A stretch of DNA of 64,000 nucleotides from Adineta vaga. Taxonomy: Eukaryota > Animalia > Rotifera. The notes under the pieces are model-generated. The model made no database searches. It was not told where the DNA came from and was given only the letters and a program-made list of their open reading frames with translations. Positions 1-64,000 of the stretch are shown here, piece after piece. The stretch spans positions 2,356,001 to 2,420,000 of the forward strand of contig CP075496.1 in the NCBI GenBank assembly GCA_021613535.1, given 5' to 3'. Positions within the stretch are counted from its first letter, which is position 1; the number at the start of each line of letters is the position of its first letter. The translations under genes and the position numbers were made by a program.

Positions 1-280
1 CATAAGGTGATTGTTGTTGTTGTAGATTAATTAACTGAGAATGATTGATTATTTTTTTTTTTGATTTATTATAAATTTGTCGATTAATTTTATCCATATC
101 TTTTCGCTCAACAAAATGATGTCGAAGATTTGATCGTTGAGCAATTTGTAAACATAATTGAGAAAGAATGTCTCGACCTCGACGAGATGATAAAGAACCA
201 AGAAATGTACAACTAACTGAAGATGATGAAGGAGATACATCAGAATGTATGGAGCTTCCCGTAGATTCCATTTTAGACAT
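1..280 (-). CDS. 5' part of an unidentified protein-coding gene, truncated by the window edge
   Basis: ATG at 280 opens a stop-free frame to the edge: MSKMESTGSSIHSDVSPSSSSVSCTFLGSLSSRRGRDILSQLCLQIAQRSNLRHHFVERKDMDKINRQ...QQQQSPY. It is not in the ORF track (no stop inside the window). No domain recognised. Confidence 0.5.
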   Translation of the reverse strand, partial: MSKMESTGSSIHSDVSPSSSSVSCTFLGSLSSRRGRDILSQLCLQIAQRSNLRHHFVERKDMDKINRQIYNKSKKKIINHSQLINLQQQQSPY

Positions 281-957
281 GGTCTCTTTTGGAATAAGTT
301 TTAAACAGGATCAAAATATGCGACTAATACACGTAGCTTAGTGAATATCAAACATAAGATATATGATCGGTCAAACAAAAATGGTTAAGTTTAGTCAGAT
401 CTATTGCAATTCGTAATAGGAATTGATGTCAATCTACCAATCAGAATATTTTGAGATGCCTCGACAACAACAAATGAGGAAAATATTCGATAAAAACAAG
501 TGATTTTACAGTTTTTCTCGTACTCTTGTCATTAATTAAGATAGTTTTGTAAGTTATTATATTGTTTAGTAGTAATAAAGATCGTTAAAATGTGTTACAA
601 AGTTATTGGAATGACCCAAATTCTGTAGATGGCGTTGGTTCTCTTTGAATACTACGTTACGATTATCATTTTTTAGGTGATGTAATAGAATGCAATATTT
701 CAAAAATGCAAATAGGTCTAAAAACTCTTATGATGATATGAATCATACTATTCAATGTGACAACTCCTTTGTACAAGACTAAAATGATTGAAGAAGCGAG
801 GACTCTAGTACTCATGTAGTTATACATCTGTTTTCTTTCTCATGTAAGAAAATGTTTATTATTGAATTAAAATAAAAAGAGATAAGACAATGTTTTCTTA
901 TATTTATATCTATCATTAATTATTTCCAATAGTATAACGACATTGAGTGATAATACA

Positions 958-1855
958 ATGCGGACTCTATTTGTTATTCTTCTTTCTTTTCAATTGTGTA
1001 TTATTACACATCAACAAGGTTAGTACTATTGAACATAGAATACCTTACATATATAAATCGATCATATAAAATCAAGATTATACATTACCATTTCTCTTCA
1101 AGTTGTCACTCTATTTTATTGATAGTTGTTTCATTGGAAAAAGAGATGCTATATGCGTTACATAGAAAATGATGTCGTATTAAGTTTTGTCTTAGATTAA
1201 TATTATCATTTGTTTATACAGGTGGAAGATATGTAGTTGGCTTAGGAGATTCATTCACATCTGGTGGTGGTTCAAAGTCGTATCCACACATTGCTGCTGG
1301 ATTATTAAATTGGCAAGTACGTAATTTTGCTGTAGGTGGCTCAAAAACACACAATATATTTACACAATTAGTTAGCGCTGGTACTGTCTTACCTTTAGCA
1401 ACTCATGTTGTTTTAACAATTGGTGGTAATGATTTGAATGGAATTGGAAGTTTAGTAGATATTGCAAAGGTTAATATCACATTATTTGAAGAGAAATGTG
1501 ACAAATTTAAGCCAACACTCGTATCAACTTACAATCAAATCAAAGCTGCCATTCGTCCTGAAGCTAAAATCTATGCTCTACCGTATGTCGATTTCACAGT
1601 GTTGGTAATAAAATTCCATATGAGCTTGAATCTCATCAAATACTTCAAGCATTAAATAAAGTTGTTAAAAATGCAGCTGCTGAAGCAAATATTAACTATG
1701 TAGATACTGTAGTATCGGCATTTCTTGGCCATGAAATGTATTCATCTGATCCATACATCGATAGTTTCCAACATCCAACAAATGCAGTTCATCCTAATTT
1801 GAAAGGTTATGCCAAGATCGGACAGGTTCTTGCTGCTTATTTGCAAGCAAATTGA
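958..1855 (+). CDS. Secreted SGNH/GDSL hydrolase (SEST-like esterase/lipase), 2 exons, with a 1-nt frame break near 1597
   Basis: Exon 1 (958-1018) is a signal-peptide-like MRTLFVILLSFQLCIITHQQ. A GT-AG intron spans 1019-1221. Exon 2 gives block I YVVGLGDSF, block II NFAVGGS and block III VVLTIGGND. After a -1 shift near 1597 it reads ...AFLGHEMY...NAVHPNLKGYAKIG... (block V His) to TGA at 1853-1855. Confidence 0.85.
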
Positions 1856-2108
1856 GAACGATGATGTACCTCTAATACTGATAAGAGAAGATATGAATGT
1901 AGATCTCCAACCCTCAGTACTTTTATTATCAAAGTAATAATTGAAGAATAAACACAAATGTTCGATTACTATATCTCTTATCTACATAACATGATGGACG
2001 ATTAATACAATTCTTCAATAAAGAATACACAAAAAACAATAGACACATAGAATAACAACGAAAAAAAAATAAAGCAGTAAAATAAGTTTAACAAATAATC
2101 ACGATTTT

Positions 2109-3336
2109 TTATTGTTCCGTAGTATTGCATTGTGTACTGACTTCGGTAAATGATTTGCCTGAACATAACCAACATCCAGAAAAAATAGGTTGATGAAGCA
2201 ATTTTAAAAGATGATCTTGATTACTGTTGACATTATCTTTTTGTTTTTCATCTAACATTGCCATTAGAGATTTTCGTAATTTTGTCAATTCTTTTTGTTG
2301 ATCTTTGACTTTTTTTAAAACTAAATTAATTTCAATAATTTCATTATCATCAGTCATCGTTGAGATTGTTGATGATTTTTTCGATGTATTGTTCACGGAT
2401 GAAGATGAGTTCGTTTTTATTCGATTGGATTCAAGGATCGAATTAGATGGTAACTCGTTAGTACGATTAACATTTCTAGTCGAGACTGATTTAGAATCAT
2501 TGTCGTGTTTCTTTTTCATAATGGTGGTTGTTGATTGTTTCAAACGTTTTAATTTTCTTCGTAATTTTCGCTGTATGTTTCTTTTACGTTTCAATGTTCG
2601 ACGTTGTTCATCTGAAGAAACATTGAGTTCATTGACTAACATAGCACGTTCTTCATTGATCAACGTCGCAAGTTGTTCATTATGATTCGAAGGTTGAACT
2701 CTTGATTTAGTTGTTGAAAGACATGTTGAAGAAGAACGATGTGAAGGAGAATATTCAGGTAGTTCTTCTTCTTCATCACAATTATCGATGAGGAATCCAG
2801 AATAAGACGTCGTTTCAATATTTGCTTGTACAGTTAGATCACAGTTTACAGTCTAATCAATAAAAAACAAAAATATTATTGTTTTAGTATTTAATTATTG
2901 AATGTGCGTACTGATGAAGGTTTTAATGTTTGATTAGTAGATGTAACAATTGGCTTACTTGTAGTCGATGATTGGTTACTAGAAAAACGCATTCGGTCGA
3001 ATGTTGATGAGTTTAAAGAAGATTTCTTTTGTTGTGCCATACGAAGAATTCTTTCATAATATTGAGTTCTTTGTTCGATATTTACATTTGTCGTTCTCGA
3101 TGAACCAGTCAATGATCGACATTGTTGTAATGTTGCATTAGGTACTGGTAATAGAAGAGTAGTTTGTGGTAAGTTTGACATTGCTGTGGAAGCACCATAA
3201 TATACATAAGGCATTGATTCAGCAGATGGATTGTTCATTTGATTAACAATATGAAATGATGAATATTGAGGTTCATACGGACGATTTAAATTAGTTTCAT
3301 AATGTTTGTGCTGATTCGTATTCATACTTTTCAAAT
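2109..3336 (-). CDS. Two coding exons (3336-2912, 2852-2109) forming a candidate alternative C-terminus of TDG, or the tail of a separate unknown gene
   Basis: Phase-1 acceptor ttctattag at 3338-3337. A 59-nt GT-AG intron (2911-2853) joins ORFs 2891..3334 and 2109..2663 in frame. The product has a basic NLS-like run (KRKRNIQRKLRRKLKRLK), a coiled-coil and a CWLC motif. Confidence 0.6.
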
Positions 3337-3819
3337 CTAATAGAAAAAAAAATCAATGAAAACATGTCAAAAACATTTGCTTTTCACTGTTAAAGATCGA
3401 ACTTCAACAATTGACTTTTATTCCTTCATTAGAGAGTCAAACAGTGTACGAAAGCTAGACATTGAAAACAAAAACAAAAGTATAGGTTCATACGCATACG
3501 AAAAACAAAAATAGAAGAACAACAGATAGATCCCACAACACAAAAAGAAGAGCTCTAGGATATTTTTTTTTCCGATATTTACATATGTATATAATGAGAG
3601 GAGAAAATAGAGCGCTGTACATATGTCAAAAATGTAAGAAAAAAATTCATTCTTGATGGTGTTTTAGTTGGATCGTGATGAAGGAGATTCTATCAGCGAG
3701 AAAACAAAAACCATAGAAAAATGTTCTACAAACTAAAAATAATGTTTGAGGAATAATAATGTACCATTCAAAGGATCATTCATAAAAATACCATAGAAAT
3801 AATTTCTATTGTCTTGTTG

Positions 3820-6635
3820 TTATAGTTCATTGATTGAAACATATCGTAAACGTTTGTGTAGAGATGGTGAATGCTCATCGATAATGTATGAAAAACGAAA
3901 TTGATCAGAATCAGCTGAACTAGAATCACGTTCATAACGAACAAACAAAGAATCATCGATTGAATTTATCGGCCGTTTTTCGGCAGAATTTGATGATTTT
4001 GGAAGAATTAATGTTGATGAATTCGTAGATATTGGTTTGACGGTTGATGGAACGACAATTAACGTTTGCTTCGAGACTGTTTGTTGACTAGATGAAGGAT
4101 CTTTGGCAGGTATTTGTTGTGTACGAATAGGTAATGGAGATGGATTACGTATGGTATCAAATGATGGTAGTGGTTCAGATGACTTAACGACAAGCAATTG
4201 ACGAGGAATATGTGGAGAAGAAGGAGAAGATGTTGAAGGAGAATTCATATGATGAATTGTTGATGTTTGTGGTTGATGATGAATTACATAAGATGGATAA
4301 GATGATGTTGAATTTGATAATCGAGAATTTACAACTAAAGAAGAACAACGATTTTTTTAAATTTATGTTATTTGATAATCTCTAATGAAACTTCAAGAGT
4401 TCAAACAGACACATATGGGATCTATCTGAGAAATCGAAATATACGAAAGTGAACATTTTTCTGTTATTGATACTATCTCATATACGAAATAAATAACTCG
4501 ATAATGTACACATATCATTACATAAACATTTGTTTTTATAGACTTTCATAAATTCATAGGCATGATTTGAAAATATTTTACCTGTTAAATTGTTATTTAA
4601 AGATGATGTTACGTAAGATGATTGCTGCCCACCGACATAAACAGTTTGTGATGATTGTGAATAATATGTTTGTTGAGATTGAGATGATGCTGGTGAGTTA
4701 TAACCTCCACTAGCTAAGGCAGCAAGTACTGCTGCATTGGTATTCGAAGATGAATTATCTACGAAAGAATTCTTCGTTGATACTATTCCATTCGTTAATG
4801 GCATATGATTTCTATTCTTTTGAAAAGAAACACGCTGTGATCGTTGATCATAAGTCAGTAAGTTTTCGTTTTGTTGTTGATTTGTATTATGTAGAATTGA
4901 CATTGTTTGTGTAGTCAATGCATCTGTATTAAAAATCAGATTTGGCGGTGATGATGAAGATGGTGGATGTTTTGATATCATTTGAGTCGAAGGAATTTTA
5001 TCACCATATGGTTTTAATGTTTCAGCTGATAATTCTGAAAATGGTTTATTACTTATACGTATAACTGTTTTCTGTGAAACATCATCTGTATCTTTGATTT
5101 TAATATCAGGAAATGTAATTTCAGCTTCATTTAATGAATGTAATGATCCATTAACAAAATCTCGTAGTTTTCTTAAACCAACATAGAACGGTAATTTATC
5201 TTCAGCACGTGGTAATTGAGAACAACGAGCACTAGAGGATGGCATAACAAAGACATGCTACACAAAAAACAAAAACAAAAAACAAGATGTGCCTTAGGAA
5301 TTGATTATACAATGAAATACTTACAGTATCTGTTCCAGGAAATAGTTCTGGTTGTTTTCCATAATGAAAATGTTTATTTCCAGCATAAACTTCATAGATT
5401 CCTAAATTTATTAAATTGATTTCTTAACTAAACTGTTTCTTCATACAAAATCAAACCTCGTCCATTGAATGCCACAATTTTTGGTCTATACATTTTAATT
5501 TTTTGCATTAAAACTTCAGCACCAGCTGTAATTTCATCTCTAAAGAAAAATATTGAACTTCAATATTCATCTTTTCTTTCATACTTTGTTATATCTGATC
5601 CAGCTTTCGATGGTCTTTGTACAATATTTGTAAAACCAATACCATATTGTGGCATACGATGATCATCATTTCCATTCAATGCATCGGATATTAAACCAGA
5701 CATGTATAATAATTTCCAAAAGTGATTGCCTGGTCCACCGTAATGATGTCCTTTATGTACAGCATAGAGACTTGGATTAACTCCAACCTAAATAAGGAGA
5801 AAAGAACGAATTAATAGAAATTTATAATTAAATTTATCATACAAAAACAATATCAAGATTTGTTTGAAGAATATCTTGAAGAATCCATTGGGATATTTCC
5901 TCTTCAGTTGTTCCTTCAAAACGATTTGGATTTGTTGATTGCGTTGAAGATTTTCTCTTATTACTTAACGGTGTTGTTGGTATTATTTGTGATTGTGGTG
6001 ATGATGGAGAAGTGATTTTATTCATTCCTGGAGAAATCATTGTATTGGACGATGATGATGGTGTTGAACTTTGAGATAAAGGATTATTGATCTCCATATG
6101 AAGTCTATTAAGAAGAAAAATATAAGAAATTCGAATATTTATCATAGAAAACTAATATACTCTAGAGTTTTTGATTCATTTTCATTATCACGTTTAAGTG
6201 ATTGTTTTAATTTGGCAAGAAATACTTCTGCAACTTCATCAGAACCTAACGTATTTTTTAAAGCACTAAAATAAAAATATAATACAAGAAATAAAATCCC
6301 CACAATAAATATCTCTATAACATACTTGAGATCACCACCGGTTTCAAAATTTTTCTTAAATGTTTGCATTAAAACATTCTTTACACTATCAAATGCTTCA
6401 TCTAAAAGTTCTTTCGTATGTCTAGAAGATAAATATCGATATTGACTGTTTTTAAAAAGAAAATCTTTTTGTCTTACGTTTCAGTCGTTTGATTTGATGA
6501 AGATGTCGATACTGTTGTTTGTTGAGAATCTTTATTTACTATATTCGATGTTGTTAACGAATTATATAATGAATCATGATGATTATTTGTTGTCGAACAA
6601 TCTTGTTGTTCATTAACGAGATATTCCGTCGACAT
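3820..6635 (-). CDS. TDG: G/T mismatch-specific thymine DNA glycosylase (multi-exon)
   Basis: Spliced translation from ATG 6635 contains [58 protein letters not shown], YGKQP and VMPSSSARCSQLPRAEDKLPFY, all hallmarks of the TDG/MUG family. The donor at 4581 joins the acceptor at 4336-4335 in phase to terminal ORF 3820..4248. Confidence 0.95.
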
Positions 6636-8114
6636 GAAAGCAGAATTTCGAGTTAAATCATCATAAATTTGAAAGAATTGTTGATTTCTATTAGAAGCAA
6701 AATTCTAAACAAATAAAGCGAACACTAAATAGATATATATATATGGATTGAACTATATGTTATAGCCAATTGTGTTCGATGACAGGAGGAAAGAAAATAA
6801 ACGAAAGAGAACAAGAAGAAGAAAAAAGAAAGAAAGGAAACCGTACATTCCAACTCAAACAAGCTGGATATGTCTATTTGCCTAAGTATATATATATATA
6901 TATACACGTATATGTGTGTAGAGAAAAGAGAAGAAAAATGTATACAAGGTCTATGTTAAAAGGTGAATATATCAAATTACTCGAAAGATGATTTTGAAGA
7001 ACTAATGGACAAAATTTGATGATATTTATGTTTTAATTTTATGCTTAGGAAGTAAATGAGTCATTCAAATAATCGATTTTAACATTTGATTAATAGTTCA
7101 AAGTATTGTTTTGAGTTTTATATTCATCGAAGATATTCTCTTTGCTCAATTTGAATAATATAAATGATTCAAAAGATCAACATTTCACTTTCGAAAACAT
7201 ATCTCCGATAAATGTGTATGTGGAAATTATCAATAAAAAGATTTTATTTACTTACGTATGAGTGATTGTATCATTATTTTGTTGTTATGATTGATCTTAA
7301 ATAATGAAATAGAAAAGTATAAATCATACTGATTTTTCTTCATATTTTATGTAATCTTCATCCTTATATTATATCCAGCATGCACAAGCAGCGAAAGATG
7401 AATTTCCCAAACTTTTTTAAAGATAAAATAGCCGATGTTATTCACGTCTATTCGTTAATTTAGATTAGAAAAAGAGAGATTTTAGTGTTTTCTTGTGTCA
7501 TACTAAATCAAATCATGCGTGTTTTCTTGCACCATGCAAATTCATTCAAATGTTAATCAAAACAAACTTTCTTTTGATTCCTATTTTCTTCCCTTAATCA
7601 TCTTATCAATTCTGCTTTTGAAATATATTTATTATTTTCAATTTTACATATTCTTCGAAATAAATATAATCAAATCGATTGATTGATCTTTCCATCCTAG
7701 ATGCACTGTCATGTTACATTACCAACCATATCCAATCATTACTGAACTCTATATATATATTTACTGATAGATGGTGCTTTAAAAGGAAAAAAAAGAAAAT
7801 ATTTCATTAAACAAAATATGATTGATGAAAGAAAAAGAAAAAAAAAGAAATATTTTTTTCCTTCTTTTTTAACTTCAAATGAAAATCTCTATATAAAAGA
7901 TGATCAATGGGTAATTTCTATTTTTTTTCTCGAAACACACGAAGGTAAAAGTCTTATCTGATTCATAGTCATATCGTTCTCTTCCTTCCATCGTCGATAG
8001 ACGTATCTGTATATCCACGTGAAATTACGGAGGACATTTTTCTTCATAGTTCGTATATGTGTCTAGTTTTCCTTTGTTGCAGATGTTTTTTGTTATTTAT
8101 CTTTGTTAACAAAT

Positions 8115-11100
8115 ATGAAAATTGATCGATCGAAATTGAAAAAATATCTGCCGGAACCGGTGAGATTTGTTTTTTATGTTGTTTATTTATTTATTTATTT
8201 GTTTTTCTTACCTAATAATTCATAGCCGGCTGATTGTAAATTATTTATTGATAAATTAAAAAGTTGTGATCGAAAAGAACTTCATGAACTATTAAAACCA
8301 ATAACCATATGGCATATTGGAAAAGTAAGTTGAAAGAATTCAAAAAACGATTCTTTGTTCAATTTATTTCCGATGTTTTTAGTTTAATAAAGTTAGTTAT
8401 GAGATTTCTCTATTCTTATGCAATTATTTATTTGATTCTAATAGATTTTCATTTGTTACTCATTGTTATGTTTACTTTTTAGTGTGAACTATACCATTGG
8501 ATTGATGCATTGGATCTATTTGATTCGATTCTAGAAGAAGCTTGTGTAAAAACTGGCACATGGATGCTTAATTGTGATAAACCAGAAAATGGAGAAGTAT
8601 GTTTCATATTATTTACGAAAATTTTGAAAAATTTTAATAGAGTGGGAAAATTTGTTTTTCTCAAATAACATATTTCGTTACATTTATTAATTGAATGCCA
8701 TATTTTCCAAAGAGAATATCTAGACTTTTGTTTTTCTTTTATTAATTTTAGTTAAAGATCTTAGTACTTGATATTCTTCATTTTACTGCATTACTAATTG
8801 AACATTCATATTCCCGTCATTTATATAATTCCATTGAATATTTAATCATGTTATTACAATCATCTGATGTTCATATTGTACTTGGTGTTCTTTCACTTCT
8901 CTATGTATTCAGTAAACGTTCAAACTTTATTACAAGACTTCAACTTGATAAAAAACAAGCATTGATTGGTCGACTTATATTCTTAGCAGAAGTGAGTTAC
9001 TTCGTTTTTTTGCTCTCTTGATTTACGATTTATTGATTGGATTTTTTTTCTATAGACTTGGGGTGGACGAGAGAATGGTTTCGATTTAGCGCGTTGTTGT
9101 AGTGTTCGCAATCCTACAGTAAATATTACTTTTTGTTCTTCATTATTTTTTTAATATAACTTTTGATTTTAAAAGGATTTTCCTGAACATGCAACAAATC
9201 TACATTTTGCATATACAGTTCCATCTGATTCAACATCAACGAATGGTCCAACAATGGTAAATCGAGAAAGAAAACGCATTTTTTTATTCATATTAAAAAC
9301 AATCGTTTTCTTTAGCAAATTCCTAGACAGATTGAAATACCAAATGTTCATCTAGCTGGACCTAATGCTGCCGCTGTGATGGAACTTGTACTTGCTGAAC
9401 ATACGTTACCAGAAGATAAGCAAATCAAATTATTTACACATCTTCGTTTAGCTTATGCATTTCCATCATTTGAGCAACGTTTATTATGTATTCAAGCACG
9501 TTTACAAGCCTTATCAATACTTGGTAAGATGAAGAAATAATAAAATATTCTTATTCTTTTTTTATTTTTCTCTTCTAGTATATTCTGCAGCAATACAAGA
9601 AGCAAATAATGTTCTGTATGATGGATTAATTGAGGAATTAGTTGAAGTATTGAATGTTCGTGATCCAACATTAACAGTAAGTTGTTTTTAAAAGAGAAAA
9701 TCAAATTTCTAGTATATCTTTAATGAAAAATATTCGAACATAATACATTGAGGGACAGAATATACAAGAGAATATTTGTTTTCTTCTAGGATATAAAAGC
9801 ATCTGCTTTAAAAACTTTAACATCAATAATTCATCTTGAACGAACAACAAAGTAAGTTTTATTGTCACATAATCGTTCTATTTTTTGATTATTTGTCTTA
9901 GACATCCACCACGTTTACAAGAAATAATTGAAGCAACTCAAGCAAATTCATATCATGGATTTCTACCAGCTCTTGTTCGACAATGTATTGATAAACTAAC
10001 GGGTAAATATTTCTTTCCTCGTCTCTTTGAAAATCTTTAAATTGATTCTATTCTTTTTTCTTGTATTAGATGATAGTAATGAGAGATTTCCACAATCATT
10101 ATCAACAGCATTATTTTCGTTTCTCTATCACTTGGCATCGTATGAAACAGGTGGTGATGCATTAGTTAATTGTGGTATCATGCAATCATTAATTAAAGTC
10201 GTGAATTACTATGATGAATCTCAAGATTTCATTATGGTAAAAGTTTAAATTTGTTTTTCATGAGAATATTAAATATAACATTATCATTTCAGTTTGTAAC
10301 ACGTGCTGTTCGTGTGATTGATTTAATTACAACATTAGATATGACATCATTTCAAACAAATAATGGTTTACAAGCATTTATTAATCGTTTAGAAGTAAGT
10401 TGATTTAATTGATTGGTTCTAGTCAGTGACAAACATGAGGTCGTATGTACAAGCTCCTATCGAAGCATTTCTATGATATATGTAGTGAGTAGAAGTGTCA
10501 ATATGAGAGCAACAATAGAGTAACAAGAACGGTCGCAATTTATATTACCAATTCATATATAAATCGCATTACCACCTTGTTATACAAATAAATAAGATAT
10601 TCTTTTTTCTTTTTCCCAAATTTTTATTATGAAAATTTTCTTGTATTTTTAGCATGAAATAACACAATGTCGAAAAGAACAACCATTTATTATTCGTATA
10701 CCTAAACGTAATCTAGGTACACCAACAGCAAATCTTGATAGTCATCCACCATTATCTCCAAGTGCTCAATCGGATATATCAGGTGAACATCCATCAATAG
10801 CAACAGCAAATACAACAGCTAATTCAACACTTCATTTAACGAAAGATATGGATACTAGTGAATTTTTTGATGAACATCACGAATCAATTCCTCTTAGTCC
10901 CATACCAGGCTTAACATGTTATCATCAACGTGCTGCATTACTTAAATCAATATTAAATTATCTTAAAAAAGCATTTACCGAACCAAGTATGACAGATACA
11001 ACACGTCATATTATGGATGGATCATTACCGAATTCTCTCAAACATATTATAAGTAATGCGGAATATTATGGTCCATCATTATTTCATTTAGCAACTGATG

Positions 11101-14100
11101 TTGTTACCTTATTCATCTTTCAAGAACCTTCTCAATTATCATCTCTACAAGATAATGGTTTAACTGATGTTCTAATGCATGCTTTATTGAAAAAAGATGT
11201 ACCAGCTGCACGAGATGTTCTAGCATCATTACCGAATATCTTTAGTTCGTTATGTTTAAATACACGTGGCCTAGAAAATTTCATGGAATATAAACCATTT
11301 GATAAATTATTTCGTGTTCTTCTCTCACCCGAATATTTACCAGCTATGAGACGACGACGCGGAACAGATACAATTTATGGTACAGCATCAAGTCTTGGTA
11401 ATGCTGTGGATGAATTAATGAGACATCAAGTTAGTTTACGCACAGAAGCAATGAAATCAATTATAACTTTACTTGAACAACTTGTTGAAATGGGAAATAA
11501 TCCGAAATATTGTTGTCAAAAACCACATTCATCATCATCAACAACAACAAATAAATTAACTGATACAATACGTACACAACATCGAACAGTACGAACAACG
11601 AATACAACAAATACCAATACAGCAGGAAATGATCGAAATTCATCCGATGATGAATATGATGATGACGAAGCAACAAATGATGAAGCACCTTTAGCTAATC
11701 GATCAGCAACAACAACTACAACCGTGCCGGGAGCTTTAACAACCACAACAGCAACTATATCTGCAGTAACAATATCGCCCGAAGCAATAACAAACATTCC
11801 TATTGTACTTAATCAAACATTATTAAGTGACAATAAATCGGAAGATGAATCAGTACCAATTGCTGTTCCCTTATTAGATTATATAACAAATATCATGCGT
11901 TTCGTTGAAGGTGTTATTAGTAATAATACAACCGATGATCATGGAAAAGAATTTGTTAAATTAGGAGGTTTAAAACCGTTATTAGATATATTACAAATGA
12001 AAAATTTACCAATTGATTTTCCATCAAGTCAAGCATGTCAATGTGTTGCTGCACTATGTAAATCAACGTTGACATTACTTGTTAAAGATAATAAATTAAT
12101 TGAAATGGTTATAACAAATCTTGATAGTATATTAAATTCATTAACAGATTTCTATTCAACTCGTACATATGATGGTTCATTATTAATCGAAGAATTAGCT
12201 CATGCTGTTTCATCTTCATCAACACCAATTGATCCAATTGATGCAATTAATCAATCTTCATTAACTCCTATACTTCATCGATTATCGATTGTTCATTCTC
12301 ATATATCATTATTAATATCCTTATGTAAAATAACACAAACGGATGTTCGAGGAATTTTAATTAGTTTCTGGGGCACTGAAACTGGTTTACGTGTATTAAG
12401 AAATTTAAATAAATTATGTTTAACATTAATATGGGAAAGTTCAATATTATTAACATTATGTTCATCAGAAACGAATCTTATGGATCAACAATTTAATAAA
12501 AATGATCTATTAAAATTATTTCCATTAATTAATGATATAACAAATACAATTTCACCATTGCATAATGTTTCCAATCAATTAAATGATTTAACAACGAATG
12601 AAGTCACTCGAACATTTGATGTTGATGAAATTATTTCCATGGATACAAGTGATTTTACTAAATTGAAATTAAAATTATCTTTTAATATTCAACAACGTAT
12701 TAAAACAATCAAACCATTATTATGTGTTTCATCAAAACTTGGTCGAGCTCTTGGTGAACTTTATAATTTACTTGTTCGACAATGTTCAACATCACAAATG
12801 AGACATGCAAGACGTTTTAATCAACAACCAACCGCTTATACACCAACAGCATCAGCGAAATTTGTTGCATCAACATTAACTGAAGTTTTACGTGATGGAT
12901 TTTCATTTCATTTACCAGCAAATAACAATCTAACTGAAAGTCAAATTGAAAAATTTCGTTTAACATTTTTTGTTTGTACAATAGGTTTCGCTACTCCGAT
13001 GTTATTTGATGAACGTCGTCGTCCTTATATGTTAATGTTACAACAATTTGAATCATCAAAAGCTCAAGAAGCATTATTTTCTGCACTAGAATGGACACTT
13101 GATTTAATCAATCGTCAATCTCTAAATACGGATGACCAACCAACATCACCATTAAATAATACATATGATGCATCACCAACCGAATTTCTTAATTCAGCAT
13201 TAATGCTTATATTACGTCTTGTCAATGTTAAATCGATTCTTGAATCTCCACATGCAATTGCAAAGAAAGCACAAACAGAAGGAATGCATTATACACCATT
13301 TAATCCTTTACATTATTTAGCTTTGACACATAAATGTGCATTTCATATATTAACAAATTCATGTTCAGTTCTTTGGGATAAACCATATTTATTAAAAGAT
13401 CATGCAACGAAAATTATCGATAGTATACTTTCAATATTTTGTCATATTTTACGTGGAGAATCACAAATTCAAAAGAAACTTCAAGATGAAGAACAGTTAC
13501 AACAACAACAGCAGCAGCAACAGCAACAACAACAACAACAACAACAACAGAATGTACCAATTTCATCATCAACCATTGCATCCAATGATACGAATCAACA
13601 ACTACAACAACAACAACAACAACAACAGCAACAGCAACCACCAACAGCAACAGCGACAGATCTGGATTTACCTGGTTCATCTGCATTAGCTGGTAATAAT
13701 TCTGCACCATTGAATGAAGATTTTATTCAATCGATTACATCCATGGGTTTTTCACGTGACCATGCGATTGAAGGTTTAATACAAACTAATAATAATCTCG
13801 AATTAGCTGTCGATTATTGTGTTAGTCATCCTCAAACTGTCGTCGCATCAAACCCACAAAGTAATCTTCCTGATATGGATGCTGATATGGCACGTGCTTT
13901 ACTTTTATCACTAGGTCAAGAAGTGGACGAAGCGGCTTTGGCTAATCCAATTGCGGCATTAGCTGCTCTATCACGAGATAATACTAATACTACCAGCTCA
14001 GCAACAGCCACCACCATCACCACCACCAGCAATGAAACGAATCCAAATCCAATTTCGACAACGGAATCATCATCGACAACGGCTACAGCAACAGCAACAG

Positions 14101-17100
14101 CAACAACAACAATAACATCCGTAGAAAATGCTAATCAACAAAAAATTCTTCCAACAATTGAACCTCTATCAAAAGAATCTGTTGATCGATTTACTGATTC
14201 GATTATGTTAAAAATTCTCGATATATTACCTGATACTGTATATAAAATGTGTGAACTTGTTGTGACGACTATGCATCGAAATGGTATTGCATGGCGTGAT
14301 CATTTCTTAGAAATCATTGCGAACGATATAAAAACAAGTTATTCATCGTTAATTGATCTATTGGATAAGAATTCTTCGGATGAAAATCAACAATCACTTA
14401 ATCTATTTCTTAATGATCATCAAAATTCTGTTCTATTCAGTCGAACATTATTAATGTCATTATTATTCGAAGAAATGCCCTTTCCATGTGCACGTATTGT
14501 GGAAAAATTTTCATTAGTCAATTATTTTTGTATATTAATTCATCGTACAACCGATCATCTTACGAAAGTTCATGAAAAGAAAACACCAACATGGTTAGCA
14601 TCTGCATTTATATTTCTTGATTTATATGAAAAAGTTTCATTAGCATCGAAACGTCGTTCGACTATTAATGAAAATTATCGTGACTGTACTCGTGTATGGC
14701 AATGGTTTGATGAACGTACTGTTCGATGGAATAATTATCCATCAGCACAAAATAAACAGATAGATGATGCCTATGCGAATGGTGAACCTTCATGTAAAAT
14801 TGTGATACAACGTCGAAATTATCTAGTACAATTTAGTACAATGTTACAAACGAATGAAGACACACATAATAAACGACCGATCATGTTAACATTTGCAAAA
14901 CCATCAACGAAAACAAATACAGATGGATCAACACAAGTACCATCAGCACCACCTACATTGTCATCCGTTTTATCGACATCGGATACAAGTGATGATGATG
15001 ATGACGATGACGACGATGATCATCATCACGAACAACCTGGACAAGGTGTGACAATAGATTCTGTCGAAACAAAAAAAGTCGAATCAATGGATACTGAACA
15101 ACATATTGATACAACAGTATCTGTTATTGAATCATTAGCAGATGAACATGCATTGGTATTAACTAGTGATTGTGTATATTTGATACGTATGCCAGTAGAT
15201 CCTGATGCTATCCATGCATTATTACGTCTAATATTACGTTTAACACGTGATTATAAATATGCTCGACAATTTGCTCAATCAGGTGGTATACAAGCAATAT
15301 TAAGTTTAACTCAAACATCAGCTTTTCAAGGTTGTGCATCATTAATTACATTAATTTTTCGTCATATCATGGAAGATGATAGTAATTTACGTTTGGCAAT
15401 GGAAAAAGCTATTCGTCAAGCATTGACAGGTAATCATGGAGGATCAATCGGTGTTCAACCTGCATGTCCTGGTTCACATGAATTAAATGTTATTTTACGT
15501 ATACTTGGTCCAGCAATGACACGTGCCCCAGATATTTTCTTGGATGTTGCATCCAATGTTTTGCAATTATTACCACCATCAGCGGGTCGTTTAGCTGGTT
15601 CGGTCAATCGATTTACTAATCCATTTAATAATGAAGATGATCATCATTCACAAACAAATTTACATACAGGACCATTAATATTACAAGCACGACCAGCAAC
15701 CAGTCAAACTACAACAGTTACTTCTACTGCTCCAACAGCATCGACAACGTCGACCGTAGAACAAAATTCTCAAACACGTGCAAACCGATCGACTGCAACA
15801 ATGGTATGCGCATCAACATCAGCAACACCAACGACGACAACAACAACAACTCACGATTCTATTGGAGAATTAGCTGAACGTCTATTAGTTGATCTACTCG
15901 ATTTCTTACTCACCAATGATGATGCTAATCCTAAACGTTTACTATCAAAATCAACTGTCTTACGTATACTTGCTGAATTAATACGTTCGTATGCTAATGT
16001 AGCTAAACTCGTTTCTACCAAAACATTTTCATTACCTGACAATCACTCATGTTCAGCATTATCCTATATTCTTGATTATTTACTACCAGGTACAAATAAT
16101 CAACAGATCGATTACGATAAAGATATTCCAGCTCTATGTCGTTTATTTCTTGTTGCAATGGCTGCATGTAATCATTGTTTAGAATCACAAATGAATTTAG
16201 TTAACGAAGTTAAAATGTCATTGAATAAAATCTTGGTTTTACCTGAATGCGATGAAAAACATCTACGATTACAAGCATTAGCAAATATTATCAATACAAT
16301 GATTGAATCATGTCCAGCACCAAATACGTCTGCACCACAACAGGGACAACATCGTTTACCACAATTAATTATTAATAATATGATTAAAATTATGTATAAA
16401 CGTGGTTTAATCAATGATCTTGCTAAAATGATACATAGTATTGAATTATCAAGTGCCAAATTAGCTGATACAGTCAATGCCGTTCTTAAACCTATGGAAA
16501 CCTTATCACGAGCAATCAATTATGCAACATCATTACATGTTCCAGCTGCTGCTCGTCCACATGCAGTACGACATCCAACAACAACGGCAACAACAAATCC
16601 AACGGATGCTTCAACGATTCCATCGACAACAACAGTAACTTCGGATACCACGTATCAGCACAAGAACAAAGAACAACTACAAATCAAGAACAAACTACAA
16701 GATCAACTACAGATTCATCTCGATTAATTGAACCACAAACATCACAAAATCCAACGCTTGTCTCAACTCATGATGAAAATCGCTCTTCACTCGATACTCC
16801 GAATACAAATAATAATAATACATCATTAAATTCTGCTAATCAAGTATTATTAAGTATTAGTCAAGAAGAATTATTAAATGCAACTGATATGGAACCAGTT
16901 GCTGGTTTACCACAAGATGTTGATATTTTTGAAAGAAGTATTCATGGAACAGCACGATTATCAACAGATGAAGATGATTGTGATGGAGATCATGATGGAG
17001 AAAGTATTGAAGACGAAGATGAAGACGACGAAGATGATGATGAAGATGAAGCTGTTGGAACAATTAATGTAGAATTTGATGTTCACAATCCACTTGATGA

Positions 17101-20100
17101 TACTCATGAACATGGTATGTTTAGTAAAGAAAAGAATTTAATAAATGATGATCTGTTTCTTTTTTTTGAAAATATCATAGCAACAAGTTCAAGTTCGACA
17201 ACAACAAGTGATGATCAAGGCGATGAAGACGATGCTGAAGAAACCGATAGTCCAGATGAAGATATTGATATGGATAGTACAAATGGAAATGATCGTGATC
17301 CACAACATCGGTGAGTTACTTTTATTCTTTGATATATTCAGTTGGGAAACTGAATCTTTTGTGTTTCTTACAGTTATAGTGATGATGATGAAGATATTAC
17401 GAGCGAAGAAGACGCAGATGTTCGTTTAACTGGTAAATTGAAATAAAATCATTTGGATTTATTTGATTTCTTTCATTTTCTCAGGTGCAGTATCTTCAGG
17501 TGAACAACATGATGATGATGAACTTGATGATGAAAGCGATAATAGTGAAAGTGATGACACACAAACAGGTGACGAACTAGATGAAAGAGAAGGTCCAACT
17601 ATTGATATACACATTGAAACAGCGTCAAGTCAATCAGCCGATGAACATTTAGCTGGTGATAGTGGAAGAAATGATCAAACAAATGAAACAGGTGATAATC
17701 TAAATGATAATGCGACAAATAATAATGACAATAATCCAGATGAAGATGAGGATGATGACGACGAAGATGACGATGACGACGATGAAGAAGATGAAGAACA
17801 AGATGATGATGAAGATGATTTTGCTGGAGATGAGGATGCTAATGCTGCCGATATTGAAGATATGATTGCAGGGTAATGAGAAAAATATATTATTTTATTG
17901 TTATTATTTTTTGTTTATTTCTCTCGCTCTCTAGTGATATGGATGCAGCTAATGCTTGGCAAGATGAAGATGAAGAAGAAGAAGATGAAGATGATGAAGA
18001 TGAAAGTACAGAATTTGAAGATGATGATGGTGATATTGCAGATTATGTTCATGAAATGGAATTTGACGAAGAAGTTCTTTCTGAAATTCGTAATAATCTT
18101 ATGTCACCAACTGATATTGATCCCATTTTAATCTCTAATCTTCAAGGTGTTCGAATTCGTGCAACTGGTTTTCCATCATTACATGGCATGAATGATACAG
18201 GTTAGTTCAATATTCTTTATTTAAATACAACAACTAATTTCTTCTTCTTTTAGTTGATCCAGCTCTTCCTCCGCCACCCATGAGTGTTCCTGCATTACAT
18301 CCATTACTTGTACATCATGCGGATAATCAATTGAGTTCAGGTGCTTTTTCACGTTTTCGTCAATTAGGTGCAGCAGCAACGACAACAACAGCACCCAATC
18401 AAGTAACTAATTTGAATGTATTACCAACACAAGCTAATCAAGGAACTACATTAACATTTGGTCAACAAAATGGAACAACAGCAACTATTCTTACAGGACA
18501 AGCAGCGTTAGCTGCACATCAACAAATTGCTCAGCAAACACAACGTAATCGTATGTTTGATATTTTCTCTAATTTGAAAAACTGAATGATTTCATTTATT
18601 TGCAGGTACAACACGAACATTATTTATTCCTGGCGGTACAACAACATTCGGTCGAACAGCTGCAGCTGCCGGTGGTTTTGCTGAATATCTTAATCAAGTT
18701 AATCAACTTGATGTCGATCCATTAACGGGTCCAACAGTTAATAATGGTAATATGCAAGGTACAACTACAGCACGTATTCTTGTTGGTAACGGTGCTGATC
18801 CAGATGCATGGCGATTTCTACACGATCAAATTCTCATGGATATTGCTCCGCAAGCAAATGAAGGCAATGAAAATATTGATGGAACAAAAATCTATATGAT
18901 ACGTACACCGTTAGCACGTTGGATGGAAGAAAGTGTTGTCTTAGATGGTCCTTATGTACATGATGCTGTTTCAGCATTGAAATCGAGAGTAACTGAGCCA
19001 TTGGAAAAACAATATGAGTCCGAATTACAAGTTCTATTAGCGAAAAAAGCAAAAGATGAAGAAGAACGTAAGAAACGTACCGAAGAAAAAAATCGACAAG
19101 AAGCAGAACGTGCACAAGCAGCCGCCGCTGCTGCTGCTGCTACAACAGCTTCCGCTGCAACAGCATCTACTACTACTTCTACAACTACTGATGATCAATC
19201 ACAAGCAGAAAGTACAACAACGGCAGCAAATGCTGAACCAATTATAACAGTACCAACAACAGTTGATGAAACACAACATGTAAATGATATTGTAATGACT
19301 TCACCCGAACAACAACGTTCTACACAAGTTTCGTCATTTTCTGATACTGCTCAAGATATTAGTTCAAGTCTTACACATCCAGTTGGTGAAGACACAACAG
19401 CAATCACTCTTCCATCGATAGGAGCAGGTACGGATTAGAATTGTCCTTCTTAAAAAATATGTTATTCGAAAGAATTTAATTTATTCTTTCTTTCTTTTAG
19501 TTACTAGTCCATTACCAACAGAAAATATGTCAACAGGTGGTCAATCACCTGGTCAATTAGCAACATCACCAACAACATCTATGGAAATAAATCATCCATC
19601 ACCACCGAAAGATGCATCAGTTGAACAAGAAAATCAACAAGAAGATCAATTGACGACAGATCACGAAACAACATTAACAGCATCTACAACGAATGAAGAA
19701 ATACCTTCATCAACAACGACTGAAAATTCAGCAACTACAACTAATACTGCGGCTGCAGTTACAACTGCACCACCACCTGAACCTGAAGTTGAATGGACTG
19801 TATTAGTTATTGATGGTCGTGAATTTCGTGTTCCAAAAGCATTAGAAATCGATCCATCATTTTTAGCTGCATTACCTGAAGAAATGCGTCAAGAAATTTT
19901 GACTGATCTTGTACGAAATTTCGAACGCGAAGAAAGTCAACGACGTGCACAACGTGCTGCTGCCTATGCTGCTGCTAATCCAACAGCAAATCCAAATCCA
20001 CAATCAACAGAGAATGCTACAAATGATAATTTTACAATGAGAGCAAATCAAACAGCTACGGAAGCAGTTTTTGGTGAAATGCTCGGTGAAATCAATCCAG

Positions 20101-23100
20101 AATTTATTTCTGCTTTACCACCAGAAATTCGTGAAGAATTATTAGCTGATCGTCGTCGTACAGCAGCAACAATGGCTGCGATGACCGGTGTTAATTTGCC
20201 TGATAGCGGTCCAGCTGAATTTTTACGTACTTTACAACCACATCTTCGTCAGCAAGTTCTTGCCGATATGGATGAAAGTCAAATTGGTTCTTTACCAGAA
20301 GATATAGCCAATGAAGCTCGAGCATTACGTGCAGCAATGGAAACTCAACAACAACAATATCTACGCGATCGTATGGTTCGAACTCATCATGATATGATGA
20401 ATATATTAACAAATAATACACATCATAGTACACGGCCTATTCGTATGTATAATTTACGTGCTTTACAAGAAGCACGAAATAATCGTGCTGATCGACAACC
20501 AACAAATTGGTATTCCTTACGTACTGGAGCAAATCCGGCAGATCTAAATAGTAATTCAGCAACAGTAGGAACACGCGGTCGACAACTATTAGATTACGAA
20601 TCAATTTGTTGTCTATTAGTCTTATTATTCATTGATGATACACGTTTGAATTTCGGACGATTACAAAAAGTTCTCAAAAATTTATGTCATCATACTCAAA
20701 CACGGCAATGGATTATCAAAGCTCTACTATCAATCATCAATAAAAGTACTGGACGAGCTGAATATGAAGGACCAACATCAACACCTGGTGCACCAACATT
20801 AGTACTTAAAAATCCTCCAGCAAATACACAATCTCAATCAACAACGAATACCACTAATGTGAATGAAACACAACAAATTAAAATTATCAATCCATCATGG
20901 TTAACTATTAATTTCGAAAGTGCATTTGGTGCTCGTACAAATGTTTTCAAAATTCTACGTTTAGGTAATACCAAACGTCATGGTTCAACACAAATCTCTG
21001 TTCATGCTCAAGCATGTCCTATTGTTTGTCGACAAGTTCTGGAATCGATGATTATATTAGCAAAAACATTTCCTGAACAATTTCTTCCATTACCAATTAA
21101 TAATAATACGAATCAAACTGAATCACAACCAGCAATTCTATCAGCGAATGAACCGACAACGAAAGTCAATTCACCTGATAAACAATTAGTTGCAACACCA
21201 TCTAAAGCATCAACTAGTATTCGTGATTTATCATTTTGGGAACTAATCCTTAAATTAGATCAATCATTTAGCAATCGTTCAAATCGTTCCGCATCAACTT
21301 CTTCGCAAAATGTTTCATCAATTGTTATTTCAAATCCAAATGCTTCTAACAATCAACGAACAACATTAACATTAAATATTAATAATACTAATACGAATGA
21401 AATCGATTTTGAATCATCACCATTAGCAGCATTGTTACTCATGCTTGATCATCCAATTTTAAATAAAAATAATCAATTAATGGATAAATTATTTAAATTA
21501 CTTTCATTAATTTCTCAAAGTTTTCAAATACATATTATTACAAAGAAAGATATTTCACCGTCACCTCTTGCTGCATCAACACCAATGATAACTGAACCAT
21601 CAACTCAAGCAACAAATCCTCTTCAACAACAACAACAACAACAACAATTACCACCACTTCCAACACCGACAAATCAACCGATAACAACAAATACAACAAA
21701 TAAATTAGTTGTTTCGGATGATCAAGTTGTTTTAGGTTCACAATTAGATTTAGTAATCAAAGCATTAATATCAAAATCATGTACGGAAGATGGTCTCGAG
21801 TTCGCAACAATACTTCTACTAAATGTTTCAAAAATTAATCAAGCAACACGAGATAAAGTTTTACATTTATTATTAAATGGTATTCGTTTATTAGGAAAAG
21901 AAGTTAGTGAAGAAATCAAGTAAGTTTCAATTAGTTAACATCGATCTTTTTACATAGAATACTTTTTTTCCATTTAGACAATTACTTTGGGAAGTTCAAG
22001 ATTATCTTACAAAAAATAAATCTAATCTTCCATCGGGTAATGATGATGAATCATCGAATACTCCCATTGATGAATCTTCGAAATTATTTGATTCATATAA
22101 AAATATTCGTTCGAATACACTTACATCAGTCAATAATGATCCCAATGCTAAACAACAAGATTTACAATTACCAGCTATGGTTATGTTAACATCGAAAACA
22201 GCTAATCAACAATTTCTATTACGTATTCTTAAAGTCATCATACAATTACGTGATGCAACGAAAAAAGAACAACTTGATACTCAAACACATTTCGAAACCG
22301 AACTTCATACATTAACACGTCGTCTTGATACATTACGTCAATCTTTACGTCCCTATATTCCATCCGATACAAATAATCAACAAAATGAAATTCTTCAACC
22401 AATTGATGAATTAGCTAATCGTTTAGAACAAACGCGTACACGATTACAAACCGTATTAAATTCGAATACACTTGAACAACGTCAACAAATCTTTTCTCAA
22501 CAAGAAACAATTAATGATATACAAGATATTCATCGATTAATTCGACAATTAGAATTTTTAATTGAAAATTTTCATGATCCACCTCTATCAGCAACAATGA
22601 CAACACGTATTAATGATGTTCTACAAACAATTCCACCATTACTTCCACAAATCAATGAACCAATGGATGTCGGCGCAATTGTACCAACTCAACAAACGAA
22701 ATTAAGTGATCTATTAAATATCAATCAATTATGGGATTCATTAAGTGATTGTTTATCATCATTAGCAAAATTACCTGATCCACATGCTGTCTTAGTTCTT
22801 CAACCAGCTGTTGAAGCATTCTTTCTCGTTCATGCAGCTGATCTAGATAATGAAAATGAAAAACAAAATAAGAAGAAAAAAGATCGAGAAACACGTGAAG
22901 CCTTATCACATTTAGAATGTTTCGGACCAGCACCAACGACAACATCTGCTGATCGTGGTGCACCAGACGAACCTGTTATTGCACCTTCAAATACTGCAAC
23001 ATCAGCCAATGATTTAACATCACCAACACTTGTACTTCGTACAGGAATGTCTCAAACAATCTCAACAAATGAATTACCATTAGATGCACAGAAATTTGTT

Positions 23101-24470
23101 GAATTTGCTCGTACACATCGTACTGTCTTAAATCAAATCTTACGTCAAAGTACACAACATTTAAGTGAAGGACCATTTCATATACTAACGGATTATACAG
23201 CCATACTTGATTTTGATGTGAAAAGAAAATATTTTCGTCATGAACTTGATCGTTTGAAAGAAAATATTCGCGGAGAAGATTTAGCTGTACATGTTCGACG
23301 TGATAATGTTTTCGAAGATTCTTATCGAGAATTAAGTCGACGTTTACCGGAAGATTGGAAACATCGATTCTATATTGTCTTTGATAGTGAAGAAGGTCAA
23401 GATGCTGGTGGACTTTTACGTGAATGGTATTCAATTATTGCACGTTCAATGTTTAATTCCGATTATGCTCTATTTATGATCAATCCAGGTGATCGTGTAA
23501 CATATATGCCTAATCCACTCTCACATATCAATACAAATCATTCACAATATTTCAAATTCATTGGACGTATTATAGCCAAAGCTATATTTGATAATAAATA
23601 TATGGATTGTTATTTTACACGTTCATTCTATAAACATATACTTGGTATACCCGTCCGTTATACAGATATGGAATCAGTTGATTTACAATTTTATAAAAAT
23701 TTAGTGATGTTATTAGAAAATGATATTCAACAATTAGGTTTAGATTTAACATTTTCATTAGATGCAAGCGAATTTGGTGTGAATAAAGTGATAGAATTAC
23801 GACCGAATGGTTCGTCAATTCCTGTTACAAATGAAAATAAACATGAATATGTTCGTCTTGTTTGTCAAGAGAAAATGATTGGTTCTATTCGACAACAGAT
23901 CAATTCATTCTTAGAAGGTTTCTATACCATCATACCTAAAAGTTTAATATCAATATTTAATGAACAAGAATTAGAATTATTAATTTCGGGTTTACCTGAT
24001 ATTGATATTGAAGATCTTAAAGCAAACACTGAATATCATAAATATCGACCAAATTCTCTACAAGTAACTATTCGATTTTCATCGATAACAAAGAAGAATT
24101 CATTTCTTTTTCATTAGGTTCAATGGTTTTGGCGTGCATTACGTTCATTTGATAAAGAAGATCTAGCGAAATTCTTACAATTTGTTACAGGTACATCGAA
24201 AGTACCATTGCAAGGTTTTGCACATTTAGAAGGTATGAATGGTGCACAAAAATTTCAAATACATCGTGATGATCGTTCAACTGATCGTTTACCATCTGCT
24301 CATACTTGGTAAGATTGAAAGTTTTTTCTGATACTTAAATTCATTTTTGTATGTTGAAATTTTTGTTTAGTTTTAATCAATTGGATTTGCCGGCATATGA
24401 AAGTTATGATAAATTACGTAAAATGTTACTAATTGCAATTCGGGAATGTGCAGGATTTGGATTTGCATAA
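8115..24470 (+). CDS. HUWE1: HECT E3 ubiquitin ligase HUWE1 (ARM-like repeats, UBA, UIM, WWE, UBM x3, HECT)
   Basis: Starts [38 protein letters not shown]. Has UBA ([13 protein letters not shown]), UIM-like ([11 protein letters not shown]), WWE ([11 protein letters not shown]), UBM repeats ([18 protein letters not shown]; [18 protein letters not shown]) and HECT ([14 protein letters not shown]...LPSAHTC/FNQLDLP). Ends [11 protein letters not shown] at 24468-24470. One frame break near 16651. Confidence 0.97.
10451..10589 (+). ncRNA. Intronic box H/ACA snoRNA, SNORA16/snR46-like
   Basis: Lies in a ~257-nt HUWE1 intron. Hairpin 1: gctc/gagc lower stem, catttcta/tagaagtg upper stem, H box ACAATA (10512-17) 14 nt from the pocket top. 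Hairpin 2: taacaag/cttgtta and atttatat/atataaat, with ACA at 10584-86. The 5' pocket (tatcgaag + tcaa) fits the conserved LSU rRNA sequence UUGA-UC-CUUCGAUG. Confidence 0.8.
13494..13640 (+). repeat. Two CAA/CAG polyglutamine tracts within HUWE1
   Basis: Runs of caa/cag encode the two poly-Q stretches just before the UBA domain. Confidence 0.85.
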
Positions 24471-24762
24471 AAGGAACAAAACTTACTATTCGATCGATGA
24501 CTTGTCATACCAACAGATAGTCTTTCGCCGTTATTTGTTATTTTGTTGTGTTTTTCTTTCTATGTTCTCGTTTTCTTCTTCTTCTTCTTTTCGATGCCAT
24601 AAAACGGATATTAGAATTCTCTCTTTCTCTCATACATTTTTTTTTCTGGTTGGCTTTGATCAATGTTAGATTGATTGACAGTGAATTATTCCTTTTTGCG
24701 CCGGTCATTTTTTTGCTCCTTTTAATCCGATCTATCCAACGGTTCTGTTCATTTGTGTTTGC

Positions 24763-24812
24763 GTGTGTGTGTGTGTGTGTTTTCTCTTTCTCTCTATACA
24801 TATATATATATA
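24763..24812. repeat. (GT)n and (TA)n microsatellites in the HUWE1 3' UTR/intergenic region
   Basis: (gt)9 at 24763-24780, followed by a (ta)n run near 24800. Confidence 0.8.
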
Positions 24813-25163
24813 TTATTAAGCGCTGTAGATGCATTCCTTGGCTAGCGGTATTCTAATCCGCAACATTTTCTTTCTTTCGTCTTGGTTATTATTACTCTTT
24901 TGATGATATTTGATTAGAAACAAAAAACTTATATCAAGTGGATGTTCGGCGCTCTATTTCTATTTTATGTATATAAATAAACAAGAGGACAGGAATTTTT
25001 CAACTTGTTTTTCTTCTTTTATTTTGAGATCTATTTTCTTCAAAGAGTTCAGAGAAAAGAAACTTTAGTAGGACAACAATGAATAAATTTACTCTGTCAA
25101 AATTGATAGATGATTGAAAACGAACATTTCTTTTTCATATTTCTTTGTTTTTGTAGAAAAAAA

Positions 25164-28100
25164 ATGTCAAATTTATTCAGTTATTTTCAACGTATTGAGC
25201 CCAAGAAAATGGCCGCTACAACAGCGGATAATGAAACAATTTCTCAAACGAATAAAACTCCCAAAACTGAAAAAAATGGAGTAACGAAAAAGAATCAAAC
25301 ACCAAAAGAATCTTTGACTTCAGCACGTAAATCAATGAATATGAGTGATGTTTATAGTGCTGATTCACCTAAATCTGAAAAACGAAAACAAACATCATCA
25401 ATAGCAATTGATGATAATGATAATACACCCAAAACTAAAAGTAAGAAATAAAAAATTCGAGAAACACAACAAGATATTTATTCTATAGAACGAAAAACAC
25501 TTAATGCACGAAATGAATCTGAGTGTGAAGATGATGATGATGAGCCACAATTTAAAGTCAGCAAAGTAATAACATATTCATTTGATAGTAACATTGAAAA
25601 TATATATTTTAGAATCAAAATCGAAAACGTATTGCTATTCTCGATAGTGATGATGAAGATGGCATTGAAAATGGTAAAGAAAAGTCTTTATTTTCGAATG
25701 AATAAGAGACAATTATTGAATTGTTAATAGATCATATGGATGTTGATGTAACACCAATAAATAAACGATCGACAAAAAGTGAAATTAAAAAGAAAGGTAA
25801 TAGTTCGACAACAGCAGTATCACGAAAGAAGAAAGCTGAAGAAAGTGATGACGAAGAAGCATTGTATAATGAAGGATCGGATAATGAAAGTGAAGAAAAT
25901 GCAAGTGAAATTGATGAATATGATGATGATGATGATGATGAAGGTGGTAATGATCAAGTATGATTCCATTTGGAGGCTTTTCTTTCTTCTTCTATTGATT
26001 TATTTTTTGAAGGTAAAAACACCAAAACGTCGAACAACAACATTGAATAAAGTGAAAAAACCGGTTAAGCGTATTGATGATAGCAATTTTACGCATCTGT
26101 CTTTAGAATTTCTTAAAGATGGTAAACGACGGTAAGAATGATATGAAGATATTTTCAAATAACAAACTATTGAATACATTTGTATTTTCTATAGAGATGC
26201 AAATCGTCGTCTTCATACGGATCCAAGTATGTTTATTTCGTAATTTCTGATCACTTTGATAAGATTTCGTTTTGCGATATTTTATTTAGATTATGATTCA
26301 CGCACATTGTATGTACCTGATGAATATCTCAATAGTATAACACCAGTAAGTAATATTCTGTTATACGATGAAGTATTTTCTTGATTTTTTAAAGGCTATG
26401 CGTCAATGGTGGACATTAAAAATGGATTATTACGATACTATTCTTTTTTTCAAAGTAATTCTTATCTATTGTTCTATTTAATTTTTAAAACTTTATCTGA
26501 ATTCTTCTAGGTTGGCAAATTCTACGAACTTTGTACGTCATATTTGACAACTCTATCTTCTTAATTTCTCTTTTACAGATAATATGGATGCAATTACTTG
26601 TGTACCGGAATTAAATTTAACTATGATGAAAGGTAAAAACAAACAAATTGAAATCAATTCACTTGTCTATTATTATTGATAATTATAGGTGATTTGGCTC
26701 ATTGTGGTTTTCCTGAAAAAGCATATAGTAAATTTGCTGATATACTCGTTTCAAAAGGTTACAAAGTAGCTCGAGTTGAACAAACAGAAACACCGAATAT
26801 GATGAAAGAACGTCTCGAACAACGTATGTTAGAATATATATCTTCGTATTAATTGACGAACGTTTGTGTTTTGTTTAGAAACAGGAAGAAAGAATAAGTT
26901 TGATAAAACTGTTCGACGCGAAATCTGTCAGATAACAACGCCTGGTACCAAAACATTTAATACATTGGACAATGATAATGTTTTTCGAGAAAGTTTGTTC
27001 TTATTAAGTATCGTCGAAGTAGTAAGTTTTCGAAAATAAATTGCGAATTTAAATGAAATTGTTGTATTCACTTAGCCTATTCCTGATAATAAAATCACAC
27101 CATGCGAATTTGGCGTGTGTTTTGTTGATACAACTATTGCACAATTCTATGTATGTTCTAAATATCTTTCAATCTTTCGAAGAAAGTTTTTGTTTTTTTT
27201 CGAATTAGATTGGTCAATTTGAAGATGATCGATATTTATCACGTTTACAAACTTTACTTGCTCAATTTCCACCAGCACAAGTATGAGTTGAATTGATTAG
27301 TTTGTTTTCTTTTACAAATCAATCAATTTTAGATTTTATGTGAAAAAAATAAAATTTCCGAAAAAACAAAAAAAGTTTTAACATTAACACAAGCTAAAAT
27401 TGAATATTTAACACCAAATAAAGAAATGTATGAAACAACAAAAACATTGGATATTCTTCGAGATGATACATATTTTAAAGATGAAAATGGAGATCTTCAT
27501 TGGCCTGATGCATTTCAACATGTTTTCAACGAAGGTAATTCTTTATATTAGACAAAAAAAAAGAAAGTAAGAATCCAATTGATATGTTTGTTCTTCAGGT
27601 GATAAACAAGGTTTACATGTTCGTTCAACATATCAAATATCCATGCGTGCATTAGGTGGTATTATGTGGTAAGATGATTATTCAAAAAGAAACCGTTATT
27701 CTCTATCTTTTATGTAGGTATTTACAACATTGTCTTGTTGATAAAGAACTTTTATCTATGCGTAAATTTTCTATCTTTCAACCACCTGATGAAAATATTG
27801 AACTTAAAGAAGCATCAACATTTAAACAACAAAATATGGTACTCGATGCAACAACATTGTACAATTTAGAAATTTTATCCAATAGTCGAGGTGGAAAAGA
27901 AGGTTCATTATTATATACATGTGATCGATGTTCAACTCATTTCGGTAAACGTCTTTTGGCTCGATGGTTATCTGCACCATTATGTAATGTCAATGAAATC
28001 AATGAACGATTAAATGCAATTGATATCTTACGAGAAAAAAGCGATCTTTGCACAAAAGTTCGAGAAAAACTTAAAACAATACCTGATCTTGAACGACTTT

Positions 28101-29985
28101 TCTGTCGTATTCATTCACTTGGCCATCGTCCACTTGATCTTGATCATCCAGAAAATCGCGCCATCCTTTACGAAGATATTACTTATAGTAAACGAAAGAT
28201 TCAAGATTTTCTTTCTGCACTTACTGGCTTAAAAGTAGCAAATGAAGTTGTTGAACTCTTTTCAAAACATTCCGATATATCTCAATCATCAATTTTACTT
28301 GAAAAAATCATCTATCGAGGTGATGACAATTTTCCCGATTTGGATGAAATTTTAAATTACTATGCAAATGCATTTTCACCTGCTCAAGCACGTAATGAAG
28401 GAAAAATTATTCCATCGGCTGGTGTTTGTAAACCATATGATGATTCATTGAATGAAATACGTAATAATGAAAAGGAATTAAATGAATATTTAAATAAACA
28501 AAAGAAAATTTTAAAAAATCATGATATGAAATATGTTCATGTACAAAAGATTCGTTATGCAATGGAAATACCAGAAAATGCTTGTCGAAATTTAGATGAT
28601 GATTATGAATTAATGAGTTCACGAAAAGGTTTTAAACGGTAAAGATATTTCTCTTCGATTCATTGTGTTCTTTATCTTTCTTTTTTTTTTGTTAGATATT
28701 ATACCAGTGAACTACGTGAATTAATTGAAGCATTAACTGAAAGTGAAAAGAAGAAAGAATTAGCATTGAAAGATACAACAAGTAGTTTGTTTCGACATTT
28801 CGATAGTCATCATGATACATTTCAACGTGTACTTAACTGTTTAAGTACACTTGATGTATTACTTAGCTTCGTTGCCTACAGTCAATCCTATTCGGATATG
28901 TGTCGACCGGCTGTTCTTTCCACGGAAAATGATCAACAATCATTTATCAATATTCAAAATGGTAAACATCCATGTATGCTTCAAAAATCGACAGATTCAT
29001 TCATTCCAAATGATATTATACTTGCTGACAAGGTTAAATTGATATTTTGTTTTTGTATCGTTTTGTAAACGATTCATTTTTCTTAGTCATCAAAGGAAAT
29101 TTGGCAAACAAAACCATTGGTATTAGTCACTGGTCCAAATATGGGTGGTAAATCGACATTAATGAGAGAAACAGCTGTTCTAGCAATATTAGCTCATGTG
29201 GTATGGGAGTAATTTGATGAAAGAAAATACCCATTTTTTTTTCCTTCAGGGAAGTTATGTTCCAGCAACGTCATGTAAAATGAGTGTTTGTGATCGAATC
29301 TTTACACGTTTAGGTGCAAGTGATCGAATCATGGCTGGTGAATCAACATTCTTTATTGAATTAAGTGAAGCATCATCGATTTTACGTCATGCTACTCGTC
29401 ATTCTTTAGTTCTTATTGATGAACTTGGTAAAAACAAGAGTTTATTTCATTCAATTCTTCGATTTATTTCCTATTTCTTTACATATTAGGACGAGGAACA
29501 GCAACATTTGATGGAACAGCAATTGCTTGTTCTGTTGTTAATGATCTTGCCAATCGTATTCAATGTCGAACGTTATTCAGTACACATTATCATACATTAG
29601 TCGATGATTTTGAAAAACATGAAAATGTCGGATTAGGACATATGTCATGTATGATTGAAAACGATGAAGAAACGCCCAGTAAACAAACACTTGTCTTTCT
29701 TTACAAATTTGTCGAAGGTTCATGTCCAAAAAGTCATGGATTTAATGCTGCACGTAAGTTAAAATTCTTCATTTCAATATTGAATTCATATGAATATGAT
29801 TTTGATATATAAAAACAGGTTTGGCTAATATACCTGAATCCATTGTTGAATTAGCACAAACAAAAGCTTTAGCATTTGAACGTTGGGTAACATTAAAACG
29901 TACTTTATTTACTTTAAAAAAAGCTACTGATCAATCTCAATCACAAGATATTCTTCAAATCATATCACAATTGAAACTTAATTAA
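25164..29985 (+). CDS. MSH6: DNA mismatch repair protein MSH6 (no PWWP domain)
   Basis: N-terminal PIP-like MSNLFSYF and acidic linker; [107 protein letters not shown]. Stop TAA at 29983-29985. Confidence 0.97.
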
Positions 29986-30710
29986 CTATTGTTATGTTTG
30001 TTCTTTTTTTTCTTAGAGAAAATTTCTTTTGGATTAAATCTATGTACATGAGTGAGAACAAAAACCAAAAATATATATTTGACAAATAATTTTGAGAATT
30101 TATCTGTGTTATTATCATTTCAAAAGTAAAAATAGATCCCTTCTTTATTATTTTTTTCTTTATCAGTTATTTATTATGTTTTTTTTTGTATTGTAAAATA
30201 ATTAATCAAGGCCATTTTTTTGTTGATAATGAAAGAACATGAAGAAAGACAAAAGAAGATGAATTTTGCTTTTTTCTTTCCGTTTCTGTTTATCAGCTGA
30301 TAATGATTCACATTCGATGAATGAGTAGAATACAAAGAACATTGCAGCTAATGTTGCGTCCTCTAGCGTAGTTCTACTAGAAAGAAAATGCTGAATACAA
30401 GTAAAGTACACATGCTACTTTTCTCTTTCTTTTTCAACCAATGTTTTTTCATGAAAAATGTATGCTGACTCGTCAACTATATATATATATATATGTGTGT
30501 GAGTAAGAGAATCATGACACATAAATATATACTGTTACTTTTAAAATATGTTTTTTATCTACGTATGTTGATAATGAAACAGCGTATATAAATTCATTTC
30601 ATTTTTGTTTTTGTTTCTTTTGAATTTTAAAAAGAATTAGATGATGATCATTGTTTTTTTTTCTTCTTCTTCAGATTATTTCATTTATTTTCAATTGATA
30701 ACTAACGATA

Positions 30711-31610
30711 ATGGCATTACGGAAGAAAGTTTTACTTAAAGTAATCATCTTAGGTGATTCCGGTGTTGGAAAAACTTCATTGATGAATCAATTTGTTAAT
30801 CGCAAAGTAGAATATTTCCCATTTTCTATTCAATACATTTGTTTATTTAAATAGTTTTCAAATCAATATAAAGCAACGATAGGTGCCGATTTTTTGACCA
30901 AAGAAATGCAGATTGATGATCGATTGGTTACTATGCAGGTATTTAAATCTTTTTTTTGCGTAAATATATCTGTTGATTTTGTTTTTCTTCTTATCTTAGA
31001 TTTGGGATACAGCTGGTCAAGAACGTTTTCAAAGTTTAGGTGTTGCTTTTTATCGTGGTGCTGATTGTTGTGTACTTGTTATGGATGTTACTTCACCTTC
31101 ATCATTCAAATCATTAGAAAGTTGGAAAGATGAATTTCTTATTCAAGCTGGACCACGTGATCCAGAAAATTTTCCTTTTGTTGTTAGTATTTTAATAAAT
31201 ACTATGAAAGACATTTCATTCATTATTATTCTATATTTAGGTTCTTGGTAATAAAGCTGATTTAGAAAATCGAGCCGTAAGATATTATTAAATATATTCC
31301 ATTGATTGAATTTTGTTTTATTCTTTAGATTCAAGCACGTAAAGCACAAAGTTGGTGTCAAGGTATGAAAATTGAAAAATAAAATTTCTGTAATTGACTT
31401 TTTTCATTTCTTTCTTTTTTAGAAAAAAATAATATTCCTTATTTTGAAACTTCAGCTAAAGAAGGTCTTAATGTTGAAAAAGCCTTTGAAACTGTTGCAC
31501 GTAATGCATTAGCTCGTGAAAAAGAAATTGATCAACAAGCTGATTTTCCAATCCCAATACGTATTCCACAACAAGAAGAACAACCAAAGAAAACTGGATG
31601 TTCATGTTAA
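30711..31610 (+). CDS. RAB7: Ras-related GTPase Rab7
   Basis: [74 protein letters not shown], and a C-terminal CSC prenylation motif. Confidence 0.98.
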
Positions 31611-32768
31611 TATCATCAATCTAATCTTCTGCTCTTTGTTTCTTTCTTTTCTGTATATAAATACAATACAAAATCAAGCTACCTCGGTATTTCTTCTAAC
31701 TTAAATAAACAAAAACTAAATCATCAATATCTTGTCTATTTGCTTTTATTATCACGTTGATTTTCGTCTATGGACTTACCTATTGCAATTATATTGGTTT
31801 CGTTCTTTTCATGTATAACATTTTTTTTTGTAATAACAGCTTTATTGAAATAAACAACAACTTCGATTCATCTTTTGAAATAAATTTCATTCGATTATTA
31901 GGCACTATTTGACAGCAAAGATTTCTGAGTAAACATTTTAGGATAAAAGCTAAACTTGTTTCTTTTTTATGTCAAGTTCAAAGAGCGAACGTCGTCATTA
32001 GATAAGGAAATCCTTCCTTCTCTAAAAAAAAAGTGATAAGACGTCATTTGTATTGTCATTTTGTAAGAGTTAAAGAACAAAGATGTTACATATTAAAGTT
32101 CGATATTTATCTTTCGAAAATGTTCGTAATTATCAATGTTGAATCATATTTTCTATTGATAATGACAAGAAATAAACATTGAAATTAATTTGGTATAAAA
32201 ATAGTTTTATCCTATGGAAAAAAAGAATATAAATAAGTTCTATTTTTATACTCATCAGAATTAAAAATAAATTATCTTTCAAATCCAGTTTGAAAATAAT
32301 TTTTTCCTTTCTCGTCAAATATTAATGTCTTCTATTTGACAACAAACTAATGAGTTGCATCTCCAGGTAATAAGATATTAGTCCTTTTTATAAGTGAGGA
32401 AAATATTGAGTACTATTGCCGAGATGAATAGAAATTTAGACATTTAAATTAGATCTTGTTATGTCAAACTTAATATTTGGTTTAAGTATTCTGGATAATA
32501 TAAGTTAGATAAGTATTTTCTGATCAATTTCAAGTAAAAGACATATCTATCAAAATCTTGATTTATCGTTATGTAATTACAATAGTTCTTATAAAATTAG
32601 ATTCTTTGCTTGAAATAGAATTATTTCATAATTTCACAAATTCTTACAAGATATTTATAATAATGATGCTGAAGATTGTCTAATAGAATTGTTTGCAATG
32701 ATAACTGATACATATTTTCATTTATTTATATCACACTAAGAAAAACATATCTTCAAACATTATAAAAC

Positions 32769-34149
32769 TCATAATGGATGCCATTTCTCATCCAATGATA
32801 TCACCGTATTTGGATCTTGTTTTCGTAATACTTGTACTAATCGACAAACATTCGATGAAAATGTACATACAACATGCTTTACTCGTGACAAGATCTCGAG
32901 TTCACTTAGAAGAACATATGTTAATTCCAGTTGAACATGTTTTGGTAAATGATCAAATATGCTTTGTTCATGGCCGTGCATTTCAATTGTTTTTGCAGAT
33001 AGTTTGACGAATTTCCATTCAGGTTTCAATCGTTGAAGTTCATTGATGATATTTGATTCATCACTGGCAACAAATATTCGATATGTAGAACCTATGTATA
33101 AGTATAAGATATTTTTCAGTTCGATGGAACAAAAATTCCTACGTTTCTGTGTATCTCTCTGGATCAATTTTTCCATTGCATTGATATATGTTTTTGTTTT
33201 AATTATATTTGCTTCTGTTACTTTGTCGCCTCGACGAATATGCATAGCATAAGAAATATCATCAGCTTTCACATCATCTAAATAGCTTTGAATAATATCT
33301 TTTGTTTTCACATTCATTGTTTTCCATAGATAATTAGCAGCCAATCGTTTTATTTCGAGTATTTCGTCACTAGTTTCCCAAGATTTCATGATCGAACGCA
33401 TTTTTCGATAATCAACGCTAGTGTCACGAGTGATTTCAAAATGTTCTGGAACAGGTTGACTTTTGTTTGATTCATACGAAAGAAGATAAACGAATTCTCG
33501 TTGCCAACAATATGAAGATGAGGGTAACCATGGTGAAAAATAACCTTGAGAAAGATTGAAATATGTTGATATTGATCCGTAATTCCAAGAATCACCATCA
33601 ATGAGAAATTTGCGACGAATTTGTATTGCATAAATGAATATTCGTAGAAGATTATTTATTTCAGATGCAAAACCTGCCGACCAATGTAATCGAAATAAGA
33701 GGGTTTGATTGTGAATTTGTTGACATGCATGAATATTTTCTAATGAACATTGTTCAATATTGAATGAATCGTTGATGTTTTGATTTTCAAGATAATCTGA
33801 AGGACGTTGCGTGGAGAACAATAAGCACCAATAATAGTTGAATAATAATAGGGCTTTTTATCCTTTGTTGTAAATAACAAATCAAAATGATACAGAAAAG
33901 AAAGAATGACAACGATGCATACGAGGATTGTGAAGGAACTATAAAACAAAATAGAAACATGAGTATGTTGATATCCCAAAGGAAAAATTAATTATAAATA
34001 GAGTATGAATATCAAGATAATCATTTAACGATAGTTAATCAAATAATAAAGAATTGGAATATTTTAAATAAATTCAATGAAAGAAAGATATTTCAAGAAA
34101 TATTTTCTTACTATAAGCATAAACGTTTACATCTTGCTATTGATACCAT
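32769..34149 (-). CDS. Alpha-1,6-fucosyltransferase-like (GT23/FUT8-like, no SH3) type II membrane protein, with a 1-nt frame break near 33850
   Basis: Exon 1 (MVSIARCKRLCL, ATG 34149) splices to a TM segment (SFTILVCIVVILSFLY). The catalytic ORF 32769..33821 has AGFASEINN, MHIRRGDKVTEA, IFVASDE, VCTFSSNVCRL and ISLDEKW. A 51-nt in-frame intron spans 33142-33092. TM and catalytic parts are in different frames. Confidence 0.85.
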
Positions 34150-34926
34150 GCTGATCGTGAGATTGATTACCAGTACTATTTTTCGTTTTTTTTCGACTTT
34201 TGTCTATTGAGACATCTAAAACAATAGTACGTGATCTGATGAAAAGAAGATAGCTACAAGTGCCAATCAATGACGAATGCACTGCGGATGGCGACATCTG
34301 AACTTTTTAAACAGGCGTGAGAAGAAAATACCAAAGAAACATTTCTTATTACATATTTAACAAAACTGTGTGTACTTAGTTTTTGATTTAAGTGAGTTTC
34401 TCATGGTCGATGGCGTTACAACAGACATCTAATTTGACAGTAACACAACTGAAATAATATTTCGTTTCATAGAATCGTGAATAACTTGTTAGTTCTTCTT
34501 GATAGAAAAGAAATAAAATTAGGACTATTCTAAATGAATGGTTTTCTTTATTTCTTGAAAATTTCAGATTTGAATTTAGAGTTTCACTCCGTCCGTCATC
34601 AAGTGCATTTTTATTTTCGTCAGATAAGCGACTACAAAGACAAACGAACAGACACATTAAATTACACGATTTTTCGATTTATATTTTCTTATTATATAAT
34701 TGTGTTATTTCTCGAACGTTTAATTCGTTTATTAAACTTTTTTCTTCCATCTCATTCATTCGCACAGTTAGAAGAAAAAAAAGTCAAGTAAATTCTGCTG
34801 ATTTATTGAATGATGTTCAAATTTTGCAACGAAATTTATTAAGTATCTTTACAAATGAAAAAAGAAGCACAGCAACGAACAAAAAAATAGGATGAAGTAA
34901 ACATATACTGTTAACTGTTTGTCTAT

Positions 34927-36107
34927 TTATAAGATTGAATTGAAATTAATATTGCTTGATGCTGATGAAGATGATGAGTTGGATGATATTGTTTGTTCAT
35001 CTAAATGTGTTTTTTTATGTAATTTTAAATGAACAAGTTGTGTAAAACGTGCTGAACATGAATGATTTGGACATAAATACGGTTTATCTCCTGTATGTAA
35101 ACGTAGATGAGTTTTAAGATTTGATGTTGAAGAAAATCTTTTTGGACAATATGGACATGAATGTGGACGTTCACCTTTAAAAAATGTTTAATAGAAGAAA
35201 AAACAACAACATCCTGTTTCTTATTTACCTGAATGAACGAGAGTATGCTTTTGAAGATGAGCAAATTGTGTAAATGATTTCGGACATTGTGTACAAATAA
35301 ATGGTCGTTCATTAGTATGAGTTCGTAAATGAACTTTTAGATTCGATAATTGACTGAAGGTTTTATGACATTGAACACATTCATATATAATTTTTCCATT
35401 TTCTTTTCTTAGAGGATATGGTAAAGATTTATGGCCACGACCATGAACAACAGTAGTACTGATGGTTGTCGTTGTTGTTGTTGTCGATGAGGATGACGAT
35501 GATACTGTTATCGATGGTTTTGAAGAGGAGTTTTCACCTAAAATTCTTTCGATGGAAAAATTTAATTGTGTTGAATGATTTGTATTGGAAGGTTTTGAAC
35601 AAGGTTTGTCAGCAACTGTAAATTAAAACACAATATGAAAAGTATTATTGATTTGTCTATTACCTATAGATTGCAGTGTTTTTTTCTGTTGATGAAATAT
35701 AGGATTTGATGTTGAATGATTTCGTTCATCATGAGTTTTTGATGAACTATTAGAAGAGATTGTTTGAAGAGAATATGGGAAAAGAAATGGTAACTAAAAT
35801 AGAACAAGAGCCACTGTATATACAAGAATAGTTCTAATTCAAATAGAGACTTACACGTAAATCTCGATGACCCGCAAATTGTTGAAATGGCCAATAAATC
35901 TGTGATTGCTAGAAAGTATTCATAAATGATTTGTTAAAAGAAAAAGAATCAAAGAAAACGTTTCTTTCTTACTTTTTGTTCGAAATATCGTTCAGTTGAT
36001 TGTGGTATAGTCATTCTATGAAAGATTTCATGTGGAGGTAATATTGTTCCATCATGAGTTTTAATTGAAGGAATATGACAATATGGATATTGTTTATTTC
36101 GAATCAT
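34927..36107 (-). CDS. Blimp-1/PRDM1-family C2H2 zinc-finger repressor, 4 fingers, no PR/SET domain seen
   Basis: [68 protein letters not shown] and [16 protein letters not shown] match the Blimp-1 finger array. An eh1-like FSIERILG lies upstream. The start at 36107 is tentative because it directly follows an acceptor. Confidence 0.85.
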
Positions 36108-37536
36108 ATCTATATGAAGAACCAATCACTTTTTTTGTCAATGATTTTCATTAAACTTACTCTTTTTTGTCTCACTTTTCATCATGATGAGAAATTTTCA
36201 AGCAAAATTATCGCTGGAATTACTTGCGAGAAAAGAAAGTTAATTATTTGTTTGAAGAAGAACAAGACGAGAAAGAGAAAAAAAGCTCTTTTCATCCAAT
36301 CAATTTTCTCTCCGAGAATATCTTTTCTCTCCTATTTCTTTCATAGAATAAACCAATGAGAATAAAAGCAATCAATCTCTCGATGAAAGATATTTCATAC
36401 GTTGACTGGTCTACTCTATTTTTAAAGTAAACATTCTAACATATATATATATGTATATATAAACATATGAATGTCGATAATTGCCTGAGTTAAAAGAATT
36501 GATTCAAAGTCTGTATTATCAGGTATTTCGATTACATGAATACAATAGTAGACCATAATCAAAAGAAGAAAGATTTTATATATCAATGTTTTTTTATGAT
36601 CATATACAAGTATAATCGATTTAAATATAATAATAACATGTACAAATTGTATACACTTGAAATTTTATCAATAGACAATATGTTCAGATAAAAAAAAGAA
36701 AAAGAAAGAAATGTGGTTGTTGTTGTGTATATGTAGATATTTTAAAATCCATTGAGGCGAAGTTGAAATCTCTAATCGTGAGTGTCATTTTTCTGTTTTG
36801 ATGAGAAAAAGAAGAAGAAGAGATCTGAGAAAATTTAATTTGTGGGTAGAGCAATGGGAGAACTGTCATTTGATTGAATAGATTCATTGTATTTGTATTG
36901 GTCTCTTGTTAAATCAAGCTTGAACATAATTCGTTTGTCTTCACGTCGTAAGTTAATCAGTGTCAAATGGTGTAATCATCGACTTTCTTCTTTAATTCAC
37001 TCAGTGAAATATGAGAACAATAAACTAAAGCAAATCGTTTGAACAGAAATATAGGGTGGAGTCATGTCGCCGTCTTTTCAGTTGATAAGAAAAAGAAAAG
37101 AACGACGATGGAGACGTATGAAGTGCTGTCAACTGGCATTTTAGTTTTTGTTATTGATAAGAAATGACTCTTTGTCTTCTTGTCACCCTGTTGTGCATAT
37201 TTTCATTCTTTTCTTCTTTCTTAATCATCAAGATAATTAAAGAGATTCGAAGTTACCTTTATCAATTTCTCTATCAATGAACAAAAAAAAGAAGGTGTAG
37301 AGATAATGAAATGTATTGGAAAGAGAAAAATTCATTTTGACATGCAAAATATCAAAAATCAATTTTCTATTAACGAAAAGAAAATACTAGGGAAACAAAA
37401 TAAATAATTATATATATATATATATATACAAATAAAGATTTTTCCATCAATCAGAAAAGACGTGTTGATAGATGCAATAAAAGGTATCACTGACATAAAA
37501 TAGAAATGTCTATATTTCTCTTTGTTTTCTTTTCAT

Positions 37537-38420
37537 TTAAACTCGTACAGATGTTGTTGGTGGTATTGTTGTATAATGATGATAATTTTCTCGACATTGA
37601 TGTTCATGATGAATTAATTGTGTTCGATCACCATGAGTTTTCTTTTGACAAAGTGTACAATGTGTTAATTCATCAAAAAATGGATCCGTATGAAATGATG
37701 GTTGCATAAAAACAATATTCTGTTGTTCATAAGTATCAATTAATTCGTTGAGAAGCCAATCATTCGGCATTGTAGAATGAATAACAGGTATATTTGTTGA
37801 AAAACGTTTCGATGATGTACGTTTCGAACGACCTTTGGATATTGGACGAAATAGACGATCATTATTAACATAAATTGGTGAAGATGTACGAGTTCGACGA
37901 TGACTTTGAGGATCATTATTCATTGTATTAAAGATTTGAGCATAAAGATTACGATAACTTGGAGAATTCATCATTTTCGCCGTAAAATCGGAATCTTGAA
38001 AATATTGAATATCATTGATAATTTCAAATGGATCAACAGGAGCGGACATAAATTGATCAAATGTATGAAGATTGAATTGATCTAGAATTGAAGGGAAAAG
38101 AATATCAAGGTTCTTTTTCACATTAAATAGTTGAGTTTCATCTTACCTCCACCAACTGTTGAATGAGCGTAAGTAAAGTTAGAAGGTCCATCAAACCACG
38201 AATTCGGTCGCTGTTGTTGTTGTTGTTGATCATATTCTCGTCGTTGATTGTCATCAATTAAAATATCATAAGCTTGTTTGATTTTTTTAAATTTGTCTTC
38301 TGCTTCTTTCGCTTTATTTCGATCTGGATGCCAAAGAAGTGCTAATCGTTTATAAGCTGCACGAATTTCTGTCGAATTTGCATGTCGATGAATGCCTAAT
38401 TCTTTATAATAATCCGGCAT
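37537..38420 (-). CDS. J-domain (DnaJ/Hsp40) protein with divergent C-terminus, 2 exons
   Basis: MPDYYKELG...YKRLALLWHPDRNK...KFKKIKQAYDIL. The intron (~38145-38083) joins ORF 37537..38121. The C-terminus has CTLC-x13-HEHQC. Confidence 0.85.
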
Positions 38421-38615
38421 AGTTGAATGAGAAACCCTGATTTAATTTGCAATAGACACCGAGTCTGACGCTTCCTCCTTTCTCTTTTTTTTCTCTATAA
38501 TACTGAAAGAATAATGACAACGAAGAAAAATATTATACCCTATGTCCTTCTAGTCAGCAACCTAATGAGTAGAGCAACAGTGATATGGTATGCTCTTGCC
38601 TACTGATGAACATGA

Positions 38616-38690
38616 ATATATATATATATGTATATGTATATGTATATGTATACCTATATATACCTATACCTATGTATAGATGTACATATG
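38616..38690. repeat. Compound (TA)n/(TATATG)n/(TATACC)n microsatellite
   Basis: Directly visible periodic TA-rich run between the divergent J-domain and MCM7 genes. Confidence 0.7.
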
Positions 38691-39574
38691 TTTGATGTAA
38701 AGATTGATAATAATAAAAAAGAGAAGAAAACGAAGCATGAAGGTAACTGAATGAGTGTGTGAAAGTCCTTCGCGAGCTTTTTTTTTGCTTCATGCAAAAA
38801 CATACTGGTCATGCTTGACCTGTTGTTGATCATGATAATTGCGAAGATATGATACATATTGTACGGTAGTATTGTTATTTAAATACTCGTGAACGTACTA
38901 GTAACGGTTAATTGTATCTTGAATACGAAAAAAATCATTTGAATAGACAAGAAAAATAAAAAAACTTCATTACTTTTCGTGTTATTACACATGAATGAAA
39001 TATGGAAAAGACGATTTTACTAATTGATTTCAGATTCTAGTACAAATTTCAATAATGAATCTTTCGTATTGATTTTGAAAAATTATCTTTGATAGAATAT
39101 TGAATGATTAATATATGTATACGAAATAAAAATGTCCTTTTAAAAGCAAAAGACCTTAGTATTTAGTATTAATTTTGTCATCGACTTGAAAGTTAATAAA
39201 TTATATGTCGTAGATTTGATAACTAATTGTCAAGAATAGACATATCTTGAAGTAATGAACCGAGAATGAATAAATAACTGAAAATTGATCTTAAACTTTT
39301 GCACTCTTTACTCATATTTTCAAGAAAAATCATTATCTTCATCAGATTCTTGTCTAGACAAGAGAAGATCGATTATTATCAAATGATGTCGTACCTCTCT
39401 TACATAGCTAACTAGATGTCACTACTATGTTTAAAATTAGACGAATTATATTCGATAATATGGAAAGAAAGAAAAGAATATGTCTTTGTTCTGTTCATAT
39501 TCAAAATCACATCAACATTGATCATTGTTGTCAATTGTCCATCAATTCTTTCCGATATTACACGTTCCCTAAAC

Positions 39575-42564
<2,990 letters not shown>

Positions 42565-42778
42565 ATTAAGAAATATTCATTTTCCTGTATAGAATCGTTG
42601 TTTCTTTTTTTGAAGAAATTCTGTCAGATATATATTTCTTTATGTAGAAAAAAAAACACAATTATTTTTTTTGTATTAAAACAATTAGATATATAGATTC
42701 AGATATATATATATATTTCGATAATAAAAATAAAGTCAGATTTGCTATTCTTTGAAGATTTTGTATTATTTTACTAAA

Positions 42779-44613
42779 ATGACGGATCGTTTGGCTTGGA
42801 CAGATGGCCAATTGCATGTTGGTGAAATGATGATTACAACACAAACTGGTGTATCAATTTATGATGGATCCGATAAAGTGAGAAGAGAATGATTTTCAAA
42901 TCTAATTACTTCATCTATATATAGACGGACTATCAAAAAGGTTTAATTACATTAACTAGTCATCGAATTTTATGGAAAGATAATTCATCACAGGTGAAGT
43001 GTGTGATTGATAGAACAACTTCATAATAAAAATTCATTTTAGATAGAATTGCCACTTTCAGTGATCATATTTAGTGAAAAGAAAGACGCATCATTTACTT
43101 CCAAGTAAGATTTTCATCATATATGACTGTTAAAACTGATGTTCGACTAAATGTATCGGCAGTCTTTTCTTGCTAATACGAACAATGAAATTGATTCTTT
43201 TTGAAACTGTTCGTTTCAATCTGATATCTTTGTTTAGAGCTCGTCTTCTTTGCACACTCTCAAAAAGTCAAGAACAAAAACGTCCAGGTCCATTTGCAAG
43301 TAGTCGTCACGATGAAATACAATTTGAATTTCGTGAAGGTGGTTGTAATGAAGTAATTTCTTTGAGCAAAGTTTCATGTCTATTGTATAAAGTTGTTCAT
43401 TTTCTAGTTTTTACGTTTAATTCAAGAAGAACTCGTTAAAAAACGTTGGTTATTACAGTCATTAAAACCAACAACGGCAACAACCGTAAGTTTTTTTTTT
43501 AGATAGAAATTTGCAAGATTCCAATTTGATTTTTCTCCTAGAGTGATCGTTTACATCGAACAGGTATATCGGGTATTGAAAGTCATATGCAACATCAATT
43601 GAATACTCAAGAACAATCGATCAGTGGAGCTTTTCAAGATTTAAATAAACTTATGCAACAAGTCTGTATATACATTTGTCGTTAGATTAATCATAATTAA
43701 GTTTCTTTTTTCTTTTCTCGATCAGGCAAAAGATATGGTCAGTATATCGAAAACAATTGCGAATAAAATTCAAGAAAAACGAAATGATTTAACAAGTGAT
43801 GAAGTAAGTTCATCTTTTTCATCTTAATTCGTACATAAATCTTCTCTTAGACTATACGTTTTCGATCATATCTACTTAGTCTGGGTATTGATAATCCAGT
43901 TACAAAAGAATCTGCTGGTAGTCAATATCATGTATCATTAGCTAAAGAATTAGCATCTGTTTTAGAAAAAGCATTAAAAGTAAGACGAACAATTTTCAAA
44001 AAGAAAAAAAAAGATGAAAGAAACGATTTAGGATACAAATGGAATCATGACATTGAGTGATGCATTTTGTCGAATCAATCGTGCTCGTGGTTATGAAGTA
44101 TGATTTGAATTTAAATCTATTCAAGTAGAATCTTTTTGTTTCTTCAGTTAATCTCACCAGAAGATTTACTTAATGCTGCTGTTCATATGGAAGAATTAGG
44201 GTTACCTGTTAGGTAATCAATGATATTTCAAGATTTAGAAAGAAATTTCGTTTAATTTAGATTACGTGTCTTAAGTTCGGGTATCAAAAGTTTTGAATTA
44301 ACAAATCGAAATGAGAAAAAAGATTTACAAGAGATAACAGAACTTGTATGTATCATCATTTTTACTTTCTAAAAAAAGTCTTTGACAACGATAATTCTTA
44401 GGTGAAAACAATGAAATCAATGAGTGCGGATCAATTAGCTAATAGACTTGGCATTCCTGTGATTGTTGCTCGTGAAAGGTAAACAAAAGAAATAAAATGA
44501 TAGAGAATATTATCTCTCATTCTTTCTATAGATTAATCGCTGCTGAAACAGGTGGTTCACTTTGTCGTGATGATTCAATTGAAGGACTTCGATTTTATCC
44601 GAACATTTTTTGA
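42779..44613 (+). CDS. VPS36: ESCRT-II subunit VPS36 (EAP45)
   Basis: [10 protein letters not shown]...[18 protein letters not shown] (GLUE domain), [70 protein letters not shown]-stop. Confidence 0.95.
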
Positions 44614-45686
44614 TTTATTCTTTTATTTATTTAATATAAATAATTTCTTTTTTTTCACATCAGACATCTTTCTTTGAATTTTCAGTGAAGATCTTCTTTC
44701 TATATGAAATATACATTCGCAATATGAATGCTTGATTACATCTAGTATTAATAATATGGTTAATGTCATTCTACGTATTTATTTTCCTTTCCTTTACAGA
44801 AATAATTGAATTTTATATGTAGTTAATTTTCTGGTTCGAAAAATCTCCGATTTGTTAATCATAGTTTTTCAACAGATGTCACATTTTGATTTTCTAATGA
44901 TTACATTTGCTTGTTTTTCATATAGGCAACAAACGTCATTAGTTAACATAGTTTATTTGTCATGTACAGTTAATCTCGTTGTAGATTAAGATACTTTCTA
45001 CAATCAAATGACGGAAAAACATTGTTCTTTATCTCTAACATCGAAACCTATTCTTCTATTCGTCTAGATGAATAATATAATAATAACAAATCTATTCCGT
45101 TAATTAAGATTGAAGTATACTTATAGAATGTAATATCTTCACTATTTATGAGATATGAATATAAAAGAATAGTAAATTAGTTATTTGATAATATATGTAT
45201 GTTTAATTATTGAAGAACAGAAAAAAAAGTATTGACATTTGAAATTTCTATATATATATACATAGACAATTGTCTTCATCGAACAAAAATTTCACTGTTG
45301 TCAATGACAAAAACCGCACAGAAATGAGCAGAAGACAACGATAGAAAAGAGAGAAAAAAAACAAACAAGAATCGTGACCATATGTATATAGATATATAAT
45401 ATTGAATTGTGATGTTCTGATTGATTTTTCTTTTTGAACAATAGACAACTAATTTTGTTCTCAAATTATTGCCAGACTGGATCGAATTGATACATTTTCT
45501 TTTCTATTCGACTACATGCAAAATTCTTCGGATAAATAAACAAACAAAAACAAACGTAAGAATATTCGTTTCCACATAGAATAGAAGACAATTCATATGT
45601 ATGAGCTAAAAGAAAGAAGACATAGCAAAAATAAAGTGTGGGTATGTTTTTTTCGTATATGGGAAGAAAACAAACAAGCAAATACT

Positions 45687-47914
45687 TCAACGTCGAATGA
45701 GATCATCATCGAAGGGATTAGTACCACGTTTTGGTGTAAAGATAGCTGGTTGACGATGATTTGTATTTGGAGATTGAGCTTGAGCTGCCATTGAATAACC
45801 ATAAGGTGAAAAGGGATTTGTCGGATTATTACTTTGAATAAGAGCATTTAAGTTTGAATTGAAAGCATCATTGATCGTTTGAGGTGGGACGGATGATGGT
45901 ACGGATTCATAGGGTTCAGGTATTTGTTCATTAAATATAGGAGTTTGACTTGTTAACCAAAGATTTGAAGTGAGATTTTCGTTGGTATTAGTCATCAATG
46001 ATGACGAAGAAGGCAGTGGTGCCTGTACGAATACTGGTGGTTGTGGTGGAATGAATGGGGATTTCGTTGTTGGAAGAGAAAAATGATTAATATCATGCGT
46101 ATAACCATTCGTATTTGTTGAATCAATTAATGATAATTTGTTAAGTTCATTTGTTGTTTGTACAGGTTCAACTTCTTCTTCAATAACTAAAAGAAAAGTT
46201 TTGTTTTATGAAGAAGAAATAAAGACACGAAAATATGTTAATACATACTTGTACTCGGAAGTAATTCTTTATTTCGTGCTTCTTGTATTGACGGTAAATC
46301 ACTGGGTCTTAATGAACTTTGTCGTTTAAAAGCACCTAATGTTGTTTGATTAAGATCACCTACACGAAGTGATGCACTTCGCATAAAAGCATCGGAATCA
46401 GTTCCTTTCGGTCGTGGTCTTTCTATGGCACCATTTTTTTGCAGAGAAGAATTAGTTAACGTTGACATTGTATTTAAATTATATGGAATTGGTTCTAAGA
46501 TAATAATAAAAAAAATGACATAAGAATACATTTCAAGATATGTTCAGTGAAATTCTACCAGCAATGATAGCACTCTGAGGATCAATCAAACGTTCTGTGA
46601 TAGACGTTGTACGAAATGAACCAAAACGTGTAAAAGATGTACCATTTTGTGTATATTCAACAGTAACGCTACATTCACGATCACGTTTTTGCTTTCGTTC
46701 TAGACATATTTGAAATGCACAACCAACAGCATGACTCAAACGTTCACCCTAAATTATGTAAATATATGAAAGAAAATTTTCGAATGAATGTTTTTCTTCT
46801 TCTTCTTCTTTTACCGAATCTTTAATTGCAAGAAAACCATGACAAAGCCAACGACGTGTTGTGCCATCTCGACATATATATGCAAAACCTTTTTCATGAT
46901 GACGATCCGGAGCACAAAACGAAACTTTTTCAATCGTTTGATCAACGATCAGACCCTTTCGAAAAACAAATAACAACATAATATATTTCATCACAAGAAT
47001 CTCAACATACTTTATTGGTTTCATCAACAACTCGAAGAGCATCACCAGATATGTGTAAAACAGCTTTAATATGTTTACCTTTTTGCTAAAAAAAAGAACA
47101 ATTCAATAAATAATCTTTTACATGAAATCAACAGAACTTACATTCAATAGAGCTTGAATTGCTTGTTCACAAACATGCATTCCTCGTGATTCTTGAACTT
47201 CTACACTTCCAAGATACTAAATATCATTCGCTTTGAACATTAAGTTTATCTTATCATTCAATTTACTCTACCTTAACACTAAAATTACAAGCACCAGAAC
47301 GTACAGATTTCTCATCATCTTGCCATTGTGGTGGTTTATTTTCTGTAGTTGTATTATTTGTTGTAGTTGGTACATTATTATTGTTATTATTTGTTTTCGT
47401 TGAATGATCTGTACTATTGTTATTGTTATTATTATTATTATTTCGACTATCATTCGATGTATTTCCTTTTTTTCGACTACGAAAACTTAATGTTCGTCTT
47501 AATCGATCCATTTGTCGATGTTTTTTTCTTCGAACTGTTTCAGTATTGGGTGGTGGTGGTTGTTGTTGTAATGGCAATGATTTCGGTTGATCGTCTAAAA
47601 ATATATCCAGGAAGAAAAATAAATAAACTAATCATTTTTAACAAATACAATAGAAGATCATGCAAGCAGAAGCAACATGCAAATTTACAAATTTAATCAA
47701 GACCAATCAATAATATATTTATTTTAAAATCAAGCGAATCTGTAACATGCAAAACTTTCATATCCCGTTATTTGTTAATAGAAGCATGGAATGAATAATG
47801 AATTAGTTTGAATTTATCTTCAGTGGTTTTACCTGTTACTATCGTTGAAGTACCATTTGCTGGTGGTTGACGATTCTTACGAGAATGTAAACGGCGTGAA
47901 TGCTCAGCACCCAT
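45687..47914 (-). CDS. NUMB: Numb endocytic adaptor (PTB domain, NumbF, NPF motifs)
   Basis: [106 protein letters not shown], and C-terminal NPF motifs. An upstream in-frame exon starts MGAEHS at 47914. Confidence 0.96.
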
Positions 47915-48737
47915 TATATCTCTTTTTCTCTTTTATTTATAGAATTCTACTGAGGAAAATCAAGGGATATTGAAGGATATATATATATGTATATACAAAC
48001 TAATATCAATCAAAACACAAAACAATAAATCAAACGAATAATAATATCGATCAAAGAAATAACGTACCGATTAAATTGAGTTCTTTTTCTGCTTGTATTG
48101 AATCATCTAAAATAGTTTTGTACTTTTAATCTGATGAATAATGTCTTGAAAAGAACAACAAACAAGAGTGAAAAAAAACTGGGATTAGTCGTTATCAATA
48201 GACCATCGAACTACAAAATGTCACGAGTAAAACAGACTGATTCGTTTTCATAAAAATCTCTCGCACCATATTGATGACCTTCTTCAACACAATACGTGAA
48301 GGAACGTCACCCATGATACGTATATGTTGTTTTTTTTCAGTTCGCTTTTTAAAGGCTTAACATTCTTTCTTAATGCATATGTATTTTTTTGCTCTTTAAT
48401 TTCACTCCTAAAGAAAAAAACATCTCTCATTATGACTAACACTGACGTATCGATGAGAAACAAAATCGAAAAATTTTAATGTTTAAACAAAAACTATCTA
48501 ATAAGTACCTTGTGAAAAGAATTCTCGTTTTTTTTTCTCTCACTTTCAAATAGAAATAAATAAATGATAAAGAATAAACAGGACAAGATAACGGATATAG
48601 GAAGCGCTATGAGTAACAATCGTTTTCAAAGCTTATGTGGCGCTTGATGAATTGGATTTTTTCATTGGATAGATGGAGATACGAATCGAAGACTTCATTC
48701 TATTTATTATTATTATTATTTTCGAATTTGATTAACA

Positions 48738-51700
48738 ATGACTGATGAAAATGATATTGATAATGAAGCAAATAATGTTGATATTAATGGAAAAATCGAA
48801 AATTATCCTCAACCATCATTAAGTAAAGAAAGCAAACACCAAACTCCTTTGTTGTTTTTTGACTAAATCTTGTTGTCTGATTAGAAATGATTTTAGAAGT
48901 TAGTAATAATTCAACTATCGAACGTCATATTTATAATGTATTACGTAAACATTTTCTTGAACAACGTTCAATAACATGGAAACCAATTAAAGTCGAACTA
49001 ATTATCAACACACAATTAACCGATGATTTTTTTGGTAAATATTTCACTTTTTTTCTTTCTTCAATTCGAGTCTTTCTTTTATCTATATCATTACAAATAC
49101 TTAGTATATATGGCAAGTATCTATCGCTCTCTTCTATCTTATCATTTCAATGTTCATTTGAAAACATCAACATTGTATGCAATTCATAGATATTGTTTTA
49201 TTATTCAATTCTCTTTATCGATTCTGCACTTCATCTTCTTTTACATAGATATACGTTGTTCTTTTGTTTAAATAGATAAATCCTTTTATTTCGTCTTACA
49301 ATAGATAGGATATTAACTTCGACTCTTAGTACTTAATATTTCGTTATGCATGTTTATTATCGTCTTTTTTTTCTTCAACATTTTTTGACAATATCGAATT
49401 ATGTGTATGCACAAAACTATATGCGTATCAATACTAAATATATGTTCGATTTCAATTCTAATCTGTTGACATATTTCGTGGTTTCGCTCGTTTTGATATT
49501 GATTTGTTTTTTTTTGATGAAATATTTTCTATTTTAGCAATACGAAAACAATTTGAAAAAGCATCGGATGGAAACCGATCTGAATTCGAAGAACAATATG
49601 GATTTCTTATTGAAAATGATGCACAAACTCAGGATATCTGTAGCAACGGTTATCATTGTACCGAAACTTCATTCAATGTACTAGGTAAATACATGAAAAT
49701 GATTTTCTTCTGAGAGCAAACAATACGTTTTGTTCGGTTGTTCTTCACTGATTAATTATTTAACCTCTTGGGCAGGAGAGGAGAAAGAAAACTTAAATTT
49801 AGTTAAAAACAAACATTGCTCTAAGCTTATACTTAGTTTTTAACAAAAATAACTTTTGTATTCTCATATGTGTGATTATTTACATATGCTTGCTTATCTC
49901 TTTTATCCTTGTCCCTAGAGATTCTTTCTCTCTCTCTCTATATATATATCTATATATTTATGTACGTTGGTAAAATTTGCTCCTATTGACTTGTAAGTAT
50001 TTCTATCACTATGAATCAATGTAGATCGCTCTATATCTATTATTGTTTCAATCACTGACCACTTTGTTTTATACTTCGCTCTGAATGGTTGTTGAAAACA
50101 TTTTTAAAAAAAGAGATCGCAGTACGCTATCGGTTATTGGTTGTGTTATGTTTATTTAAATTTTTTCAATCTAATAATTCTTAAAACATCAAACAAAATA
50201 TCGAAGCTCTCACTTTGCATTATGATTATTGATTGTCATGCGATTTCTACTAATTCTTAGATAAAAAAATAATCATTTAGTAGCATTCTTTCTTATTGTT
50301 ACGTATTTACACCTCTTTATTTTTTCCTTTCGTTTATATGTCGTTATGTTTATTTATATAAAACTTCTTCACTTATATTTGATCCTATTTTGCACATTTA
50401 TCACTCATGGTGTTTTTCTTTTCTTACTAATCAGACCAAAAAGAAAATGATTCTTGCCATTGTCGCACGTTTTTCTAAATGACTGTTTGTAGAATTTGCT
50501 TGCATGTGCTCTTTGTTTCTCTCTTTTTTTATCTTGCTGTTAATTTGTGTTAGTTTTTTTTTAATTTCATATCGGTATACGGGAGACCTTCACATACATA
50601 CATATGTATATGCATACAATGCATTTTTTGCATGGGGCTTTGGTAGTTAATTTTATGTTTTCTATCTCTCTCTCTCTCTCTTTCTTGTATTGAAAAGAAC
50701 AACAAACATTGTTTTGTGTGTGTTCGAGTGTTTCAAATATTCATTTAGGATTTATGAAGATATGCTGTTCAAATGGATGAATATATACCAAATAAACAAC
50801 AATGTGAGTTTTCAAATGATGACCAATGCTCTGGCTTTTGACATCTTTCTCCTATTTATCCTGCCTTATTATCCATGTCAATCGACATCGCGCATTAGAC
50901 CAATATTCGATGTAATATGTCTACATATATCGTGGTTTTTATGATCATCTTCACATAGCTCATATATATATATCTATTTGTATTTATAAATTACACTTAG
51001 CTTACGTCGTTTAGTATTCAGTTGTGATTTCTATGTGCTATTTTTCTTTCATTTTGTTTGCTGCTCGCATAGATATAAAGATGGTTTGTATACTGTGATT
51101 CTTCTTAATATTTGTCTACGAATGTTTCTTGATGCAGAGATATGCACTGAAACCATCGTACATTTAGTTAGATATAACATTCGTTTTATTTTTCGTCAAC
51201 TTTGTCCCCGAGAAATCTCAATTCTTTTCCTATTTGGTTGCTTTTTTTGTTTGCAATCGATCACTGAATTGAAAGTTTTTTCATTGCTATCCATATATCT
51301 ATTTAATAATTACAATTGATATCTTTATAACTATATGTCTAGTAATTGGTCTCTTGTGTCTGCATGCTTCTTTTTTCTCTTTATATGAATGTTAGATTGA
51401 AATGTTTCTGCGATGATTTAATTTCGAAATCTTTTATCAACATTTTTGCTTTGATGATTATGAGAAACACTATAATGAGAACAAAAAAGTAAACGATTGA
51501 AATTTGAACATGTTTTTGATAAAAATATCTGCATGTTGTTAATTTTTTACCGTTTTGTAATCTCATATATTCGTCGTTATCTTGTTTTCCTGTTTCAATT
51601 GAATTCTTTCTTTAATTGTTTATTATTCTTTTCGTCTATGCGTGTATTTTCATTGTTGTTTCAATGTTCATTGTTCGTCTATGTGTATATATTTTAGGAC

Positions 51701-54493
51701 ATAGTAAATGTGGTGTGTACGTTTGCAAATATGCTGACGTATGTATTCGACATGCGAGTGTTCGACGAACATGGGAAGGAAATCTAACGATTAAAATGAT
51801 CGTTTTTAAGGTGAGCATTGATGATATTTATGAGAAAAATAAACTGATCATTGATCTCGTCTATTAGATTGTTGAAGGAAAAAAAACAGCTGCTCTTGTT
51901 CGTAAAGGACCCAAACTACAACCTATATCACCTACAGTACATTTTACATGTCATTCTTCAGTCATTACACCGAAAGAAACGGATGATCTCGAAAAACAAT
52001 TCGATCAATCTCAGGTAGAAATTAAAGATATAAATTATTGTTTTATTTTAAATAATTCTTTCTTTATATAGATATTTTTATATGAATTCAAGGGTCGAGA
52101 AACAGTGAAACGACCACATCATTGTTTACCATATGCTATTGTCAGCCTCATACAAGATGGTCTGTATCATTTTTTTAAACGTTTCGTTTAGAATTTCATA
52201 TTCATTTTTAGGAAGTCAATGGCCAACGAATTTTGATGATCTGGGTAATGAGCCTGATATTTTAGAAACAGATACTCTACGAGTGATTGCGCAAGCTGAT
52301 GATCCTTCATTACAAAATAAATTAAAAGAGAATGTTGAGTTAGCTGAAGCAGCCACACTTGCATTGCAACATGTCTATGAAGAAGATCTTCCTGCTCCAT
52401 CACTATCACCACCATCATTCCCTGTCGTTGAAGGAGAACAAGAACAACAACTACCTCAACTATTAACGGATTCAGAAACAATACCAACACTAACAACGAC
52501 ATCATCAGATAATACATCCACTCAGATAGTTAATGGTGTCGATTCATTGTCGTCTCCGGCACCTTTAAGCGAACATTTGCTAACAACAACAACAACAATA
52601 CCATTTTCAACAGAAATAACGACAGATATTACGAATGGTTCATTAAATTCTACGGTAATACCACCACCTCCACCTTCACCACCATCTTCATCAGCAACAC
52701 CTTCTGCAAGCAAAACACCAACTCCATCAGAAGCAACTGTGATACCATTATCTACTTCGGGTGCAGCTATGCAAGCAGCTTATCGACAACAAACAGGACT
52801 TTTAGGTGCTTTACCAGGTGCGGCTGCTCTACGGTCAGTTCCAGGCTCTGTCTATGCTACAACAGCTGGTCTAATGAATGGTCATTCTGGACAAATAGTA
52901 TATGGTGGTAAGTTCTCACTTTTAATCTAATAATGAAACGTTATGTTACATTACTTATGTCTTAATCATCCTAGGTATGTCAGCAGATGCTCTACGTAGT
53001 TTTGGAAGTACAGCAGCTGGTTCTGCTGCTACTTCCTATGTATTGACTAATCATGCTGGTCAAACAGTACAACAACCTGCACTGTATGCTGCACAGCTAC
53101 AAGCTATTGCTCAACAACAACAACAACACCAACAACAAGCAGCTCAATTAGCTGCGTTTGCTGCAGCTCAACAGCAACAACAACAAAGTTTAATGAATGG
53201 TATACCAGCTGGTTGTATGCTTGTACGTACAGCTAATGGTGGTTATGCTCTATTGGCACAATCTCCGACAGCTGCAGCAGCAGCACTACAAGCACAGGCA
53301 CCACTTGCACAGCAACAATATTTTTCTATAAATGCGGCTGGTCAACCAACAGCAGTTTCAGCAGGGGCAGGAGGACGATTTCCTGTTGCCTTTGTTGGTG
53401 GTCAACCACAACAAGTTATGTATCAATACGCTGGACAACCAACTATGCAAGCTGCTCCAACACAATACATTCAACTGCCGTCAAATTATGCACAACAGCA
53501 ACAGGCACATCAACAGTTATCAACGAGTCCTGTTATGCAATCAACAGCGTCAGCCGCAGCACAAGGTTTGTTCAATTTTTCAATAAAACTTCCTGTAGAC
53601 TATACATAATCTTCTTTGTTTCTAGCTTACACGAATCAACCAACCATACAATATATTAGTGCATCACAATCAGCTAATAATAGTGCTAATAATTCTTCAT
53701 CGAATTCTATGTCTTCGATGAATCCGTCGGGAACATTACTATCATCATCTCCGACATCCGCAATGATTTCACCCCAAAAACAAAGTGCTGCATCAGCAAC
53801 AGCTGCTGCTCTTCAACAACAACAGCAATATCAACATGCCCAATATTCAACAACATCATCTCAACAACAGCAGCAGCAACATCAATCTGTTAATACTGCG
53901 CATGGTACTAATGTTTATTATGCAGCAATAGCTCAAGCACAAGCTCAATATACAGCACAAGTACAAGCCCAACAACAAGCAGCTATGCTAGCACAACAGC
54001 AACAACAACTGAATTTAGTTTCTCAAGTACGAAATTGAATATATGATTTGAGAGAGAGAGAAGAATTGTATATCTGTTTTTTTTTAATATTTAGATGCCA
54101 TATGCAACTCAACAAGGTGTTCCACAACAGATGTATTATGCAACACCCGGTGGTCAAACAATATATCAAGCAGGTGGTCAAAGTTACGTTCTTTCTCAGC
54201 CAGGAACTACGACAACTGGTGCTCCAGCAATATATTCTGCAGGTCCTGCATTGCATAATGGTGCTACTCAACAACAAAATCAGCAGCAATCCATAGCTTA
54301 TCAAATAGCAGCTGCTGCCAACGGGCAACCCACAAATGCCGCCTATCAAATGCTTACTGCTGCATCCAATGGTAATGTACCTACATCACAACAGACGTCA
54401 GCAAATGCTGGTGTTGTTGTTCAACAATCAGCACAACTCGCACAACGTCCAAGTGTCTTATCACAAATGCGACATCATCCATACAGAAATTAA
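48738..54493 (+). CDS. TASOR/TEX15-type DUF3715 (pseudo-PARP) domain protein with a long Q/A/Y/G-rich C-terminus and terminal PY-NLS-like motif
   Basis: Spliced exons (48738-48822, 48885-49034, 49538-49684, 51698-51810, 51868-52014, 52072-~52159, ...) read NVLRKHFLEQ...LIINTQLTDDFFAIRKQF...EFEEQYGFL...ICSNGY...VLGHSKCGVYVCKYAD...IVFKIVEGK...ISPTVHFTCHSS...SQIFLYEF...RPHHCLPYAIVS. This matches recalled TASOR motifs (SYAFL, ICEKGL, LGxPSMGVYLSRYAD, IFKIMKGK, PTPxHECH, QYYFYEY, RPRHVCPYAVVS). Ends RHHPYRN. Confidence 0.8.
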
Positions 54494-54805
54494 ATATAAA
54501 TCTGTCGTTTTTTCACTTTTGTTTATCACTATTTGGTAACAGTAGGATATCAGCGTTTGATCATATTATCTAACTCCGAAAATTTCACTTACTTGTGTGT
54601 CACATTTTGTTTACTTCAATATATTGCTAACACTTGTACATTGAAATCAAATATATTCAACTATTATTTCATTTATGTTTTGTTTTTGATTGTATATAAA
54701 AGAAAAAAGAAAGAAATAGAAACGCCATTGTAATCGTATATGAACATATTCTTATTCTTCATACATATTTGATTTAACTACAATTCTCTAGATATTTGAG
54801 AAATA

Positions 54806-56050
54806 ATGGGTAAGGATGATGATAATCTTGAATATTATAAAGCAAAACAAAATGTTGGACAAGCATCTGTAAGTAAACCAGAAACAAAAAAGTCATCGAC
54901 ATCCTCAGCAACAAAAAAGACTTCGTTACAATCAAATTCAGCCGGTTATGTTCCCATGAATGAATTACCAGCAAAAGAACGTGAATTTGAACGTTATAAA
55001 GAAATCACATTTGCACAAAAAGCAAGTGATCGAGCAAAGAAAAATCCACTTATTCCGTAAGAATATTTTTGAGTATATCAAACATTCATAATTAGTTTTA
55101 TAGGATTGGTTTATTGGGAACAGTGGCAGCATTAACATTAGGTCTACGTGCAGTCTCTCGTGGTGATCGATGGCAATCACAAATGATGATGCGGTAAATA
55201 TTAATATTAAAAAATAACATCACATCATTTCTCAATAATGTTTTTCTTGTTATTTAGTGCTCGAATTGGGTATGTTGTTGTTTTTTCTTTTCTCAATCTA
55301 CGCAATAAAAATATTTATTTTTAACCAGATGTCTAGCGTCTGATTATTTTCCATATGAGTATCAGATCTTTCTTACATGTTGAGTACATAGTTTTCTTCC
55401 TGAATCGAGTTCTTTTTATTTACTACAATATCCCTGGAATAATTTTGCCAAAACCTAATTGAATCATTTTGCATGAGAAAATAACTGAATTACATTCTTA
55501 TCTATTAACTATTATAAACAACATCTCGACTAATCATTTTTGCACATATTTTATTCTTCTCTAAAAATACGCGAAATCTTCTACACAAAACTATGAAGAA
55601 GATTTAACCTAATTTCACACGAGAGAATAAAAAAATTTTTTCTTTACATATTAAAATTTACTATTCGACCTGGATATTATGATGAATTATTCAATAGTAA
55701 AGAACAGCTTTTTTGTACTTGGAGGACAAAAATATATGAATGAATTATTCATTTTCTGAGCTATACAATGTCATAGAACTGACAATTATTAATTGATATC
55801 AAATAGTCTGAGTAAATCAATACGAAAAATATTTCTTTCAATATGTTCTCTCATATGATCATTAGGATAGAATTCCCAATTTCTTCATACATATCCAATT
55901 AGACCAAATTGAATATAAGAAGAATACTTATTTCTTTTTAGTGCTCAAGGTTTTACCATTCTTGCTGTTCTTGCATCTATTGTCTATGCTGGTCAAAGTC
56001 AAGGATCCCCAGACGACCCCTCACCACCTCGTCGATCTTCTTCTTCCTAA
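54806..56050 (+). CDS. HIG1 hypoxia-inducible domain protein (HIGD2A/Rcf1-like), 4 exons including a 12-nt micro-exon
   Basis: TFAQKASDRAKKNPLIPIGLLGTVAALTLGL..GDRWQSQMMMR-ARIG-AQGFTILAVLA. Micro-exon 55258-55269; last exon 55942-56050. Confidence 0.9.
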
Positions 56051-56567
56051 CATTTTTTTTAATCTTCTGTCATATGTAATAGATAAATATATTTTGTCTT
56101 TTTTCCTTGAAAGTTGTCCAACACATACAAGATTGATCTTTCCATTTGTTGAATATGATTTGATATCGTCATTTTTATCCAATAACGAAAGACAAAACCA
56201 TACATAAAATTGAAATTTAGAAGTGACATAAAGAAGATCTAAGTGTTGCACTGATACTGTTTGTGTAATAACAAACAAAAAAGAAAGAAAAGCTCACATA
56301 TAAAATATAACTGTACAGACGATGGCAATCACAAGAAGAATAAAAACTGATGACAACATACAAGGAGAAAATGTTCTATAGACAAATAAGTAGACAAAGG
56401 AGAATAAATAAACAATATATAGGTATATGAAATGATCTAGATTCTGCATGGATAAAATGAGAATATATATATGTATTTATCACCGGATGATAAATAAATA
56501 CGACCGGAAAGAACATGTATCGGACGGATGATGTAGATTCAAGATGTCGATTAGAATCTGATATGAG

Positions 56568-58896
56568 TCATGAGAATTCTTTGGATGTTGGTAGAGAAGT
56601 TTTCATTGACGATGGCCAAATATGATGTAATGATTGTAATCGATTTTCTATTCGATATGCGAGTTTAATTAAATAAAATGAATGAATTACTAAGAGGATT
56701 ACAAAGATTAAAATTAGAAATGATGTTTTTATTGGATAAGTTTTAAATTGATTGAATAATAGAGATAAATATTCAATGAATAGTTTGATAATAGATATAA
56801 TAGATAAAAAAATAATACGAAAATATTTTCGTAAGAAACCATTTGTGTTGGAATTCATCGGTGATAAATCATTATTTATCAGTAAATTTGATGACGATTC
56901 TAATGTAGATATTGGAGATTTTGAACGATTAGATGGTGATAAAGTTCGATCACGACTATGACTTGTTTGTCGTGTTCGAGATGATGTACGATGATATCCT
57001 ATCGGGCTATCTCCTACGATGATGAAAAAGACATGATTTTGTTTTCGAAAAATTGTTATCATAGGAAAGTAACATATGAATCCTGATAATTCACCTTATT
57101 TACTAAGTCTGTATTAATATGACATATGTTTCAATATTTCTTGTGTATAATCTTATGTTAAAAATGATTAGTCCATCATATTCATGAACAGATTGTCTAT
57201 AAATTAATACGAACATTTGTTTTATGAAGAAAACAAAATTCAATCGATACATTATTTTATGAACTGAACTCGAGTACATATTACCGAAAACATATATAGT
57301 TCACCTTCGGAACTTATATCCGGAGTAAATTTTTGGAATATTAAAAGCATTTTTTTCCCCCGATAGCATAATTAGTCTATTTGAATGAATGTTGATTTCA
57401 TCGTTAACAAAAGAAATTTAGTTTTTCAGCAAAAAAAAGAACTACTCAATTATAATCATATTTATAATGCTTCTCTACGAATGTTAACTTATGATTCGAT
57501 GACGTATAGGTTAGAAACCTTTTCCACTAGCCGAATAAGTAATCGTATGATGTAATAAAAAAATGGGAAAAAATCTTGGATTAAATTTAAGATCTTACTT
57601 GATATGGTATCAGTTTGTTTCTGTTGAGTTTTACTATGATGTGAGGATCGATTCGGTGGATTGTTTTGACATAGATTACCATTAAGATCACTAGATAAAT
57701 TGGAATCGATGGTTGAAGTTTTGAAATTTATTTTCTTTTTATCTGAATTAAAAGATTTTTTTGTTGATTGTTGTTGCAACTGATGTTTATCATCACTACT
57801 CTTTGAAGAAACGGATTGAGGTCGTCGTTTATTGATATTAATTGTTCGATCTTGTCCTAAACACATTTGTAGAACGTTATCATGTTCAGATTCATCCAAT
57901 GTTTCATAATGATTATTATGTTTCGATTTTTTTGTTGATTTTGTACTATAATTAGGATTACTATTTGATGACTTTAATGTTCCATTTTGCATTAAACGAC
58001 TGTCGTCATCATCTGCTGTTGAGCTTATTTCATTATTAAAACGTGAACAGATCGAAATGATTTTATCAAAAGCTTGATCACGTTGAAGAAATGAAGCATA
58101 GATAATCTTTTTCCCCGTAGGTTTCAATTGAATACCAATAGCTGTAGGAAAGATAAATGCTACACGTTCTTTAGTTACATTATCAATTTGTTCCCAACGA
58201 TAAACATGTTTTGTCACGTATGATATTATACGAGAATGAAAACAAAGATAGCGATCAGTTATATACATTTTACCTTGTAATAAAATATCTCCTGTAGGAA
58301 ACAATTCGATTAAACAAAGAAGAAATAATTATTGAACGATTTCTCTTACCTTGATATGCACATACATAGGAATCGATTAATTCAGGCATATCATCATCAG
58401 CTATTTCAGATTTAAATAATTTTTGAAAATGTTTTACACGTCGAGATGATTGTTCAGATGTAGTTCCATCAGATTTTTGTTGTCCACTATCACGTCTTGA
58501 TGTATCAAGTTGTTGTTGTTGTTGTTTTTGTTGACGAAGTTGTTTTGGAAGATTATTTAATTCTAAAGAATTATTATCATCAGTATATCGATCTTCTTGT
58601 TCACTTTCTAATTCACTATCAGTTGTCGTTGATGATACTGTTGTAAGCGAATTGATTTGTAGTAAAGAAGAAGAAGAAGTTTTGTCATTTGAATTTGCAA
58701 GTTTAGCACCAGTACTATCAATTGATGATGAAGATGAATTTGCGACAGTTATATTATTTCCTGGAAGTTTCGCTTGATTCGATGAACATTTTGAAAATGA
58801 ATCTTTTTTTTGTAGAACAGTTTTCGATTCATTCGTATTGGTTTCATCAAAGACATTCGATGAAATTATCATTGATACAGGTCGACTATTGGCCAT
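56568..58896 (-). CDS. GRAM-domain protein with C-terminal transmembrane segment (GRAMD2-like; no VASt domain seen)
   Basis: HFQKLFK...LIDSYVCAYQGDILLQGKMYITDRYLCFHSRI...IFPTAIGI...YASFLQRDQAF. The last exon carries the hydrophobic FLILIFVILLVIHSFYLIKLAYRIENRL. Confidence 0.9.
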
Positions 58897-61823
58897 TTCA
58901 ACGATATCTAAGAATAGAAAAAAAAGAAGAAATCATTGCATGTAGATACTCTCCTTGTTTTCATCTCTCTATATCTATGTGATTACATTCATCTCGAAAA
59001 CCTCAGGTGATCGTCAATAATATGAGAAAGAAAATAGATTGTGAGAGTCTGAAACACTAATGTAAGCTAAATATAGATTGAAGTAGAAAATTTAATGTCG
59101 AAAAAGAGAAAAGAAGTAATTAAGAAAATGGATGTGCGATGAAGGAAGAAAGAAGATTTTGCATTATTTATAGGTCGAATGTTCTTCAAGTTTTTATTCA
59201 ATCGATATTATAAAGAAAATAGAAATATATATTTTTATACGTTCTTCTCTCTTCCAATTATTCTTCGTTTTTTATTAAACGTCAGTAATATCGATTACAA
59301 GACTGTTTGTCATCATGACGACGCGTATCACCCTTTGCAACGATCATACTCTCTAAAAAAATAACGTTGAATACACAAAAATCATTGACATCAAATAACA
59401 CATACACATACACACATGCTATGTCGACATTATTTGTCATCCGTATTATGAAGGAGAACAAATGAAGAACGAAAGAAAAAAGAAAACGAGAAAGTATCTT
59501 CAAGATAATTATTCATCAGATAGGTTATGGTTAGGATTTCAATTGTTGCTCATTACAAACCCGTAAGCACCATACCACCAATCAGCGTTAAACAACCAAG
59601 TCACCCCATACTATTCTTCTTCTGTTTCTTTTCCTCCTCTGCTTTTGCTTCGACATCGACGAGTGAAAGCAACCGATAGAGAACATGCCATACTCGTTCC
59701 TTGTCTCCATGCCGTTCTTTTTACTCAGTTCTTGTTCGCGTGTTTTCTGCTTTTGAAAAATGCTTGAGTTGAGAACGATCGAGCAAGTATCGCCTCGACA
59801 AAATAATTCTTTGTGTTACAGTCGATCGATAACAAGCGAAAAAAAAAGAGTGAATAAATGAGCACCGAGCGTTAAAAGCAGAATGACATGGATGTTGTTC
59901 TTATAATCAATCTTTAGATGAACGATATTTCTAATGGATCGAAGCATGTGGGAAGAGAAGCACATAATCAAATTCAATTTGACTTCTTTCTTTCGGATAC
60001 TATTCTCATAACCGTAAAAGAGAACAGTTTTTTGTTCTCTTTCTGTTTGCGAGAATTTATCAAAGTCTACAAGTAGCAAATCTATGTCAAACTGAACTTT
60101 AATAATATAGTTAGAAAAGAATATTAATCGCTTCCGTTTTTATCAAAAAAAAAACTTGTTTTTGCATTGTGAGAAAGGATAATTGGACAATCGAAAAAAA
60201 ACGATAATTTCGGCATAGATTATCTTTTTTTCTATCTTCTCGTTCTTTTTTTCTCGAGGTAAAAATAAGATTAATCGTACTTACCGATTCAATGAATAAT
60301 GAAAAACTAAGGATGATTCGATGACGACAAAAATCGAATGATGCTATTCGATATATTTGAATGGTCGATTTTTTGTTTTTATTTGACTCATTTCCGTATT
60401 TCAATATAATGTTGTCGTTGAATTGATAGTCACTTATTATAGTTACTAAGAACAATATGAATATAACTAATATTATTATTCAATGATGAAGACATCTAGA
60501 GACAAGGACAAAACTATGTCGAGAATGAATGAATGAAATTCAAGTCAAACAAAAAAGAAAAGCGAATAGTAGATGTTGATAAATAATCTAGATTGTCAAG
60601 TTAAACATACTATTATTATGTAAATGTTCATATAGAACAGAATGAATGAAGTGAAGAGACAAAAAGAATAGATGATGATCAAATGCCAAAATTCTCATTT
60701 GTCAAAGAAATCTTAAGATTCAATACGCAATAGAATAGATGTCGTTCCATCATAGATAGAACTTTTTTTTGCTTTCTTAGAAAAAAAGAAATTTGATATT
60801 CTTTCGTTTGGTTATAATGTATCTCTTTACGAACATATATTAATAGATCATAAATTGTATGCTCGACACTAATTAATTTTCATGTGTCTTTTTTTCTTCT
60901 TCTACTCTCTATTGAATGCGAAAAAATTGAAGAAAAGTATTGTATAAGCATCATGCAAACATTTGTTTTGTTAAGTTTTGCTATGAGTACTTCTACCCGT
61001 TAAGATTTTAGTTGCTATAGACGATGTAAGATGATTGAAACGAAGAAAAAAAACTACACTCAAGTAAATATAGAATATTCAAGAGATAAATTACATTTGA
61101 AGATCAAGAATATTGACAATCAATAAATTATTCAAATACTATAGGACAATATGAAAGAGAAGATTGATAGAATTGATCTGAAAGATAATGGTATAGATCT
61201 GATCATGAAAAGTAAATTTTAAGAACTATATACTTTAAAATGATATATTTATTCTACTTGGATATCTTGTTCATTATTAGTTTCATTCGTACTTGACAAG
61301 TCTATTTTTCGAATAAAATATAATAGGTTATCCTATTTCGTTGTTAGTAGGATTTGGAAGCGAAACAAAAAGGAAAGTACATATTATGAGAATATATGAT
61401 CTTGTCTTGTAAAAATGTTTTTTGAGAATGATATATAATGAATTTATTGTCACTATGGTCATTGTGGTTGAAATGAAAAAAGATCGATAAATTACTTAAT
61501 ATATATCGAGTCTGATTGGTGAAAATAAATTGTACATGTATGATGTGTTGTAAAATATAAAATTTTGTCAACTGAACTAAAGAGAACATTTACTATTATT
61601 GTCTAGTTTATTACTAAGATAGAATATTGAACGTTATATTGTGAGTTAGCGAACTCTAACATTTGATCATGACAAGAACTACTATGATTGGTTAACAATA
61701 TCGAATATATTCTGCTCATCACTTTTTATTAGGTATGTCTAAAAAATACCTCTCTATCTTTAGATCTCTTTTCAAGCACAATAATCCAAAATCATATTTT
61801 ATAATAATTTTTTTTAAATTGAA

Positions 61824-62530
61824 ATGGTTGCTCCAACAGGATCTTCTCAAAAATCAACAACTACAAGTAAAGATGTTTTGATAGATTTTCTTGCTGGTGG
61901 AACAGGTTTGACTTTAGTCGTGAATTTTATAAAATACATCGGTTTAATTTATATTTTTGACTGTACGTATATTTGTTTATGCCTATTACGTTAGTATCGA
62001 TTTCTTCTAGGAAGCAATATCTAAAACAGCTGTCGCATCAGTCGAACGTGTCAAACTTCTTCTTCAAACTCAAGATGTCAATCAGAAAATTGCTCAAGGA
62101 CAAAAATATAATGGATATGGTGATTGTCTTGTTCGTTGTATTCGAGAAGAAGGTGTAATTTCTCTTTGGTGTGGAAATTGGGCAAATGTTATACGTTATT
62201 TTCCCACAGATCATTTTTTTAGCAAACATTAAACTGTGGTATGGCAGGTGCAACAGGTCTCCTATTTGTCTATCCATTTGATTGTGCTCGAACACGTCTT
62301 GGCTTTGATATTGGCAAATTTGTTCAAGAACGACAATTCAAAGAAATGAATGATTGTATTATTCAAATCTATAAAGTTGATGACATCCAAGATTATTTCA
62401 TTCGTTCTCCTTATTGAATAATGAAAATTTTCAAAAAAGTTGGATGTTTTCGATCTTTATCATGGTTTTCCTGTTGGTGTCGCAGGTATATTTGTTTATC
62501 GAGCATTCTATTTGGTTGGCTATGATACTG
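61824..62530 (+). pseudogene. Degraded mitochondrial ADP/ATP carrier (ANT/SLC25A4-6 family)
   Basis: [70 protein letters not shown]. The QALNFAFKD segment is deleted, with frameshifts and stops near 62215-62235 and 62380-62455. The conserved carrier-motif Pro is lost and no third carrier repeat follows. Confidence 0.85.
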
Positions 62531-62900
62531 GTAAGATCGTTTCAATGAAATCTATCAAATATATATCGTAGTGTTGGTTCATCACTTGTTCTTTATGATG
62601 AATTCAAACGATGGTTAGTCTTAGCTAATCAATCATCTCGTGCAAAATAATTTCGAATTTATTCTCAAAACAAATTTATATTCAATGTTATATTACTTGC
62701 ATTTTTCTTCTCTTAGTAAATTAAACGATCTGATCATTCCATTGGTTTCTTTTCTTATCTGTTCTTTTCTCTTTTACTTTTAATAATAGTGAATTCATAT
62801 CTATAAAAATATTCTCTTTTATTCAATTCAAACATACATTCCTCTCGTATCATGAGACATAACTATTTCTTTTCTTTTCTTTTCTTTTCCTTTTTTACAG

Positions 62901-63134
62901 ATGACGACTTCAAATCAACAACTAGTTGATCTGGATTGGAAATTTGCAATTAATGTAGCTAGCAGCGAAACTGAGGGTAACACTGGTGCTGCTCGACTTT
63001 ATTTAAAACTAACAACAATGTCGAATAATGGCACGAATCGTACTGATATTCCTCTAAGTGTCACCTTAGAACAATTCTATGCACTTGTCCATCAACTTGA
63101 AAAAGCCAAACTGGAAATGGATGTTTATGCTTAA
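62901..63134 (+). CDS. COMM-domain-only protein (COMMD6/COMMD7-like)
   Basis: QLVDLDWKFAINVASSE...LYLKL...VTLEQFYALVHQLEKAK is a complete COMM domain. A strong acceptor (ttttttacag) sits directly before the ATG. Confidence 0.85.
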   Translation: MTTSNQQLVDLDWKFAINVASSETEGNTGAARLYLKLTTMSNNGTNRTDIPLSVTLEQFYALVHQLEKAKLEMDVYA

Positions 63135-63404
63135 GAGAAAACAATTCGTTCTTTTTTTTTGACCTTTTTTCTTTTTATCTATTTATTTTTTTCCAACGAG
63201 CATCGTGTTTGTGTTTTTTTTCTTACAATTGCATCACATAAGAGAGACAGAAAGAAAAACGAAAAAGAACCAAAGGAACAAGAAAGAAAAACGTGAACTG
63301 ATAAACAAAGACAGAGAAAAGAAGAAGAAGACGATGATGATGATGAAATAATGTCTCACTGTGCTGAGCTAAGTTTTCTTTTGAAAATAGATATGAAACA
63401 ATGA

Positions 63405-64000
63405 CTAAGCACGTCCTCGTTGTACAAAATCATTTAATTTCGTACAAGATGGTGTACCTTGGCTTTGCGCTTGACGATAGAGTCCATTATCATTCATCAT
63501 TCGAGCACGCCACATCATTGATTCTTTATATTGTTGTTCACGATAACACTGATGCCGTAGATCAGATGTATATTCGTCTATGACTGATGATTCAAATTTA
63601 TCTATTTCAGCATTAGTTTTTGATGGACGAAAATCAGCTTTGACATAATATTCAACATTGGATAAACGAGTAAAACGTTGTTGAGTGTACTTTCTATAAA
63701 AATATATATGGAATAATTGATTCAAAGTTTAAAAAGTGATAAGATTTATACCCAGTACGGTGCAACTGAAATTGAGGTTCACTCACTAAAAATGTACCGA
63801 TAATTGAAATAAGAAATAGAAATAAATAAGGCAGTAATTGCGCAAGTGTGTGAGTTGTCTAAAGGAAAGAAAACAAATGAAAATAAAAATCAATGAAATT
63901 AACAAACATTTTGTGTTTGATTTTGTGTTGAATGAGTTGTGTAATGAAAGGGACTCTGTTGTTGACGACGTCGATAGGTACGATTTGATGGTCCTAAAAT
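63405..64000 (-). CDS. 3' exons of ER-membrane co-chaperone DNAJB12/DNAJB14 (TM + DUF1977), truncated by the window edge
   Basis: LAQLLPYLFLFLISIIGTFLVSEPQFQL..KYTQQRFT..VEYYVKADF...ESSVIDEYTSDLRHQCYREQQYKESMMWRARMMND...TPSCTKL. Confidence 0.9.

What the first reader, a model, noticed from the sequence alone, without database searches (positions are those of the whole stretch)
48738..54493. 'Mini-TASOR': HUSH/TEX15-type pseudo-PARP domain fused to a prion-like tail, a candidate invertebrate foreign-DNA silencing factor
Seen: five exons scattered over ~3.3 kb, fragmented in the ORF track, splice into a domain matching recalled DUF3715 motifs in order. It is followed by a P/S/T linker, several hundred residues of Q/A/Y/G-rich low complexity, and a terminal R-x2-PY motif. 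No SPOC domain or TEX15 repeats are visible. Established: in mammals DUF3715 occurs in TASOR/TASOR2 (HUSH complex, silencing retroelements and intronless foreign DNA via SETDB1/H3K9me3) and TEX15 (piRNA-guided silencing). Bdelloids have low TE loads and much horizontally acquired DNA. Inference: a compact, condensate-forming nuclear factor that may combine the TASOR scaffold role with a periphilin-like self-assembling role, i.e. an uncharacterised HUSH-like system.
Basis: partly seen in the sequence, partly recalled or inferred. Interest (0 to 1): 0.8.

Follow-up and report, generated by a model that had tools for sequence, protein, structure and literature searches.

The report
Rotifer TASOR-type pseudo-PARP protein gene
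This is a real, expressed ten-exon rotifer gene for a nuclear-looking protein that joins a catalytically dead TASOR-type "pseudo-PARP" domain to a long glutamine/alanine-rich disordered tail; the domain is already named in public databases for sister species, and nothing here shows that it builds a HUSH-like silencing complex.

Summary
Window 48738-54493 (+) is one 10-exon gene (CDS 2817 nt, 938 aa). All nine GT..AG introns appear as joints in spliced contigs from three studies, and domain and Q-rich exons share contigs.

The N-terminus is a DUF3715/TASOR pseudo-PARP. The public Adineta vaga model of this gene scores 51.9 bits and a full-length orthologue 82.5 (cut-off 28.5). The only solved structure matched is TASOR 6TL1 (profile E 1e-23; window's own exons E 1e-8). 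The catalytic His position is Leu, as in TASOR, and TASOR's 14-residue β8-β9 loop is kept.

The tail (492 aa, Q 21%, A 19%, charged 1.8%) ends in RHHPY, invariant in 12 rotifer sequences including Brachionus.

Corrections:
- The family is rotifer-wide, not bdelloid-specific.
- UniRef already names it "TASOR pseudo-PARP domain-containing protein".
- The A. vaga public model lacks exons 1-3.

The HUSH reading is unsupported. The TASOR segments that bind MPP8 and periphilin are missing, and no periphilin-type domain was found in the genome. A silencing role is inferred by analogy only. Both structure predictions failed.

The parts
48738..48822 (+). Exon 1: start codon and acidic/Asn-rich N-terminal leader (28 codons + 1 nt)
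   Evidence: An in-frame TGA lies at 48729-31, just upstream. Orthologues begin with the same MTDEN start. The joint 48822|48885 is seen in runs X1, X2 and X6.
48885..49034 (+). Exon 2: N-terminal helix region of the pseudo-PARP domain (aligns to TASOR 6TL1 chain from residue 16)
   Evidence: Joints 48822|48885 and 49034|49538. The profile alignment to 6TL1 starts in this exon's sequence. It is 82% identical to the ohnologue.
49538..49684 (+). Exon 3: DUF3715 profile positions 8-46. It holds the Leu (49606-49608) at the position of the PARP catalytic His, which is L184 in TASOR.
   Evidence: Pfam E 1.2e-5. The only PDB hit is 6TL1 chain 57-99, E 0.086. The residue mapping comes from the alignments.
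49685..51697 (+). Intron 3, 2013 nt, unusually long beside the 53-74 nt introns of the same gene. It holds five collinear blocks conserved with the ohnologue's intron, plus low-depth RNA contigs.
   Evidence: Joint 49684|51698 in X1, X2 and X5. Conserved blocks at 49992-50038, 50070-50096, 50192-50261, 50484-50528 and 50627-50671; the reversed control gives none.
51698..51810 (+). Exon 4: DUF3715 profile 42-80. It holds the retained Tyr (51718-51720), equivalent to TASOR Y217.
   Evidence: Pfam E 5e-5. P0021:10-135 against 6TL1 gives E 1.1e-8. Joints.
51868..52014 (+). Exon 5: central strands of the pseudo-PARP. Its Phe in KQFDQSQ aligns with TASOR Y295, the residue that plugs the nicotinamide cleft.
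   Evidence: Alignments. It is 88% identical to the ohnologue. Joints.
52072..52159 (+). Exon 6: last two strands of the domain and the extended β8-β9 loop (52081-52122, 14 residues, Y-E-F...R-P-H-H), then the invariant LPYA motif.
   Evidence: Ungapped alignment to TASOR Y303-H316. R-P-x-H and P-Y-A are invariant in 12 rotifer sequences.
52212..52907 (+). Exon 7: about 60 conserved post-domain residues, then a P/S/T-rich linker and the start of the Q/A-rich tail
   Evidence: Composition T17 S16 P15 % in the linker. Orthologues were found with this exon. It is 49-55% identical to the ohnologue.
52975..54026 (+). Exons 8-9 (52975-53565, 53626-54026): Q/A/S/Y-rich low-complexity tail with conserved islands such as LVRTANG and NAAGQP
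   Evidence: Joints. Composition. The islands recur in bdelloid and monogonont-like sequences.
54095..54493 (+). Exon 10: end of the tail, with RHHPY (54470-54484) six residues before the stop. This is a candidate PY-NLS.
   Evidence: RHHPY is present within the last 10 residues of all 12 sequences with an intact C-terminus. The stop TAA is at 54491-93.

Best explanation
The locus encodes the rotifer representative of the DUF3715 (RDTS, TASOR/TEX15 pseudo-PARP) family. It is a 938-aa protein made of a catalytically dead TASOR-type pseudo-PARP domain (exons 2-6), a short conserved helical extension, a P/S/T linker and a ~490-residue almost uncharged Q/A/S/Y-rich disordered tail that ends in a conserved R-H-H-P-Y motif.

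Shown: one spliced mRNA; membership of DUF3715; specific similarity to the TASOR pseudo-PARP, including Leu at the catalytic His position and the TASOR-type 14-residue β8-β9 loop; purifying selection on both domain and tail; conservation of the whole architecture across bdelloid and monogonont rotifers; this gene and its ohnologue being the only DUF3715 loci found by a six-frame Pfam search of this genome.

Inferred: the PY motif drives transportin-type nuclear import. The tail gives multivalent self-association or partner binding. The pseudo-PARP does in rotifers what it does within TASOR and TEX15, namely a non-enzymatic step needed for RNA-directed, co-transcriptional repression of transposons. 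It would act here as a stand-alone module and not as the scaffold of a mammalian-type HUSH complex.
For: Transcript: nine GT..AG joints, with contigs spanning E4-E8, E7-E10 and E1-E4. Intronless metatranscriptome contigs encode the full-length orthologues P0018 and P0023 in one ORF.

Domain: Pfam PF12509 at 51.9 bits for the window's own product P0021 and 82.5 bits for the full-length orthologue, cut-off 28.5. TASOR 6TL1 is the sole significant PDB match (E 3.6e-22 and 1.1e-23; window's own exons E 1.1e-8). No PF00644 hit. Leu stands at TASOR L184, Tyr at Y217, Phe at Y295, and the loop aligns without gaps to Y303-H316 (with numbering from PMC7532188).

Selection: dN/dS is 0.12 for the domain and 0.32 for the tail against the ohnologue, at dS about 0.8.

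Architecture: tail composition and RHHPY are conserved in Adineta, Rotaria, Didymodactylos and Brachionus. Only two DUF3715 loci are found in the genome.

Function by analogy: the DUF3715 domain is required for H3K9me3 deposition and LINE-1 silencing, and TEX15 domains can replace TASOR's (PMC7532188, PMC10578480).
Against: No functional data exist for any invertebrate DUF3715 protein. The SPOC, DomI and linker segments that human TASOR needs for repression and for binding MPP8 and periphilin are absent. TASOR Y305, essential in human cells, is Phe here and is not aromatic in some monogonont-like sequences. No periphilin-type domain was detected in the genome. Q-rich tails are also typical of transcriptional co-activators. 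Both AlphaFold runs failed (pLDDT 32 and 36), so the fold rests on sequence-profile similarity alone. Nuclear localisation is inferred from a five-residue motif.
Confidence: 0.5

Rival explanations
1. A general nuclear co-regulator of transcription or RNA processing. The Q/A-rich tail would act as an activation or condensate-forming region and the pseudo-PARP as a protein- or RNA-binding module, with no special role in transposon or foreign-DNA silencing.
For: The tail composition (Q 21%, A 19%, charged 1.8%) resembles glutamine-rich activation and low-complexity domains. No HUSH assembly modules are present. No periphilin-like domain is found in the genome. The neighbouring genes are ordinary housekeeping genes.
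Against: Every DUF3715 protein studied so far (TASOR, TASOR2, TEX15) acts in repression, and the domain is functionally interchangeable across very distant members (PMC10578480).
Confidence: 0.3
2. A ZAP/PARP13-like RNA-binding factor of cytoplasmic RNP granules. The dead PARP domain plus a prion-like tail would target RNAs for decay or storage, for instance during desiccation.
For: TASOR's pseudo-PARP binds ssRNA weakly and resembles ZAP (PMC7532188). A prion-like tail is typical of granule proteins.
Against: The strictly conserved C-terminal R-x2-PY in a basic, disordered context fits a nuclear import signal. No PDB match to ZAP or other PARPs reached E<1, whereas TASOR gave 1e-23.
Confidence: 0.1
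3. A true TASOR orthologue that assembles a canonical HUSH complex with MPP8 and periphilin orthologues, i.e. the reader's 'scaffold' reading taken literally.
For: It and its ohnologue are the only DUF3715 loci found in the genome. The domain is closest to TASOR among solved structures.
Against: No SPOC, DomI, periphilin-binding helix or DomII/PIN is present; everything after the domain is low complexity. Lge1/periphilin domain search: best hit 18.8 bits, below cut-off and at the level of the archaeal controls. The four SPOC loci in the genome lie more than 1 Mb from the DUF3715 loci.
Confidence: 0.04
4. Gene-model artefact: the domain exons and the Q-rich exons belong to different genes.
For: Public annotation breaks the gene at the 2-kb intron in A. 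vaga (P0021 starts inside intron 3) and A. ricciae (P0022 plus the 135-aa P0033 on the same contig).
Against: Spliced contigs join E1-E4, E4-E8 and E7-E10. Single-ORF metatranscript contigs encode full-length orthologues. The frame is kept across all nine junctions.
Confidence: 0.01

Closest known systems
Human TASOR pseudo-PARP / DUF3715 (RDTS) domain, PDB 6TL1
   Same: About 200 residues align end to end (E 1e-23). Leu replaces the catalytic His, the single retained Tyr (Y217) is kept, an aromatic residue sits at the Y295 plug position, and the 14-residue β8-β9 loop with R-P-x-H followed by P-Y-A-[VI]-V-S is kept without gaps.
   Different: The rotifer protein has none of TASOR's SPOC, DomI, periphilin-binding linker or DomII/PIN. 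It is 938 aa against 1670 aa. Y305 is Phe. Its tail is Q/A-rich low complexity.
'TASOR-like' invertebrate proteins (DUF3715-SPOC-DomI) and vertebrate TEX15, as defined in PMC10578480
   Same: They share the DUF3715 domain, which that paper reports across metazoa.
   Different: The rotifer protein has no SPOC-DomI and no TEX15 domain, so it fits neither named architecture. It is a DUF3715-only protein with a disordered tail. Whether its domain branches with TASOR-like or TEX15 domains was not tested.
UniRef 'TASOR pseudo-PARP domain-containing protein' entries of Adineta steineri, A. ricciae, Didymodactylos carnosus and Brachionus calyciflorus, and NCBI I4U23_017882 of A. vaga
   Same: These are orthologues or the same gene. 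P0021 holds window exons 4-10 exactly.
   Different: These are automatic names only. The A. vaga model lacks exons 1-3, and several models are chimeric or split (P0016, P0013, P0022/P0033).
Periphilin N-terminal domain and FET-family (FUS/EWS/TAF15) low-complexity region plus C-terminal PY-NLS
   Same: A disordered, tyrosine-bearing, self-association-prone region. FET proteins also end in R-x(2-5)-PY (my knowledge). Low-complexity regions of such proteins can partly replace the periphilin NTD (PMC7544229).
   Different: The composition here is Q/A-rich with almost no Arg, whereas periphilin's NTD is Arg/Tyr-rich. There is no sequence homology and no RRM or other RNA-binding domain. The resemblance is analogy only.

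Membership tests
Pfam DUF3715 (PF12509) | Whole-protein score above the gathering cut-off (28.5 bits) | tested here: met
   P0021 (the window's own E4-E10) scores 51.9 bits over profile 42-150. Window E3 adds profile 8-46 (25.7 bits). The full-length orthologue P0018 scores 82.5 bits.
TASOR-type pseudo-PARP (RDTS domain) | Full-length similarity to the solved TASOR domain rather than to active PARPs | tested here: met
   6TL1 is the only PDB chain with E<0.01: 1.1e-23 over chain 16-208 and 1.1e-8 with the window's own exons. No PF00644 hit.
TASOR-type pseudo-PARP (RDTS domain) | Degenerate NAD site: the catalytic His is replaced by a hydrophobic residue and only one Tyr is kept | tested here: met
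   Leu at 49606-08 aligns with TASOR L184 and Tyr at 51718-20 with Y217 (numbering from PMC7532188). The position of the catalytic Glu could not be placed without a structure.
TASOR-type pseudo-PARP (RDTS domain) | Extended 14-residue β8-β9 loop with the functionally essential Y305 | tested here: inconclusive
   The loop has the same length and aligns without gaps (52081-52122), and R-P-x-H is invariant. However, Y305 is Phe here, Leu in one Rotaria sequence and non-aromatic in monogonont-like sequences.
PARP fold | Predicted or solved 3-D structure with the ADP-ribosyltransferase fold | tested here: inconclusive
   Two AlphaFold2 runs on shallow alignments gave mean pLDDT 31.6 and 35.8, so no fold search was run. 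ESM-feature neighbours are PARP catalytic-domain clusters at 0.92, which is a lead only.
TASOR-like proteins (PMC10578480 definition) | DUF3715 followed by SPOC and DomI | tested here: not met
   Pfam finds only PF12509 in P0018, P0021, P0023 and P0015. After about 60 conserved residues the sequence is P/S/T linker and Q/A low complexity.
TEX15 | One or two TEX15 domains C-terminal to DUF3715 | tested here: not met
   No TEX15-family Pfam hit at E<=0.1.
HUSH complex | Periphilin partner (C-terminal Lge1-type helical domain) encoded in the genome | tested here: inconclusive
   PF11488 six-frame search of the genome: best 18.8 bits, E 0.16, below the 25-bit cut-off and similar to archaeal control noise. 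The model is short (71 positions), so absence is not proven.
HUSH complex | MPP8 (chromodomain plus ankyrin) partner, and SETDB1/MORC2 effectors recruited by the protein | not tested
   No family model is specific for MPP8, and binding cannot be tested here.
PY-NLS (transportin-1 cargo) | R/K/H-x(2-5)-P-Y in a disordered, net-basic stretch | tested here: met
   RHHPY lies 6 residues from the C-terminus. The last 22 residues hold 3 Arg and 2 His and no acidic residue. The motif is invariant in 12 sequences. Import itself cannot be tested here.
Prion-like / Q/N-rich domain | At least 30 Q+N in an 80-residue window, with few charged residues | tested here: met
   The maximum is 33 Q+N per 80 residues, and charged residues make up 1.8% of 492 aa. 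PLAAC itself was not available.

The most novel reading that the evidence does not exclude
Rotifers run RNA-directed silencing with a self-contained RDTS protein. The pseudo-PARP would supply the still-unknown silencing step, while its own prion-like tail supplies the self-association that periphilin gives HUSH. That would make it the minimal natural form of the TASOR/TEX15 module and a direct handle on what the domain does.
Probability: 0.15. Interest if true: 0.75.

Novelty: new variant of a known kind. Interest (0 to 1): 0.42.

Why it matters
The molecular job of the DUF3715/RDTS domain is still unknown, even though it is essential in both HUSH and piRNA-directed silencing. Here the domain stands alone on a disordered tail, in a protein that with its ohnologue is the only DUF3715 protein found in the genome and is conserved under purifying selection across rotifers. 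Such a protein offers a simpler setting to ask what the domain binds and does. Practically, the report corrects the public A. vaga gene model, which lacks the first three exons and so about half of the domain. It also shows that the architecture is not a bdelloid speciality.

Tried and rejected
1. Structure: two AlphaFold2 jobs on the orthologue domain, with 7 and then 12 aligned rotifer sequences, gave mean pLDDT 31.6 and 35.8. They are unusable, so no Foldseek or VIA search was run.

2. Relatives outside rotifers: three word-index searches returned only rotifer proteins and exon-sized fragments. The word filter cannot reach TASOR-level divergence, so this says nothing about other phyla.

3. 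The spliced protein was not joined or sent to any tool. Exons were searched by reference, and the public model P0021 (E4-E10 of this gene) and the orthologue P0018 stood in for the whole protein. A score for the window's own full domain in one piece is therefore missing.

4. ESM Atlas: the tail gave no usable named hit. The domain gave PARP catalytic clusters at 0.92, which is a lead only.

5. Rfam on 48500-54700: no match.

6. Earlier notes of this scan near the locus: nothing relevant.

7. Literature: no paper holds both 'rotifer' and 'TASOR'. The supplement of PMC10578480 is not held, so I could not check whether rotifer sequences were in its tree.

8. A TASOR versus TEX15 placement of the domain by phylogeny was not possible, because no TEX15 or TASOR sequences could be fetched by the tools.


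Full report
**What is there**

The window is AT-rich eukaryotic DNA. Its genome is 100.8 Mb in six contigs, and the window is C4:2356001-2420000. A public protein labelled Adineta vaga I4U23_017882 (P0021) contains the window's exons 4-10 exactly and contiguously. I therefore take the organism to be the bdelloid rotifer A. vaga.

Three-frame translation and the raw sequence give a 10-exon gene on the + strand:
- E1 48738-48822
- E2 48885-49034
- E3 49538-49684
- E4 51698-51810
- E5 51868-52014
- E6 52072-52159
- E7 52212-52907
- E8 52975-53565
- E9 53626-54026
- E10 54095-54493

The CDS is 2817 nt, or 938 codons plus TAA. An in-frame TGA lies directly upstream of the ATG, and orthologues begin with the same MTDEN residues.

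**Transcript evidence**

I laid assembled contigs of four public runs (three studies, two organism labels) on 48700-54560. All nine introns appear as GT..AG joints. They also fix the E2 acceptor at 48885; my first reading had been 48897.

Three contigs establish continuity:
- A 1908-nt contig carries E4-E5-E6-E7-E8.
- A 2087-nt contig carries E7-E10.
- A 329-nt contig joins E1, E2, E3 and the first bases of E4.

Independently, two environmental metatranscriptome contigs (2.9 and 2.6 kb, no introns) encode full-length relatives, with domain plus tail in one ORF.

The runs are only guessed to be RNA by the tool, but spliced joints are themselves the evidence.

**The domain**

Exons were searched by reference, and two database proteins stood in for the whole protein: P0021 (this gene from E4 on) and P0018 (a full-length bdelloid orthologue, about 88% identical in the domain).

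Pfam results:
- DUF3715 in E3: profile positions 8-46, E 1.2e-5.
- DUF3715 in E4: profile positions 42-80, E 5e-5. The two hits are collinear.
- P0021 scores 51.9 bits and P0018 82.5 bits against a cut-off of 28.5. No other family matches: no PARP catalytic family, no SPOC and no TEX15.

Comparison with solved structures:
- A profile of rotifer domains matches one solved structure only, human TASOR's pseudo-PARP 6TL1. E is 3.6e-22 and 1.1e-23 over chain residues 16-208.
- The window's own E4-E6 give E 1.1e-8.
- E3 alone hits the adjoining part of the same chain, E 0.086.

I used the residue numbering of Douse et al. (PMC7532188); chain residue +109 before and +118 after the crystallisation deletion reproduces their Y303-H316. 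The alignments then place the following:
- Leu at TASOR L184, the catalytic His position of active PARPs.
- Tyr at Y217, the one NAD-site residue TASOR keeps.
- Phe at Y295, which plugs the nicotinamide cleft.
- An ungapped 14-residue counterpart of the β8-β9 loop Y303-H316 (window 52081-52122). R-P-x-H and the following P-Y-A are invariant in 12 rotifer sequences.

The essential TASOR Y305 is Phe here and is not conserved as an aromatic residue across rotifers. That feature is therefore only half met.

Two AlphaFold2 runs failed (pLDDT 32 and 36). The fold assignment rests on sequence profiles, and I ran no structure search.

**The tail**

After about 60 conserved residues comes a linker (T 17%, S 16%, P 15%). 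A 492-residue tail follows with Q 21%, A 19%, S 10%, Y 5% and only 1.8% charged residues. Its maximum is 33 Q+N in 80 residues.

Tail composition is conserved in bdelloid and monogonont-like sequences: Q 14-31%, charged 1.6-4%. Short islands such as LVRT-x-NG and NAAGQP recur.

All 12 sequences with an intact C-terminus end in RHHPY within the last ten residues. The motif sits in a stretch with three Arg, two His and no acidic residue. That fits the R/K/H-x(2-5)-PY rule of PY nuclear localisation signals (my knowledge). Import itself is inference.

**Distribution and selection**

Orthologues occur in Adineta steineri (two copies), A. ricciae, Rotaria species, Didymodactylos carnosus and the monogonont Brachionus calyciflorus. 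UniRef already calls several of them 'TASOR pseudo-PARP domain-containing protein'.

A six-frame Pfam search of the window's genome finds only two DUF3715 loci, this one and one on C1. The C1 copy has the same exon structure, including the long introns.

Against the C1 copy, dS is about 0.8. dN/dS is 0.12 for the domain exons and 0.32 for the tail exons. Both parts and both copies are therefore under purifying selection. The two A. steineri proteins pair with the two A. vaga copies, so the duplication is old.

Public models break at the 2-kb intron:
- The A. vaga model starts at an ATG inside intron 3 and lacks E1-E3.
- A. ricciae has a truncated model plus a separate 135-aa protein on the same contig.

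**How it most likely works**

Shown: a non-catalytic TASOR-type domain on a long disordered tail, carried on one mRNA, conserved and constrained.

Established elsewhere:
- TEX15 domains can replace it across a very old divergence (PMC10578480).
- Periphilin's disordered NTD acts by self-association and can be partly replaced by other low-complexity regions (PMC7544229).

Inferred: the rotifer protein is nuclear and uses the pseudo-PARP for the same, still undefined, repression step. Its tail would provide multivalency.

The evidence does not support a HUSH-like complex:
- TASOR's scaffold (residues 350-1085: SPOC-DomI for MPP8, 1014-1095 for periphilin) has no counterpart here.
- No Lge1/periphilin-type domain passes the cut-off in the genome. 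The best hit is 18.8 bits, at the level of archaeal controls.
- The four SPOC loci lie more than 1 Mb away from the DUF3715 loci.
- The architecture is shared with monogononts, so it cannot be tied to bdelloid-specific genome biology.

**Comparison, novelty and verdict**

The protein is a member of DUF3715. It is not 'TASOR-like' in the published sense (DUF3715-SPOC-DomI) and it is not TEX15. PMC10578480 already reports DUF3715 proteins across metazoa, and databases already name these rotifer proteins.

New here are the corrected full gene model with RNA support, the description of a conserved DUF3715 + Q/A-rich tail + terminal PY architecture across rotifers, and the residue-level match to TASOR's loop.

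I rate it a new variant of a known kind, of moderate interest. The identity is near certain. The silencing role has odds of roughly one in three, and a literal HUSH scaffold role is unlikely.

**Surroundings**

The neighbours are ordinary: an MCM-type helicase gene upstream (+), a gene with a Numb-like PTB sequence (-), a small + strand gene from 54806, and a GRAM-domain gene (-). Their identities come from my reading of the translations and were not tested.

Noticed in passing
window 49685-51697 (intron 3), blocks 49992-50038, 50070-50096, 50192-50261, 50484-50528, 50627-50671: The 2013-nt intron shares five collinear blocks (74-87% identity) with the 1607-nt intron of the ohnologue on C1, although coding dS between the copies is about 0.8. 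A reversed-sequence control gives none. Three of the blocks contain TTTGCAT, which is octamer-like. This may be an intronic enhancer or another constrained element.
   Followed up: partly
window 50285-51672 and joint 49684|50749: Lower-depth contigs (about 10 against 50-60 for exons) lie inside intron 3. One run shows an alternative GT..AG joint from E3 to 50749, whose reading frame stops after 10 codons. This could be a retained intron, a poison exon or a separate RNA. The strand is unknown because only contigs were available.
   Followed up: partly
window 51640-51697 (start of public model P0021): The public A. vaga protein I4U23_017882 begins at an ATG inside intron 3 and reads through the acceptor, so it lacks exons 1-3 (126 residues, about half of the pseudo-PARP). 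A. ricciae shows the same break: P0022 plus the 135-aa P0033 on one contig. P0016 and P0013 are chimeric with neighbouring genes.
   Followed up: yes
L005 (G000:C1:9593000-9602999, - strand): The ohnologous copy has all ten exons, long introns 2 and 3 (767 and 1607 nt) and the RHHPY end. Its expression was not checked.
   Followed up: partly
window 40943-42472 (+), 45466-47914 (-), 57489-58896 (-): The neighbouring genes look like an MCM-family helicase, a Numb-like PTB-domain protein with an Asn-rich stretch, and a GRAM-domain protein. This is by eye from the ORF translations only.
   Followed up: no
window 49917-49971, 50651-50693, 52655-52701: Short simple repeats (CT/AT runs in intron 3, a proline-codon run in E7) at which the read-laying tool reported cut contigs. 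They probably explain the spurious non-GT..AG 'joints' such as 52601>53814.
   Followed up: no
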